From the NCBI GenBank assembly GCA_001916035.1, contig MNRQ01000020.1, positions 5,819-69,818 on the forward strand: a DNA stretch of 64,000 bases, read 5' to 3'. The DNA comes from Clostridium sp. 27_14 (GTDB lineage Bacteria > Bacillota > Clostridia > TANB77 > CAG-508). The notes beneath the pieces are model-generated. The model was not told the origin of the DNA and did no database searches. It saw nothing but the letters and a program-made list of their open reading frames with translations. Shown piece after piece: positions 1 through 64,000 of the stretch (position 1 is the stretch's first letter; the number at the start of each line of letters is the position of its first letter). A program made the translations under genes and the position numbers.

Positions 1-539
1 CTTTGATTTCTATAATTATGTCCTACAACACAAAAATTTCCTGTTTCATTCGGATTTGGTCCTGCCAATTTACATGGTGATAATTTTAATAATTCTTCTG
101 TTTCTTTTTCAGAACCTGTTTCCCCTTCTATTATAGGATAATTTAAATTCAATTTTGGTATTTCTATTTTAGCAATTGTATAATAACTATATCCATCTTC
201 AGTAGTTTGCTTTTTGTCCCTTAAAGTTTCATAATTATCTGTACTTTCTAATGACTCAACTTTTAAATCTTCTTGAGCATTATTTAATACTACTGTTAAC
301 ACCTCACTCTGTGCTTTTTTCTTTGTTTTTTCCACTTCTTCTTGAGTTTGATTAATATCAGCTAATATTTGTTCAGATACTTGAGCACTTTTATTTCTCT
401 TATAATCTATATAAAAATATATTGAAACAATTAGAACAATTATAATTAATGACAATATAAAATTAATTTTATACATTTTTTTCTTTTTTTTCAGTTCTGG
501 TGTTACATATAATTTTTCAGTTACTAATATTTGATTCAT
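1..539 (-). CDS. sortase-family transpeptidase, C-terminal part runs off the window
   Basis: Own minus-strand translation from ATG at 539: MNQILVTEKLYVTPELKKKKKMYKINFILSLIIIVLIVSIYFY (N-terminal TM anchor), then ...YYTIAKIEIPKLNLNYPIIEG...GNFCVVGHNYRNQ. This is a sortase-like layout. It is absent from the ORF track because it is open at the window edge. Confidence 0.5.
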   Translation of the reverse strand, partial: MNQILVTEKLYVTPELKKKKKMYKINFILSLIIIVLIVSIYFYIDYKRNKSAQVSEQILADINQTQEEVEKTKKKAQSEVLTVVLNNAQEDLKVESLESTDNYETLRDKKQTTEDGYSYYTIAKIEIPKLNLNYPIIEGETGSEKETEELLKLSPCKLAGPNPNETGNFCVVGHNYRNQ

Positions 540-623
540 TTTCTAACACCATCCCTTCTTATTTTACTTTAACATTTATATTATAACATATTTAACTAAA
601 TTTGAAAATAATTTTTGATTTCA

Positions 624-1136
624 TTATACTAAAATTGAAGAAATATGAAATACCCTTCCACAATCTCCTAACATTTTCTGAGTTTCTTTCAAAATTTTAT
701 GATCATCATCTAATAAAATTAGTTTATTATATGCATTACATTTTTCTTTCATTTTTTCTGCTTTTACTATATCCCTATTTTCCTTAGAATACTCATTTAT
801 TTCCTTTGTAATTATTATCCAGTTGTTTTCTTTTACAAATGGTAGATTTTTTCTTAGCCATTCTTTTTTTTGTTCAGTAATCTTCAATGTTCTTGATAAA
901 GTTAAAATATATATATCAATATTCTCTAATTTATCTAATTGTTTCAATACATTTATTACATAATTCACAGGTTCTACTTTTAAATATTCATCTTCCATCT
1001 TTTTAGAAACACTTTCATCTTGATATACATTATAAACAGCAATAGTTCCATCCATATCCACAAAAATAGCTATTTTTTCATTTTCTTTACTTATTTGTTT
1101 TATTTTTTCCATAAATTTTTGCATACTTAATATCAT
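624..1136 (-). CDS. HAD-superfamily phosphatase, 5'(3')-deoxyribonucleotidase-like
   Basis: HAD motif I is present in KIAIFVDMDGTIA. Size is 170 aa, a small cap-less HAD typical of NT5C-like nucleotidases. Confidence 0.5.
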   Translation of the reverse strand: MILSMQKFMEKIKQISKENEKIAIFVDMDGTIAVYNVYQDESVSKKMEDEYLKVEPVNYVINVLKQLDKLENIDIYILTLSRTLKITEQKKEWLRKNLPFVKENNWIIITKEINEYSKENRDIVKAEKMKEKCNAYNKLILLDDDHKILKETQKMLGDCGRVFHISSILV

Positions 1137-1188
1137 TCCTTTATCATAAATTTAAAGCACAAAAGTTAAAGCTTCTGTGCCTTTTTCC

Positions 1189-1765
1189 CTATTTTTTCAA
1201 AACTTTTAAAATTGTATCATAAACTTTATTATTCATTTCTAATACATTAATTTTATCTGTTCTTATAAGGCCTTTTGTTAATTGGATTCTATCAAAATAC
1301 TCAATAAAAAATTTGTTATATTTCTCTATATAACCTTCATTGACTATTCTTCCTTCACCTCCACGCCTTGTAACCGCAAGTTTGGGTGATACCATTAATC
1401 CTAAAAACAAATCTGGATTAACACCTTCTAAACATTGCTTTTGAAAAGCAGAATATTCTTGTTTTGACACCATTTTTTCTTGATAAAATTTCGCTATCAA
1501 TAATTCCTCTGTCTATTAATACAACATCAGCTGTTGTATAACATGCCTTTAAAATACCAGCTTGTGTAATATAATGCATCCATAAATTTGCATCAAATAT
1601 TCCTTTTGGTATTTCTACTGGCAATTTTCCCGCAGATTCTTCAAGAATAATTGTTTTATATCCATCTCTTTCAAGCATATTTACCACTGCATTAATAGCT
1701 GTAGTCTTTCCTGCTTCTGGTGTTCCAGAAAACTCTACCATAAATGGTTTTTCTGATTTCCGCAT
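1189..1765 (-). CDS. P-loop NTPase/kinase-like protein, split by a +1 frameshift
   Basis: Walker A motif SGTPEAGKTT near the N-terminus, and GGAGGG RBS 8 nt upstream of the ATG. ORFs 1418-1765 and 1189-1500 overlap and read as one protein. A T6/A6 run at 1473-1478 lies in the overlap. Confidence 0.5.
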
Positions 1766-1850
1766 AATTATGCCCTCCTATCAGTTATTTTATACCCCAT
1801 ATTTTTATGTTACAAGTATACTATATAAAATTTAAAATTGCAATATTTTT

Positions 1851-2705
1851 TTAAACTCTATCTGAAATTCGAGCAAAATCTTTCAAACTTAATTCTTCTG
1901 GTCTTACATTTTCTTTTAAACTTAATTCTTTCAATATTTTTTCTCCTTGCTCCTTACTATCTAAAATATTAGTATTTACTAAAGAATTTAATAAAGTCTT
2001 TCTTCTTTGTGTAAAAGCACATTTAATAACTTTAAAAAGCTTCTTATCATCATCTACACATATTGGTGGTTCTTTTCTGATTTTAAATTGAATTACCTCA
2101 GAAGTCACTTCAGGAGCTGGTATAAAATTTTCTGGTAATACTTCCAAAATTTCAAAAGCTTCAGCATAATAATATACACTATAAGTAATTGCACCAGCCT
2201 TTTTAGTCCCTGGTAATGCTGTTAATCTATCCGCAACTTCTTTTTGCACCATTACTGTAATAGTAGTTAAATCCAATTTTTCTTCTAACAATTTCATAAT
2301 TATTGGAGTTGTTATGTAATACGGTAAATTCGCAACAATTTTTGCATTTTTTATACTTTCTTTCTTTTTTTCATTTTGTATTATTAATTCTAAATCAACC
2401 TTTAAAACATCTTCATGAATTATTTCAAAATTATCATATAAAGAAAACCTTTCTTTTAGAATTTTTACCATTCTAGAATCTAGTTCAATACATATAACTT
2501 TTCCAGCCCTTTCCAATAATTCTTTTGTTAAAGTTCCAAGTCCTGGCCCAATCTCTATTACTAAATCGTTTTCAGTTATATCACTACTATCTATTATTTT
2601 ACTAACAGCTTCATCACTTATCAAAAAGTTTTGTCCTAATTTCTTATCTGCTTTTATATTATATTTATTCAATATAAATCTTGTTTCATCTAATATAGTC
2701 GGCAT
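1851..2705 (-). CDS. rsmA: 16S rRNA (adenine1518/1519-N6)-dimethyltransferase
   Basis: LGQNFL motif, SAM-binding IEIGPGLGTLT, NLPYYITTPI motif, 284 aa. Confidence 0.9.
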   Translation of the reverse strand: MPTILDETRFILNKYNIKADKKLGQNFLISDEAVSKIIDSSDITENDLVIEIGPGLGTLTKELLERAGKVICIELDSRMVKILKERFSLYDNFEIIHEDVLKVDLELIIQNEKKKESIKNAKIVANLPYYITTPIIMKLLEEKLDLTTITVMVQKEVADRLTALPGTKKAGAITYSVYYYAEAFEILEVLPENFIPAPEVTSEVIQFKIRKEPPICVDDDKKLFKVIKCAFTQRRKTLLNSLVNTNILDSKEQGEKILKELSLKENVRPEELSLKDFARISDRV

Positions 2706-2773
2706 AAAATTCTTCCCTCCAAAATTTTTAAAAACATTAATTTCTTAAATATTATACCATGCTATAATATTTT

Positions 2774-3127
2774 TTACAATATTTGCTTTATATGATTTAT
2801 CTTGACTTTTCCATATTTTATATATACTTCTATTACATCAAATCTAATATAATCTAATTCATGACATTTTTTATACATATAGTATTTTGCTGTTTGATAC
2901 AGATGTTTTTGTTTAAAATAGTTAACCGCTTCTACAGGCTTACCAAAACTATCACTGCTTCTAGTTTTCACCTCTACAAAAACAATTTCATTATCTTTCC
3001 TTGCTATAATATCAATTTCACCTCTCTTAGTATAAAAATTAGTAGTAATAATTTCATAACCATGTTTTTCCAAATATTCTGCAGCCAACTTTTCTCCTAT
3101 TTTTCCTATTCTATTATTTATTCTCAT
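2774..3127 (-). CDS. YraN-family (UPF0102) endonuclease-like protein
   Basis: GEKLAAEYLEKHGYEIITTNFYTKRGEIDIIARKDNEIVFVEVKTRSS matches the YraN pattern. Start moved to the internal ATG at 3127, which is preceded by AGGAGATGAG. Confidence 0.75.
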   Translation of the reverse strand: MRINNRIGKIGEKLAAEYLEKHGYEIITTNFYTKRGEIDIIARKDNEIVFVEVKTRSSDSFGKPVEAVNYFKQKHLYQTAKYYMYKKCHELDYIRFDVIEVYIKYGKVKINHIKQIL

Positions 3128-3134
3128 TTTAATC

Positions 3135-4178
3135 TCATCTCCTTGCAATATATTTTCTCCCAGGCAGCTCCACAACCCTCTCCTCCAAAGTCAACATCGT
3201 AATTTCATAATTTATTTCTTGAACATCCATATTCGTACACTTCACAAGTTCATCTATATCTATAGGCTTATCATTTATAAAACTATACACCCTATATTCT
3301 ACACCATCAACTTTCTGCTCTATTACATTCTTTTTCTCTACATTCATTTCTCTAAATTTATTATAAAATTGTTCTTCTATATCATCTTCAAATCTCATTT
3401 TAACCTCTCTTCTTTGTTTCACTCTATTTTTTATTTTATCTATAATATCATTTTCAGAAGTTACCATATAACCTCCTTTTTTAATAAGAAGATTTGGCAC
3501 ATACCCTTTTTTACTATCCAAATTACTTGGTATGCAAAATATCGGTAAATTTAATTCAGCCGCAATTTTTGCTGTATTTCTTGTTCCACTCCTATAATCA
3601 CCTTCCACCACTAAAACTCCTTTACTCAATGTAGCTACAATTCTATTTCTTTCAGTAAATTTATAACTATCTGCTTCTACTCTATCAGCATATTCTGTTA
3701 TCACTAATCCTCCATTTTCTACAATTATTTTATATAAATTTTGATTTTCTTTTGGATATATATTTTCTAGGCCACAAGGAAGTACCGCTATAGTCTTTGA
3801 CTTTTCTACCATTGCACCAATATGTGAATAACTATCAATTCCTTTTGCTAAACCACTAATAACAATGATTCCATTTGCACTTAATTTTTTTGAAAAATTT
3901 AATGCCATATATTTTCCATATTCCGTATTTTTTCTTGTACCAACAATAGCAATTTTGGTATTTTCACCTTTTAATAATTCTGTATTTCCAATAACATATA
4001 ATTGTTGTGGTGGTTGTTTTAATCTCTTTAATTCTAATGGATATTCTTTATCTTCAAAATATATTATTTTTCTATCTACTAATTTCAACACTTCCTTTCT
4101 AAGAATATACAAAAGCCATGCTATATTACAAATATTCATTCTAATATCACAACTAAATATATTTATTACAAAATACAT
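3135..4178 (-). CDS. dprA: DNA processing protein DprA/Smf
   Basis: Rossmann-like core IAIVGTRKNTEYGKYMALNFSKKLSANGIIVISGLAKGIDSYSH...GTRNTAKIAAELNLPIFCIP. The exact start is uncertain (4178 or an internal start). Confidence 0.85.
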   Translation of the reverse strand: MYFVINIFSCDIRMNICNIAWLLYILRKEVLKLVDRKIIYFEDKEYPLELKRLKQPPQQLYVIGNTELLKGENTKIAIVGTRKNTEYGKYMALNFSKKLSANGIIVISGLAKGIDSYSHIGAMVEKSKTIAVLPCGLENIYPKENQNLYKIIVENGGLVITEYADRVEADSYKFTERNRIVATLSKGVLVVEGDYRSGTRNTAKIAAELNLPIFCIPSNLDSKKGYVPNLLIKKGGYMVTSENDIIDKIKNRVKQRREVKMRFEDDIEEQFYNKFREMNVEKKNVIEQKVDGVEYRVYSFINDKPIDIDELVKCTNMDVQEINYEITMLTLEERVVELPGRKYIARR

Positions 4179-4191
4179 CTTTTATCTAACA

Positions 4192-5710
4192 CTAATTTAC
4201 AAATCTATATTGAATAGCTTCAGCTATATTTTTTGCTGTAATTTTCATATTCCCTTCTAAATCCGCAATTGTTCTTGCAACTTTAAGAATTCTTGTATAT
4301 GTTCTTGCAGTTAAGCCATAATTTATAAAAGCCTTCTCCATAATCTTATTTCCAACATTATCTAACTTACAATACCTTTCTATTAATTTTGGCGTCAATT
4401 CACTATTATACAAAATATCCATATTTGCATATCTTTCTCTCTGCATTTTTATAGCCTTTTCTACTCTTTCTTTTATTTGTTTTGATGTTTCAATTTTTTC
4501 ATTTTCCTTAAAGTTTTGATACTCTAATGGTTGTATGTTTACATTTATATCTATTCTATCTAATAATGGTCCACTTAGCTTGGACAAATATCTTTTTATA
4601 GATGTTGGACTACATATACAATTTTTTATACTACTTCCATAATACCCACAAGGGCACGGATTCATACTAGCTATCAGCATAAAATTACATGGATATGTTA
4701 AACTAGCCCATAGCCTAGAAATAGTTACTTCTTTATCTTCTAAAGGTCCTCTAAGTGTTTCTAAAGTTTCTTTTCTAAATTCTAATATTTCATCTAAATA
4801 CAAAACACCATAATGTGCTAAACTTATTTCGCCGCGGCTTAGGTATTCTTCCTCCACCCACCATTGACGTTGTTGATATTGTATGATGTGGAGTTCTAAA
4901 TGGTCTAGTTGTTATAATACCTGTATCACTTTTTAAAGTTCCAGCTATACTATGAATTTTGGTTATCTCAAGTGCTTCTTCAAAAGTCAACTTCGGTAAA
5001 ATAGTTGGTAATCTTTTAGCAAGCATTGTCTTACCACCACCCGGACTTCCAGTAAGAATACAATTGTGCCAACCTGCTGCTGCTATTTCTAATGCCCTTT
5101 TTGCATTTTCCTGTCCTTTCACATCACAAAAATCTATTTCGGAAACTTTAAAATTTTCATCTTCAAAGTTTATATTTTTTTTCGTTTCTCCTACTTCTTT
5201 ATTTTGATTTATAAATTCCATTACTTCTATAAGATTTGCTACTGCAACTATTTGCAATCCCTCTATTATAGTTGCCTCTTTTTCATTTTCCTTTGGAACA
5301 AAAACTATTTTTATTTTATTTTTCTTTGCCTCTATACACACAGGTAAGATTCCTGGCACTTTATTTATTTTTCCATCTAATGCCAATTCTCCTATAAATA
5401 TTACTGATTTTGTATTAAAATTTTTTATAGCTCCAATTGCTAATAATATTCCTATTGCAATTGGCAAATCATATCCACTTCCTTCTTTTTTTATATCTGA
5501 TGGTGCTAAATTTATTAATATTTTTCTACTATTTAATTCAACTCCAGAATTTTTTATTGCTGATTTTATTCTCTCTTTAGATTCCCTAACAGCAATATCT
5601 GGTAAACCTACAATTTCAAAATTTGGTAGCCCACCAGTTATATCTGTCTGAACTTCTACTAAATTTCCGTTCAAACCTATTAAAGAAATTGTTTGCACTA
5701 TTGATAACAT
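4192..5710 (-). CDS. comM: Mg-chelatase-like AAA+ competence protein ComM/YifB, split by a +1 frameshift at an in-frame CGG
   Basis: N-terminal Lon-protease-like domain, Walker A ILTGSPGGGKTM, and the conserved GGGRIPKP|GEISLAHYGVLYLDE motif, which is interrupted at 4832-4834. ORFs 4790-5710 and 4192-4857 overlap. Confidence 0.85.
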
Positions 5711-5850
5711 TTTTTGCCTCCTTTTTTCATAAACTTATTGATTTTTACAGTGTTTTATTATACAATACTTTTACATAATTTTCTTACAAAAGAATAATTA
5801 AGGTTAAAATCCAACCAGGTTTATACTTTATGGAAGGAATGATATTAAAT

Positions 5851-8109
5851 ATGAAAAAAAATAAAAAAGATAAATCAAATAAAAAAATACTAAACATAAA
5901 TGAAGAATTTACTTCACAAAACTTTATACACACAAAAAAATTAAAAACTATTTTTCTAATAACTATCATAATCTTTGTACTACTAGTTACTAGACTTGCT
6001 GTAATTCAATTTGTTGATGGAGCATATTTAAAAGAAAAAGCATATTCTCAACAAGCAATAAATCAAATAATCAGCCCCAAAAGAGGAAACATTTATGATT
6101 CTACTGGCAAAACTTTAGCAAGTAGTGCAGCAGTAGACACCATAACAATAAATCCCCAAAAAATAACTGACTCAACTGATGAAAAAACTAACGAACTAAA
6201 AGAAAAAGTAGCCAAAGGATTATCAGACATTTTCGAACTAGATTATAATGAAACATTAGAAAAAGTTAAAAGCAATTCTCAAGTAGAAACAATTGCAAAA
6301 AAAATAGATCAAGACAAAGTAGAAACACTTCAAAAATGGATGAAAGAAAATAAAATATCTGTTGGAATAAATATAGACGAAGACTCAAAACGTTATTATC
6401 CTCATGACACAGTTCTTTCAAATGTCCTTGGTTTCTGTGGTACAGATAACTCTGGAATAGTAGGTTTAGAATCAACCTATAACTCTGTTTTACAAGGTAC
6501 ACCCGGAAAAATTGTAAGTTCAAAAGGTAGTGACCAAGAAGAAATACCAAATGCAGAAGAAAGATATATCTCTGCCGAAAATGGTAGTGACTTAACTTTA
6601 ACAATTGATTATAATATACAAACTATAGTCGAAAAATATCTTTCACAGGCATGTGTCAACTTAAATGCTAAAAGTGGTGGAACATGTATTGCTATGAATC
6701 CAAAAACAGGAAAAATTTTAGCAATGGCTGATTATCCTAACTACAACCTTAATACACCTTTTACTCCAAACAGTAGTATTGCTTCTACTTATGATTCTTT
6801 ATCATCAGAAGATAAAAGTAATGCTTTACACTCAATGTGGAGAAATAAATGCGTATCAGACTTATACGAACCAGGTTCTGTATTTAAACTAATAACAGCA
6901 TCTGTCGCTTTAGAAGAACACATAACAACTCCTGATGTAGAAGGTGACTTTGTTTGTAACGGATATGAACAAGTAGCAGACAAAAAAATTAGTTGTTGGA
7001 GTACAACCCCACATGGTTCACTTTCATTAAGAAAAGCTTTAGAAAAATCTTGTAACCCTGCATTAATGCAATTGGGAAAAAGAATTGGTGTTAAAACTTT
7101 ATATAACTATTACCATGCTTATGGACTATTTGATACAACAGGTAGCAATTTATATGGTGAATCTAATTCTCTATTTACTAAAGAATCAAGTGTAGCAGAT
7201 GTTGAACTTGCTACAATGTCTTTTGGGCAAAGGCTTAATATCACCCCTTTGCAGATGATTACAGCAATCTCAGCGATTGCAAATGATGGAATTTTAATGA
7301 AACCAATGATCGTTGATAAAATCACTAATACAGATACTGGTGCAGTCACATCTATAGAACCAACTCAAGTAAGACAAGTCCTTTCTAAAGAAACTGCAAA
7401 TACAATGAAAGAATTAATGGAATCAGTTGTAGTTGATGGTACAGGTTACCGTGGTGCTGTTACTGGATATTCTGTTGGTGGAAAAACTGGTACATCTGAA
7501 CCACCAGATGGCAAAGAAAGTGAAGGTTATGTTGCATCTTTTGTTGCAATCTCACCTGTTGAAGATACTCAAATTGTTTTACTTGTATGTTTCTATGGTT
7601 TAAACAAAGGTCAACAAGGTGGTCAAGTCGCAGCACCTGTTGCATCTCAAATGTTAACAGAAATCTTACCAATTATGGGAGTACCTTCTGAATCAACAGA
7701 CACAAATTCTTCAGACCTAGTACAAATATCTGATGTCAGAAATAAAACATTTACAGAAGCAGAAAAAGTATTAACTAATGCTGGATTCAAAGTAAAATCT
7801 GTAACCAGTCAAAATAAAAACGAAACTACAGTATCTGACCAAGTTCCAAAACCTGGAGTTTCATTATCAAAAGACTCTATAATAATGCTTTATGATAATA
7901 CAAACACTGCTAGAACTTCTGTTACAGTACCTGACTTAAATTTAAAAACTTCAGCACAAGCACAAAATGCTCTGCACTCATTAAATCTAAATGTTTCAAT
8001 AGATGGAACTGGTACCGTGGTATCTCAAGATCCACCAGCAAATTCAAAAGTAGAAGAAGGAACTGTTGTAAAAATCACATTAAAAAATGGTGCCAAATCT
8101 GCACATTAA
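5851..8109 (+). CDS. class B penicillin-binding protein (FtsI/SpoVD/PBP2B type) with two C-terminal PASTA domains
   Basis: N-terminal TM anchor, a transpeptidase with SVFK (SxxK), the KTGT motif in VGGKTGTSE, and two PASTA-like repeats in the last ~130 aa. Start placed at MKKNKKDK after the GGAAGGAA RBS. Confidence 0.85.
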   Translation: MKKNKKDKSNKKILNINEEFTSQNFIHTKKLKTIFLITIIIFVLLVTRLAVIQFVDGAYLKEKAYSQQAINQIISPKRGNIYDSTGKTLASSAAVDTITINPQKITDSTDEKTNELKEKVAKGLSDIFELDYNETLEKVKSNSQVETIAKKIDQDKVETLQKWMKENKISVGINIDEDSKRYYPHDTVLSNVLGFCGTDNSGIVGLESTYNSVLQGTPGKIVSSKGSDQEEIPNAEERYISAENGSDLTLTIDYNIQTIVEKYLSQACVNLNAKSGGTCIAMNPKTGKILAMADYPNYNLNTPFTPNSSIASTYDSLSSEDKSNALHSMWRNKCVSDLYEPGSVFKLITASVALEEHITTPDVEGDFVCNGYEQVADKKISCWSTTPHGSLSLRKALEKSCNPALMQLGKRIGVKTLYNYYHAYGLFDTTGSNLYGESNSLFTKESSVADVELATMSFGQRLNITPLQMITAISAIANDGILMKPMIVDKITNTDTGAVTSIEPTQVRQVLSKETANTMKELMESVVVDGTGYRGAVTGYSVGGKTGTSEPPDGKESEGYVASFVAISPVEDTQIVLLVCFYGLNKGQQGGQVAAPVASQMLTEILPIMGVPSESTDTNSSDLVQISDVRNKTFTEAEKVLTNAGFKVKSVTSQNKNETTVSDQVPKPGVSLSKDSIIMLYDNTNTARTSVTVPDLNLKTSAQAQNALHSLNLNVSIDGTGTVVSQDPPANSKVEEGTVVKITLKNGAKSAH

Positions 8110-8124
8110 AAATAATACATAGTC

Positions 8125-8165
8125 TAGGAAATTGCATTTCAAGTGCAATTTCCTATATTTTTTAT
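8125..8165 (+). terminator. rho-independent terminator of the PBP gene
   Basis: Hairpin taggaaattgca...tgcaatttccta followed by a T-run. Confidence 0.7.
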
Positions 8166-8198
8166 TCTGTTCTTTTTTATTTTTCTTTTCAATATTTT

Positions 8199-8834
8199 TT
8201 ATATTTTTTCTTTTTTCCAATATTCTTTTACTAATTCATCTAAATATTTTATATAAATATTCTCTTCTTTTATTTTTTCTATTACTTTTGTATCTGTACC
8301 TTTAAAATATGCAATCCATTGCTCTTGTTTTGACATTTTTTTATCATTATTAATTTTAAATTTGTGTAATTCTACGATATGCGTTTCCGCATTTTCTTCA
8401 CTAAAATCTATTGACTTAAACTTATTTAAAAATTCTATTTTATGATACTCCAAAGTTTGATAATACGTAAAATCTAAGATATTAATAGTAATTGTCTTAG
8501 CTATTTTTCTTTGATCTTCATAATAAATTTGATTTGAATGAACAAATAAATAATATAATGCTATCTTTTTCTGAATATGTTTACCATCTACAAATTGTAT
8601 TCCTATGTTAAACTCTTCTCCTTTTTTAGTCATTACTCTAACATCAACTACTCCCATTTTTTGATATGCAGGAATATATTTTTCAAGAATATCTATATAA
8701 CTATTCAGACTTATTTTTTGTATATCTATTTCCAATATACTTTGTATCATGTCTTTTATTATATTTGTATAGTTTTCATTAGATAGTACTTTTTTTAATA
8801 CATAATTTCTATTACAAACTAATTCTTGATTCAT
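8199..8834 (-). CDS. PD-(D/E)XK nuclease-family transposase-like protein (PDDEXK_2/Rpn-like)
   Basis: The pattern ...GVVDVRVMTKKGEEFNIGIQFVD...KKIALYY...TITINILDF resembles the PDDEXK_2 core. The usual acidic residue before Q appears replaced (NIGIQ). Confidence 0.4.
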   Translation of the reverse strand: MNQELVCNRNYVLKKVLSNENYTNIIKDMIQSILEIDIQKISLNSYIDILEKYIPAYQKMGVVDVRVMTKKGEEFNIGIQFVDGKHIQKKIALYYLFVHSNQIYYEDQRKIAKTITINILDFTYYQTLEYHKIEFLNKFKSIDFSEENAETHIVELHKFKINNDKKMSKQEQWIAYFKGTDTKVIEKIKEENIYIKYLDELVKEYWKKEKI

Positions 8835-9107
8835 TATTTTATGCTTATGTACCTCCTCTCTAAAATTATTTTCTTTCTTCTGTTAATGTGGATTTTTTTA
8901 GATTTAAAAATTTGAAATAAAAAATTTGGAATTATAATTCTTAAATTCAGTATAACGAGTCAAAATTTATTTGTCAACCAAATTTACTTTATTTTTTGAC
9001 TTTTCATCGCAATATTCGACATTTTAAGACCTCTATTGTTTTAGTTCACCTTCCATATTTTGGTACTTATGTGTTTATATTGTCTTTCAAGTATCACTTA
9101 AAACAAC

Positions 9108-9256
9108 TAAACAAAAGCAAACATTAATAGTAGCATTTGTACTATTTAAAACATTAAAAATCCGCATTTTTGTTCGTGAGCAAAATTCACAAAACAAATT
9201 TCTGTGCCTTTTTATATTTTATATTATAGGAAAGTTCAAAGAACTTTCCTATAATA
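9108..9256 (+). repeat. multi-hairpin intergenic repeat, diverged full copy (modules 1-2-3)
   Basis: aaacaaaagcaaacattaatag...tccgcatttttgttcg / gagcaaaattcacaaaacaaatttctgtgc / atattataggaaagttcaaagaactttcctataatat. Aligns with the copies at 33381, 44710 and 29165. Confidence 0.8.
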
Positions 9257-9306
9257 TAAAATATAAATCTGGTTGAAAATTAGCTTTTCAACCAGATTTA
9301 CTTCAC

Positions 9307-9573
9307 TTAAACATAAAGCAAATCACATAAATGTGAAATAGCTTTATACTTTTCCTTTGGCAAATAATATTCCATATCAAGCTTTAATTCTGAAAAATCT
9401 GTTTCTGATGGATTAATTCCTTTATCTTCTGCCCATTCATCAAATACCTGCAATATAGTAATTTCTTTTATTGCCATTCTACTAATAGCATATTTAAGAA
9501 ATTCATTAAGATACTGCCATTTTCCAGCTCTTCTTCCATCAATAATTATCTGCCGCATTAATCTTTCGTCCAT
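9307..9573 (-). CDS. hypothetical protein (88 aa)
   Basis: ORF followed by hairpin 9266-9300. No recognisable motif. Contains an in-frame CGG at 9553-9555. Confidence 0.4.
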   Translation of the reverse strand: MDERLMRQIIIDGRRAGKWQYLNEFLKYAISRMAIKEITILQVFDEWAEDKGINPSETDFSELKLDMEYYLPKEKYKAISHLCDLLYV

Positions 9574-9690
9574 TTTTTGTTCCTCTTTTCTTTAGATTTC
9601 TCTTTGAAAATATTCAAAGAGTTATAATATATTTTTTTATTACAAATATATTATAACTCTAAAAATCAAAAATGTCAATTTTTGGTAATA

Positions 9691-10425
9691 CTATTCTGTT
9701 GCAATATAATAACCTACTCCTCTTTTAGTAATTAAAATTTTCGGTGCTGATGTATCTGTCTCAATCTTTTCTCTTATTCTTCTTACAGTAACATCTACAG
9801 TTCTAATATCACCATAATATTCATATCCCCACACTTTTTCAAGTAATATTTCTCTCGTTGTAACTTGACCAGGTTGACTTGCTAAGAATTTTAATACCTC
9901 AAATTCTCTAAGTGTTAAATCAATTACTTTTCCTCTTACCTTCACTTCAAATCTATCTAAATCTAATTCCAAATCACCTACTATTATTTTATTAGCTTTA
10001 GTCTTAGGCTTTTCTGTTTCAGTAATTTCATTTGTTTGTTGATCTAAAGTCACATCTGCTTTTCTAATATTGGCCTTGACTCTAGCAATTAACTCTCTTA
10101 CACTAAATGGTTTTGTGATATAATCATCAGCACCGAGTTCTAATCCTACTATTTTATCAACTTCCTCATCTTTTGCCGTCAATATAACTATTGGTATATT
10201 AACAACACTTTTTACTCTTTGGCATACTGTTAAACCATCCATTTTTGGTAACATTATATCTAGCATTATCAAATTTGGTCTTTCCTTTAAAGCCATTTCT
10301 AATCCTGTTTGCCCATCTTTAGCCTCTATTGTTCTATAACCTTCTTTTAACAAATTAAATTTTAAAACATCTATTATAGCCTGTTCATCATCTACTATTA
10401 AAACTGTTTTTACATCCTTGTTCAT
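9691..10425 (-). CDS. OmpR/PhoB-family response regulator, with no cognate kinase in the window
   Basis: Receiver domain VLIVDDEQ...MLDIMLPKMDG...ILTAKD and a winged-helix C-terminus LTLREFEVLKFL...TVDVTVRRIREKIE...ITKRGVGY. Start set at MNKDVK. Confidence 0.85.
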   Translation of the reverse strand: MNKDVKTVLIVDDEQAIIDVLKFNLLKEGYRTIEAKDGQTGLEMALKERPNLIMLDIMLPKMDGLTVCQRVKSVVNIPIVILTAKDEEVDKIVGLELGADDYITKPFSVRELIARVKANIRKADVTLDQQTNEITETEKPKTKANKIIVGDLELDLDRFEVKVRGKVIDLTLREFEVLKFLASQPGQVTTREILLEKVWGYEYYGDIRTVDVTVRRIREKIETDTSAPKILITKRGVGYYIATE

Positions 10426-10540
10426 ATTTTCCACAAAAACTCCGCCCTTTCGTAGTTTTATTTCAAATATATTTATATCACAATTCTTACATTTACACAA
10501 GTGTTTTTTTGATTTTTAAATCATTTTTAGCCGAAAAATC

Positions 10541-13500
10541 TTAACTCAAAAACACCTCTACATTTATAACACCAGCATTTTCTTGAAGCCTAATCTCATT
10601 AGAACTTTGCTCTTTACCATCAATAACTACTTTCTTAACACCTATTTCATTCCCATTTGGATTTTCAACTAATATATTATAAAGTGTATTTTTCCATTTA
10701 TATCTTACAGAAAAAGTTTTCCAATCTTTAGGTATACATGGATTAATTTTTAAAATTCCTTTCTCTATTTTTATTCCTAATATATATTCTACTCCAGCTT
10801 TATAATACCAACAAGATGAACCTGTATACCATGTCCAGCCACCTCTTCCTGCCAAATTTCCTGCACCATAAATATCTGCTGGCATTACATAAGGTTCTAC
10901 TTTATATTTTTTTGCCATCTCTTTTGTTCTAGCATGTTCTATCGGATTTATCATTTTATATAGCTCAAATGCCTTTTCACCAAAGCCTAACATAGCCTCT
11001 GCAATAACTACCCAACAACTTGCATGTGTATACTGGCCTCCATTTTCTCTTACTCCAGGCAAATACGCTTTTATATATCCAGGTTCTAATTTACCTTTTT
11101 CAAATGGTGGATCTAACAATTTTATTATTCCATTTTCTTTATCAACAAGATGATTTTCCAAACTTTCCATTGATATATATCTCTTATCATTATCACCCGC
11201 ATTTGATATTATTGACCAACTTTGCGCTATACTATCTATTCTACATTCCTCATTTTCCATACTTCCAAGTACTTGACCATCATCTGTAAATGCTCTTTTA
11301 TACCATCTACCATCCCAACCACTAGTATTTAAAGCTCTCCTTAATTCTTGTTTTATTTTTTTATATCTTTCAACTCTATCAAAATCACCATTTTCTTCTA
11401 CTATTTTTATAAATCTATCTAATATATTATATAAGAAAAATCCAAGCCATACACTTTCACCTTTGCCCTTATTACCAACTTCGCTCATTCCATCATTCCA
11501 GTCTCCTGAACCAATTCTAGGTAATCCATGCTCTCCAAAATTTAATGCTTTCTCTATTGCTTTTACACAATGTTCATATATCGTCCCCATTTTTTCACTT
11601 TCAATATATCTATCATATCTCTCATCTATCCCTTGTTCCAATATTTGACCTTTTAAATAGGGCGTTTCAATATCTAAAATTTGATTATCTCCAGTAAAAT
11701 CCATATACTCTAATGTAGCATACACAAGCCATAACAAATCATCAGAAAATCTTGTTCTTATACCTCTTTTAGTTTCATCATGCCACCAATGTTCTACATC
11801 TCCTTCTTCAAATTGATGTTTACTATGTTTTATTATCTGTTGTTTTAAATATTCTGAATCCACATATTTTAAACAAAACGTATCTTGTAATTGATCTCTA
11901 AAACCATACGCTCCACCTGATTGATAATATCCCGTTTTTCCCAATAATCTACTCGATATTGTTTGATATAATGTCCAACCATTAAGCATTATATTTATTG
12001 ATTCTATTGGTGTATATACTTGTAATTTTTCTAATTTATCTTTCCACTCACTTTTTATAATTTCTAATTCTTGTTTGCAATTCTGAATCTTACTATATTT
12101 ATACGCAATATTCTTACTATCTAAAATACTTTCCTCTGCTCCTAACAATATAGAAATTTCTTTTTCTCCAAAACTTTCTATTTCCACTTCTATTTGATAA
12201 ACAGCACAACTACTTTTTCCTAAACTTCCTATGTTATTCAACATTACTTTTCTTATTCCATTTGGATTTTCAATTCCACCATTTCCAAAAAAGAATTTTT
12301 TATCACCTGTATAAGATTTTATTTTTTCACTACTCGACATATAAACAACTTCTCTAAAATCACTATTATACAAATTTTCCGCAATTAACACATTATTATT
12401 TTTGTCATATTTCAAATTTATATATTCTGTTATTTTTTGTTCATCTTCTCCTATAACAAGTTTGTTATAATAATAAATCTTTAATTTTTTTCTGTTTGGC
12501 GTAGTATTTTTCAAATGTAATATTTGAACCTTTATACTATCCTCTTTTGGCACAAATACATCTAATACCTGCTCAATTCCATTACTTTTATGAATATATT
12601 TTGCATATCCAAATCCATAAACAACATCATACTCATTATTATCTGGCATCGGATTCAACCCCAAAGACCATACTTTTTTAGTTTCCTCATCTTTTAAATA
12701 TATAGCCTCTGATGGTATATCATAATTTGGCATATTAGCCCATGAAGTTATACGATTTAACCTACTATTTTTATACCACGTATATCCACCCATATTTTCT
12801 GTAACCAATGTTCCAAATTTTTTATTTGCCAATATATGTGACCATACTGTAGGTAATCTATTCTTCCTATTTAATTTTATTAAATATTCTTTTCCGTCAC
12901 TTGAAAAAGCACCATACTCATTAAAATATTTCAAATCATCATCAATTTTAAAAAAACTATTATTTTCTATTTTTTCCTCTTTTATCACAATTGAGCTTTC
13001 TTCATCTTCTAAAACTTCTGTTTTTTCAAAGTACTCTTCTTCTATATCGCTTATTGCATTTTTTAAACTTCCTTTATTACTATCAATTATCACTGTAGCA
13101 ACAAATTCTAATAATTCCATATCTTTTTTATCTATTTCATTTTTATTAAGTTGGAATATACCACCTCTTATATTTTTTAAATATGCTAAATGTGAATTTA
13201 ACACTATATTTTCCATTTCTTCTCTTACATAATTTTCATAACTATGTTTTTCTTCATCAATTAACACTAATTCCACTTCTACTTTTTTTATTCTAAAAAA
13301 CTCAAATGCTTTTAATATTTGTTTAATAACATCAGAATCATTCAAGTCTTTTACTTTTACCAAAATTATTGGCAAATCTCCTGATATTCCATATTTCCAC
13401 AATTCACTTTGTTCATACATTTTCTTAGGCAATTTATCTAGTTGAGATTTTTTACTTGGATTATCAAAAATAATATAAGATAATAATTTTTGATATTGTT

Positions 13501-16500
13501 CTATATCTTTTCCCTTTATTCTTAAATACCTACTTTGTGCTTCTATCTGTGCTTTTGATATTTCAAATGCTTTTTCCACATTTTCTTTATTTTGATATTT
13601 TTTAATATTCTCTAATGGAATTTCTTTGCTTTCACCAACTGCTATTATTAAATCCAATTCTATTTTTTCTTGTGGTTTTATCTTTACCGTCCTTTTTAAT
13701 GCAACTATACCTTCCGTTACTAATGATATTTTTTGTGATAATGGAGTTGAATTTCTTATCATCTCTGGAACTTGTATATTTCCTCTTCCTGTAAATTTCT
13801 CTTTATCTATTTCAAATTCCAGTTGCCCTATAGTTTCCATTTCTGGTGCAAATAAATTTACTGCTAAATATATTTTTTTCTCACTTTTCTCTCTTGTTCT
13901 CCTTTTCACTAATATACTATTTGTTTCTTCATCATAATCAAACTTTAAAAACAAATTATTAAACACTGGATGTGCATAATCTTGTTCTTTTTTTGAAAGT
14001 ACTGGCTCAAAATATGTGGTTACTTCTAATATTTCTTCTTCTAATCCCCTATTTTCTAAAGTGATTTTTTTAATTTCAGAAATATCATTAGGAGTGACAA
14101 TTGTTTGTATTTTTGTTTTTATATTATCCTGCTCTATTTCCTGTTCAATCTTATCTGGCATAAAACTTATTTTATAATTATTAGTTTCCTTATATTGGCA
14201 CGAGCTCCATATATTTTTTGTTTTAATATTTTTTATATCAACAAAAATCCCTTGTGGATAATCATCTGTTTTCTTAAATCTATTTATATATATATCTTTA
14301 TATTTACTTACTCCCTCTCCTTTTTGATTCATTGCTATTACATAATCTTCATTTGATATAACATTTCCACGTATCAATCGATCATCTAATTTGTCATAAG
14401 AAACAACACTATAATCTTCATAATCCTGATATTTTGGCTTTTCTATTTTTTCTTTAGTTTCCTTAGTTATTATTGACGTTTCAGGCATTCTTTCTTGTAA
14501 AAGTATCGATACACTACTTATTTCTGGATTTTCAACAAATCTTTTTTGTAATATATTATTATTAAATAAATTATTTATTGCTAATAATATTAGTGCTTGA
14601 TGATGTGCCATATAAGTTTTAACAGGTGTTGCCTTTTCTACTCTTTCAGGCGTAAAATCTATTGATTCATAAAAACCATATTTTCCATTCATTCCATATT
14701 CTTCTAGTACTTTCAAGTTTTTTATAACCTCTTGTGGTTGATCAGAAACCGCCAAAACACTTCCATAAGTTGATGTAACCATTTCATCTGCTAATCCTCT
14801 TTTTAAACCTAACCATGGTATTCCAAAAGCCTTATATTGATAATTTCCTTGTAAATCCTTTAAATTAAAAGCCGCTTCTGAAATTCCCCAAGGTATCTGC
14901 AATTTTTTAGCATACTCCTTTTGGCTCATTATCATAAATTTACATGATTCATCTAACAAACTTCCCTCATATTTTGGAATATTAATATTAGGCATTAAAT
15001 ATTCAAAAGATGTTCCAGACCATGATATTAACCCTTTATATTTTCCCAATATTGTAAGTGTTCTACTTAATTTATTCCAATGCTTTGCAGGCACATCTTT
15101 TTTTGCAATTGCCACTAAACTTGCCTGTCTAGCCTCAGAAGATAATAAATCATAATATGAATCAGTTAATTTATTTTCCTCTATATTATAGCCTATAGAA
15201 AAAATCTGTTTTTCCTTATCATATAATAAAGAAAAATCCGTTTCATTTATCATTGTATCTATATAATTTATATAAAATTCTAAATCTGGTAAATTCGATT
15301 GTTCCAAAAAAGTTTTTGTAGTATATAAATATCCAACAAAATTTCCACTATCAACTGTTGATATATATCTTGGTATCAATGGTTTTTTAGTTATCGTATC
15401 ATACCAATTATATAAATGCCCATTCCATTTTTCCAAACTTATTATTGTATCTAATATCTTTTTTAATAATTCGATTGTCTTTTCCAAAGTTATAAAACCT
15501 AAATCATAACTTGATATTACTGCTAATAACGAAAGTCCTATATTGGTAGAAGATGTTCTTGATACAGTCTTTTGCTTTCTTCCTTCTTGATAATTGTCTG
15601 TTATTAAATAATTATTTTTCTCATTCAAATATGTTTCAAAAAATGCCCATGTTGATTTTGCAATACTTAATAAATATTGTTTATTTTCATTACTTAAAGT
15701 CTCTATTGGCGTTTTTTTCTTTGTTTCTTTACTTATTTCACACATTATAAAGGGAATTAATACCCACAAAATTCCCAATAAAACACCAAATATATTTTTT
15801 ATATTAAAATTATAAACATTTAATATTATTGTAATTATTCCAAAAATCCAGCTTATTGCCATTTGTTTATAATAAGAAAATACATCTGTTTTTGATTGCT
15901 TTTCTGCCTCTTCTGATGTCATCCATTCTAATAAATGTTTTTTACTTATATTTTTTCTATATATTGTCTTTAATATTGATTTTAATGAAACATAAGATTT
16001 ATATGGCAAACATCCTAAAGTTATTATCGCCCTTAAAATTATACCTTTAATTCCTGATATTTGTGGTGCAAAAGTCTTTTGTCTCTGCTCGCCATCCTTC
16101 TTGCAAATACATTTATTTATCAATTCCAATATTTGAGAGATTATCACTATTAATGATATAAATATTAATAAACCTTTTACTGATATTTGATAAATATATC
16201 CCAAAATTGTTACATAAATAGCTACTACTATTATTGATATTTCTAATAAACTTCTTCTTAAGTTATCTCTTATTTTATATTTTGAAAGTAAATTTAATTT
16301 CCTACTTTTTAACCAATTGGTTATTTGCCAATCTCCTCTAATCCATCTTGAAAGTCTGTTCATAAAACTATTATATTTTGTTGGATATCCATCCATTAGC
16401 ATTATGTCAGAAACCAAACCACATCTTAAATAACAACCTTCTAATAAATCATGGCTCAATACAGTATTTTCTGGTATCTCATCTTTCAAAACTTTTGAAA

Positions 16501-18647
16501 ATACTTGTAAATCATATATTCCCTTTCCAGTAAAAATTCCTTCTTTAAAATTATCTTGATATATATCAGATATGGCATTTGTATAATTATCAATACCTCC
16601 TGCCCCTGCAAATATCTTTGTAAAAATTGTTTTTAAACTCACATCTAAATTAACTCCAACACGTGGCTGCATTATTCCATACCCATCAACAACCACATTT
16701 TTTTGTTCATCTATAACTGGAGTATTCAATATATGTGACATTGCTCCTACTAACTCTTGTGCTGTATTTAACACTAAATCTGTATCTGCATCCAAAGTTA
16801 TTATATATTTTATTTGTGGAATTTTTTCTATACTATTATATAAAAAAGGATCTGCTAAATTTTTTAGTAAATACTCATTTAACTGATTTAACATTCCTCT
16901 TTTTCTTTCCCAACCTAAATAACTTCCTTCTTTTTCATTCCATACTCTTTTTCTATAAACAAAATTAAAAATAGGTATTTCATATTCTTTACTATATTTT
17001 TTATTCAATATCTCTATTTGCTTTTTTCCTTCCTCTATTACTCCCTTATCAAAATCTTCTTTTTCTTTACTACTTTCAGAACAATCTCCTAATAATGTAA
17101 AATACAAATTTTCCGATTTATTTGCTATATAAAAAACTTCTAACTTTTTCATTAATTCTTTCACTTTTTCACTTGTTTTCACTATTGTCGGTATAACAAC
17201 CATTGTAGCCTTTTCTTCTGGTATCCCATTTTGATAATCCATTTTTGGAATCAGCTTAGGTTTTACAACTTCATTTAAAATAAATTGCACTATTTGTGTT
17301 ACTATCTCACTGCATGGTATTAATAATAATATTACCAATACTACATTTAAAATTATTCTTGTAGTCATTGAAATTTCTACATTTTCTCTTATCATTTCGC
17401 AATTAAATATTACTGTTATTAATGTTGAAAGTAGCACTGTAAGTATAATTATTAGTGATATAAATTGTTGTACTTTTACCTTACTACTTCTTGTTTTTCT
17501 GTATTTACATTTTAGATTTTCATATAATGTCTCTAGCCCATTATCAATTAAATAATACCCAATATGCGCCTTTTTACCTTCTCCTTTTTTTGCTATTTCT
17601 AATATTTTTCGTGCTATATATATTTCTGATATTTTTGTTTTTTCAGATATCTCTTTTATTTTATTTCTATAATATTCCTTTGTTTTCCAATCCATATTTT
17701 GATATACATTACTTGGATCTTGTTTTAATACATCCTCTACACCATTTATCTTTTCAAAAATTTCTAAAAAATTTATTCTTTGTATTGTTTTTAAACTTGT
17801 TATACTATTCCCTATCAATACTTTTTGTATTGCAACATCAAAATGTTCTTTTTGTATTACTTCTGAAACTGTCATTCCGTGTTTTTTCTACTATTTCCTC
17901 TAAAACTTTTAAATACCTTGTTCCTTTTTTACCATATCTTTTTAATGTATATGACATATATTCTATAAATGGATATCTCATATCTTTTAACATTACTTTA
18001 TTAAAGTTATGCGTCTTTTCTTTATATTCTTTATAAATCTGCTCTTGTTTTGTTTTTCCATCTATTAATCTTTCTACTATACTTTCTACTTTATACTTTT
18101 GAGCTTGATTACTTGCTATTTTTTCACTTATCTGTGCTATATTGTGAATTATAGCTATTTGTATAAATGTACCTATATTCCATATTTCATCCATACTCAA
18201 CGTTTTTTTATTTTGATAACTTTGTAAATATTCTTCTAAATTTTCTTTTTCTATTTTATTTTCTGTATATGCTACAATTTCACTAGCTAACACATATATT
18301 CTTGCATATCCTGCATATTCCCCATTTGCTATTCCTACAAAATTTATATACTTTTTTAATGTTAATTCTTTTTCTATTTGTTTTACTGTTTCCTCTATTA
18401 TATAGAAATTATCTAATAACCACTCACCTGCTGGATGTATATTTATTTTCATACTTACATGTTGATTTAACATTTTATATACTTCTTTTATAATTTCATA
18501 GTCTTTTATTAGTTCTGGCACTGGATATGTGTCTTTTTGACTTTTATTAATTATATTATGGCTTGATGCTATTTTTTCTAAATGTTTTTTTAATTGTTCT
18601 TTTTCTAGCATAGTACCATTTATTTGTAATTTTTTATTTTCTTTCAA
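10541..18647 (-). CDS. cyclic beta-1,2-glucan synthase-like giant protein (Cgs/NdvB architecture: GT84 + glucoamylase-like + GH94 phosphorylase), ~2,700 aa, split by a +1 frameshift
   Basis: N-terminal AGEWLLDNFY motif. GT region with VVIPTIVK...ITLDADTDL. Multiple TM segments. Central TSSTNIGLSLLAVISSYDLGFIT. C-terminal GH94-like YQSGGAYGFRDQLQD and ...RENGGQYTHA. ORFs 17838-18647 and 10541-17875 join at 17877-17879. Confidence 0.75.
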
Positions 18648-18769
18648 AAAAATTCCACTCCTTGCACATAAGTTCTTTTATACTTATTGTTTACAAAAAG
18701 TGGATTTTTATACTATTAAATACTCTTTACTTTAACTTGTTTTTAATTTATTTTTCAATTAAAATTATC

Positions 18770-19591
18770 TTAAGAAATTTCCATTTCTGAATCTCCTTTT
18801 GATTGCTCATTCAATTCCTTTACACGTTTTTGATATGCTTCTTCTAGTTTTTCATAATTCTCTTTGCTTCCTTTTAATCTCACATAATAATCAGATTCCA
18901 CATAAGGATTATTAGGCTCACTTCCTAAAATCATTTGCTGAATTTCTACTGGAACATATTCTCCATCTATCTCTCCCATTCCAGCTATTGCTGTATGATT
19001 CTCTTTATCTATTATTGCTATAACATTTTCTATATCTTCTGCATCTACCCAATCAATATCCCTACCTTCTTCTCCTAAATTAGCTATATGATTTTGGATA
19101 TATTTTACCTTATCTTCAGAATCATAAGATCTATATATATTTCCATTACCTAAACTTTCCTTTACAATTCCTAAATCTTCTCTATTTATTTTTTCAACTT
19201 CATCTGGCATTTGGCTATTATACTTCTCTAATATTTTCTCCATAACATCTGTAGTATTAGACAATTCATCTGTATTTTCCAACTCATCAGCACTAACTTT
19301 TATTCTATTATAAAAATCTTCTGTAGCCTGTTGTTTTTGTGCTTCATATTGTCTTTCATCAATCTCTGCTTGCATGGCTAATTTTTTAGCTGCTTTATCT
19401 ACTTTTGCATCTGTATAACTACCTACTCCCAATGTTGCTGCTATTGCTAAAGCAGAAACAACTCCAAATATTTTTATTTTTTTAATCTCGTTTCTTCTTT
19501 CCATTTCTTTTCTTTTTATTACTGCAATTCTTCTTGCATCCTTCTTACCTTTTAACTCTAAATTTATTACTTTATCATTATTATTTTTCAT
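18770..19591 (-). CDS. hypothetical membrane-anchored protein
   Basis: Basic N-terminus, a single TM (IFGVVSALAIAATLGVGSY), and an acidic extracytoplasmic domain. Confidence 0.45.
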   Translation of the reverse strand: MKNNNDKVINLELKGKKDARRIAVIKRKEMERRNEIKKIKIFGVVSALAIAATLGVGSYTDAKVDKAAKKLAMQAEIDERQYEAQKQQATEDFYNRIKVSADELENTDELSNTTDVMEKILEKYNSQMPDEVEKINREDLGIVKESLGNGNIYRSYDSEDKVKYIQNHIANLGEEGRDIDWVDAEDIENVIAIIDKENHTAIAGMGEIDGEYVPVEIQQMILGSEPNNPYVESDYYVRLKGSKENYEKLEEAYQKRVKELNEQSKGDSEMEIS

Positions 19592-19827
19592 ACAAACTCC
19601 TCCTTTGACTAAACACTACACTTTTATTATACCACTTATTTCACAAAAACACAAATTTTTCAAAAAACCCGTTTTCGACAAAATTCTACATTTTAAAAAT
19701 TATTATAAACATAAGGCTTTTCAATACTTTTCCCGTTTTCGACATTTTTCACACTTTTAATTTTTTTTCATATTATATAACAAATAAACTATTTACTTGT
19801 TTATTTAAAGAAAGGTATGTGATAAAA

Positions 19828-20289
19828 ATGAAAATGGATTCAAATAAACCTCATTGCCCTATTTTAGATGTAGACGGCGTTATATCAGGAGGAAAACAAT
19901 TTGATTTAGACATAATATTACAAGAAGACAATCGTGACGTTATATATGGTGTTGTAAAAAACTGTTTTAAAGAGCCTGTTGCCAATGCAGTTGTAAAATT
20001 AGTTGAAGTAGCTTATGACTGTGGAAAAGAAGACAGAAGACCAATAGGACACACATTTACTGACAAAGAAGGAGAATTTGTTTTTGGACCTCTTTGTCCA
20101 GGAAGAAAATACGCTCTACAAATTTGGGCAAATGATACTAAAAAAATAAAAATTTGTGCAAAATGTTTCCACGAAGGAAAATGCTTAAAAGGCGAGAAAC
20201 ATGATAAATGTGATTGCTTTTTAAATGATGAAAAACACGAAAAGTGTGACAAAGATGAAAGATGCTGTGAAGATAATTGTGAAAAATAA
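19828..20289 (+). CDS. prealbumin/CarboxypepD_reg-like fold protein with a Cys/His/Lys-rich C-terminal tail
   Basis: VANAVVKLVEV...TFTDKEGEFVFGPLCPGRKYALQIW resembles the carboxypeptidase-regulatory/Cna-B beta-sandwich. The tail is CAKCFHEGKCLKGEKHDKCDCFLNDEKHEKCDKDERCCEDNCEK. Confidence 0.45.
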   Translation: MKMDSNKPHCPILDVDGVISGGKQFDLDIILQEDNRDVIYGVVKNCFKEPVANAVVKLVEVAYDCGKEDRRPIGHTFTDKEGEFVFGPLCPGRKYALQIWANDTKKIKICAKCFHEGKCLKGEKHDKCDCFLNDEKHEKCDKDERCCEDNCEK

Positions 20290-20410
20290 CACTTATATAG
20301 CTTAATAGTTATAGTTTTCATATATAAGAAAAATTGCTTAACATTCCTTATATATCACAATATAATTAAAGAAGGCATATTTTTAATAATGTGCCCTCTT
20401 TTTTTCTTTA

Positions 20411-20557
20411 TTACCAATTTTCTAATGTTCTAATCATTTTCTTACCCTTTTTCATTAACTTTTTCTTATTTTTATTTAACATATCACTTTCAGAATACAT
20501 CATTAAAACACCTGTTGCAAGTAAACCACCTATTACTAAACCTTTAGCAAATTTCAT
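20411..20557 (-). CDS. small membrane protein (48 aa)
   Basis: Own translation: MKFAKGLVIGGLLATGVLMMYSESDMLNKNKKKLMKKGKKMIRTLENW, with a GAAGGGA RBS upstream. Below the ORF-track size cutoff. Confidence 0.35.
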   Translation of the reverse strand: MKFAKGLVIGGLLATGVLMMYSESDMLNKNKKKLMKKGKKMIRTLENW

Positions 20558-20648
20558 AATATCACTTTCCCTTCTTTATAATTTACTTTTATTTTTGTCA
20601 ATTTTTTCTTTTTTATACTGTTTAATTATGGAATATATTTCATGTACA

Positions 20649-20864
20649 CTAACAACTAGTAAAAAAATTCCAAAATACTTCCTTAAACTTTTCAGAACTA
20701 TATTCACTTTCAAATTTGAAGAAATAATCCCCGACCTTTGAACTGTAGTCCACACCGTTCACAAAGCTTTTATCAACAGTGTTCCATATGCCCTCTGCAG
20801 CAAAAGCGCTTTGCTGCATCATTATACCGATCGTCAGTATAATCGTCAGTATTTTTTTCATTTT
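20649..20864 (-). CDS. small secreted protein
   Basis: Start reset to MKMKKILTIILTIGIMMQQSAFAAEG (signal peptide), preceded by an AAGGAGGAGA RBS. Confidence 0.4.
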   Translation of the reverse strand, partial: KMKKILTIILTIGIMMQQSAFAAEGIWNTVDKSFVNGVDYSSKVGDYFFKFESEYSSEKFKEVFWNFFTSC

Positions 20865-20967
20865 CATTCTCCTCCTTAATAGTACCTCCTCCCATTCCAG
20901 TTCCACTAACAATTCCTGAAATAACTCCTATAACTATTTCAAACATTTTCCTTTCTCCTTTTTGTTT

Positions 20968-21177
20968 CTAGGTTATATGTTGCTCTGCGATTTCTGTAAT
21001 TACTTTGTCAAACCTATTTAGTTGATAAATTAATTCTTTTCGTAGCTTTTCCTCTTTTACATTATCTAATAAATCTAGAAACTTTTGTAACTCAAATAGA
21101 TATTTTTCATTTGTAGTCTTCCAGATGTGCTGATTATTAGCATTTTTCATTTTATCCCATTCCTTTCTTTTCGGCAC
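20968..21177 (-). CDS. hypothetical helical protein (69 aa)
   Basis: ORF only. No motif recognised. Confidence 0.3.
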   Translation of the reverse strand: MPKRKEWDKMKNANNQHIWKTTNEKYLFELQKFLDLLDNVKEEKLRKELIYQLNRFDKVITEIAEQHIT

Positions 21178-21195
21178 ATGAAAAAATTTTAGTCA

Positions 21196-21253
21196 CAAAC
21201 AAAAACGGACATAAATAACATATCCATTAACATTATAAAATCCGTGTCTTTTT
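21196..21253 (+). repeat. partial copy of the intergenic repeat (module 1 only)
   Basis: caaacaaaaacggacataaataacat...aaaatccgtgtcttttt parallels gaacaaaagcggac...gtccgcgtctttgttc. Confidence 0.5.
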
Positions 21254-21396
21254 AATAATTTTTTCAACATTTGCTTTTCTAAAATCTATTTGGCATTTTA
21301 TATTATGACATATTTTCCTATATTTTTACATTTTTATTTACAAAAATGCATTTTTAGTTTATGAACGTCAAATTTTTGTTATATTTTTATACATTA

Positions 21397-21756
21397 TTAT
21401 TTAAACAACATATTATATGATGCATAAATAAGAAAAATCGTGAAAACTATTTTCATTATTTTTTCCGGAAGTCTTTTTAAAATTTTTGCACCTATATATC
21501 CACCAATTGTTCCTCCAATAGCACATAATATTGCTATTTTCCACCCAATATAATTTTCCTTATAATAAAAGAAACTACTTGTTAAAACCATTGGTAAAAT
21601 ACAAAATATTGATGTTCCTCTAGCTCTTTTTGGTTCTTCCTTTAGCAAATATATAAAAGCCGGAACTAAAATTAAGCCACCACCTGTAGAAAATAAACCA
21701 CTAACAAAACCAGCTAAAAATCCAATTATAATTTTTTTTAAAAAATTTCTCATCAA
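21397..21756 (-). CDS. TauE/SafE-family anion exporter, half-size (119 aa)
   Basis: IIIGFLAGFVSGLFSTGGGLILVPAFIYLL glycine-rich first helix, four predicted TM segments. Confidence 0.6.
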   Translation of the reverse strand: MMRNFLKKIIIGFLAGFVSGLFSTGGGLILVPAFIYLLKEEPKRARGTSIFCILPMVLTSSFFYYKENYIGWKIAILCAIGGTIGGYIGAKILKRLPEKIMKIVFTIFLIYASYNMLFK

Positions 21757-21823
21757 AAAACCTACTTTTATAGTAGGTTTTCCTTTTTTATAAAAAATAT
21801 ACCTTTTATTTATTCTATTTATT

Positions 21824-23120
21824 TTATTGTTTTTTAGATTTTTCTTTTTGTTCTAATTTTTGCGGATTTATTTTTAGTTTATCATTTTCACCAGGCACAT
21901 AATATTTTTTATCTTTTATTTTCTCAGGTAAATATTGTTGTTCTACATAATTTCCAGGATAATCATGTGGATATAAATATCCCTGACCATATCCTAATTT
22001 TTCCATACCTTCTATTGGAGCATTCCTTATATACATAGGTATTTCTCCAGTATCACTATTTTTTACATCATCTAATGCATTATTTATTCCCATATAAGTT
22101 GAATTTGATTTTGGAGAATTAGCAACATAAACTGCTGCTTCCGCCAATATTATTCTTGCTTCTGGCATTCCTACTAGATGTACTGCTTGCATTGCACTAT
22201 TAGCAACTACTAAAGCATCTGGATTAGCTAACCCAACATCTTCTGAAGCACATATCATAATCCTTCTTGCTAAAAACATTGGATCTTCACCACCATCAAT
22301 TGCTCTTGCCAAATAGAATAACACTGCATCAGGATCAGAACCTCTCATAGATTTTATAAAAGCACTTATATTATCATAATGTGAATCTCCTTTTTTATCA
22401 AAAATCGCTTTTCTTTCTTGAATACTATTTTTTATATCGTCTTCAGTAATATGTATATATCCATCAGCTTGCATCTTTGTAGTTAACACTGCTACTTCTA
22501 GTCCATTTAAAGCTGTACGTACATCCCCATTACTAATTAAAGCTAGTTTTTTTAATAACTCATCATCTATTTTTACATTATATTCTCCGCAAACCTTCTT
22601 TACTTTTCAATGCATTTTTTAAAATTGTATATATATTTTCTATAGTTAATGGCTCTAATTTAATTACCATAGATCTTGATATTAAAGCCTTATTTACTTC
22701 AAAATACGGATTTTCTGTTGTTGCACCTATTAATATTATTGTTCCATTTTCTACATAAGGCAATAAAGCATCTTGTTGTAATTTATTGAATCTATGAATT
22801 TCATCAATAAATAAAATACTTTTTCCTGCTGGATTTAACATAAAATTTTTTGTTTCTTCTATTACTCTCTTTATATCTGAAACACCTGCTGATACGGCAT
22901 TTATTTTATAAAACTTATATTTCGTTGTTTCACTTATAACTCTTGCTAAAGATGTTTTTCCACAACCAGGAGGACCAAATAAAATAATACTTGACAACCT
23001 ATCTGCCTTTATTGTTCTATATAAAATCTTGCCTTTTCCTATTACATGTTCTTGTCCAACATATTCTTCCAAAGATTTTGGTCTTACCCTATATGCCAAT
23101 GGTTCATTTTGGTTTACCAT
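21824..23120 (-). CDS. rarA: replication-associated recombination protein A (RarA/MgsA), split by a +1 frameshift at an in-frame CGG
   Basis: RVRPKSLEEYVGQEHV, Walker A GPPGCGKTS, ILFIDEIHRFNKLQQDALLPYVENGTIILIGATTENPYFE, then after the shift SNGDVRTALNGLE and the C-terminal MgsA domain. Junction at 22587-22589. Confidence 0.85.
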
Positions 23121-23142
23121 CTTTACATTCATTCCTTCCATT

Positions 23143-23745
23143 TCAATTAGCCAACATTCCAAGTCCTTTTCTTATCAAATCTTCTGTTGATAAATCTTTT
23201 TTATCTAATTTCATAAATACTTTTTCTATTTCTTTTTTATTATACCCTAACACTTGTAAAGCTGAAATTGCTTCATCAACTTTGTTACTATCTACTACAG
23301 CTTCTTTAACTTTTAAATTCTTTGTTTTTGTAACTGCATTCTCTTTTTTCATTTTATCCTTAAGCTCTAAAATTATTCTTTGTGCAGATTTTGCACCTAT
23401 TCCAGGTATTTTAGTTAAATAAGAAACATCATCTGAAATAACCGCTATTGCAAATTCTGAAGGTTCTGTCACTGCAATTATTGTTAAAGCCGTTTTAGCT
23501 CCTACACCACTTACAGATAATATTAATTCAAACATTCTTAATTCTTCATTTGTATTAAATCCAAATATACTTATATCATCTTCTCTAACTCTGTAATATG
23601 TATATACTTTTACTTTATCACCTATATTGCCTAATTTTTCCATTCCTATTGCAGACATATACACTTTATAGCCTAATCCTCCTACATCTATTACAACATA
23701 ATCTGTCATTTTTATTTCTAAAGTTCCTTTTATATATGCTAACAT
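23143..23745 (-). CDS. ruvA: Holliday junction branch migration complex subunit RuvA
   Basis: MLAYIKGTLEIKMTDYVVIDVGGLGYKVY..., helix-hairpin-helix motifs (ILSVSGVGAKTALTI, LTKIPGIGAKSAQRIILELK), 200 aa. Followed by rarA rather than ruvB. Confidence 0.9.
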   Translation of the reverse strand: MLAYIKGTLEIKMTDYVVIDVGGLGYKVYMSAIGMEKLGNIGDKVKVYTYYRVREDDISIFGFNTNEELRMFELILSVSGVGAKTALTIIAVTEPSEFAIAVISDDVSYLTKIPGIGAKSAQRIILELKDKMKKENAVTKTKNLKVKEAVVDSNKVDEAISALQVLGYNKKEIEKVFMKLDKKDLSTEDLIRKGLGMLAN

Positions 23746-23788
23746 TTTTCACCTTATCCTTTTCTTTTTTTATTAACATTTTTTATCA

Positions 23789-24343
23789 CTATATATTATA
23801 AAAATATGTAGACTCCAAATCTGCTTCATGCACTAATAAAGCTAGTGGATATTTTTTATAAGCCAATCCAATTGTTGTATATTGTTCCTTTGGTTCTGTA
23901 AATCCCATGTGCCATCTTATACAATATTTTTCCTCTGGTGTTAATTTCATATATTCTGTTATCATCATTACTGATTTTTCCCCATGTCCATAAGGTATTG
24001 TATCATCTATAGCATAATATGGTACTTTTTCCCATACACCTAAAGCATTTTTTGCATTTCTATAATCAACTTTATAAAAATTTGCCTTACACAAATCATG
24101 TAATAAAGCTATTATTATCAATGATTCTTCGGAAACTTGTAATGGTTCCATATTTGTTTCAACTTTATGCTTTAATATTTCATATACCTTTAAACTATGT
24201 TCAACAAGTCCACCTTCATAATTTCCATGAAATCTTGTACTTGCTGGTGCTTTAAAAAAATCTGTTTTTTCTATAAAATCTATTAAATCATTTATTCCTT
24301 CTCTATTTACTGTTTTTAATAGTTCTAAAAATTTTTCCTTCAT
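23789..24343 (-). CDS. HD-domain phosphohydrolase
   Basis: STRFHGNYEGGLVEHSL...LLHDLCK is the HD signature. Confidence 0.7.
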   Translation of the reverse strand: MKEKFLELLKTVNREGINDLIDFIEKTDFFKAPASTRFHGNYEGGLVEHSLKVYEILKHKVETNMEPLQVSEESLIIIALLHDLCKANFYKVDYRNAKNALGVWEKVPYYAIDDTIPYGHGEKSVMMITEYMKLTPEEKYCIRWHMGFTEPKEQYTTIGLAYKKYPLALLVHEADLESTYFYNI

Positions 24344-24370
24344 TTTAAAAAATCATTCCTTCCCAAATTG

Positions 24371-25123
24371 CTAATTTACTGTAATAGTTTTTGTTCCTAA
24401 ATCAACTTCGTCACCAAATCCAACCTTTATTTGATATGTTCCTGCACTTGTAACATAAAAACTCAAATCATTTGCCTCATGCCATGTTGATTCACTTTGT
24501 AATTTATATTTAATTTGCCAGTTTGAAACATATTTTTCATGATTTACTTTGATTGTTATTTTATATTGCGAATTTTCTTTTGTACTAGTAACTGTAAAAC
24601 TACCTGTTGAAGAAATCTGATTATTATATGTAACATTATACAAAGAATTTTGCATTTGTTCTAACATATAATAATCGACATCTTGATAGCTATACTTTTT
24701 ATCAGCAACTACTATTCTTTCACTTAAATTCACAATATAATCCCTTTTCACATTTTCTATTCCTAATTCTTGTTTTATATAGTCTTGTGTGCATAAACGA
24801 AAACCATTTTTTATTGCTTCTAATTTTGTTGTATCATTTCCTGCCTTCTTTTTTAATTGTTCTTCTACTTCTGTTGTATTTAAGATTTCCTGCTCATTTG
24901 TACCTATATCTGTTCCTAATGTTTTATTTTCTTCTTCATAAATATCTCCTATTTCATTTATCTTTGCTTGCATTACTTTTAATTCAGTTTGCAATTCAGT
25001 GTATTTTGCACTTCGTATACTACCAACTCCTGTTGTTACTGATATACCAGATATTATTGATAAAACTATAACTGCAATTACTAAACTTAGTAATGTTACA
25101 CCCTTTTCATTTTTCATCTTCAT
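24371..25123 (-). CDS. prepilin-like N-terminal-domain protein (atypical), function unknown
   Basis: MKMKNEKG|VTLLSLVIAVIVLSIISGI resembles a class III (type IV pilin) leader, but with Val at +1 and Ser instead of Glu at +5. The C-terminal domain is beta-rich. Confidence 0.35.
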   Translation of the reverse strand: MKMKNEKGVTLLSLVIAVIVLSIISGISVTTGVGSIRSAKYTELQTELKVMQAKINEIGDIYEEENKTLGTDIGTNEQEILNTTEVEEQLKKKAGNDTTKLEAIKNGFRLCTQDYIKQELGIENVKRDYIVNLSERIVVADKKYSYQDVDYYMLEQMQNSLYNVTYNNQISSTGSFTVTSTKENSQYKITIKVNHEKYVSNWQIKYKLQSESTWHEANDLSFYVTSAGTYQIKVGFGDEVDLGTKTITVN

Positions 25124-25315
25124 TTGTTTTCGTATGACATTACTCAGTCATACTCTCCTTTCTTTCACTTTTTCATGTCCTAATTTTACTATATAATTTT
25201 TGAAATTGCAAGGTTTTTATTATAAACAATTACATTAAAATTTATTGACTATTTAGCAAATTTGAGGTATTATATATATACTTAAATTTTATAAAGAAAT
25301 GAGGAAAACAAAACT

Positions 25316-27706
25316 ATGTTATGTTCAAAATGTAATAAAAATCCTGCCATCTTATTTTTTGAAAAAAGCGATGAAAAAGGAAACAATAAAAAACTTGAAG
25401 GATTATGCTATAATTGTGCAAAAAAACAAGGAATTGATCCTTTAGAAACTTTATATAGGCAAAATGATGTATTAGCACATGACCCTGTAAGTATGGAAGA
25501 AATGAAAAAACAATTTGAAAATATTTTCAAAGATTTTGCTGAAAATATATCATTAGATGACATCAACAAAATTGACGGAGCCTTCACATTTGGCACAGAC
25601 AACATAGACGAAGAAGATTTAGATGATAGTGAAAAGCCACATATTGCAGGAGCCGCCATTCCTTTAGGTAGTATATTTTCAAGTCTTCTTAATGGAGACG
25701 ATGATCCAAACTTAGAATCTCAAGAAGAACTTGCATCACAAAGTAATTCAAGAAAAAAAATAAAAGTTGAAAAAAAGAAAAATCAAAAACAAAACAAAAA
25801 GAAAAAATATCTTGATACCTATGGAACTAACCTAACAAATAAAGCCAAAAATGGTGAGCTTGATATGGTTATAGGTAGAGACAAAGAAATACAAAGAATA
25901 ATACAAATTTTAAATAGACGTTCTAAAAATAACCCATGCCTAATTGGTGAACCTGGTGTTGGTAAAACAGCTATTGCTCAAGGTTTAGCAATAAAAATAG
26001 CAAATCAAAATGTACCTGCAAAACTATTAAACAAAGAAGTATATTTATTAGACATGACTTCTGTTATAGCTGGTACACAATTTAGAGGTCAATTCGAATC
26101 TCGTATGAAAGGCATTATAGATGAATGTAAACAATATGGAAATATAATTCTAGTAATAGATGAAATACACAATATAATAGGTGCAGGTGATGGCGAACAT
26201 TCTATGAATGCAGCAAACATTTTAAAACCAGCACTTTCTAATGGAGAAATTCAACTAATAGGAACAACTACTCTAAAAGAATATCGTAAATATATAGAAA
26301 AAGATTCTGCACTAGAACGTCGTTTTCAACAAGTTTTAATAGAAGAACCAAACACTGATGACTCTATAAAAATCCTAGAAGGAATCAAAAAATATTATGA
26401 AGAATACCATAAAGTAAAAATTTCTAATGATGTAATAAAACAAGCAGTTATAATGTCAGAAAAATACATTCATGATAGATTTTTGCCAGACAAAGCAATT
26501 GATATTTTAGATGAAGCATGTTCTCGCATCAATTTAGAAAATAAAGACTTATACAAATTAGAAATGCTAAAAAAAGAATTATCAGAAGTTCAAGCAGAAA
26601 AAGAAGAAGTAATTGCTGCTGATTCCACAGAAGACTACCAAAAAGCAGCTGATTTAAAAACACGTGAATGTCAATTAATCGAAAAAATAGATGACTTAAA
26701 CAAAAAAATGAAACTAAAAAACTTAACAGTACAAGATATCGCCACAGTTATAGAAAGCTGGACAAAAATCCCAGTTAAAAAAATAACTGAAGAAGAAACT
26801 CAAAAACTATTAAATTTAGAAACAAACTTGCATAAAAGAGTTATTGGTCAAGATCAAGCCGTTAGTGTTGTATCAAGAGCAATCCGCAGAAATCGTGCTG
26901 GATTACAAAGTACAAAAAGACCACCTTCTTTTATATTTGTTGGACCTACTGGTGTTGGTAAAACGGAATTAGCAAAAAGCCTTGCTTTCGAAATGTTTGG
27001 AAAAGAAGATTCTATGATTAGAATAGATATGTCTGAATACATGGAAAGTCACTCTACAGCTAAATTAATAGGTGCACCTCCAGGATATGTTGGATATGAT
27101 GATGCAGGACAATTAACTGAAAAAGTTAAAAGAAAACCTTATTCAATTATTCTATTAGATGAAATTGAAAAAGCCCATCCAGATGTATTCAATCTTTTAC
27201 TACAAGTTTTAGATGATGGAAAACTAACAGACAGTCAAGGAAATACTGTAAGTTTCGCAAATACTGTTATAATAATGACTTCAAATGCAGGCTCTAATTT
27301 AAATACTAATTCTATCGGATTTGGAAAACAAACTATTGATAAAGGAAAAATCGAAGATACTCTAAAATCTACTTTCAGACCTGAATTTCTAAACAGAATT
27401 GATGAAATAGTTGTTTTCGATTCTCTAACTGAAAACGAATTAATTCAAATTGTCGATTTAATGCTAAAAGATACTCAAAAAGCACTAAAAGAAAAAGACA
27501 TGAACTTAATTGTATCTGATACAGCAAAACATTTCATTTTAGAAAAAGGTACAAATATCAAATTTGGAGCAAGACCTTTAAGAAGAGCTATACAACGTTA
27601 TATTGAAGATGAAATATCAGAAAAAATTCTAAGAGGTGAATTTTCAAATGGTCAAACAATTAATGTTGATTTTATAGATGATCATTTAACTTTTGAAGCA
27701 AAATAA
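25316..27706 (+). CDS. clpE: Clp/Hsp100 ATPase of the ClpE type (N-terminal zinc-ribbon, two AAA+ modules)
   Basis: N-terminus CSKC...(22 aa)...CYNC as in ClpE. Walker A GEPGVGKTA and GPTGVGKTE. IGFG ClpP-docking loop (NSIGFGKQ). Confidence 0.8.
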   Translation: MLCSKCNKNPAILFFEKSDEKGNNKKLEGLCYNCAKKQGIDPLETLYRQNDVLAHDPVSMEEMKKQFENIFKDFAENISLDDINKIDGAFTFGTDNIDEEDLDDSEKPHIAGAAIPLGSIFSSLLNGDDDPNLESQEELASQSNSRKKIKVEKKKNQKQNKKKKYLDTYGTNLTNKAKNGELDMVIGRDKEIQRIIQILNRRSKNNPCLIGEPGVGKTAIAQGLAIKIANQNVPAKLLNKEVYLLDMTSVIAGTQFRGQFESRMKGIIDECKQYGNIILVIDEIHNIIGAGDGEHSMNAANILKPALSNGEIQLIGTTTLKEYRKYIEKDSALERRFQQVLIEEPNTDDSIKILEGIKKYYEEYHKVKISNDVIKQAVIMSEKYIHDRFLPDKAIDILDEACSRINLENKDLYKLEMLKKELSEVQAEKEEVIAADSTEDYQKAADLKTRECQLIEKIDDLNKKMKLKNLTVQDIATVIESWTKIPVKKITEEETQKLLNLETNLHKRVIGQDQAVSVVSRAIRRNRAGLQSTKRPPSFIFVGPTGVGKTELAKSLAFEMFGKEDSMIRIDMSEYMESHSTAKLIGAPPGYVGYDDAGQLTEKVKRKPYSIILLDEIEKAHPDVFNLLLQVLDDGKLTDSQGNTVSFANTVIIMTSNAGSNLNTNSIGFGKQTIDKGKIEDTLKSTFRPEFLNRIDEIVVFDSLTENELIQIVDLMLKDTQKALKEKDMNLIVSDTAKHFILEKGTNIKFGARPLRRAIQRYIEDEISEKILRGEFSNGQTINVDFIDDHLTFEAK

Positions 27707-27740
27707 ATAATTTATAAAGTTTGAAAGGATGTAATTAAAC

Positions 27741-28355
27741 ATGCAAAAAAACATACCAAATATTCTAACTATTTTGAGGTTTATCCTCATACCCGTTATT
27801 TTATATTTTATTTTTACAGGACATTATCTATTAGGTTTTATATTTTTTACAATCTCTGGAATTACTGATATTTTAGATGGTGCAATTGCAAGAAAATTTA
27901 ACCTTATTACTAATTTTGGTAAATTAATGGACCCTTTAGCTGACAAACTTACTCAGATTTCTGTTTTAGCAACACTTGTTTTCCAAAAAATCATACCTTT
28001 TTGGATTCTTATAATTGTACTTTTAAAAGAACTTTTAATGATTATCGGAGCATCTTTCCTTTATGGTAAAGATGTAGTAGTATACAGCAAATGGTTTGGA
28101 AAATTAGCTACTGTACTTTTCTATTTAGCAATTGTATGTTCTTTAATTATTAAAGAATTTGCTCTTACAGGAATCTGGCAAAACTTAGACTTTATTCTTT
28201 ATTGCATTGCTGTTATAGCAACTATATTCTCTTTTATTATGTATGTTAAATACTTATATAAAGACGGATTTATAAATAAAAGTGATTTAAAAAAAGAAAA
28301 ACAACCAGTTATTATCAATAAGAAAAATACACAAAAAAAATCTAATACTAAATAA
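27741..28355 (+). CDS. pgsA: CDP-diacylglycerol--glycerol-3-phosphate 3-phosphatidyltransferase
   Basis: CDP-alcohol phosphatidyltransferase motif DILDGAIARKFNLITNFGKLMDPLADK. Lys-rich C-terminal tail. Confidence 0.8.
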   Translation: MQKNIPNILTILRFILIPVILYFIFTGHYLLGFIFFTISGITDILDGAIARKFNLITNFGKLMDPLADKLTQISVLATLVFQKIIPFWILIIVLLKELLMIIGASFLYGKDVVVYSKWFGKLATVLFYLAIVCSLIIKEFALTGIWQNLDFILYCIAVIATIFSFIMYVKYLYKDGFINKSDLKKEKQPVIINKKNTQKKSNTK

Positions 28356-28382
28356 ATATTTTTATACATTATTATTTATTTG

Positions 28383-28458
28383 TACGCGAAATTTGTTAAA
28401 CCAAATTTCGCATTTTTAATATTATAGGAATGTTCATCGAACTTCCTATAATATTAAA
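28383..28458 (+). repeat. partial copy of the intergenic repeat (modules 2-3)
   Basis: cgcgaaatttgttaaaccaaatttcgc hairpin followed by the tattataggaatgttcatcgaacttcctataata hairpin. Confidence 0.7.
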
Positions 28459-28489
28459 TCTAACAATACACACTAACCCAATCTCTCTT

Positions 28490-29119
28490 TTACTCATAAT
28501 CTTCTATTATCTGGCTCAAATTCTCCTTACCATAAACTTTTAAACCTTTTTCAATATCAATTTTATCTGTTTCTGTTAAATATTCTATAGATATATCTGT
28601 TTTTTCAAATTCTTTTTCTTCCCCATTTTCATTTAACAAATTCACTACAACTTTACCATCCACATCTCTCAATATATAATGTTCTCCACACTCTCCACTC
28701 TCTGATTTCAAAAGTACAAGTTCATTAGAATCAAATTCTTTAACAGCCCAATCCGGATACAATTCATTTATATCCCTTTCAGTTTTATTAACCAAATCTT
28801 GAGTAATATTTTTATACTGTCTTGAAACATGTCCACATTTCTCATATTTAGTTTCATAAACCACACTTGCATTAGGAGATAAACGTACACTTTCCTGACT
28901 ACTAGCCTGAATATTCTCCTGCTCCAAACTATTCAACTCATTCCACTGTTCTGTACAATCATCTTCTATAATTTCAGCCAAACTATCCATCTTTGCTTGC
29001 TCAGAACTATGATTATTTTTTTTATACATTTTACTACCAGCATAAATTGCACACACTACAACACTTAATCCAGCCAATACTATAAAAAAATTTTTCACCA
29101 CTAACACCTTTCCTTTCAT
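28490..29119 (-). CDS. membrane-anchored BofC C-terminal-domain-like protein
   Basis: N-terminal TM. C-terminal GECGEHYILRDVDGKVVVNLLNENGEEKEFEKTDISIEYLTETDKIDIEKGLKVYGKENLSQIIEDY resembles the BofC_C-type module common in sporeformers. Confidence 0.4.
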   Translation of the reverse strand: MKGKVLVVKNFFIVLAGLSVVVCAIYAGSKMYKKNNHSSEQAKMDSLAEIIEDDCTEQWNELNSLEQENIQASSQESVRLSPNASVVYETKYEKCGHVSRQYKNITQDLVNKTERDINELYPDWAVKEFDSNELVLLKSESGECGEHYILRDVDGKVVVNLLNENGEEKEFEKTDISIEYLTETDKIDIEKGLKVYGKENLSQIIEDYE

Positions 29120-29164
29120 AAACAAAGAACTCTTAATTATATTTTATATATTAATAAAATTGCA

Positions 29165-29272
29165 GAACAAAAGCGGACATTAATAACATTTGCACTTATT
29201 TAGACATTTTAAAGTCCGCGTCTTTGTTCGTGCGCGAAAATTTATGAAATAAATTTTCTGTGCATTGTTATT
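29165..29272 (+). repeat. intergenic repeat copy (modules 1-2)
   Basis: gaacaaaagcggacattaataacatttgcacttatttagacattttaaagtccgcgtctttgttcgtgcgcgaaaatttatgaaataaattttctgtgcattgttat. Near-identical to 33381-33490. Confidence 0.85.
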
Positions 29273-29305
29273 TTTGATTTATACTTTCAAATTTTAACAT
29301 TTATT

Positions 29306-31759
29306 TTAGTATGTACTTATTTCAACTCTTTTATTCACATTTATCGTTATTTCACCAAATTCATCTGTCCTATATATTTTTACATTCAAATCATTCAATT
29401 TTTTTATAGTCTCTTTTGAAGGATGTCCAAATTTATTATTTTTTCCAACACCAATTAAAGCATATTTCGGATTAACTGCATTCAAAAAATTAATATTTGT
29501 TGAAGTTTTAGAACCATGATGTGCTATTTTTAATACTGTTGAAGCCAAGTTTTTTCCATAAATTTGCAAAATTTTCTTTTCTGCTAGTTCTTCTATATCA
29601 CCTGTAAACAACATCGAAAAATTTTTATATTTTAACTTAAATACCAAAGAATTATTATTTATAGAATTCTCTAAAATCTTGTTTTTAGAATTTGGCCACA
29701 AAACCTCTAAGCATAAATTCTTCTCTATATTTATGTTATTTCCTGCTTCAACAAATTTCACAGCTATCTTTTTGTTTTTTGCAAGTACAATAATCTTTTT
29801 ATAATTATCACTTTCTTCATATTGTTTACCCATTATAACTGTTTTAATTTTTATCTTTTCCATCAAATAAATAATTCCATCACAATGATCCAAATCTGTA
29901 TGACTTATAATAACTACATCTATTTTTGTATACCCTCTATCTAAAACATAAGGTAACAATATATTTTTTCCAACATTAGAATATGCATTCCCTCCACCAT
30001 CTATCAAAATAGATTTTCCATTTGGAGTAACTATAAATGTGCTATCACCTTGATTAACATCTATAAAATGAATACTTAAATCTTTAGGCACTATTTTAAT
30101 AACAATTATAAAAATCATCAAAATAACACTCAATATTTTACTCACAATTTTCTTGTTATCAGAAAATCTATACTTTATATAAAACTTTAGCATTGCTATT
30201 ATATTTCTAAATCTCTTTACAGTTGGGAGTATTTTAGGAGTTTTATACATATAAAAAACAGCAAAAAAACTAATTATAAAAAGAAAATAAAAAAATATTT
30301 GAATACAGTTTGGCGTTGCCACATATATACTTGAATATGGCAATTTTGAAACTTTTGATATAAAAATTAATATTCTTAAAACTATTTGTAAAATTAATGA
30401 AAATATTTTTGTGAATTTGATATTAAAGATAATACTTATTAAAAATATAAAACAAAAAATCATTATTGGACCTATTATAAATCCTATAATAACATTACTT
30501 AGAATAAAATATACATTTATTATATTAAAATGTACCAAACTGATTGGTAATATTACTAATTGTGCTGAAATTGTTACAGATAAAATATCAACTATTCTTT
30601 TTGAATTTATAACTTTTTCTAAAAAATTTTTTGAAATAAAATTTTGAAATAAAACTATTCCTAATGTTCCTCCAAATGAAAACTGAAAACTTAAATCTAA
30701 TATTATATATGGATTTCTAATTAGTATTAATAACACAGCAATTGATAAACTTGTTAATATATCATTACATTTATAAAATATTTTTGAGCATATTAATATT
30801 ATCCCCATAATTCCAGCCCTTACAATTGAAGCCGAAAATCCAGTTAAAAACATATATAACACTATTAAAATTATTGACATATAATATGATTGTCTTTTTC
30901 CTAAAATTTTTCCGAACACATACGTAGAAAATAAAATCAAATATGACATATGCATTCCAGAAACAGCTAAAACATGAGACATATTAGCATTTCTAAAATC
31001 TTCCTTTACATCATCTGATATTCCCGAAGTATCACCAAACATTAAACCTATAAAAACACTTGATATTTCATTAGGCAATAATGTATTTGCTTTTTCCTTC
31101 AAAATTTCAAATAAACTTATACTCCTACATTCCAAATACTCTATTGGTGTTATTATTTTATTTTCAATTATCTTTACATTTGTTAATTTAAAATTGCCTA
31201 TTATCCCTTTAGTTTTTAAATACAATTTATAATCAAAACCTTTATAATTTCTTCTACTTGCCGGTTCTTCAAATTTACCCTCTAATTTTATTATATCCCC
31301 ATATTTCATTGTAATTTTGTTATTACTTTTCTGATATACATATATATTTTTTTTATTAAACTTATATTCATTTCCATTTTGTATAATTGATTGTATTTTT
31401 ACTTTATATATTTTACCATATTCATTTGATTTTTTTTCTCTCTCAACCTTACCTATCAACATTACATTTTCCACTTTTAATAATTTATCTTGAACATTTT
31501 CATACTCTTTTTCATTAAAATATATAACTCCACTTCCTATCACTGCTGAAATTGTTAAAATTAATATGGTTTTATGATTAATATATAATCGTATATATCT
31601 ACTATATCTTTTTAACCTTCTCATCTTATTTTCATTAAATTTCAATAAGATTATTATAGCAATAAATATCAAAAAAAGAACTATACCTATCTGTAAGTAT
31701 AGTCCCCCTAATATACCTATTATATAACCTATTGCTACAATTAAAATCGGTCTTTTCAA
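29306..31759 (-). CDS. comEC: DNA internalization competence protein ComEC/Rec2
   Basis: 817 aa. OB-like N-terminal region, a polytopic competence domain, and a C-terminal metallo-beta-lactamase domain (VIISHTDLDHCDG). Confidence 0.85.
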   Translation of the reverse strand: MKRPILIVAIGYIIGILGGLYLQIGIVLFLIFIAIIILLKFNENKMRRLKRYSRYIRLYINHKTILILTISAVIGSGVIYFNEKEYENVQDKLLKVENVMLIGKVEREKKSNEYGKIYKVKIQSIIQNGNEYKFNKKNIYVYQKSNNKITMKYGDIIKLEGKFEEPASRRNYKGFDYKLYLKTKGIIGNFKLTNVKIIENKIITPIEYLECRSISLFEILKEKANTLLPNEISSVFIGLMFGDTSGISDDVKEDFRNANMSHVLAVSGMHMSYLILFSTYVFGKILGKRQSYYMSIILIVLYMFLTGFSASIVRAGIMGIILICSKIFYKCNDILTSLSIAVLLILIRNPYIILDLSFQFSFGGTLGIVLFQNFISKNFLEKVINSKRIVDILSVTISAQLVILPISLVHFNIINVYFILSNVIIGFIIGPIMIFCFIFLISIIFNIKFTKIFSLILQIVLRILIFISKVSKLPYSSIYVATPNCIQIFFYFLFIISFFAVFYMYKTPKILPTVKRFRNIIAMLKFYIKYRFSDNKKIVSKILSVILMIFIIVIKIVPKDLSIHFIDVNQGDSTFIVTPNGKSILIDGGGNAYSNVGKNILLPYVLDRGYTKIDVVIISHTDLDHCDGIIYLMEKIKIKTVIMGKQYEESDNYKKIIVLAKNKKIAVKFVEAGNNINIEKNLCLEVLWPNSKNKILENSINNNSLVFKLKYKNFSMLFTGDIEELAEKKILQIYGKNLASTVLKIAHHGSKTSTNINFLNAVNPKYALIGVGKNNKFGHPSKETIKKLNDLNVKIYRTDEFGEITINVNKRVEISTY

Positions 31760-31784
31760 TGAAAAATTCCTCCTCTAATTATAA

Positions 31785-33263
31785 TTAATTTATAATTCTT
31801 CTACCTCCAGAAAATCCACCTGCTGCTTGCCCTAATGGTACAATACATACTGTTTTTCCTGGTCTTGGTGAATGTATTACATTACCACCACCAACATATA
31901 TTGCAACATGACCTCTATATATTACTAAATCTCCTGCTTGTAAGTTTGCTTTTGATACAGCTGTTCCTACTCCTGATTGACCTCCAGATGTACGTGGTAA
32001 TGATATTCCAAAATGTTTATATACATAAGACGTAAAACCTGAACAATCAAATCCAGTTGATGGAGATGATCCCCCATAAGTATATTTAGTTCCAATAAAT
32101 TGTTTTGCATATGCTACAACACTTGCACCTGTTCCAGTACTTGTTGCAGTTTGTGTTGATGTATTTGTACTTGTATTTGCTTTTGTTGTTTGTGCACTTT
32201 GAGTTTGTGTATTTGTATTTGTAGTTGTTGTTGCAGCTTTATTTGCTGTTGCTATTCTTGATTCTGTTGCACCTCTTGATGTTTCTTGTTTTGTTGCTGA
32301 CAATAGTGAAGATAAAATATATCCTTCTTTGCCATTTACACTTACTTTACTCCATCCATTTTCCTCTGATACAACTTCAACCTTTGTATTTATAGCCAAT
32401 TGAACTACTATTGTTGATGTTCTATCTGAACTACTTCTTAAATTTACTGTTTCTGTATTTATATACATTGTTTTTGAAGTTTGTTTAACTGTTTCTGTTT
32501 GAGTATTTTGCACTTGTTGAGTTTCTTGTACATTGCTTTGTTCTTGTTGTTGAACATTTTGATTAGAATTTTCTTGCTCAAGATTTTGCTCCGTACTTGT
32601 TTCTTGATTTTTACTAGTACTTTCTTGTGTTTTAGTTTCCACTTTTTCTAGCTTTTCTAATTTATCAGCTATTACCCAACCTTGTTTTCCTTGTACAGTT
32701 ACACATATCCAATTATTAATTGTATCTTTTACTTCTACTTCTGTATCCTTTTTTACATCTTCTAATTCTAATGCATTTATTAAAGGTATTACTTTTAGTT
32801 TTACATCTTCTTTTGTTTTATATTTTTCTACTGTATCTACTTCTATATCCTCTAATTTATTTGCTACTTCTACAGCTGTACTACTTCCTTCATTTACGCT
32901 ATTTTCTGATATTTGTACATTTTCTGTAACATTATTGGTCTTTGTTGTGTTTTCATTATCTGTTTTTGTTGTTTCATTATTTAGTTGTACTAAATCTTTT
33001 CTTAAATATCCTGTTATATTTTTGTACTTAACTTTATACCATTCTCCTTTTGTTTCTAAAACTTCTACACTTTCTCCTTTGTTTACTAAGTCTAATATCT
33101 TAGAGCCTGAATTCGTTGTTTCTCTAAGGTTTGCTGTGTCTACCGTTACTTTTGCAGTATTAGCTGCTAGACTGGTATTCATAAAAAATAAGCTAGTTGA
33201 TGTTATTATTATTGCTGTAATCCCTAATGTTAGCACATTTTTTATATTAAGTTTTATTTTCAT
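31785..33263 (-). CDS. secreted cell-wall hydrolase: SH3b repeats + NlpC/P60 endopeptidase
   Basis: Signal peptide MKIKLNIKNVLTLGITAIIITSTSLFFMNTSLAA. Three SH3b-like units (GEWYKVKYKNITGYL, NNWICVTVQGKQGWV, NGWSKVSVNGKEGYI). C-terminal YTYGGSSPSTGFDCSGF...GHVAIYVG. Start reset after the AAGGAGAAG RBS. Confidence 0.85.
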   Translation of the reverse strand: MKIKLNIKNVLTLGITAIIITSTSLFFMNTSLAANTAKVTVDTANLRETTNSGSKILDLVNKGESVEVLETKGEWYKVKYKNITGYLRKDLVQLNNETTKTDNENTTKTNNVTENVQISENSVNEGSSTAVEVANKLEDIEVDTVEKYKTKEDVKLKVIPLINALELEDVKKDTEVEVKDTINNWICVTVQGKQGWVIADKLEKLEKVETKTQESTSKNQETSTEQNLEQENSNQNVQQQEQSNVQETQQVQNTQTETVKQTSKTMYINTETVNLRSSSDRTSTIVVQLAINTKVEVVSEENGWSKVSVNGKEGYILSSLLSATKQETSRGATESRIATANKAATTTTNTNTQTQSAQTTKANTSTNTSTQTATSTGTGASVVAYAKQFIGTKYTYGGSSPSTGFDCSGFTSYVYKHFGISLPRTSGGQSGVGTAVSKANLQAGDLVIYRGHVAIYVGGGNVIHSPRPGKTVCIVPLGQAAGGFSGGRRIIN

Positions 33264-33380
33264 TTTTCTTCTCCTTATTTTATTATATTCATTTTTTGAA
33301 AGTACTTTTCCTAATATAACATATTTTTCTTTTTTTGTCAAATTTGCCTTGTTGAAGTACACATAAAATGTATATAAAAA

Positions 33381-33530
33381 GAACAAAAGCGGACATTAAT
33401 AGCATTTGCACTATTTAGAACATTTTAAAGTCCGCGTCTTTGTTCGCGCGCGAAAATTTATGAAATAAATTTTCTGTGCATTGTTATATGTAATATTCTA
33501 GGAAGTTCAGAGAACTTTCCTAGAATATTA
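33381..33530 (+). repeat. intergenic repeat, full copy (modules 1-2-3)
   Basis: Reference copy. Long imperfect hairpin gaacaaaagcggac...gtccgcgtctttgttc, then hairpin gcgcgaaaattta...taaattttctgtgc, then hairpin tattctaggaagttc agag aactttcctagaata. Confidence 0.85.
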
Positions 33531-33586
33531 CAATATCGTAAAATTATTAACATTAAATCCTTTATTAATAATTTTACGATTACACA

Positions 33587-34513
33587 TTAAATATTTTTAT
33601 CAATAGCTGGTAATAATTGTTTTTTTCTTGAAACAACACCTTCTAAAAACATCATATTATCTTCTAATTTTTTTTCAAAGGCACTTTCTACAGAAATAAC
33701 CTTTTCTCCCAAAGCAATAATTTGAGAATTACTATTTAAAATATCTGTTATTGCCAATACAAATAAAGCCAATCCTTCTTTGTTTATTTTTTCATTAATT
33801 GCATTTTCTAATTCAACTTTTCTTTTTAAAACATCTTCTATACTTACTGTATTTACTTGTGCTATCACAAATTTTACTCCATTTTTATCTAAGCTCTTAG
33901 CATCTAAATTTATTAATTCCTCAGCTGAAAAATCATCTAAATCTGTTCCTGCTTTTAACATTTCCAAACCATATTCTTCTACATTAATATTTGCTATTTT
34001 TCCTAATTCTTGCAATGCTTTTTTATCATATTCTGTTGTTGTTGGAGATTTTAACAATAATGTATCTGATATTATACTACTTGCCATTAATATTGCTTCT
34101 TTCTTTTCTATTTCGTGTCCAAATTGTTTAAATTGCTCAAATAAAATTGTTGAAGTACAACCATAAGGTTTAGCTATATAATATAAAGGATTTGAAGTTT
34201 CAAAATTAGCTATTCTATGATGATCTGTTACTCCTAAAATTTCTGCTTTTTCTATTCCTTCCACACTTTGATTAAATTCATTATGATCTACTAATAATAC
34301 TTGTTGTCCTTCTTCTACTTTTTCTAGCAATTCTGGTGCTTCTATACCTAAATAATCTAATACATATTGTGTTTCTTTATTAACATTTCCTAATCTTCTT
34401 GCTTCAACACAATCCCAACCATTTTTATGACTTAATATCTCACTTACTATACTTGAACAAATTGAATCTGTATCTGGATTTTTATGACCAAAAACTAATA
34501 CTTTATTTTCCAT
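33587..34513 (-). CDS. ppaC: manganese-dependent inorganic pyrophosphatase (family II, DHH)
   Basis: VFGHKNPDTDSICS, DHH motif (VTDHHRI), 308 aa. Confidence 0.85.
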   Translation of the reverse strand: MENKVLVFGHKNPDTDSICSSIVSEILSHKNGWDCVEARRLGNVNKETQYVLDYLGIEAPELLEKVEEGQQVLLVDHNEFNQSVEGIEKAEILGVTDHHRIANFETSNPLYYIAKPYGCTSTILFEQFKQFGHEIEKKEAILMASSIISDTLLLKSPTTTEYDKKALQELGKIANINVEEYGLEMLKAGTDLDDFSAEELINLDAKSLDKNGVKFVIAQVNTVSIEDVLKRKVELENAINEKINKEGLALFVLAITDILNSNSQIIALGEKVISVESAFEKKLEDNMMFLEGVVSRKKQLLPAIDKNI

Positions 34514-34588
34514 TTCAACATTACTCCTTACTATTTTTAATTTTCACATATTTAGTTACCTTTTTTACAATAAATTTTATAACTATTC

Positions 34589-35473
34589 TTATTTAATCTC
34601 ATTTTTTATATTTTCTAATTCTTCCTTTGTAAACATATATTTTTTATTACAAAAATGGCATGTTAATTCTGCCTTTTCATCTTCATTTATAATTTTTTCT
34701 AATTCTTTCTTTCCTAAAGTCTTTAAAGCATCTGACATATGTTCTTTTGAACAATCACATTCATATACTGGGGTTATATTCTCCTCCAATATTTGTATAT
34801 TATTATCTCCTGTTATTTTTTCTCCTATTTCTTTTAATGTTAAATTTTGATCTAACATTTTTGATATTGCACCAGCTTTAAATATATTTTTCTCAACATT
34901 TGATATATCTTCTTCTGTTGCATCTGGCATTGGTGTTATAATATAACCTCCTGCTGATTTTACTCCCTCTTTATTTACTAAAACTCCTAATCCAACTGCA
35001 GTATTTTTTTGCTCTGATTTCACAAAATATTCCGCAAAATCTTCTGCTATTTCTCCTGATACCAAAGGGCATATTCCTACATAAGGTTCTTTTAAACCTA
35101 TATCTTTTATTACATTTATATATCCACTTGTTCCAATTGCTCCTGAAACATCTATTTTTCCAAATTCATTTAATGGAATATCTACATGAGGTTCTGTTAC
35201 ATAACCTTTTAATTTTGGGAAATTATTTGCAGTTACTAATAAATTACCTGCTGGTCCATTTCCCTTTAGTTGTACAGTTATTTTATCTTTATTTGATTTC
35301 ATTTCTGATGCCATTATACTAGTAATTGTAAGTAATCTTCCAAATACAGCTGTCATTACAGGACTTAAATCATGTACTTTTCTTGCTTCTTCTACTAATT
35401 TAGTTGTATTTGCACACACAACTGATATTCTTCCATTATAAGCCAGCATTCTTACTATTTTATCATTGTTCAC
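34589..35473 (-). CDS. hslO: redox-regulated chaperone Hsp33
   Basis: C-terminal zinc centre CDCS...(28 aa)...CHFC, N-terminal Hsp33 fold, 294 aa. Confidence 0.85.
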   Translation of the reverse strand: MNNDKIVRMLAYNGRISVVCANTTKLVEEARKVHDLSPVMTAVFGRLLTITSIMASEMKSNKDKITVQLKGNGPAGNLLVTANNFPKLKGYVTEPHVDIPLNEFGKIDVSGAIGTSGYINVIKDIGLKEPYVGICPLVSGEIAEDFAEYFVKSEQKNTAVGLGVLVNKEGVKSAGGYIITPMPDATEEDISNVEKNIFKAGAISKMLDQNLTLKEIGEKITGDNNIQILEENITPVYECDCSKEHMSDALKTLGKKELEKIINEDEKAELTCHFCNKKYMFTKEELENIKNEIK

Positions 35474-35668
35474 ACTAAAATCTCCTTTCTTCAGATTTTT
35501 TTCTGTTTTTTAATATAACACATTATTATTATTTTGTCAAAATCATTTACATAAATTCTAAAATATGATATACTACCTATACACTAAAAAAGGAGGTATA
35601 TGTTTTACAAAAATAATTATTGTTGTAAAGAAACCCGTTAACATTGAATTATTAAAAAGGAGACTAAT

Positions 35669-36298
35669 ATGCCCGGATATTTTATTCACTTGGCGTCAGC
35701 ACCAGAAAAACTTCGGAACTCAAAAATTGGATTATTAGGAATTATCGCTCCAGACTTATGGAAAAAACATACTCCAACAGAACTGGAATATGACAAACTC
35801 TTTTCAAAATGTATCATTGACAAGCCACGTTATGAAGAAGTACTGTTACTCTGTGATGCAAGTCATGGTGGAACACATTTTGGCTCAGAACCTTCTGACA
35901 CCAACCATGCAAATTTTTCTGCAATAAGAAAAATTTTAGAAGATGGCAAACTTGATGGCAACAGCCTTTTTATTACAGGTTATATGCATCATCTAATGGT
36001 AGATAAATTGTTTTACTCAAATAAGTCTATTTGTGATATTGACAAATTCAATCAGGATTTCAATAAACATCCTGATTTAGCAAAACAAGTTTTACACAAC
36101 GATTGGAATAAAACCAATCTTGCTCTAGCAACTGTGTATCCAGATTTGACTTCTATTATAAAAACTATGCCTGAAAAAGTGCAGACCGTAGTAGAATTTA
36201 AAAATGGTACACCTACATACATTTCTTTAGATTCATTATTTAGTTTTATTGAAGAAATGCGAAAAAAAATAGTTTTAACCGATTTAATAAGTTTCTAA
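35669..36298 (+). CDS. hypothetical protein, possible metal-dependent hydrolase
   Basis: His-rich motifs (FIHLASAP, SHGGTHFG, GYMHHLMVDK). Has its own promoter-like region and a strong terminator. In-frame CGG at 35714-35716. Confidence 0.3.
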   Translation: MPGYFIHLASAPEKLRNSKIGLLGIIAPDLWKKHTPTELEYDKLFSKCIIDKPRYEEVLLLCDASHGGTHFGSEPSDTNHANFSAIRKILEDGKLDGNSLFITGYMHHLMVDKLFYSNKSICDIDKFNQDFNKHPDLAKQVLHNDWNKTNLALATVYPDLTSIIKTMPEKVQTVVEFKNGTPTYISLDSLFSFIEEMRKKIVLTDLISF

Positions 36299-36300
36299 AA

Positions 36301-36346
36301 ATCAAAAGGTCTTTGGACATTGCCAAAGACCTTTTGATTTTTTTTG
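36301..36346 (+). terminator. rho-independent terminator
   Basis: atcaaaaggtctttgg acat tgccaaagaccttttgat followed by T8. Confidence 0.8.
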
Positions 36347-36397
36347 TATTATAAGAAAAAGTCATGATTAATATTATATAATCATAACTTTATATTA

Positions 36398-37657
36398 CTA
36401 TCTATCATCTTGATGAACTTGAAACATATCTTTACTTTCACCACAAACTGGGCAAACCCATGAATCTGGTAAATTTTTAAATTCAGTTCCTGGTTTTATG
36501 CCTGCTTTCTCATTCCCAACTTTTGGATTATATATATATTTACACTGTAAGCACTCATAAGATTCTTTTCCTGTTCTTTCTGGTGAAAAATTTCTATAAC
36601 CTGCCACTATTGCAACAATTACAATAAGTAAAAATGAAAGTGCCTTCCATATCCCACTATCACATATTATTATTGCAAACATACCTAATATAGCACTAAC
36701 ACCATAAAGCAATATAACTGCTTGTTTTTGACTATATCCTTTAGCTAATAATCTATGATGCAAATGCCCTTTATCAGCTTTAAAAACTGCTTTTATTGAT
36801 TTTCCCTTTATTATTCTTCTTACTATTGCCATAAAAGTATCAAATATTGGTAAACCCAAAACTATTAATGGTAATACAATTACAGCTGCTGTATATGTTT
36901 TTGCTGAACCTAATATTGATATTATTGATAAAGAAAATCCTAAAAAATTTGATCCAGTATCCCCTAAAAAAGTCTTAGCAGGTGAAAAATTATATGGTAA
37001 AAATCCTACTAAAGCCCCTGCTAAAGCTGTTATCAAAACTATTGACACCATTGATGAACCATTTAATACAAATATTATTAATAATGATACAGCTGATATT
37101 ACAGATATACCAGATGATAAGCCATCTAACCCATCTATCAAATTTATCGCATTTGTTACTATTACTATCCATACTATTGTTAAAATTACAGATATAACTT
37201 CATGCATCTCTGGAAAATTTAGAAATGGCAATGTTATTCCATCTATAGTTATTCCAGATAATACAACTATTATTGCTGCTAATAACTGTCCTGTCAACTT
37301 TGTTAGAGGCTTTATTGTTTTTGTATCATCTATTACACAAAAAATTGCTAATATTATTATTGCTATAAAAAATCCTATTAATTTTTTTGCATATTGTTCT
37401 ACTCCAAATAAGTTTATTGTTTTTTCCAATGACATTACTATTAATAAATATATTGTTGATACTAAAAAACCTAGTATTACTGCTGGTCCTCCAAATTTAG
37501 GTATTGTTCTTTTGTGTGTCCTTCTTTTATCTTTTGGTATATCTTCTGCACCTATCTTTTTTGCTATTTTCATAGTATATGGCGTTGCTACAAATGCTAC
37601 TACAAATGCAAGTATAAATGCAATGGCTATATCTCCCCACATATTAATACCCCCCAT
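36398..37657 (-). CDS. polyprenyl-phosphate N-acetylhexosamine-1-phosphate transferase (MraY/WecA/TagO family) fused to a C-terminal rubredoxin domain
   Basis: NAINLIDGLDGLSSG and ~10 TM segments. The last ~55 aa, YECLQCKYIYNPKVGNEKAGIKPGTEFKNLPDSWVCPVCGESKDMF, match the rubredoxin consensus (CxxC...PGT.F..PD.W.CP.CG..K..F). Start at 37657 or 37642. Confidence 0.8.
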   Translation of the reverse strand: MGGINMWGDIAIAFILAFVVAFVATPYTMKIAKKIGAEDIPKDKRRTHKRTIPKFGGPAVILGFLVSTIYLLIVMSLEKTINLFGVEQYAKKLIGFFIAIIILAIFCVIDDTKTIKPLTKLTGQLLAAIIVVLSGITIDGITLPFLNFPEMHEVISVILTIVWIVIVTNAINLIDGLDGLSSGISVISAVSLLIIFVLNGSSMVSIVLITALAGALVGFLPYNFSPAKTFLGDTGSNFLGFSLSIISILGSAKTYTAAVIVLPLIVLGLPIFDTFMAIVRRIIKGKSIKAVFKADKGHLHHRLLAKGYSQKQAVILLYGVSAILGMFAIIICDSGIWKALSFLLIVIVAIVAGYRNFSPERTGKESYECLQCKYIYNPKVGNEKAGIKPGTEFKNLPDSWVCPVCGESKDMFQVHQDDR

Positions 37658-37666
37658 ATCCTATAT

Positions 37667-38122
37667 TTATTTCATATTATTTCTTTCTATCTCTTCTAAC
37701 ATTTTTAATCTTTCTTCATACTTTCCACCTTTAAATTCTGAAGCCAACCAATTTCTTATTATACATATAGTTTCATTTTCTGTTAAGTAATCTGCCCCTA
37801 ATGTTATTACATTTATATCATCATCCGCTTTCGCAAATTTTGCAGATTCCTCATTATATATTGCAGCAGCTCTTATCCCTTTGAATTTATTTGCAACTAC
37901 TGTCATTCCAAATCCCGAACGACATATTAGAATTCCTTTATCTGCCTCTCCGTTTTGAATTGCTTCTGCAACTTTTTTTGCATATATTGGATAATCTGTC
38001 CTTTCTTCACTATTTGTCCCATAATCTTTATATTCTATATCTTTTTCTTCTAAATATTTTTTTATTTTTTCTTTTAATTGGTATCCTCCATGGTCACTTC
38101 CAATTGCTATCATATTTATCAC
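37667..38122 (-). CDS. rpiB: ribose-5-phosphate isomerase B
   Basis: IAIGSDHGGYQLKEKIKKYL...GILICRSGFGMTVVANK is the RpiB/LacAB signature. Confidence 0.85.
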   Translation of the reverse strand: MINMIAIGSDHGGYQLKEKIKKYLEEKDIEYKDYGTNSEERTDYPIYAKKVAEAIQNGEADKGILICRSGFGMTVVANKFKGIRAAAIYNEESAKFAKADDDINVITLGADYLTENETICIIRNWLASEFKGGKYEERLKMLEEIERNNMK

Positions 38123-38351
38123 TTCTCCTTGTTTTTCTTTTATATTATTTATCTTTTAATCGTATTTATAAAAATTTAACATAACATATTCTGTAATTAT
38201 TATCTTTTACAATATATCACACTTACATTTACTTTACAAGGAATTTTCTAAAATTCTATGTAATTTTTCTGTAAACACTTGCCAAACATGAAAAAGTATG
38301 GTAGAATAGCTAATGTTATAGTGTAATATTGACTAAGAGGAGGTGCTAGAT

Positions 38352-38618
38352 ATGCCAAATATTAAATCAGCAAAAAAGAGAGTTAAAGTAATTGAGAAAA
38401 AAACTTTAAGAAATAATATGATAAAATCTGGATATAAATCAGCTATTAAAAATTTTGAACAAGCCATCGAAGCTGGAAATATGGATGAAGCTAAAAAATT
38501 ATTTTCAGAAGCTACAAAGAAAATTGATCAAGCTTGTACAAAAGGTGTTATTGTTAAAAACACTGCTGCTAGAAAAAAATCTAGTTTATCAAAAAAATTA
38601 AATTCAGCTATGGCTTAA
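38352..38618 (+). CDS. rpsT: 30S ribosomal protein S20
   Basis: [30 protein letters not shown], and a hairpin terminator around 38658-38700. Confidence 0.9.
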
Positions 38619-38751
38619 GTTTAATTTAAAATAAAGATTATGCATAGTTTTTATTAAAAAAAATATTGAATTATAGTAAAATATAATTCAATATTTTTTT
38701 GGTCAAAACTTCCATTGATTTGCATATCAATATATGCTAACATCAATTTAG

Positions 38752-39012
38752 GTGATGCTTATGAAAAATAAAATAAAAGATACAATAAAAAATTTAGACC
38801 AAAAAACAAAATTAATAATAAAAAATGGAATTACATTTTGTATCATATTATGCATATTATCAATCTCACTTCTAATTACATATATTTTTTGGTTTTCAAC
38901 ACCTCTAATTTTTAATATTGGAATTATGCTCTTCCAAATAAGTTTACTATTTTCTGTAGAATTTTTAATTTGCGGTATTGTAGTAGATTCTTTAAAAAAA
39001 AGATTAATTTAA
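38752..39012 (+). CDS. small hypothetical membrane protein
   Basis: Two predicted TM helices. No motif recognised. Confidence 0.35.
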   Translation: MMLMKNKIKDTIKNLDQKTKLIIKNGITFCIILCILSISLLITYIFWFSTPLIFNIGIMLFQISLLFSVEFLICGIVVDSLKKRLI

Positions 39013-39146
39013 AACTGAAATTTTACATCTTTACCTTTAAAAACAGAATTTGGCAAATATCTTAACCAATATTCAAGCCCTCATTACTAAGAAAATCTTA
39101 ATAATAAGGGCTTGAAAAGTTGAAGCTTAAAATTTTAATATTCTCA

Positions 39147-40580
39147 CTATTTATTCAATTCAGCTAAAAACAGTTCATTCAACATTTTAGGATTTGCCTT
39201 TCCTTTTGTTTGTTTCATAGCTTGTCCAACTAAAAATCCTAAAGCTCTATCTTTTCCAGCTTTAAAATCTGCAATAGATTGAGGATTCTCATCTAATATT
39301 TTTAGAACTATCTCTTTTATTGCACCTTCATCTGAAATTTGAATCCATCCTTTTTCCTTTATAATATCTTCTGGATCTCTTGGATTTTCAAATAATTCTA
39401 CTAAAACCTTTTTAGCAATACTTGAACTAATTGTACCTTTGTCAATTAACATCACTAATTTTGCCAATTGTGTATAATCAAATGGTATTTGTATTGGCTC
39501 CATTTCTGTTTCATTTAATATTCTTGATATATCTGATATAATCCAGTTATTTACAGCTTTTGCATTATTACATACTTCTGTAGCTTTTTCAAACAAATCT
39601 GATAAATACTTAGATGATGTTATAATATTCGCATCTTTCTCTGATAATTTATACTCATTCATATAACGTTCTTTTCTACTTTCTGGCAATTCCGGTAATG
39701 ATTTTTTAATATTTTCTATATACTCTTCTGATAATTTTATAGCCACCAAATCAGGATCTGGAAAATATCTATAATCTTGAGCATCTTCTTTATCTCTCAT
39801 TGAAAAAGTTTTTCCTGAAACTTCATCCCATCTTAATGTTTCTTGTTCAACCTTTCCTCCATCTTCTATAACATCAATTTGTCTTTGCACTTCATATTCT
39901 ATTGCTCTTGTTATACTTCTAAAAGAATTCATATTCTTCATTTCAGTACGAGTTCCTAATTTTGTATCACCTTTTTTACGAACAGATACATTTACATCTG
40001 CACGCAAAGAACCTTCTTGCATTTTACAATCTGAAACTTCTATATATTCCAATATTGATTTTAGTTTTTTCAAATATTTTTCTACTTCTTCTGCACTTCT
40101 TAAATCTGGTTCTGAAACCATTTCTATTAATGGAACACCTGCTCTATTCAAGTCTACTAAACTTCCACCTGCAAATTCATCATGATTTAATTTTCCTGCG
40201 TCTTCTTCAATGTGAATTCTTAATAAACGTATTTTCTTTTTACCTTCTTCTGTATCTATTTCTATATATCCATGTTCACAAAGTGGTTTGTCAAATTGTG
40301 ATATTTGATATGATTTTGGTAAATCTGGATAAAAATAGTTTTTTCTATCATTTTTACTATCTCTTGATATTTCACAATTTGTTGCCAATCCTGCTTTTAC
40401 CGCATATTCTACTACCTTTTCATTTAATACTGGTAATGTTCCTGGCATTGCCATACATATAGGACATACATGTGTATTTGGTTCTGCTCCAAAACTTGTT
40501 GGACATGAGCAGAATATTTTTGTTTTTGTTGATAATTCTGCATGGACCTCTAGTCCAATTACTACTTCATAATCATTCAT
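39147..40580 (-). CDS. gatB: Asp-tRNA(Asn)/Glu-tRNA(Gln) amidotransferase subunit B
   Basis: YEVVIGLEVHAELSTKTKIFC...NVSVR...DYRYFPDPDL, 477 aa. Confidence 0.9.
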   Translation of the reverse strand: MNDYEVVIGLEVHAELSTKTKIFCSCPTSFGAEPNTHVCPICMAMPGTLPVLNEKVVEYAVKAGLATNCEISRDSKNDRKNYFYPDLPKSYQISQFDKPLCEHGYIEIDTEEGKKKIRLLRIHIEEDAGKLNHDEFAGGSLVDLNRAGVPLIEMVSEPDLRSAEEVEKYLKKLKSILEYIEVSDCKMQEGSLRADVNVSVRKKGDTKLGTRTEMKNMNSFRSITRAIEYEVQRQIDVIEDGGKVEQETLRWDEVSGKTFSMRDKEDAQDYRYFPDPDLVAIKLSEEYIENIKKSLPELPESRKERYMNEYKLSEKDANIITSSKYLSDLFEKATEVCNNAKAVNNWIISDISRILNETEMEPIQIPFDYTQLAKLVMLIDKGTISSSIAKKVLVELFENPRDPEDIIKEKGWIQISDEGAIKEIVLKILDENPQSIADFKAGKDRALGFLVGQAMKQTKGKANPKMLNELFLAELNK

Positions 40581-40707
40581 TTTTATTCATTCCTTTCGCA
40601 CTTCACTCAAAGGCACACATAGTAATAAAAGTTCTTTAATTCTTTCAAACTACAAATCCCTTATTTCTATATTTAGATTTTAAAGGAATACTATTTTGCA
40701 CCTCTAG

Positions 40708-42186
40708 TTATTTAATAAATTTTGGTGAATATTTTTCTCTGAATTTTGTTTTTTGTTCAAAAATATATGCCATATTTAATAATTTTTCTTCATCAAATTT
40801 ATTTCCTATTAGTTGCATTCCAACTGGCATTCCTTCACTATCAACACCAGATGGAATAGAAATTCCAGGTAAGCCTGCAATATTTACAGAAACTGTACAT
40901 ATATCTGCCAAATACATCTCTAACGGATTATTTGATTTCGAACCAATATCAAATGCCACAGTAGGTGCTGTTGGTGTTAATATTACATCATATTTTTCAA
41001 ATGCTTTATTAAATTCATTCATAACTAAAGTACGTACTTGTTGGGCCTTTTTATAATAAGCATCATAATATCCTGATGATAACACATAAGTTCCTAAAAT
41101 TATTCTTCTTTTTACTTCTGGTCCAAATCCTTCACTTTTTGATTTCTTATAAAGTTCTTTTAAATTTGAAAATTCTGGTGTTCTATAACCATAACGTATT
41201 CCATCAAATCTACCCAAATTTGAACTTGCCTCTGCACACGCTATTATATAATAAGTTGCCAATGAATATTTAGCTATATCCAATGAAAATTCTTCAACAT
41301 CTGCGCCTAATTCTTTATATGTATCTATTGCTTGTTGTAATTTTTCTTTTACTTCAGCATTTATTCCTTCTCCAAAAAATTCTTTAGGAACACCTATTTT
41401 CTTTCCACTTATATCATTCTTTAAGTTTTTAGTATAATCCTTTTTCGGTATATCAGCTGATGTTGTATCTTTTTCATCATGTCCTGCAATTAAATTTAAT
41501 AATATTGCTGCATCCTCTACATCTTTTGTTATTGGTCCTATTTGGTCTAATGATGATGCAAATGCTACTAATCCATAACGTGATACTAATCCATAAGTTG
41601 GTTTTAATCCTACAACTCCACAAAAACTTGATGGTTGTCTTATTGATCCACCTGTATCACTTCCTAATGCCCAAGGCACCATATTTGCTGCAACTGCTGC
41701 CGCACTTCCACCTGATGAACCTCCTGGTACCTTATTCAAATTCCATGGATTAAATGTTTTATGAAAATATGAATATTCTGTTGAACCTCCCATTGCAAAT
41801 TCATCCATATTTAATTTTCCTAAATCTATTAAATTTTCTGAATTTAATTTTTCCACAACTGTTGCATCATAAGGTGACACAAAATTTTCTAACATACGTG
41901 AACTACATGTTGTTTTTATTCCTTTTGTACACATATTATCTTTTATTCCTATAGGTATCCCTGCTAACTTATTAGTTATTTCTCCTGATTCTCTCTTTTT
42001 ATCTATATTTTTTGCTTGTTTTAAAGCGTCATCTTCTAATGTTGTTACAAATGCTTGTACTTCTGGTTCTTTTTCTTTTATTCTATCAACATAACTTTGT
42101 GTTATTTCTGTTGATGTTAGTTCTTTTTTCTCTAATTTTTCAATTAATTCATGAACTGTTAATTCAGTAATATCCATTTCTATCAC
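40708..42186 (-). CDS. gatA: Asp-tRNA(Asn)/Glu-tRNA(Gln) amidotransferase subunit A
   Basis: Amidase signature [13 protein letters not shown]...[12 protein letters not shown]. Confidence 0.9.
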
Positions 42187-42265
42187 ATTCCTTTCTCTAT
42201 GCCTAAATATGCCTAAAATTCATTTAAAAAATTTTAACTTCAATAATTTCAAGCTACATTTTCAT

Positions 42266-42553
42266 TTAGTTTATTACTTTTGGTATTTTAAACATATTTT
42301 GTTCTTTTTCTGGTGCATTTTGCAATAATGCATCTCTATCTTCAAATACTTTTATTTCATCTTTTCTAAATACATTTTTTGCTTCATTTGCTCCTATTGT
42401 TATATCCAATCCGTCTACAGGTGCATTATTTACAGTATTTGCAAATTCCAATATATCTTGCAAATGTTCCAAATATGTTTCTACTTCATCATCATTTAAA
42501 GTCAAATCTGCTAATTTTGCTATATGCAAAATCTCCTCTTTGCTTACTTTCAT
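42266..42553 (-). CDS. gatC: Asp-tRNA(Asn)/Glu-tRNA(Gln) amidotransferase subunit C
   Basis: 95 aa, MKVSKEEILHIAKLADLTLNDDEVE..., sits immediately upstream of gatA. Confidence 0.85.
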   Translation of the reverse strand: MKVSKEEILHIAKLADLTLNDDEVETYLEHLQDILEFANTVNNAPVDGLDITIGANEAKNVFRKDEIKVFEDRDALLQNAPEKEQNMFKIPKVIN

Positions 42554-42631
42554 GTAACCATCTCCTATTTTTAATTTTTCATATTATATAACGCTTTTTT
42601 AAAAATTACAAGTAAACTTTTTAATTTTTTA

Positions 42632-42660
42632 TTGACAAATACGAATAAAGTATGTAAAAT
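42632..42660 (+). promoter_or_regulatory. sigma-A-type promoter of the aspS leader
   Basis: TTGACA (42632-42637), 17-nt spacer, TAAAAT (42655-42660). Confidence 0.6.
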
Positions 42661-42666
42661 AGTAAA

Positions 42667-42909
42667 CAATATAGAAAGTTAAAAACTTTCACAAGATATC
42701 AAAATGCGTTTGTACAATGCAAAACAATTAGAACTTACTTTAAGAGAATAAGGGTCGCCGGCTGTAAGCCCTTTAAGGTCAACCTAATTTGTGAAACACA
42801 TTGGAGCATATTTTATAAAGTGGAAAATATATCATATTTTATATTTTCAAGCTGGGTGGTACCGCGGAATTATTTCGTCCCTGCATATATATGCATTGGA
42901 CGTTTTTTT
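42667..42909 (+). promoter_or_regulatory. T-box leader (tRNA-sensing riboswitch) with terminator
   Basis: Canonical T-box sequence gggtggtaccgcg at 42854-42866. Terminator hairpin cgtccctgcatatatatgcattggacg plus T7 at 42876-42909, directly upstream of aspS. Confidence 0.8.
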
Positions 42910-42995
42910 GACGTCCAATAATGAGGTTACCATTGAAAAAATTACTACTCACAATTTTTCAATTAATTATACCTCGGGAAAGGAATGGTGTAATA

Positions 42996-44710
42996 ATGAA
43001 TGATTACAGAACACACAAATGTGATGAAATTAGCCTTTCAGATATAGGCAAAAAAGTTAAAATATCAGGTTGGGTTCAAACAATTCGTGATTTAGGAGGG
43101 TTAGTTTTCTTAGACATAAGAGATATGTACGGAATTACACAAGTTGTAACTTCAGGAAAAGCAGAAGATGTTGATTTTGCTTCACATATTCCATTAGAAT
43201 CTACTGTTACAGTATATGGCGAAGTCAAAAAACGTGACGAAGAAACTATCAACACAAAACTAAAAACAGGATTAGTTGAAATTAGAATTGAAGAAATCAC
43301 TATTTTAGGAAAAAGAACAAAAAATCTACCTTTTGAAATTAACACAAAACAAGACATTAGAGAAGATTTACGCTTACAATATCGTTATTTAGATTTAAGA
43401 AGCGAAAGATTAAAAAATAATCTTATCTTAAGAAGTAAGGTTATACAATATTTAAGAAATCAAATGATTGAACAAGGATTTTTAGAGGTTCAAACTCCAA
43501 TACTAACAAGTTCTTCACCAGAAGGAGCCAGAGATTACCTAGTTCCTAGCAGATTACATCCTGGAAAATTTTACGCTTTACCACAAGCACCACAACAATT
43601 TAAACAATTACTAATGGTTTCTGGTATTGATAAATATTTTCAAGTAGCACCATGTTTTAGAGATGAAGATGCACGTGCAGATAGAGCTCCTGGTGAATTT
43701 TATCAATTAGACATGGAAATGAGTTTTGCAACTCAAGAAGATGTTTTTAATGTAATGGAACCTGTTATGTATAATACTTTTAAAAAATTCTCTGACAAAA
43801 AAATTGCTAATTATCCATTTCCAAGAATCACATATAAAGAAGCAATGTTAAAATACGGTTCAGATAAACCTGATTTAAGAAATCCTTTATATATTATAGA
43901 CCTATCTGACTTTTTCAAAAAATGTACTTTTAAACCATTTATCAACAGAACTGTCAGAGCTATAAAAGTAGAAGGTCACATGTCAAAAGGATTTCATGAA
44001 AAAATGCTTGATTATGCAAAGTCTATTGGAATGGCCGGTCTAGGATATTTAGAGGTTCAAGAAGACATGAGTTTTAAAGGTCCAATTGATAAATTTATAC
44101 CTGACAATCTAAAGCAAAGTCTGATCACTTTAGCCGATTTACACAAAAATGACACTATTTTCTTTATAGCAGATAATGAAAAAAGAGCCACAGAACTTGC
44201 CGGACAAATAAGAATGGAACTAGGTAAAAGATTAGAGCTAATAGATAATAATGTTTTCCAATTCTGTTGGATAATAGACTTTCCAATGTTTGAATTAGAC
44301 GAACATGACAATCATTTTCAATGCCACAAGGAGGATTAGACGCTCTAGAAAATCAAAATCCTTTAGACATTTTAGCATATCAATATGACATTGTTTGTAA
44401 CGGTATTGAACTATCTTCTGGTGCAGTTCGTAACCATGACATAAACATTATGCTAAAAGCCTTTACAATGGCAGGATATACTGAAGAAGAAGTAAAAACT
44501 AAATTTGGCGCTTTATACACAGCATTTCAATTTGGTGCACCACCACACGCTGGAATCGCCCCTGGTATTGACAGAATGTTAATGCTATTATCTAATTCAG
44601 AAACTATCAGAGAAGTAATAGCATTCCCTCTTAACAGTAAAGCCGAAGACCTAATGATGGGAGCACCAGGAAATGTCAGACGTGACCAATTGCGTGATGT
44701 ACACATATAG
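42996..44710 (+). CDS. aspS: aspartate--tRNA ligase (bacterial type), split by a -1 frameshift
   Basis: OB-fold N-terminus, motif [21 protein letters not shown], then after the shift [12 protein letters not shown]...[18 protein letters not shown]...[14 protein letters not shown]. Junction near aatcattttca at 44310-44320. Start reset to MNDYRTHKC because the longer ORF overlaps the T-box terminator. Confidence 0.85.
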
Positions 44711-44857
44711 AACAAAAGCGGACATTAATAGCATTGGCACTTATTAAAACATTTTAAAGTCCGCGTCTTTGTTCGTGCGCGAAATTTGCAAAGCAAATAT
44801 CGCGGCATTGTTATTTTTAATATTCTAGGAAGTTCGGAGAACTTTCCTAGAATATTA
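44710..44857 (+). repeat. intergenic repeat, full copy (modules 1-2-3), starting at the last base of the aspS stop codon
   Basis: gaacaaaagcggacattaatagcattggcac...gtccgcgtctttgttcgtgcgcgaaatttgcaaagcaaatatcgcggc...tattctaggaagttcggagaactttcctagaata. Confidence 0.85.
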
Positions 44858-44916
44858 TAAAAGAGGGTTCTCTTCAAAGAAAGCCCTCTTCATATATTTA
44901 TATGTTATTTATTTTC

Positions 44917-45195
44917 TTATTTTTTGTTTACTAAATCTTTTAATGCTTTACCAGCTTTAAATACTGGAGCTTTTGATGCAGGTATTTTGATTTCTTCTTT
45001 AGTTTGAGGATTTCTACCTTTTCTAGCAGCTCTTTTTCTAACTTCAAAAGATCCAAAACCAACTAATTGAACTTTGTCTCCTTTTTTTAGTGTTTCTGTT
45101 ACAACATCAACAAAAGCATTAACTGATGCTTCAGCTACTTTTTTTGTGTCTCCTGTTTTTGCAGCTATTGCTGCGATTAAATCAGCTTTGTTCAT
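44917..45195 (-). CDS. hup: DNA-binding protein HU
   Basis: [15 protein letters not shown]...[24 protein letters not shown]. Confidence 0.9.
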
Positions 45196-45413
45196 TTAAA
45201 TTACCTCCTATAAGATTAAATGTTATGTACGTTTATCGCCTGAACTTAGCAATAACTGTACTATTTAAAATTATTCGCCATATTTCGATTAAATCCTTCT
45301 TTTTTTTTATTTTTTTTGAAAATTCTTTAATTTTTAGGGCTTTTTTCTACTTTTAGCAATTTTTTCTAATTTTTATTTTATAAATTAGCAATATTTTTTC
45401 ATTTAGCTAAACT

Positions 45414-47052
45414 TTAATAAATTTTCATTTTCTCTAAAATTCCATATATTTTGTTACCACTAGGTAACTGTAAAATTTCCTCCTTTGAAAAAACTCTTAA
45501 AGCAACTATAGCTAAAACATATATTATTACTGCAACAATTATTGCTATTAGTGTAGCCAATTTTTTAGCAATTATACCAATTAATACAGAATATGTAAAA
45601 TATGAACAAATTCCCATAATAGTTACAGCAACAAGTGGTTTTATTAAAATCTTTGAAATTGGTAAATTAAGTTTAATATTTTTTCTTAATGCTGTACTAG
45701 CTATTGTAAAAGCTACAACATGACATACTACAGATGCCCACGCTGCCCCACAAGCTCCAAAAGCTGGGTTTGGAACTAATATCAAATTTAAAACCAATTT
45801 TGCAAGTACTCCGGCACCCAAACGCCACCGTTGGTACCATTAATTTTCCATATCCTTGTAATGCTCCATTTATTGTTTGATCTAATATTGTAAATATTAT
45901 TGTTAAAGAACTTATTTGTAATATTGCTTCACCAGCACTTGCATTTGGAAACAATAAACTTAAAATTGGTCCTGCAAATATAAACATTCCAACAGTACAT
46001 GGTAACCCTATTAACATTGATATTAATAATGAAAAAGATGTTTTTTCCGTTATAGTCTTTTTGTCTTTTCTAGCCTTTGCTGCAGATATTGCTGGTACTA
46101 ATGCTGTAGAAAATGCTACATTTATTGAAAGTGGCAAACTTGTAAGCATATCAACTTTACCACCCAAAATTCCATATTGTACCAAAGCCTCATCTTCTGT
46201 CATAAATTGTTTTAAACTTCTTACTACAGTAAAAGAATCTATATTCTTATTTAATGATGACATTATTGCTGTTAAAGCTATTGGAGTTGAAACTAATAAA
46301 ACTTTTTTTATAATACTTTTTACTTTTTCATATTTATAATTTACTGTTGATTTTATCTCTCTTGCCCTTTCCATTTTTTCTGTTTGGTAGTACATATATA
46401 AATATCCAAAACCTGCAAAAGTAGCAAGTGTTGTTGCAAGTGTTGCACCTGCTGCCATCCATTCTGTTGAAACATGTGATATTATTGCAACTATCTCAAC
46501 TATAATTATTGTTAAAACTGTTTTAAAAATTTGTTCTAAAGTCTGTGATCTTGCTGTAGCCTTCAATTCTTGTCTACCATTAAAATATCCTCTCATAACA
46601 GATGCTATTGCTACAAAAAATATAGCAGGTGATAATGCAACCAAAGTCATTTCTGCTTCTGGTATTTGCAACCAACTATATGCTATTACATGTGCACCTA
46701 AAAATAGTAATAGGCTACCTACTAATCCAATCACTGCAAATGTTGCAAATGCTACTTTAAATATTCTATAAGCACCTCTATGGTCTCCTATTGCTACTTT
46801 TTCTGATACTAATTTTGATATTGCATTTGGCACTCCTATTGATGATATTGTCAACAGCATTGCATATATTTGATAACTACTTGATACTATTCCATTTCCT
46901 TTGTCCCCAAAGCCTTCTCTATTTGTTAAATAAAGTGTATATACCATTCCTAATAATTTTATTAAAACTTGCGAAAACATCAAGGTTATTACACCTTGTA
47001 AAAAACCTTGTTTGTTTGTTTTTTCCGATTGTTTATTTCTTACTTTTGTCAT
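45414..47052 (-). CDS. MOP-superfamily flippase (SpoVB/MurJ-like polysaccharide biosynthesis protein), split by a +1 frameshift at an in-frame CGG
   Basis: GFLQGVITLMFSQVLIKLLGMVYTLYLTN...ISSIGVPNAISKLVSE is typical of SpoVB-type flippases, with ~14 TM segments. ORFs 45697-47052 and 45414-45821 join at 45811-45813. Confidence 0.7.
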
Positions 47053-47190
47053 TTACTCCCTCCTTTTCCATTTAAACTACTTTTTATCTTACTATTCATT
47101 TTATGCAAGTTTTTTCTTATAATAGTATTTTATATTATAAATTCAAAAAAATTTTTTATCAATAGTTTTAACCAATTTTCCAAAAAAATA

Positions 47191-47325
47191 TTGACAAATG
47201 CTGATTTTTGTAATAAAATATGTAAACGTAAAACAGTTTGAAACTTAAAACCAAAAGTTTCTCCCCGGTAACTTTGGCAATAAGTTCATATAAAATTTAA
47301 GGTTAATAGGAGGGTATTATCAATC
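47191..47325 (+). promoter_or_regulatory. promoter and structured leader of the rplM-rpsI operon (possible L13-type ribosomal-protein leader)
   Basis: TTGACA (47191-47196), 17 nt, TAAAAT (47214-47219). The ~100-nt leader contains hairpin gaaactt...aagtttc (about 47240-47262) before the GGAGGG RBS. Confidence 0.45.
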
Positions 47326-47763
47326 ATGAATAATACAACATATAGCGCTAAAAAAGGCGAAGTAGAAAGCAAATGGTATATTATTGATGCAGCTGAAAAA
47401 CCATTAGGTAGAGTTGCTACAGAAGCTGCTAAATTATTAAGAGGAAAACACAAACCAACATTTACACCAAACATTGATACAGGTGATCACGTTATCATAA
47501 TCAATTGTAAAGATGTAAAATTAACAGGAAATAAAATGGACCAAAAAATTTACAGACATCATTCAGGATACATTGGTGGAATGAAAGAAGTTCCAGCTAG
47601 AGTTATGTTAGAAAAAACTCCTGAAAAAGCTATGATGTTAGCTGTTAAAGGTATGTTACCACACAACTCTTTAGGTAGAACACAACTAAAAAAATTAAGA
47701 GTTTATGCTGGTAGTGAACATCAAAACCAAGCACAAAAACCAGAAATATGGGAGGTTAAATAA
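47326..47763 (+). CDS. rplM: 50S ribosomal protein L13
   Basis: [32 protein letters not shown], 145 aa. Confidence 0.95.
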
Positions 47764-47765
47764 AA

Positions 47766-48167
47766 ATGGCTAAAACAGAAAATATTGTTTATTATGGTAC
47801 AGGTAGAAGAAAATCTTCTGTAGCAAGAGTAAGATTAGTAGAAGGTTCTGGAAAAATCACAATAAATGGAAAAGATATTGATGAATTTTTCGGATTAGAA
47901 ACTTTAAAAGTTATTGTTAAACAACCTTTAACTGTTACAAATACAACAACTAAATATGATGTAATTTGTACTGTAAAAGGTGGCGGATTTACAGGTCAAG
48001 CTGGAGCTATACGTCATGGTATTGCAAGAGCTTTAAATGAAGCTAATATAGAATACAGACCAGCTTTAAAATCAAATGGATTCTTAACAAGAGATCCACG
48101 TATGAAAGAAAGAAAAAAATACGGTCTTAAAAAAGCTCGTAAAGCTCCACAATTTAGCAAGAGATAA
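47766..48167 (+). CDS. rpsI: 30S ribosomal protein S9
   Basis: [16 protein letters not shown]...[19 protein letters not shown]...[18 protein letters not shown]. Confidence 0.95.
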
Positions 48168-48192
48168 AAAGAGCTTTTATCAAAATCAATTC

Positions 48193-48229
48193 AACCTCAG
48201 AAGTTTCAAGACTTCCGAGGTTTTTTATT
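48193..48229 (+). terminator. rpsI terminator, also the left copy of the 37-bp direct repeat (attL-like)
   Basis: aacctcagaagtttcaagacttccgaggttttttatt: hairpin cctcggaagt/acttccgagg plus a T-run. Identical to 53573-53609. Confidence 0.85.
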
Positions 48230-48560
48230 GCTGTTCGGTAATTTTTACTTTCAAACGTCTGCAAGCATTGAAATATCAATGTTTTTATTTTTATATTTGT
48301 TTGCACTTTAAATTTGTAATATACAAGTAATATGCTAGTAATATACAAATTTATTTTTTATAGTCATAATTTATCTAAAACGCACAAAAAACTAACTATG
48401 CCTCTTTATTATTTTTGGCATAATTAGCTTTGTATTTCTTAATACAACAAATCGTTATTTAAATAGATTGTAATTTATCGGTGAGGTTATCATTATTTAA
48501 AATTTTGTAAAAACGCCAACTCTTTAATAAAGAATTGGCGTTTTTAGCATCACTTATGTT

Positions 48561-49988
48561 TTACTTTTTTGCTTTTTTGAAAACTTGGCTCTCTTTAATC
48601 CAGGGTGCTAAAACTACGATTTTATCCTCTGTATCTAAATCAATATACATAGGAGCATTAATGTAAACTTGTTCTCCTTTAGTAGCTTGATTCATATACA
48701 CTGGATCATAGCATTCCACTTTTACTAATCCATAATGCTTGTTATAGACAGTATAATACGTTGGCCATAAGAAAGCATTACTTGAGTCCACTACTTCAGC
48801 ATCCGAACAGAAAGTTTCGAGTTTATGGAGTCTACGGTTTTCCTGCATTTCTAGATAATTGTTTCCCAAAATTGGTTGCATCCAAAATCTTCTGCCTTTT
48901 ATTAGTCCTACTGTTCTATTGCATTCTTGTTCTAACATTTCATCTAATGTGTCGAATGATGCATATTTTTTTCTTCTTGAAAAAATTAGGCTTAAATCTG
49001 CTTTATCATATAATTTAATAAAACGATTTTCTTTTAAAAGTCTAAAATTTTTTTGAAGTTTTTTAATAGATTCAATTCCTTTAACAACAATATCAATATC
49101 AGAATTTTCTTGATATCCTTCAATCAGGATGCTTCCTTCAATTCCAATATCATCTAGAGCAATCCCTAACTCAGTTATCATAATGCTAATTATCAATTTA
49201 GTATCTCTTAAAATTGCTTCATCTCCATCATATTGATAAAGTTCTTTTGCTTTATCAAATGGATTATAAATCCTTTCAATTTCGCTTACATCAAATAAGC
49301 ATAGTTCTTCTCCAAACCTATTCACTTTTCCAACCTGTGTATTTGTAAAAAGTTTTGAATATAAAATAGATTCTTCAATTGAGTTGTTTCTTCCATAATA
49401 ATATCCATTGATAACTCTTGAATCTCTTTCTGTAGCATCAACACGGAAATACTTAGGAATTCCAATAACTTTTCCTGATTCATCATAGCAATGTTCTGAC
49501 ACTGTATGGCAAATTGTACCATCTTTCAACTTAAAATAATACGGAAAATTTATCAACTCCTCAATACTTTCAACGTTATATAATTGCTTAACTTCAAAAT
49601 ACAATCTGTTTGCATTAGAGGAATGAATAGTATTCTTTAAAATACTTAATCCATACTTTTTTCTAAGAGTACCTTCAACACTAGAAGATGGATTTGTTGC
49701 TCCGACAAAATCATTAAACCGATTTACAGCATTAGATGCTTTTATAAGGAAAAAAACCGAAATTCCTGATGTCATATAGCTTAATAACTCCAGAAAATAT
49801 GGTTGTTCTTTACTTTCATGATACAGCACACATACATCATCTACAGTAAGCCGTTTTTGAACAAAGTTGGTAGTTTCAAATCCCTCTTTTTGAATATCCT
49901 TGATAATATTATCAACAATATTTCTTTCATAAGCATCAGGTTTCAATACACACAAAGTTACATTGTCTTCAATTCTTGCATTATACAT
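48561..49988 (-). CDS. fusion protein: nucleoside-diphosphate-kinase domain + unknown middle domain + Pol-beta/MNT-type nucleotidyltransferase-like domain with a beta-rich C-terminus
   Basis: The NDK region TLCVLKPDAYERNIV...LYHESKEQPYFLELLSYMTSGISVFFL...FVGATNPSSSVEGTLRKKYG...NTIHSSNA keeps the catalytic His context (N.IH.S). The NTase-like motif is GIEGSILIEGYQENSDIDIVV (G-S...D-x-D). Start reset to MYNARIEDN (ATG 49988) behind a GGAGG RBS. Confidence 0.6.
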   Translation of the reverse strand: MYNARIEDNVTLCVLKPDAYERNIVDNIIKDIQKEGFETTNFVQKRLTVDDVCVLYHESKEQPYFLELLSYMTSGISVFFLIKASNAVNRFNDFVGATNPSSSVEGTLRKKYGLSILKNTIHSSNANRLYFEVKQLYNVESIEELINFPYYFKLKDGTICHTVSEHCYDESGKVIGIPKYFRVDATERDSRVINGYYYGRNNSIEESILYSKLFTNTQVGKVNRFGEELCLFDVSEIERIYNPFDKAKELYQYDGDEAILRDTKLIISIMITELGIALDDIGIEGSILIEGYQENSDIDIVVKGIESIKKLQKNFRLLKENRFIKLYDKADLSLIFSRRKKYASFDTLDEMLEQECNRTVGLIKGRRFWMQPILGNNYLEMQENRRLHKLETFCSDAEVVDSSNAFLWPTYYTVYNKHYGLVKVECYDPVYMNQATKGEQVYINAPMYIDLDTEDKIVVLAPWIKESQVFKKAKK

Positions 49989-50106
49989 AATGATACCTCC
50001 ATTTAATTGTGATAAAAGAATCCCTTTATCTAAACTAAGTAACCTACAGAAGAAATTATACCATCTCTTATATATCTTTGTCAATACATTATGTAAACAT
50101 TAGCTT

Positions 50107-51497
50107 TTATATAAATATTCCTTTTGTATCTGATAATCCAACAATTTCATTATAAGGACTTGTATAAATCTTTTCATTATTACAATAATCGATTACCTGA
50201 TCTAAATTATTAATAATTTTCTTAAACCCCTCTATATATAAGTCAACTATATCAGGATTAGTTAGATAAAACGGTGCTGAACTTGTATCTCCTATAGCAA
50301 AAGTATTATCTATTACTGCTAATGTATTGTCATGGTTAATATCCGAATAATTTTGTCTATATAAATCTATATACTCTTCATTAAATAACCAAGGATATAA
50401 TTTTGATTTATCTTGACTAAATACTTGTTGAAAAATTGGTTGTTTATAAACTGGATGAGTTTGGTATAATCTTGTTGTTAATCCTTCTTCTTTTAATATA
50501 TTCATAATTAATTTTCTAAATTTTCCAGTATTTTTTATATTTAAGTCTGATGTATTGCAAGATATTCTATATAAATGATATACATGTTCATATCCTTTTT
50601 CTATTATTGGTGGTACTAAAAAATCTGTTTTATTAATTAAAAAATCTGTTAATTTATTTGCATTATTTTTAATTTTGCTTATTGTTGTGTTAAAATGTTC
50701 TAATTGATATTTTAGAAAAATGCAATTTAATGCACTAGGTTTATAATTATAACCATATGTAAATGAATTATAATAAAAATTATAATCTCCCTCTATTATT
50801 TTTTGTGCATATGTTTTTACAGAATTTGCATTATTAAATAAGTCCACGTTATTTGTACAAATTCCTCCTAGTTCACCACATGAAGCTAATTGCTTTACTG
50901 GCATAAAACTAAAACATCCTACATCTCCATATGTTCCAACATATTTATCATCAATTTTTGCTCCAAATGCTTGAGCACAATCCTCAATCAACTTTATATT
51001 ATAGTCATCAGCAATTTTTCTAATTTTTTTAAGATTACAAGGATATCCTTGCATATGTACTGCAATTATAGCTTTTACTTTTTTAAATTTATTTAATAAT
51101 TTAATGACATTATTTTCGTCTATATTGTATGTATCTGGCTTTATATCAGCAAATATTGGTATAGCTCCAACCCTTAATACTTGGAATGCAGGAGCAGCAA
51201 AAGTCCATGATGGTACAATAACTTCATCTCCATATGTAACATTACATGCTATTAATGCAGAATGTATTGCAGAGGCTCCTGAATCAAAAAAAGAAAAATA
51301 TTTCGTATGCAAGAAATTTGACATATCATTTTCAATTTCTGAAATTTTATCATTTTTATTGGATACAAATTCTCGTGAACTTAAATATTCATTTAATATT
51401 TCCATATTTTCTACTTTGGGTGGCCATACACTTCTAAAATCATTTACATTATCGCAAATTTTTTTGACTCTTTGTTAAAAAATACTAAATCATTCAT
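50107..51497 (-). CDS. DegT/DnrJ/EryC1/StrS-family PLP-dependent aminotransferase. The N-terminal ~30 codons are reachable only through a -1 shift in an A7 run.
   Basis: SGASAIHSALIACNVTYGDEVIVPSWTFAAPA...IAVHMQGYPCN...IEDCAQAFGA...GCFSFMPVKQLASCGELGG (active-site Lys context FSF..K). The upstream ATG at 51497 has a GGAG RBS and reads MNDLVFFNKESKK, then joins the main frame at the T7/A7 run 51459-51465. The ORF track shows only 50107-51405. Confidence 0.7.
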
Positions 51498-51541
51498 AAT
51501 CTTTTTCTCCATTATTATATTTTTTATTTTAATATATCAAA

Positions 51542-51964
51542 CTATAAATAGTTAAAAATTTGTGCTGGATATAAAATCAATTCTTTATTTTTAAATTTAT
51601 CAATATCTACCCATACTGCCTCAGTTTCTATACCATCATCTAGCAAGTCATATTTTTGTTGATAATCTTTATCATTAATATATGCCTCATAAAATAATAT
51701 TAGTTCATGTGCATCTTTTCCTTTATAATTAAATATATTTTCCGAAATCCCTAAAAAATCACCAAGCTCTATTTCTATATTTATTTCTTCCTTAAATTCT
51801 CTTTTTAATGCATCTTCACTTCTTTCAAGAAATTCTATCCCTCCACCTAAGCATCGATAAAACTCTTGATTTTTTGATTTGTCATATCCTTTACTAACTA
51901 ATAATTTATTGCCTTTTCTTACTACTCCAAGAACTATAGGTCTAATTTCTTTAAACTTATCCAT
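51542..51964 (-). CDS. Nudix hydrolase
   Basis: Nudix box GGGIEFLERSEDALKREFKEEINIE (Gx5Ex7REUxEExGU). Own promoter TTGTAA-17-TATAAT and an AAGGAGAAAG RBS. Confidence 0.8.
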   Translation of the reverse strand: MDKFKEIRPIVLGVVRKGNKLLVSKGYDKSKNQEFYRCLGGGIEFLERSEDALKREFKEEINIEIELGDFLGISENIFNYKGKDAHELILFYEAYINDKDYQQKYDLLDDGIETEAVWVDIDKFKNKELILYPAQIFNYL

Positions 51965-52065
51965 ATAAATCTTTCTCCTTCTTACTAAAATATGTATAAT
52001 TATACCATTTTATCTATAAGATTACAATTATTTTTTTATTTATTCTATTCTTAGTATTATACTAT

Positions 52066-52818
52066 TTATGTAATATATTTCCTATGTGAATTTTTAACAT
52101 TATTTTGATTAACCATTGCATATTCCATTGTTGTATCTATTTTTATATGCCCTAATAATTTTTGTACTTGTTCTATAGGCATTCCTTTATCAATAGCCAT
52201 CGTTGCCATTGTTCTTCTAAATTTGTGTGGATGCACCTTGTTTATATTTGCTTGTTTTCCTAAATTTCTAATAGCAATTTCAATCCCTGATATTCCTAAT
52301 CTATTATAAGGTTTTATTAATGACACAAATAATGCTTCGTTGTTATCAATTCTTGTTTTTAAATATTTCTCTATATACATTTTACTCTTTGCACTAAAAT
52401 AGACTTCTCTTTCACTATTACCTTTACCTAAAACAATACAACTTCTTTCTTGAAAGTTCATATCTGATATCTTCTAACTGGACTTTTTACAATATAATCC
52501 TCATTTTCTAACCAAGCAAAGAAACTTGATAATGTTCTTCTTATATTATCTATTGTTACCGTACCAACTTTTGAATTACCTTTATAATCAGCTAAATAGT
52601 TTCTTAATATTTCAGTAGTAATTTCACCTATTAGAAGATTTATTGTATCTAACATTTTGGTTATATTATCTTTATAGTAATTTAAAGTTCTAGTAGAACA
52701 TCCTTAAATTTCTTTTGAAGATATAAATTTGTTTAATATATCAGTATTATTCTTTAGTTATTGTATAAAAAATCTTCTGTTGCATTAATTACTTTTTCTA
52801 CAAATAATTCTCCCATGA
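52066..52818 (-). pseudogene. tyrosine recombinase/integrase remnant (multiple stops and frameshifts)
   Basis: C-terminal catalytic region HPHKFRRTMATMAID...LLGHIKIDTTMEYA (HxxR, LGH, Y). The N-terminal core-binding piece LRNYLADYKGNSKVGTVTIDNIRRTLSSFFAWL is in another frame. The GGAGG-ATG start at 52818 is followed by in-frame stops. Confidence 0.75.
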
Positions 52819-53045
52819 CAATTACCTCCTTACATTTTTTTGATAGTTTGCAGTATATAGAACTCTATCTATATTATACAATATTTAATTGACATAATAA
52901 AAGATGAGCATATTCTATATACCCATCTAAATGTTTATATTTTTGTTCAAATTTCAAAATCAATCTCAGCGACAAATTACTATTTATTTATTATAACTTA
53001 ATATTTTTCTTGACTTTTTATCTTTAAATAGCTTATAATAAATAT

Positions 53046-53138
53046 AGGAAATGACAAATCCACAAACGTGGTTTTGCCGAATTAAGTTTGAAAAAACTCA
53101 CACCTAACTCGCCAAAGTTACAGATGTGAGCTTTTTTT
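53046..53138 (+). ncRNA. predicted ~90-nt antisense small RNA (candidate type I antitoxin)
   Basis: Near-consensus promoter TTGACT (53010-53015), 18 nt, TATAAT (53034-39). The transcript would end at the bidirectional terminator ctcacacct...agatgtgag plus T7 (53097-53138). It overlaps the stop codon and 3' end of the convergent small ORF. Confidence 0.35.
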
Positions 53139-53256
53139 ATTTATGTAGTTGCTTGTCAACCCAGTTCTTGTACAGAACTGCTGTCAAGGCAACGTTTAAT
53201 GTTAAAGAAAACATTAAGGATAATATTAAAAATAGTATTACTTTAATCATAAACAT
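53137..53256 (-). CDS. 39-aa hydrophobic peptide, candidate type I toxin
   Basis: Own translation: MFMIKVILFLILSLMFSLTLNVALTAVLYKNWVDKQLHK (one TM plus a charged tail). RBS GGAGAGGTGG. Promoter TAGACA-17-TAGAAT on the minus strand (53362-53334). Terminator shared with the convergent RNA. Confidence 0.45.
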   Translation of the reverse strand: MFMIKVILFLILSLMFSLTLNVALTAVLYKNWVDKQLHK

Positions 53257-53572
53257 CACCACCTCTCCTACGATATTTCGCAAAATTCAGGTGGCAAAAC
53301 CACATCTGTTTCTCATCATTTCCTATGTTAATTATTCTACAGTATTATTTAAAATTTGTCTATAATATTAATAAATTTTTATAATCTATTTTTGTTTATA
53401 AATTCATAAATCTTATTCTTAATATGGCTATTTCCCAAATAATAAAATCTAATAAGAGTTATTTAAAATTATAATGTAATAATCTTATAAATACAAAAAT
53501 GTCATTTTTTATTGAAAAATCAACCTTTGTAATTTACAAAAAGATAATATATTTTTTATACAAAAGCTATTA

Positions 53573-64000: not shown

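Follow-up and report, generated by a model that had tools for sequence, protein, structure and literature searches.

A gut Clostridium carries a reduced and partly decayed version of a conserved mobile module of DegT aminotransferase, NDK and a putative nucleotidyltransferase

The open reading frames of the window (the whole stretch of 64,000 nucleotides analyzed, from Clostridium contig MNRQ01000020.1) included three co-oriented genes on the minus strand, which the first-pass annotation had read as encoding Nudix, DegT, NDK, and nucleotidyltransferase domains, and Pfam matches, motifs, and fold matches agreed with these assignments (Table 1). The genes occupy a strain-variable slot adjoining a degraded integrase, in which other strains hold alternative cargo: in blastn comparisons of L024 to L030 and L012 with the window, the backbone common to the strains extended up to 48476 and resumed at 52981 or 53385. 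Two copies of a 79-nt repeat bracket this slot, and a terminator-like hairpin is located 15 nt 3' of the stop codon of the fusion gene. The carrier is a human-gut Clostridium, and the same gene set recurs in distant bacteria.

Table 1. Features of the cassette and its surroundings in the window
Feature	Position	Strand	Basis and remarks
79-nt direct repeat, copy 1, rpsI terminator region	48151..48229	+	Terminator-like site; present in all strain variants
Strain-variable cassette segment, three genes and integrase remnant	48477..52980	.	blastn of L024-L030 and L012 against the window
Terminator-like hairpin	48508..48546	-	Sequence read; 19-nt arms, 95% complementary, then T-run
NDK::nucleotidyltransferase-OB fusion gene	48561..49988	-	475 aa, intact, identical to P0001; AF2 pLDDT 92.5
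C-terminal OB-fold-like beta-barrel, residues 384-475	48564..48839	-	AF2 secondary structure, Foldseek
Putative Pol-beta-type nucleotidyltransferase domain, residues 256-383	48840..49223	-	Motifs, Pfam matches of relatives, partial folds
N-terminal beta-rich domain of the C-terminal part, residues 142-255	49224..49565	-	Alignment, AF2
NDK domain, residues 1-141	49566..49988	-	Pfam, Foldseek, alignment
Sigma-70-type promoter match	50055..50084	-	12/12, TTGACA-18-TATAAT with TG extension; consensus match upstream of fusion gene
DegT-subfamily aminotransferase gene, frameshifted	50107..51497	-	Pfam, PDB 7b0d alignment, strain comparison
Cassette-type Nudix hydrolase, 140 aa	51542..51964	-	Pfam NUDIX E 8.7e-11
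Promoter-like site upstream of Nudix gene	51999..52027	-	10/12 with TG; consensus match only, such matches not enriched over shuffled sequence
Xer-like tyrosine recombinase remnant	52066..52655	-	Split, 131 + 65 aa; ~150 bp missing relative to L012
79-nt direct repeat, copy 2	53531..53609	+	81% identical overall; last 37 nt identical

The start codon of the fusion gene is ATG 49988 and not, as first annotated, TTG 50084; positions 50084 to 50055 make up the sigma-70-type promoter match. The NDK domain was recognized by Pfam (E 2.6e-28, residues 43 to 159 of the 507-aa ORF) and by Foldseek against NDK structures (E 1e-12, TM-score of ~0.85 normalized to the target). In the alignment, the His in NTIHSSN coincided with the known catalytic His, and the KPDA Lys and the Y, R, T, R, and N residues were all retained in the window copy. 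NDK is followed by ~335 further residues without a counterpart in Pfam, NCBIfam, or PDB, which comprise a beta-domain (conserved C160, H161, C167, and C230; GIPKYF motif), the putative Pol-beta nucleotidyltransferase, and an OB fold. The nucleotidyltransferase motif GIEGS...SDIDIVV (G282-x-E-G-S286 and S296-D-I-D299) was invariant in the family alignment, and a third catalytic carboxylate was not clearly conserved across the superfamily. The window's own domain had no Pfam match, and relatives passed the NTP_transf_2 cut-off; together with the motifs and partial fold matches, these relatives are the basis on which we designate it a putative nucleotidyltransferase.

The bacterial transferase part descends from a widespread uncharacterized archaeal family, the "predicted nucleotidyltransferase" of ~340 aa in Bathyarchaeia, Thermofilum, Hodarchaeota, and Methanomethylicia, which shares the three-part architecture and the motifs and was retrieved by a profile built from the bacterial transferases (E 1e-18 to 1e-31). 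The archaeal proteins stand alone, without conserved neighbors, and are only ~18 to 20% identical to the nearest bacterial outgroup clade, P0069. The G-S...D-x-D active-site motif is shared with MNT/MntA, MenT/AbiEii, and kanamycin nucleotidyltransferase, whereas the module enzyme is much larger, has flanking barrels and an NDK fusion, and lacks a HEPN or antitoxin partner. Matches to such proteins were weak and none was significant (PADLOC PDC-S09, a 98-aa MNT-like model and the transferase's only PADLOC match, marginal at E 2e-4; MntA, E 5e-3 for a relative; kanamycin nucleotidyltransferase, E 1.3).

The aminotransferase matched DegT_DnrJ_EryC1 (Pfam E 2.5e-68), and its active-site Lys context was retained, as first described: the Lys in FSFMPVK occupied the position of the PDB 7b0d catalytic Lys in the alignment and, like D178 and Q181, was invariant across the subfamily. 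This subfamily is discrete, with ~27 clusters at ≥266 bits and 41% identity and generic DegTs following at 194 bits and 34%. Fold and PLP residues match those of PseC, WecE, QdtB, and perosamine synthase, members of an NDP-sugar aminotransferase family that normally acts on a nucleotide-linked ketone; the module enzymes, in contrast, are ≤34% identical to these and carry an extra conserved C-terminal extension of ~100 aa. All three genes were present, but the window DegT is frameshifted: relative to L030 and L012, 1 bp was lost from a T8 run at ~51458, and the remaining ORF (50107-51405) of 432 aa, compared with 463 aa for the intact protein in L030, L021, and L022, is without the near-invariant W-P motif. 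Over its full length, the Nudix protein shared 46% identity with the cassette Nudix of L007. Its Nudix box, previously called intact, is present as read from the sequence (G-x5-E-x7-REFKEE-I-N-I), except that the last Gly is replaced by Asn.

The module is mobile and moves between sites, in agreement with the first assignment to a mobile element, but the adjoining integrase is a pseudogene. An intact integrase of 331 aa is present in L012 and L021, and the identical split form is found in L028 to L030. In most strains of the species the cassette has decayed, which shows that the module is dispensable there; with a frameshifted DegT and a dead integrase, the window copy may be inactive. The toxin-antitoxin module reported next door was not confirmed, as only a 48-aa hydrophobic ORF (53137-53283) without a family match was present.

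In each of the 10 recovered lineages with sufficient flank, DegT, NDK, and transferase lay next to one another, with NDK and transferase either fused or encoded by separate genes overlapping by 4 bp. Members of the DegT subfamily share contigs with the transferase, and the subfamily occurs only with NDK and transferase. The conserved unit is DegT, NDK, and nucleotidyltransferase, syntenic in many genomes and with catalytic residues retained on alignment in NDK, the transferase motifs, and the DegT subfamily, rather than the trio with Nudix initially proposed; the window trio is a reduced, partly decayed copy of this conserved mobile and putatively biosynthetic module. Nudix, found in 4 of 10 lineages and in some of them together with a phosphodiesterase, is a gut-Clostridia addition. 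All accessory hydrolases of module loci were nucleotide phosphohydrolases (Nudix, NPP-type Phosphodiest, or HD_4 with TGS, the last without a synthetase domain). A mini-AlaRS, missing from the window, was a more common partner (6 of 10 lineages) and, with the residues needed for activation and the two zinc motifs of editing retained, is predicted to be complete and editing proficient. In the ascamycin cluster, which likewise contains an extra AlaRS, AcmD charges tRNA-Ala and gives self-resistance (PMC12945691). The AlaRS of extended modules appears catalytically complete, like AcmD, and keeps the Asn and Asp that are mutated in AcmF; in contrast to that cluster, the module has no AcmF-like truncated transferase and no ascamycin-type sulfamate or halogenation genes. 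Methyltransferase, MFS exporter, and NRPS A-T protein were further accessories in some lineages. In the outgroup clade, the transferase was accompanied by an amine-forming PLP decarboxylase, TrpRS-like and RibD_C proteins, and an enzyme of the phosphoribosyltransferase family. In line with the first-pass annotation, searches of the literature, PADLOC, and NCBIfam found no described system with this combination.

The DegT family is classic in surface-glycan pathways, and amination of a host NDP-keto-sugar to decorate O-antigen, S-layer, or teichoic acid, with the neighbors incidental, would fit PseC, LegC, and WecE being the top NCBIfam models and a MurJ/Polysacc_synt-type flippase being located 1.5 kb from the cassette (45414-47052). 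This role is nevertheless very improbable. The NCBIfam scores were all far below cut-off (188 versus 423 bits for PseC), the flippase is chromosomal backbone beyond rplM-rpsI and is kept in strains with other cargo, and the DegT subfamily is tied to NDK and transferase. The absence of the usual DegT partners, already remarked in the first-pass annotation, held for every cassette examined, none containing a dehydratase, glycosyltransferase, sugar nucleotidylyltransferase, or flippase, which argues that this is not a glycan locus; homologues were never found inside glycan clusters. An infection-triggered antiphage module, making a nucleotide-derived effector that halts phage replication or host translation, accords with the strain-variable slot next to a recombinase, the alternative cargo of other strains, the changes of site and the frequent inactivation typical of costly defense genes, and the resemblance of Nudix to PADLOC candidate PDC-S07 (E 5e-11). 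Viperin-type producers of chain terminators follow an analogous logic. Neighbors in the L002 lineage (reverse transcriptase with nuclease, type ISP restriction enzyme, HTH/M78 pair) and the L010 lineage (AAA_13 protein) are likewise defense-like, but only in these two lineages, and most loci have housekeeping neighbors, such as polC/pfk or ychF/der/plsY. DegT had no PADLOC match and the transferase only the marginal match above, IMG/VR viral contigs yielded no copy, no sensor is evident in the three-gene form, and the MFS exporter and NRPS A-T protein added at the Sphaerochaeta locus point instead to a secreted metabolite. We therefore consider the defense role first suggested for the cassette quite unlikely.

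That exporter and NRPS A-T protein suggest an exported, acylated small molecule. In its parts the module parallels the pur, ata, cst, and adgA-E clusters. These also combine a DegT-family aminotransferase (Pur4) and a Nudix (Pur7) in a compact, horizontally moving cluster and contain a phosphatase, methyltransferase, MFS exporter, and amino acid coupling (PMC9239236, PMC11641026), as extended modules contain Nudix or phosphodiesterase, methyltransferase, MFS exporter, and amino acid-activating enzymes (NRPS A-T, AlaRS). As there, the expected product would be a nucleotide-derived antimetabolite (PMC9239236, PMC11641026), resembling puromycin, A201A, cystocin, or 3'-amino-3'-deoxyguanosine: DegT would aminate a keto-nucleotide, NDK would raise the amino-NDP to a triphosphate acting as chain terminator or GTP/ATP mimic, much as ADG-TP is made in target cells by Ndk (PMC9239236), Nudix would destroy the toxic triphosphate as Pur7 does, and AlaRS or NRPS would acylate the amine to a puromycin-like product. 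However, the Pur10-type NAD-dependent nucleotide dehydrogenase, the defining first enzyme, was absent from every locus, as were Pur3-type phosphatase and Pur6-type synthetase genes. No oxidoreductase was conserved across loci, the sole dehydrogenase being a 232-aa SDR in the L002/L004 lineage, which argues against a puromycin-type pathway. Moreover, the DegT is ≤34% identical to other DegTs, NDK and the Pol-beta nucleotidyltransferase are strictly conserved and have no counterpart in pur-type clusters, leaving the latter enzyme without a role, and the module is hosted by gut Clostridia and uncultured bacteria instead of actinomycetes or Photorhabdus; such a pathway is rather unlikely. In a tRNA-directed system, the nucleotidyltransferase-OB part would add a nucleotide, possibly modified, to the 3' end of a tRNA, probably tRNA-Ala, the cassette AlaRS would charge or rescue the tRNA, and TGS-HD would read or repair the CCA end, with either a translation block (toxin or abortive response) or tRNA repair as the outcome. 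In two lineages a SpoT-type hydrolase carries a fused TGS domain, a domain known to bind the tRNA CCA end. The complete AlaRS with its editing domain, the TrpRS-like outgroup partner, and descent from a near-universal archaeal housekeeping-type family also favor tRNA, as does the Pol-beta fold flanked by OB-like barrels, with partial Foldseek matches to the OB folds of Teb1, IF1, and SSB, the LysRS anticodon-binding OB, and, not significantly, the poly(A) polymerase palm. The OB folds of HIN and ExoVII were also partly matched, E being only 0.008 to 0.1 for these two and for Teb1, IF1, and SSB. Against it, no tRNA nucleotidyltransferase or MenT-type toxin was matched significantly (best Foldseek E 8e-3), the transferase is acidic (pI ~5.3), window and cassette contain no tRNA gene, and a role for the PLP aminotransferase requires an amino-nucleotide, again without an oxidoreductase. 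We regard this system as unlikely.

The reading that we tentatively prefer, as possible rather than probable, is a pathway for a nucleotide-linked amine, in which a carbonyl-bearing metabolite would be converted to a nucleotide-linked ketone and then to the amine. We infer what the substrate, product, and biological role are and in which order the steps occur. NDK would supply or recycle NTP, and the nucleotidyltransferase would link NMP to a carbonyl-bearing metabolite, such as a ketose phosphate or a hydroxy-ketone, giving a nucleotide-linked ketone of the class used by DegT enzymes, which DegT would convert to the amine. Without a conserved oxidoreductase, a preexisting carbonyl substrate is the simplest assumption; its source is left unexplained if the trio is taken as the self-contained pathway first supposed, and the mechanism accounts only loosely for the need for NDK. 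Nor does a small-molecule role account for the OB fold and the N-terminal beta-domain, and the acceptor could be a nucleic acid; the TGS domain and the recurring aminoacyl-tRNA synthetase partners, also against this reading, point towards tRNA. The three-gene form carries neither exporter nor AlaRS. The nucleotide-linked amine would act as a toxic antimetabolite or else serve as an activated precursor; a Nudix, phosphodiesterase, or HD hydrolase would cut the nucleotide product for self-protection or maturation, and AlaRS, where present, would resist the product as an Ala-AMP mimic or donate an alanyl group to the new amine. The pathway probably bears on tRNA-Ala or AlaRS.

The G+C content of the window was about 27%, a composition like that of Clostridia. 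Pfam confirmed the three domains that the first-pass annotation had read from the sequence, with scores of 42 bits for Nudix (PF00293, cut-off 21), 231 bits for DegT (PF01041, cut-off 19.8) and 99 bits for nucleoside diphosphate kinase (NDK; PF00334, cut-off 27), and none of the three proteins reached an NCBIfam equivalog cut-off. Because the upstream end of the listed fusion ORF coincides with a perfect sigma-70-type promoter match, we placed the start of the fusion gene at the ATG at 49988; the resulting product of 475 aa is the same as the database protein P0001. A strong hairpin and a T-run were found 3' of the stop codon of the fusion gene. Searches of Rfam (47000-55000) and for tRNAs (whole window) gave no matches, and therefore neither a riboswitch nor a tRNA-gene attachment site was assigned.

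Features of the window discussed in the text
Feature	Coordinates	Strand	Description
Nudix gene	51542-51964	minus	140 aa; Pfam NUDIX, E 8.7e-11
DegT-family gene, ORF	50107-51405	minus	Pfam DegT_DnrJ_EryC1, E 2.5e-68
NDK fusion gene, listed ORF	48561-50084	minus	Pfam NDK, E 2.6e-28
Sigma-70-type promoter match	50084-50055		TTGACA-18-TATAAT with TG
Direct repeat of the rpsI terminator hairpin	48151-48229; 53531-53609		79 nt; copies 81% identical overall, last 37 nt identical
Hydrophobic ORF	53137-53283	minus	48 aa
Arms of imperfect inverted repeat	53062-53095; 53276-53309		34 nt; on either side of the 48-aa ORF
aspS (aspartyl-tRNA synthetase)	42921-44710		split into 472-aa and 129-aa ORFs
Flippase gene, MurJ/Polysacc_synt type	45414-47052	minus	overlapping ORFs, 451 aa and 135 aa
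YunB-like sporulation gene	53782-54568	minus	apparent split, 185-aa and 91-aa ORFs
Intergenic repeat with internal palindrome	44707-44860; 33368-33533; 29164-29278; 9110-9257		about 150 nt; copies 75-87% identical
Partial copies of the intergenic repeat	28375-28467; 56138-56185		

Related loci (given here with L numbers) were obtained from exact-protein look-ups and from scans of GTDB genomes and metagenomes, and their annotation relied on BLAST comparison with reference proteins and on Pfam. The genes for DegT, NDK and the transferase (the C-terminal part of the fusion) were adjacent in 10 of the 10 lineages with sufficient flanking DNA, in which the transferase was 37 to 100% identical to the window copy, so that the synteny which the first-pass annotation had proposed to check was borne out for these core genes. 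NDK and transferase were either fused or encoded by separate genes with a 4-bp stop/start overlap. On the DegT side, about 27 clusters scored at least 266 bits, followed by an abrupt fall to 194 bits and 34% identity, the level of generic DegTs, and the high-scoring clusters shared contigs with the transferase. Seen from this DegT subfamily, the association with the transferase is exclusive. The fusion, the overlapping genes and the exclusive subfamily show that the core enzymes are functionally coupled, and they travel as a unit.

Residues 142 to 475 of the fusion had no Pfam, NCBIfam or PDB sequence match (the sole PDB match, a coiled coil at E 0.4, was rejected as chance), and no NCBIfam model matched the members of the transferase family. 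AlphaFold2 returned confident models, with a pLDDT of 92.5 for the whole fusion and of 87 for the C-terminal part alone; in this part they show three units, of which the first is rich in beta structure, the second is an alpha/beta domain and the last is a beta-barrel. The motifs G282-I-E-G-S286 and S296-D-I-D299 were invariant, and both lie in the alpha/beta domain on adjacent predicted strands (281-284 and 298-303), which is the arrangement of the Pol-beta hG[GS] and [DE]h[DE]h motifs; D328 was near-invariant in the close family and was not seen to be invariant in the wide alignment. Sampled relatives scored 25 to 36 bits on the Pfam model NTP_transf_2 (cut-off 21), and the Pol-beta/MNT-type nucleotidyltransferase-like domain proposed from the sequence thus probably holds at the superfamily level. 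Foldseek with the whole fusion retrieved NDKs only, and with the C-terminal part gave nothing at E 1e-3 or better in PDB and BFVD; the weak partial matches were to the poly(A) polymerase palm (E 0.03-0.09) and to OB folds (HIN, Teb1, IF1, SSB and ExoVII; best E 8e-3). A PDB profile search with the wide family returned nothing significant (FapR and Trm11 at E of about 0.05 and kanamycin nucleotidyltransferase at E 1.3). A role as a RelA/SpoT-like pyrophosphokinase was rejected, there being neither a synthetase-domain match nor a fold match.

Among 1.84 billion proteins, the family profile retrieved about 890 cluster representatives, 449 of them at E ≤ 1e-10. Most came from archaea (Bathyarchaeia, Thermofilum, Hodarchaeota and Methanomethylicia), were about 340 aa long and had no annotation beyond "predicted nucleotidyltransferase"; no conserved neighbor genes were seen on the two archaeal contigs inspected, and a scan of IMG/VR found no relatives. 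The transferase family is without an assigned function or a solved structure, and one of its proteins occurs in many archaeal phyla. Two relatives were found in other company. In the metagenomic protein P0199 (505 aa), a FolK-type HPPK (pterin pyrophosphokinase) is fused to an archaeal-type nucleotidyltransferase in place of NDK, a parallel to the NDK fusion with a phosphotransfer domain at the same position. In L005 (GCA_964389605.1, 6728-11758), an outgroup transferase, 29% identical, belongs to another set of five genes, the other four of which encode a PLP decarboxylase, a Glycos_transf_3 enzyme, a TrpRS/TyrRS-like protein (323 aa) and a RibD_C reductase. An integrase lies alongside, and this set appears to be a second module, likewise undescribed, with the same enzyme at its core.

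The NDK part matched many NDK structures in Foldseek (E 1e-12, target-normalized TM-score 0.82-0.92), and the HSSN of the fusion aligned to HGSD, which places the catalytic His. KPDA, LYHES, NR, GAT, GTLR and KN were kept in every fused and stand-alone copy, and the Lys of KPD and the Tyr, Arg, Thr, Arg and Asn positions were retained; since every NCBIfam equivalog score was below its cut-off, we classed the domain as a divergent NDK. In the DegT subfamily, K207 (the Schiff-base Lys, in FSFMPVK), D178 and Q181 were invariant, the PLP-binding Lys aligned to that of PDB 7b0d, and a conserved C-terminal extension of about 100 aa was particular to the subfamily. Of the named NDP-sugar aminotransferase equivalogs in NCBIfam, PseC scored best against the window DegT (188 bits, cut-off 423.5), and LegC, WecE, DesI, ArnB and RfbH were still further under their cut-offs. 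The Nudix box (GX5EX7REUXEEXGU) was intact except for a final G-to-N change, and the window Nudix was 46% identical to the cassette Nudix of L007. By their retained residues, the enzymes conserved in the module are catalytically intact.

The genes that accompany the core varied between lineages. Cassette-type Nudix was confined to the four gut-Clostridia lineages, and the Nudix near L002 was unrelated to it; an NPP-type phosphodiesterase was present in two lineages, and all of the variable accessory hydrolases were nucleotide phosphohydrolases. Methyltransferases occurred in two lineages, an HTH regulator and an HD_4-TGS protein without a synthetase domain at L001 and L034, and an MFS exporter with an NRPS A-T protein at the locus of a Sphaerochaeta genome. 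No conserved oxidoreductase, of the Gfo/Idh/MocA type or other, was found in any locus, an SDR being present in the L002/L004 lineage only. An AlaRS-like protein of 579 to 623 aa was present in 6 of the 10 lineages (L001; L002; L010/L053; L014; L033 and L034; L055-57); no such gene was found in the window. Over the part of Aquifex AlaRS that covers catalysis and tRNA recognition, identity to this protein was about 45%. The residues for activation (Arg, Asn and Asp-x-Gly-x-Gly) and both motifs for editing (HxxxH and CxxxH) were retained, from which we conclude that the protein is a complete minimal AlaRS. In the ascamycin cluster, AcmD charges tRNA-Ala and resists the product, and AcmF is without the activation residues; the cassette AlaRS resembles AcmD and not AcmF (PMC12945691). 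In an alignment of the AlaRS-like proteins (A4), Gly replaced Trp before the catalytic Asn in 7 of the 8 cassette AlaRS (E-I/L-G-N at the canonical "EIWN" column), a change that might reflect an altered amino acid pocket or altered inhibitor sensitivity.

Contigs of the same species carried an identical RpsI and flanks 98 to 99% identical to those of the window. The strains had a common backbone that ended at 48476 and resumed at 52981 or 53385, with a variable slot in between. L030 held an intact cassette in this slot; the window and L029 held the same cassette with a frameshifted DegT gene, and L028 had a 304-bp deletion within the fusion gene. L025, L026, L027 and L031 carried an 83%-identical allele that had three large deletions and lacked the integrase, and 13 further places were similar, so that this decayed allele accounted for most of the 24 contigs read. 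In L024 (8742-13127), the same slot 3' of rpsI contained other cargo, a TehB-like methyltransferase and a radical SAM/SPASM protein, next to the same integrase family and an IS110 transposase. The cargo of the slot is therefore exchanged from strain to strain. The same cassette was also found at other sites: the GTDB representative (L012) carries it at 99.5% identity within other flanking DNA, L022 has it between polC and pfk, and in L021 it lies among recombinases and IS elements. Since the 79-nt direct repeats were present in all strain variants, whatever the cargo, they bracket the slot and are not specific to the insertion; they may have been left by an older insertion, as its scar or its site of recombination. 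For the same reason, repeats being also present in strains with different or decayed cargo, a perfect direct repeat of 39 bp was rejected as attL/attR of this island.

The integrase that had been noted next to the cassette is present in the window only as a split remnant (65 and 131 aa, with about 150 bp missing); it is also split in L028 to L030 and is intact (331 aa) in L012 and L021. For the window copy, we found neither an intact integrase nor the defined attachment sites of an active tyrosine-recombinase element. In the DegT gene, a T8 run at about 51458 is one base short, which shifts the frame, and the remaining 432-aa ORF is without a near-invariant W-P motif. Assembly error was rejected as the cause, as independent assemblies show both the split of the integrase and the frameshift in DegT, and both are probably real. 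The cassette is mobile, dispensable and often inactivated; the copy in the window is reduced, probably damaged, and may be inactive.

Several other lesions and repeats were observed in the window. A toxin-antitoxin module had been placed beside the cassette, and we found no recognizable toxin/antitoxin pair there, only the strongly hydrophobic 48-aa ORF between the arms of the inverted repeat. This ORF had no Pfam or Rfam match, is possibly a type I toxin and perhaps the module that was meant, and lies in a segment that L024 has and that L025 and L026 lack. Compared with L029, aspS lacked 19 bp at 44312 and a further 36 bp at about 44700; comparison with L030 showed the 19-bp gap as well, and the gene was intact in both strains (589 and 591 aa). 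The 19-bp deletion, specific to the window and in a gene expected to be essential, is doubtful, and may be real or may come from the assembly. The copy of the intergenic repeat 3' of aspS was missing in L026, L028 and L030, and because of this absence from some strains the repeat appears to be mobile and MITE-like. The 451-aa flippase gene was called in other strains too, and its split may be real. Of the two ORFs of the YunB-like gene, only that of 91 aa carries the Spore_YunB domain.

DegT enzymes require a carbonyl, normally on a nucleotide-linked sugar. Given that no oxidoreductase was conserved, a substrate with a preexisting carbonyl makes the simplest scheme: the nucleotidyltransferase, fed by NDK, would attach an NMP to a metabolite already bearing a carbonyl, DegT would aminate the NMP-linked metabolite, and the nucleotide-linked amine would then be used or hydrolyzed. 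We infer this general chemistry from the enzymes present and put it forward tentatively, as possible. The accessory phosphohydrolases, the recurrence of amino-acid-activating enzymes (AlaRS and NRPS A-T) and the exporter of one lineage together suggest that the product is a nucleotide-derived antimetabolite with an acylatable amine, for which the extra AlaRS could be a resistant target, an alanyl donor, or both, as in ascamycin. The fullest form of the proposal, which we consider rather unlikely as a whole, is an undescribed, horizontally mobile pathway whose product, an amino-nucleotide or an amine linked to a nucleotide, would act on alanine charging or on the 3' end of tRNA. Its keto substrate would arise without an oxidoreductase, a bacterial offshoot of a near-universal archaeal nucleotidyltransferase would perform the key step and, in the full version, a resistant, editing-proficient mini-AlaRS would serve as immunity.

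Among known pathways, an amino-nucleotide resembling puromycin or ADG remains an alternative product, as the parts lists are parallel (PMC9239236, PMC11641026); the loci contain members of the DegT and Nudix families, which would be candidate counterparts of Pur4 and Pur7. However, the defining Pur10-type NAD-dependent nucleotide dehydrogenase was absent from every locus, the transferase has no role in such a pathway, and no Pur3-type monophosphatase was found in the loci, two lineages having the NPP-type phosphodiesterase instead. A system directed at the tRNA 3' end is a further alternative: the OB barrels, the TGS domain and the aminoacyl-tRNA synthetase partners would fit it, but it leaves the aminotransferase unexplained, the transferase had no significant fold match, and the protein is acidic (pI 5.3). 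The anti-phage role suggested in the first-pass annotation remains a question of biological use and not of chemistry, and we found no positive evidence for it. In PADLOC-DB 2.0, DegT had no match and the core proteins fit no defense-system model; the transferase matched the candidate model PDC-S09 (E 2e-4) over 38 residues, and the Nudix matched the candidate single-gene model PDC-S07 (E 5e-11).

The view that this is not a standard glycan locus was upheld: unlike glycan DegT loci, the module has no 4,6-dehydratase, and no sugar dehydratase, sugar nucleotidylyltransferase, glycosyltransferase or flippase was found in the cassette or in any related locus, the flippase near the window cassette being chromosomal backbone. 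The defining features of glycan DegT loci, of the pur/adg pathways, of PADLOC systems and of NCBIfam families were each searched for and not found, and the module is therefore outside all of these sets; literature searches turned up no account of this gene combination or of the transferase family. In operation, its closest parallel is with small nucleoside-antimetabolite clusters that include an aminoacyl-tRNA synthetase copy. Grouped with compact, mobile nucleotide-antimetabolite clusters, the module has a real chance of new chemistry.

The module is a tightly conserved mobile unit of three to four genes, shared by human-gut Clostridia and unrelated environmental bacteria, and small enough for direct heterologous expression and metabolomics. 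A complete extra AlaRS is repeatedly paired with it, and elsewhere this signature led to nucleoside antibiotics targeting aminoacyl-tRNA synthetases, e.g., ascamycin. The product, if it is a new nucleotide antimetabolite directed at translation or a polymerase, would be a lead compound and would also play a part in how gut bacteria compete or resist phages. If the proposal is true, the human gut microbiome would be the source of a new antimetabolite chemistry, and the archaeal transferase family would gain its first function.

Follow-up and report, generated by a model that had tools for sequence, protein, structure and literature searches.

The 64,000-nucleotide stretch of Clostridium sp. 27_14 DNA analysed here (the window) contains a gene that joins a nucleoside diphosphate kinase (NDK) to a Pol-beta-fold nucleotidyltransferase (NTase) in one polypeptide. 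As part of the best explanation of the data, the product is predicted to be a bifunctional enzyme and the core of a horizontally mobile cassette of aminotransferase, NDK, and NTase. The favored reading, held tentatively at a probability of about 0.4, is a small-molecule amino-nucleotide pathway in which the transferase receives its NTP-type donor from a dedicated NDK. The combination of the two modules in a single protein, which was the central claim of the original prediction, was borne out by a Pfam NDK match, an invariant G-S...D-x-D motif, and an AF2 model of the whole protein. The features of the gene and its surroundings are listed in Table 1.

Table 1. Features of the fusion gene, its neighbors, and the island that carries them (positions within the window)
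Feature	Position	Strand	Details
Fusion gene	48561..49988	minus	475 aa plus stop; NDK, beta domain, Pol-beta NTase, OB
NDK domain	49569..49988	minus	Residues 1-140; PF00334, PDB NDKs, Foldseek, alignments; catalytic His is residue 122
Beta-rich N-terminal domain of transferase module	49254..49556	minus	Residues 145-245; invariant FPxYF, HT, PKYF
Helix and Pol-beta NTase palm	48864..49232	minus	Residues 253-375; G285-S286, D297-x-D299
C-terminal OB fold	48564..48830	minus	Residues 387-475; invariant ExxDPxYMNQ loop
GGAGG	50000..49996	minus	7 nt upstream of ATG
Sigma-70-type promoter, candidate	50055..50084	minus	5' of fusion gene; TTGACA, 18 nt, TG-n-TATAAT; 12/12 match, to consensus only
DegT/DnrJ/EryC1-family PLP aminotransferase	50107..51405	minus	432 aa; Pfam E 2.5e-68
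Nudix hydrolase	51542..51964	minus	140 aa; Pfam E 8.7e-11; accessory partner in Clostridia
Tyrosine-integrase remnants	52066..52655	minus	Two ORFs: catalytic part of 131 aa, N-terminal part of 65 aa
Left direct repeat, 79 nt	48151..48229	plus	End of rpsI and its terminator hairpin; island boundary
Right direct repeat	53531..53609	plus	81% identical overall, last ~37 nt identical; 5380 bp from left copy

Counted from a TTG codon at 50084, the reading frame runs without interruption over positions 48561..50084. Its true start is the ATG at 49988 and not this TTG, because the starts of homologues coincide with the ATG, GGAGG lies 7 nt upstream of it, and a candidate promoter occupies 50084..50055. 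The promoter is a match to the consensus only, and such sites show no excess region-wide (42 found versus 46 expected). The minus-strand orientation of the gene corrects the original prediction, which had also overlooked the invariant DegT partner, the location on a mobile island, and the changes in the active site of the NDK.

The AspRS gene, a flippase-like gene, yunB, and the integrase in the window look frameshifted. Their appearance speaks for an assembly or frameshift artefact as the source of the fusion, but this explanation is refuted by the distribution of the protein. Uninterrupted ORFs of 466 to 475 aa were found in dozens of clusters of varied sources, one of which comprised 141 member sequences; the fusion occurs in independent genome and metagenome assemblies, two of which (loci L004 and L017) are 100% identical; a stop between the domains was seen only in degraded copies; and the AF2 model of the 475-aa protein (pLDDT 92.2, pTM 0.89) packs the domains together.

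The kinase half had been recognized from residues ~10-140, and all of the motifs cited for it (LKPDA, GATNP...GTLR, and NTIHSS) are present. Pfam PF00334 covers residues 11-127 (E 2.3e-28, 99.2 bits against a cut-off of 27), alignments with PDB NDKs span residues 11-137 with E values down to 6e-19, and Foldseek matched the N-terminal domain to E. coli NDK 2hur (E 2.5e-13, TMt 0.84, rmsd 1.6, 129 columns). In an alignment of eight NDKs, cassette and canonical, K16, Y56, T98, R109, N119, H122, and E132 were invariant. The fold, the catalytic His, and the surrounding Lys, Tyr, Thr, Arg, Asn, and Glu are common to the cassette NDKs and canonical ones (PF00334; E. coli 2hur, Myxococcus 1nhk), whereas the attached 335-aa transferase and active-site substitutions set the cassette NDKs apart. 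The first phosphate-binding Arg, located four residues before G-x-T-N-P and presumably equivalent to R88 in human NDK numbering, is replaced by Asn in all seven cassette NDKs of one alignment (A3) and in all ten of another (A4, in which the residue is N93). The same seven and ten sequences carry HS[SA]N where canonical enzymes have HGSD. In the Sphaerochaeta locus L010, a separate canonical NDK is present besides the cassette NDK and keeps Arg at the position in question. The fusion protein also scores below every NCBIfam NDK equivalog (NF001908 and others), the best value being 95.4 bits against a cut-off of 155.

In textbooks, NDK is a housekeeping enzyme that stands alone, and the fusion protein is the sole PF00334 match in its own genome. 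A housekeeping role was nevertheless rejected on the basis of the sub-equivalog score, the Arg-to-Asn change, and the otherwise NDK-free genus: PF00334 was found in 2 of 60 relatives and in none of 36 genomes within the genus. Because the genus is otherwise without an NDK, the domain arrived in it together with the cassette. The cassette NDKs constitute a distinct NDK subfamily dedicated to one pathway; the loss of the Arg could instead indicate a weakened kinase.

The NDK and the transferase module (C-module) occur together in at least 35 clusters, at 53 to 100% identity, and all 34 longer proteins with this type of NDK have the same architecture. The fused forms make up a single clade (support, 99/99), and by this tree the fusion arose once. 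In the split loci L029, L030, L032, L033, and L034, the NDK and the transferase are encoded in different frames, and in L028 they share one frame with a single stop between them. This adjacency persists across archaeal and bacterial loci at 37 to 42% identity. Since distant lineages keep both parts as adjacent separate genes, gene order strongly suggests a functional coupling of NDK and NTase, and channelling of a freshly made NTP from the one to the other, as originally proposed, is plausible. An ordinary housekeeping NDK might alternatively have been fused to its neighbor by loss of a stop codon, with no functional coupling, and both its status as the only NDK match in the genome and the one in-frame stop separating the L028 genes, which would make for an easy accident, agree with such an event. 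This explanation is disfavored and highly improbable, however, given that the domain entered an NDK-free genus with the cassette, that the gene pair has stayed together in both archaea and bacteria, that the subfamily has its own invariant substitutions, that a canonical NDK coexists with it in L010, and that the fusion is kept down to 53% identity.

The window cassette lies on a 5.4-kb island that has direct repeats at both ends and integrase remnants within it (Pfam Phage_integrase, E 4.8e-22; Phage_int_SAM_4, E 6.8e-5). In one genome of the same genus, the rpsI-yunB gap is 0.85 kb and the cassette is absent; the C-module was found in 0 of 60 relatives and in 0 of 400 sampled genomes of the phylum. 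The L033 block has flanking integrase and tRNA-Ala genes. Phage or plasmid cargo was rejected as a description of the cassette: 85 pattern matches on viral contigs included none confirmed as a cassette, phage records gave no cassette match, and the plasmid matches, on 16 Streptomyces plasmids, were partial and covered the NTase domain only. A known defence system was likewise rejected, with PADLOC returning weak domain-level matches only, of PDC-S09 to the NTase motif (E 1.7e-4) and of PDC-S07 to the Nudix hydrolase.

The transferase half departed in two respects from what had been predicted. A middle region of ~150 aa described as unrecognized proved to be a conserved beta-rich domain plus a helix, which are part of the transferase family itself; in the fold searches, OB-domain matches filled the results, and no fold was identified for the beta domain (residues 145-245). 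The label "MNT-like" did not hold either, as the module is ~335 aa long, has three domains, and belongs to an uncharacterized, mostly archaeal family. With the MNT proteins of HEPN-MNT pairs, which are small single-domain proteins with an adjacent HEPN, it shares the Pol-beta G-S...D-x-D core as its sole common feature, and no HEPN partner was found among the scanned neighbors. The G-S...D-x-D signature itself was confirmed as GIEGS...SDIDIVV at residues 282-302 and is conserved in relatives. The pattern h-G-[GS] followed 9 to 13 residues later by D-h-[DE]-h is matched by G285-S286 and D297-I-D299; G282, E284, S286, S296, D297, and D299 are invariant in 25 relatives; and the G, S, S, D, and D of the palm motif are invariant or nearly so across 134 distant relatives. 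Candidates for a third carboxylate, judged from sequence positions only, are D331, which is invariant in the 25 relatives, and D328, which is mostly conserved. Pfam PF01909 (NTP_transf_2) matches the fusion protein weakly (E 0.052, 14.4 bits against a cut-off of 21); it matches 22 of the 25 close relatives at E<=1 and exceeds the cut-off in 11 of 18 distant relatives scanned (e.g., P0058 with 30.1 bits and P0079 with 29.8 bits). The C-module had no sequence match among solved structures, and its presence in longer proteins or other fusions was sought without a find, which is weak evidence.

The best structural matches of the palm were TUT7 (8oef), Cid1 (4e7x), and Trf4 (3nyb), with VIA Z scores of 7.4 to 7.5 over 86 to 92 residues; because VIA itself calls values in this range common, the matches give the fold and not membership in the TUT/Cid1/Trf4 families. 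Non-canonical poly(A) and terminal uridylyl transferases have the same G-S...D-x-D arrangement as the cassette palm, but the cassette protein has no PAP-associated domain and is flanked by the beta domain and the OB fold instead. The tail that had been called OB-like (residues 387-475) did match solved OB domains of SSB, RPA, HIN, and Pot1 (VIA Z 8.0 to 9.4, rmsd 2.1 to 3.4, 75 to 87 residues aligned), and Foldseek gave probabilities of 0.98 to 1.0, yet with E>=4e-3. Its closest counterparts are nucleic-acid-binding OB domains (SSB, RPA, and the AspRS N-domain).

These structural neighbors, among which OB matches to SSB, RPA, and the anticodon-binding domains of aminoacyl-tRNA synthetases reach Z 9.4, are in keeping with nucleotidylation of RNA or tRNA 3' ends. 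The OB fold would then hold an RNA, possibly tRNA-Ala, and the palm would add an NDK-made, perhaps amino-modified nucleotide. The mobile-island setting also fits such an activity, which, if real, would make the cassette a toxin, a defence function, or a translation regulator. We regard it as unlikely, though it is the foremost competitor of the amino-nucleotide pathway. Across 25 sequences, both the OB domain (median pI, 5.7) and the C-module as a whole (median pI, 6.0) are slightly acidic, the PADLOC matches to the NTase and Nudix proteins go no further than single domains, the cassette is absent from the viral contigs and phage records searched, and tailing would leave the aminotransferase without an evident task, except where the added nucleotide is a modified one. 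The proximity of the OB fold and the palm to nucleic-acid enzymes, which would also fit an RNA acceptor, was in turn counted against the small-molecule reading. Replacement of the CCA-adding enzyme was rejected, as PF01743 is absent from the source genome and from 40 of 60 relatives, and the C-module from all 60.

By sequence comparison, the C-terminal ~330 aa belong to an uncharacterized, mostly archaeal NTase-OB family of three-domain proteins of ~340 aa. A profile search with the C-module recovered 769 representatives (E<=1e-3), of which 343 reached E<=1e-10; most of the 769 are 310 to 370 aa long and align along the greater part of the 335 positions. The ESM clusters closest to the module consist of archaeal entries of ~340 aa that are named "hypothetical protein" and carry NTP_transf_2. 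The three-domain layout and the invariant G-S...S-D-x-D are common to this family and the cassette module, but the two are just 15 to 27% identical, and the partners of the cassette subfamily are the NDK and DegT. The label COG1665/K09717 for the family comes from one source's name for a member. A literature search for COG1665 returned no paper, a term search of the main text of an NTase classification paper (PMC2794190) gave no match, and combined searches on NDK, nucleotidyltransferase, aminotransferase, AlaRS, Nudix, and DegT returned nothing relevant. Among the cassette loci, no methanopterin genes were found.

In the CitG/CitX and MdcB/MdcG systems, a partner makes a triphosphate donor, and an NTase-fold enzyme transfers it with loss of pyrophosphate. 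The cassette would follow the same logic, with a partner-made 5'-triphosphate donor and Pol-beta-fold transfer, but its partner is an NDK rather than CitG, and no acyl-carrier acceptor is evident. The CitX and MdcG Pfam models had no match in 25 members at E<=1, and CitG (PF01874) was found in none of five cassette-bearing genomes in a search whose controls, E. coli and four archaea, were matched.

Gene neighborhoods were compared in 33 related loci, which represent about ten lineages and not 33 independent cases. A DegT gene was present in 30 of the 33, the three misses being contig-end cuts, a Nudix gene in 22, an alkaline-phosphatase-type phosphodiesterase gene in 12, and an AlaRS gene in 10. 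The best PDB match of the DegT protein was 7b0d (E 2.7e-44), with which it aligns a Lys in the FSFxPxK stretch that we take to be the catalytic Lys of the family. A literature search on the PDB codes 8GYH, 8Y96, 7B0D, and 8VR3 gave one paper, on a Serratia aminotransferase. An MFS pump and an A-PCP enzyme are encoded downstream in L010. Across the 33 loci, no dehydratase or glycosyltransferase recurred, nor did any oxidoreductase capable of supplying the aminotransferase with a keto substrate. No riboswitch or T-box was found in the window region at E<=0.1, and the RNA families detected in 10 loci at gathering score were tRNAs and one pemK RNA only.

AlaRS lies directly downstream of the cassette in five lineages. 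In G061, the one genome in which this could be tested, the cassette AlaRS is a second paralogue, 67 to 69% identical to the housekeeping type, which shows 84.6% identity between genomes; a cassette AlaRS of bacterial type was found on an archaeal contig. Short length was rejected as a hallmark of the cassette AlaRS, because enzymes of ~585 to 620 aa are normal in 60 of 61 genomes of the order. What is left of the AlaRS link is only the extra paralogue of G061 and the adjacency in five lineages. The adjacency also accords with a tRNA-directed activity, as do the tRNA-Ala genes that flank the cassettes of L030 and L033, although these genes may be mere integration sites. The source genome has no second AlaRS and no phosphodiesterase, and therefore both partners are optional.

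In the favored amino-nucleotide pathway, the NDK domain would phosphorylate a nucleoside-diphosphate-type compound to the triphosphate, with ATP as the phosphate source and phospho-His122 as the intermediate. This substrate would probably be non-standard, because the subfamily has lost the phosphate-binding Arg and accompanies the transferase even where a normal NDK is present. The transferase would attach the nucleoside monophosphate to a hydroxyl (or amino) group of an acceptor, releasing pyrophosphate, and the aminotransferase would aminate either the nucleotide-linked moiety or the acceptor. The most likely product would be a small conjugate of a nucleotide, either an amino-nucleotide or an aminoalkyl-nucleotide, and not RNA. 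The Nudix hydrolase and the phosphodiesterase could serve in clean-up or self-protection, and the cassette AlaRS, or the A-PCP enzyme and MFS pump of Sphaerochaeta, in aminoacylation, self-resistance, or export. The leaning toward a small molecule is due to the acidic OB domain and C-module, the MFS and A-PCP genes of L010, the AlaRS paralogue of G061, and the gene logic of 3'-aminonucleoside clusters.

According to the published accounts of such clusters, namely, those for puromycin (Pur10/Pur4/Pur7/Pur3) and Photorhabdus AdgA-E, they contain aminotransferase, Nudix, phosphatase, and MFS genes (PMC11641026, PMC9239236). The pur and adg clusters share with the cassette the grouping of aminotransferase, Nudix, and phosphatase-type enzymes around a nucleotide substrate, and an MFS gene occurs in one cassette locus. 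The likeness is one of gene kinds: the cassette adds the NDK and the NTase-OB protein, its phosphatase is of the alkaline-phosphatase superfamily, and a Pur10-type NAD-dependent dehydrogenase is described for the known clusters but does not recur in the 33 loci. Since no oxidoreductase recurs, the analogy is without its first enzyme (Pur10/AdgB type).

The same partners could be read as a nucleotide-sugar (amino-sugar) pathway for surface glycans. The transferase would use NTP to activate a sugar phosphate, DegT would transaminate an NDP-keto-sugar, the NDK would recycle NDP, and the Nudix hydrolase and phosphodiesterase would trim NDP-sugars. Typical substrates of DegT-family enzymes are NDP-keto-sugars, the relatives that best match the cassette enzyme in NCBIfam and the PDB are sugar or inositol aminotransferases, and the substrates of Nudix and type I phosphodiesterase/nucleotide pyrophosphatase families include NDP-X compounds. 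A sugar pathway is nonetheless distinctly improbable: a recurring dehydratase, oxidoreductase, or glycosyltransferase is missing from the loci, known sugar-1-phosphate nucleotidyltransferases have a fold different from that of the Pol-beta module, and the AlaRS paralogue, the altered NDK site, and the second NDK in Sphaerochaeta would be left unexplained.

More speculatively still, and with a slightly smaller chance, the cassette might make a stable alanyl-adenylate mimic or a related aminoacyl-nucleotide analogue that poisons the AlaRS of competitors. The transferase would join an NMP to a small acceptor of the hydroxy-ketone type, DegT would turn the nucleotide-linked ketone into an amine, and the specialized NDK would supply or re-charge the nucleotide donor. 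Such a poison would explain why five lineages carry a full-length AlaRS of their own, including the second paralogue of G061 and the bacterial-type enzyme on an archaeal contig. It would also explain the phosphodiesterase and Nudix hydrolase as possible immunity hydrolases, the MFS pump in one locus, and movement on small integrative islands.

The occurrence of the same pair in split and fused form provides a Rosetta-stone link and, with it, the first biochemical handle on an orphan NTase family that is large and has no characterized member or solved structure. The NTase-OB family probably takes as its donor a triphosphate produced in situ. The cassette spans the boundary between archaea and bacteria, brings an NDK to gut Clostridia that are otherwise without one, and sometimes brings a spare AlaRS. 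These features suggest a trait that can be passed on, for example, an antimetabolite, a modified nucleotide, or a function directed at translation. A conserved NDK-NTase gene that travels on a small mobile island together with an aminotransferase points to a pathway, not described so far, for making or attaching a modified nucleotide.

Residues 11-127 of the fusion protein matched the nucleoside diphosphate kinase (NDK) domain in Pfam (E 2.3e-28; 99.2 bits against a cut-off of 27), residues 11-137 aligned with solved NDKs (best E 6e-19), and residues 280-344 gave weak Pfam matches to NTP_transf_2 (E 0.052) and Polbeta (E 0.069). AlphaFold2 models were obtained for the whole protein (pLDDT 92.2, pTM 0.89; 25-sequence alignment) and for residues 140-475 (pLDDT 94.2, pTM 0.91; 134-sequence alignment). 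With Foldseek, the whole model matched NDKs only (2hur, E 2.5e-13, TMt 0.84, rmsd 1.6), and the C-terminal module had no match at E<=1e-3. In a VIA-align fold comparison against 48,161 chains, the modelled residues 253-375 resembled the palm of TUT7, Cid1, and Trf4 (Z 7.4-7.5 over 86-92 residues), and residues 387-475 were predicted to form an OB fold like those of SSB, RPA, HIN, Pot1, and the AspRS N-domain (Z 8.0-8.7 over 75-87 residues, rising to 9.4 when Foldseek's top 996 chains were re-examined); residues 145-245 form a beta-rich domain in the model. G282, E284, S286, S296, D297, and D299 were invariant across 25 relatives, and in 134 distant relatives the G, S, S, D, and D of the transferase motif varied little or not at all. 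These domain matches, fold comparisons, and motif invariants confirmed the original prediction of an NDK-nucleotidyltransferase fusion with an OB-like tail; its "MNT-like" label was not reasonable, the transferase module being built of three domains (beta, palm, and OB) across residues 145-475. Because the closest folds bind RNA and DNA, nucleotidylation of RNA or tRNA 3' ends retains some weight as a function but is unlikely; the median pI is slightly acidic for both the OB domain (5.7) and the whole module (6.0; n = 25), a mild argument against general RNA binding.

The gene lies in a single long ORF in the six-frame listing of the window, and the predicted start was right, since homologues begin at the same ATG, which follows a GGAGG motif and gives a product of 475 aa. 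The putative promoter agrees at 12 of 12 positions with TTGACA-18-(TG)TATAAT; because such sites are not over-represented in the region (42 against 46 expected), we count it simply as a consensus match.

Residues 140-475, used as a query, matched 55 proteins, including about 35 clusters of 466-480 aa that carried PF00334 at 53-100% identity, one of them representing 141 sequences, and about 17 stand-alone proteins of ~337 aa at 35-47% identity. All 34 longer proteins with a cassette-type NDK shared the fused architecture or were fragments of it. The gene was present in nine species-representative genomes (eight uncultured Clostridia and one Sphaerochaeta, the latter at 50% identity) and on 24 metagenome contigs; with these genomes, contigs, and clusters, the assembly artefact that had been named as a possible refutation can be set aside, and it is virtually certain that the fusion anatomy is real and conserved. 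A Rosetta-stone link came from loci L029, L030, L032, L033, and L034, in which NDK and transferase are adjoining genes in different frames, and from L028, in which they share a frame with one stop between them. A maximum-likelihood phylogeny of the transferase module grouped all the fused forms in one clade (support 99/99), among them an N-terminally cut form, P0039, that retains the end of the NDK domain; judging from this tree, they derive from one fusion event. Degraded cassette copies on four contigs (L025, L026, L027, and L031) shared their internal deletions (residues ~98-287 of DegT, ~1-53 of NDK, and ~83-238 of the transferase), had frame changes as well, and look like one decaying lineage.

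When 1.84 billion representatives were searched with a profile of the transferase module, 769 proteins matched at E<=1e-3, 343 of them at E<=1e-10; the majority were 310-370 aa long and aligned across most of the module. The NTP_transf_2 cut-off was passed by 11 of 18 distant relatives scanned, and none of 10 scanned matched an NCBIfam model. Source names included "predicted nucleotidyltransferase" and, once, "COG1665 K09717"; one cluster came from Bathyarchaeota, the closest ESM-Atlas clusters were archaeal hypothetical proteins of ~340 aa, to which the module is profile-related, and no solved structure matched it in sequence.

The fusion was the sole PF00334 match in the window's genome (1.65 Mb, 91.6% complete), and two of the 60 relatives, none of them among the 36 in its genus, had PF00334; the NDK domain therefore came with the cassette, to which it is dedicated. 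It is also altered. In cassette NDKs, fused or split (7/7; 10/10), an Asn stands four residues ahead of G-x-T-[ND]-P at a position occupied by Arg in solved NDKs and in the separate canonical NDK encoded 4 kb from the fusion in the Sphaerochaeta locus L010; we take the replaced Arg to be R88. Cassette NDKs have HS[SA]N instead of HGSD and keep the invariant Lys, Tyr, Thr, second Arg, Asn, His, and Glu; the fusion protein did not reach any of the NCBIfam cut-offs for NDK equivalogs (95.4 against 155). The NDK on the L032/L033 contig has an extra N-terminal region of ~115 aa with no Pfam match.

Partners were counted by local tblastn over 33 related loci, which represent about ten lineages rather than 33 independent cases. 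The DegT-type aminotransferase was the invariant partner (30/33; the misses, L002, L021, and L022, end at contig edges), followed by Nudix (22/33, with 0/8 outside Clostridia), a type I phosphodiesterase of ~389 aa from the alkaline-phosphatase superfamily (12/33), and AlaRS (10/33). The window's DegT matched 7b0d (E 2.7e-44), with a Lys opposite the one in the FSFxPxK stretch of that chain, presumably the catalytic Lys of the family. Gene order and strand vary in Clostridia loci; distant loci have the fixed order DegT, NDK, transferase, AlaRS, with genes that abut or overlap. In L010, DegT is followed by the fusion, whose reading frame changes near residue 80 of the NDK; next come an MFS transporter and an A-PCP protein of 1020 aa, the final 450 aa of which had no Pfam match. 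One cassette lineage (L005-L008, L018, L019, and L024) has, directly after DegT on the opposite strand, a protein of 576-602 aa that may be a regulator; apart from an HTH domain at the N-terminus, its body had no match.

The short AlaRS was ruled out as a cassette-specific feature because, across the order, the sole full copy in 60 of 61 genomes is an AlaRS of ~585-620 aa; this short enzyme (NCBIfam NF002436 type) has no usual C-terminal part. The genome of locus L003 has two: one is 84.6% identical to the housekeeping enzyme of the window's genome, with the same neighbour, and the cassette copy is just 67-69% identical to both housekeeping enzymes. Every cassette AlaRS scored as full-length, over the equivalog cut-off, so that by sequence a working synthetase (a spare, a resistant copy, or a supplier of Ala-tRNA) seems to fit better than a cut-down biosynthetic paralogue.

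Several features pointed to mobility. The segment between the direct repeats contains the three genes of the cassette as well as two integrase fragments; the repeat copies are 81% identical overall, with no difference in the final ~37 nt, which are the terminator hairpin of rpsI. In the same-genus genome L046, rpsI and yunB are 0.85 kb apart without a cassette; the other eight fetched loci had no rpsI inside their 1.5-kb flank. An intact integrase precedes DegT in L033, where tRNA-Ala follows AlaRS and a methyltransferase, and tRNA-Ala lies immediately upstream in L030. Two proteins, aIF-2 (over the equivalog cut-off) and Rad50, mark L032 and L033 as archaeal, and despite this their cassette AlaRS is of the bacterial short type, NF002436. 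The wider transferase family was absent from all 400 sampled genomes of the phylum.

PF01743, the head domain of the canonical CCA-adding enzyme, was found in 10/10 bacterial control genomes and not in the window's genome or in 40/60 relatives, including 29/36 of the same genus. Replacement of that enzyme was ruled out because this absence showed no complementarity with the transferase module, which was present in 0/60 relatives.

The window's cassette ORFs are intact, unlike those of AspRS, a flippase-like gene, and yunB, each of which appears split into two overlapping ORFs, possibly by frameshifts that reflect assembly errors or decay; YunB in relatives is ~240 aa. Two other ORFs are listed with the features, and the pairing of MatE with Cytidylate_kin2 in one of them is unusual.

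Coordinates of the cassette features and other ORFs
Feature	Sequence	Coordinates	Strand	Details
Long ORF with fusion gene	window	48561..50084	-	
Start codon	window	49988		ATG
GGAGG motif	window	50000..49996		
Putative promoter	window	50084..50055		
Direct repeat, 79 nt	window	48151-48229 and 53531-53609		brackets 5.38 kb
AspRS	window	42921..44710		
MurJ/polysaccharide-flippase-like gene	window	45414..47052		
yunB	window	53782..54568		
670-aa ORF	window	59499..61511	-	two MatE transporter domains, C-terminal cytidylate-kinase-like domain (Cytidylate_kin2, E 3.7e-50)
419-aa ORF	window	36398..37657	-	glycosyltransferase family 4 domain (MraY/WecA type), C-terminal rubredoxin domain
Sphaerochaeta fusion	L010	8001..9388		
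Integrase/tRNA-Ala-bounded block	L033	4991..11904		DegT-NDK-transferase genes and short AlaRS
The one AlaRS of the window's genome	L035 (contig C20, other than the window's)	1096..2904		

For the cassette we propose, at a probability of about 0.4, a small-molecule amino-nucleotide pathway in which phospho-His122 would lift a diphosphate compound, probably a non-standard one, to the triphosphate, the palm would move the monophosphate moiety onto an acceptor that the beta and OB domains hold in place, DegT would aminate the nucleotide-linked or acceptor part, and Nudix and the phosphodiesterase would provide clean-up or producer protection. Channelling of fresh NTP from NDK to transferase, as originally suggested, is reasonable. 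The NDK would take CitG's role as maker of the triphosphate donor, with a small molecule as acceptor; CitG was absent from five of five cassette genomes in a search whose controls, E. coli and four archaea, were matched. The gene logic resembles that of 3'-aminonucleoside clusters, which contain an aminotransferase (Pur4/AdgC), a Nudix protein (Pur7/AdgD), a phosphatase (Pur3/AdgE), and an MFS pump (AdgA) (PMC9239236, PMC11641026). A Pur10-type dehydrogenase was missing from all 33 loci, which is the main weakness here. The fusion is a new domain architecture made of known folds, around which an uncharacterised mobile cassette is built.
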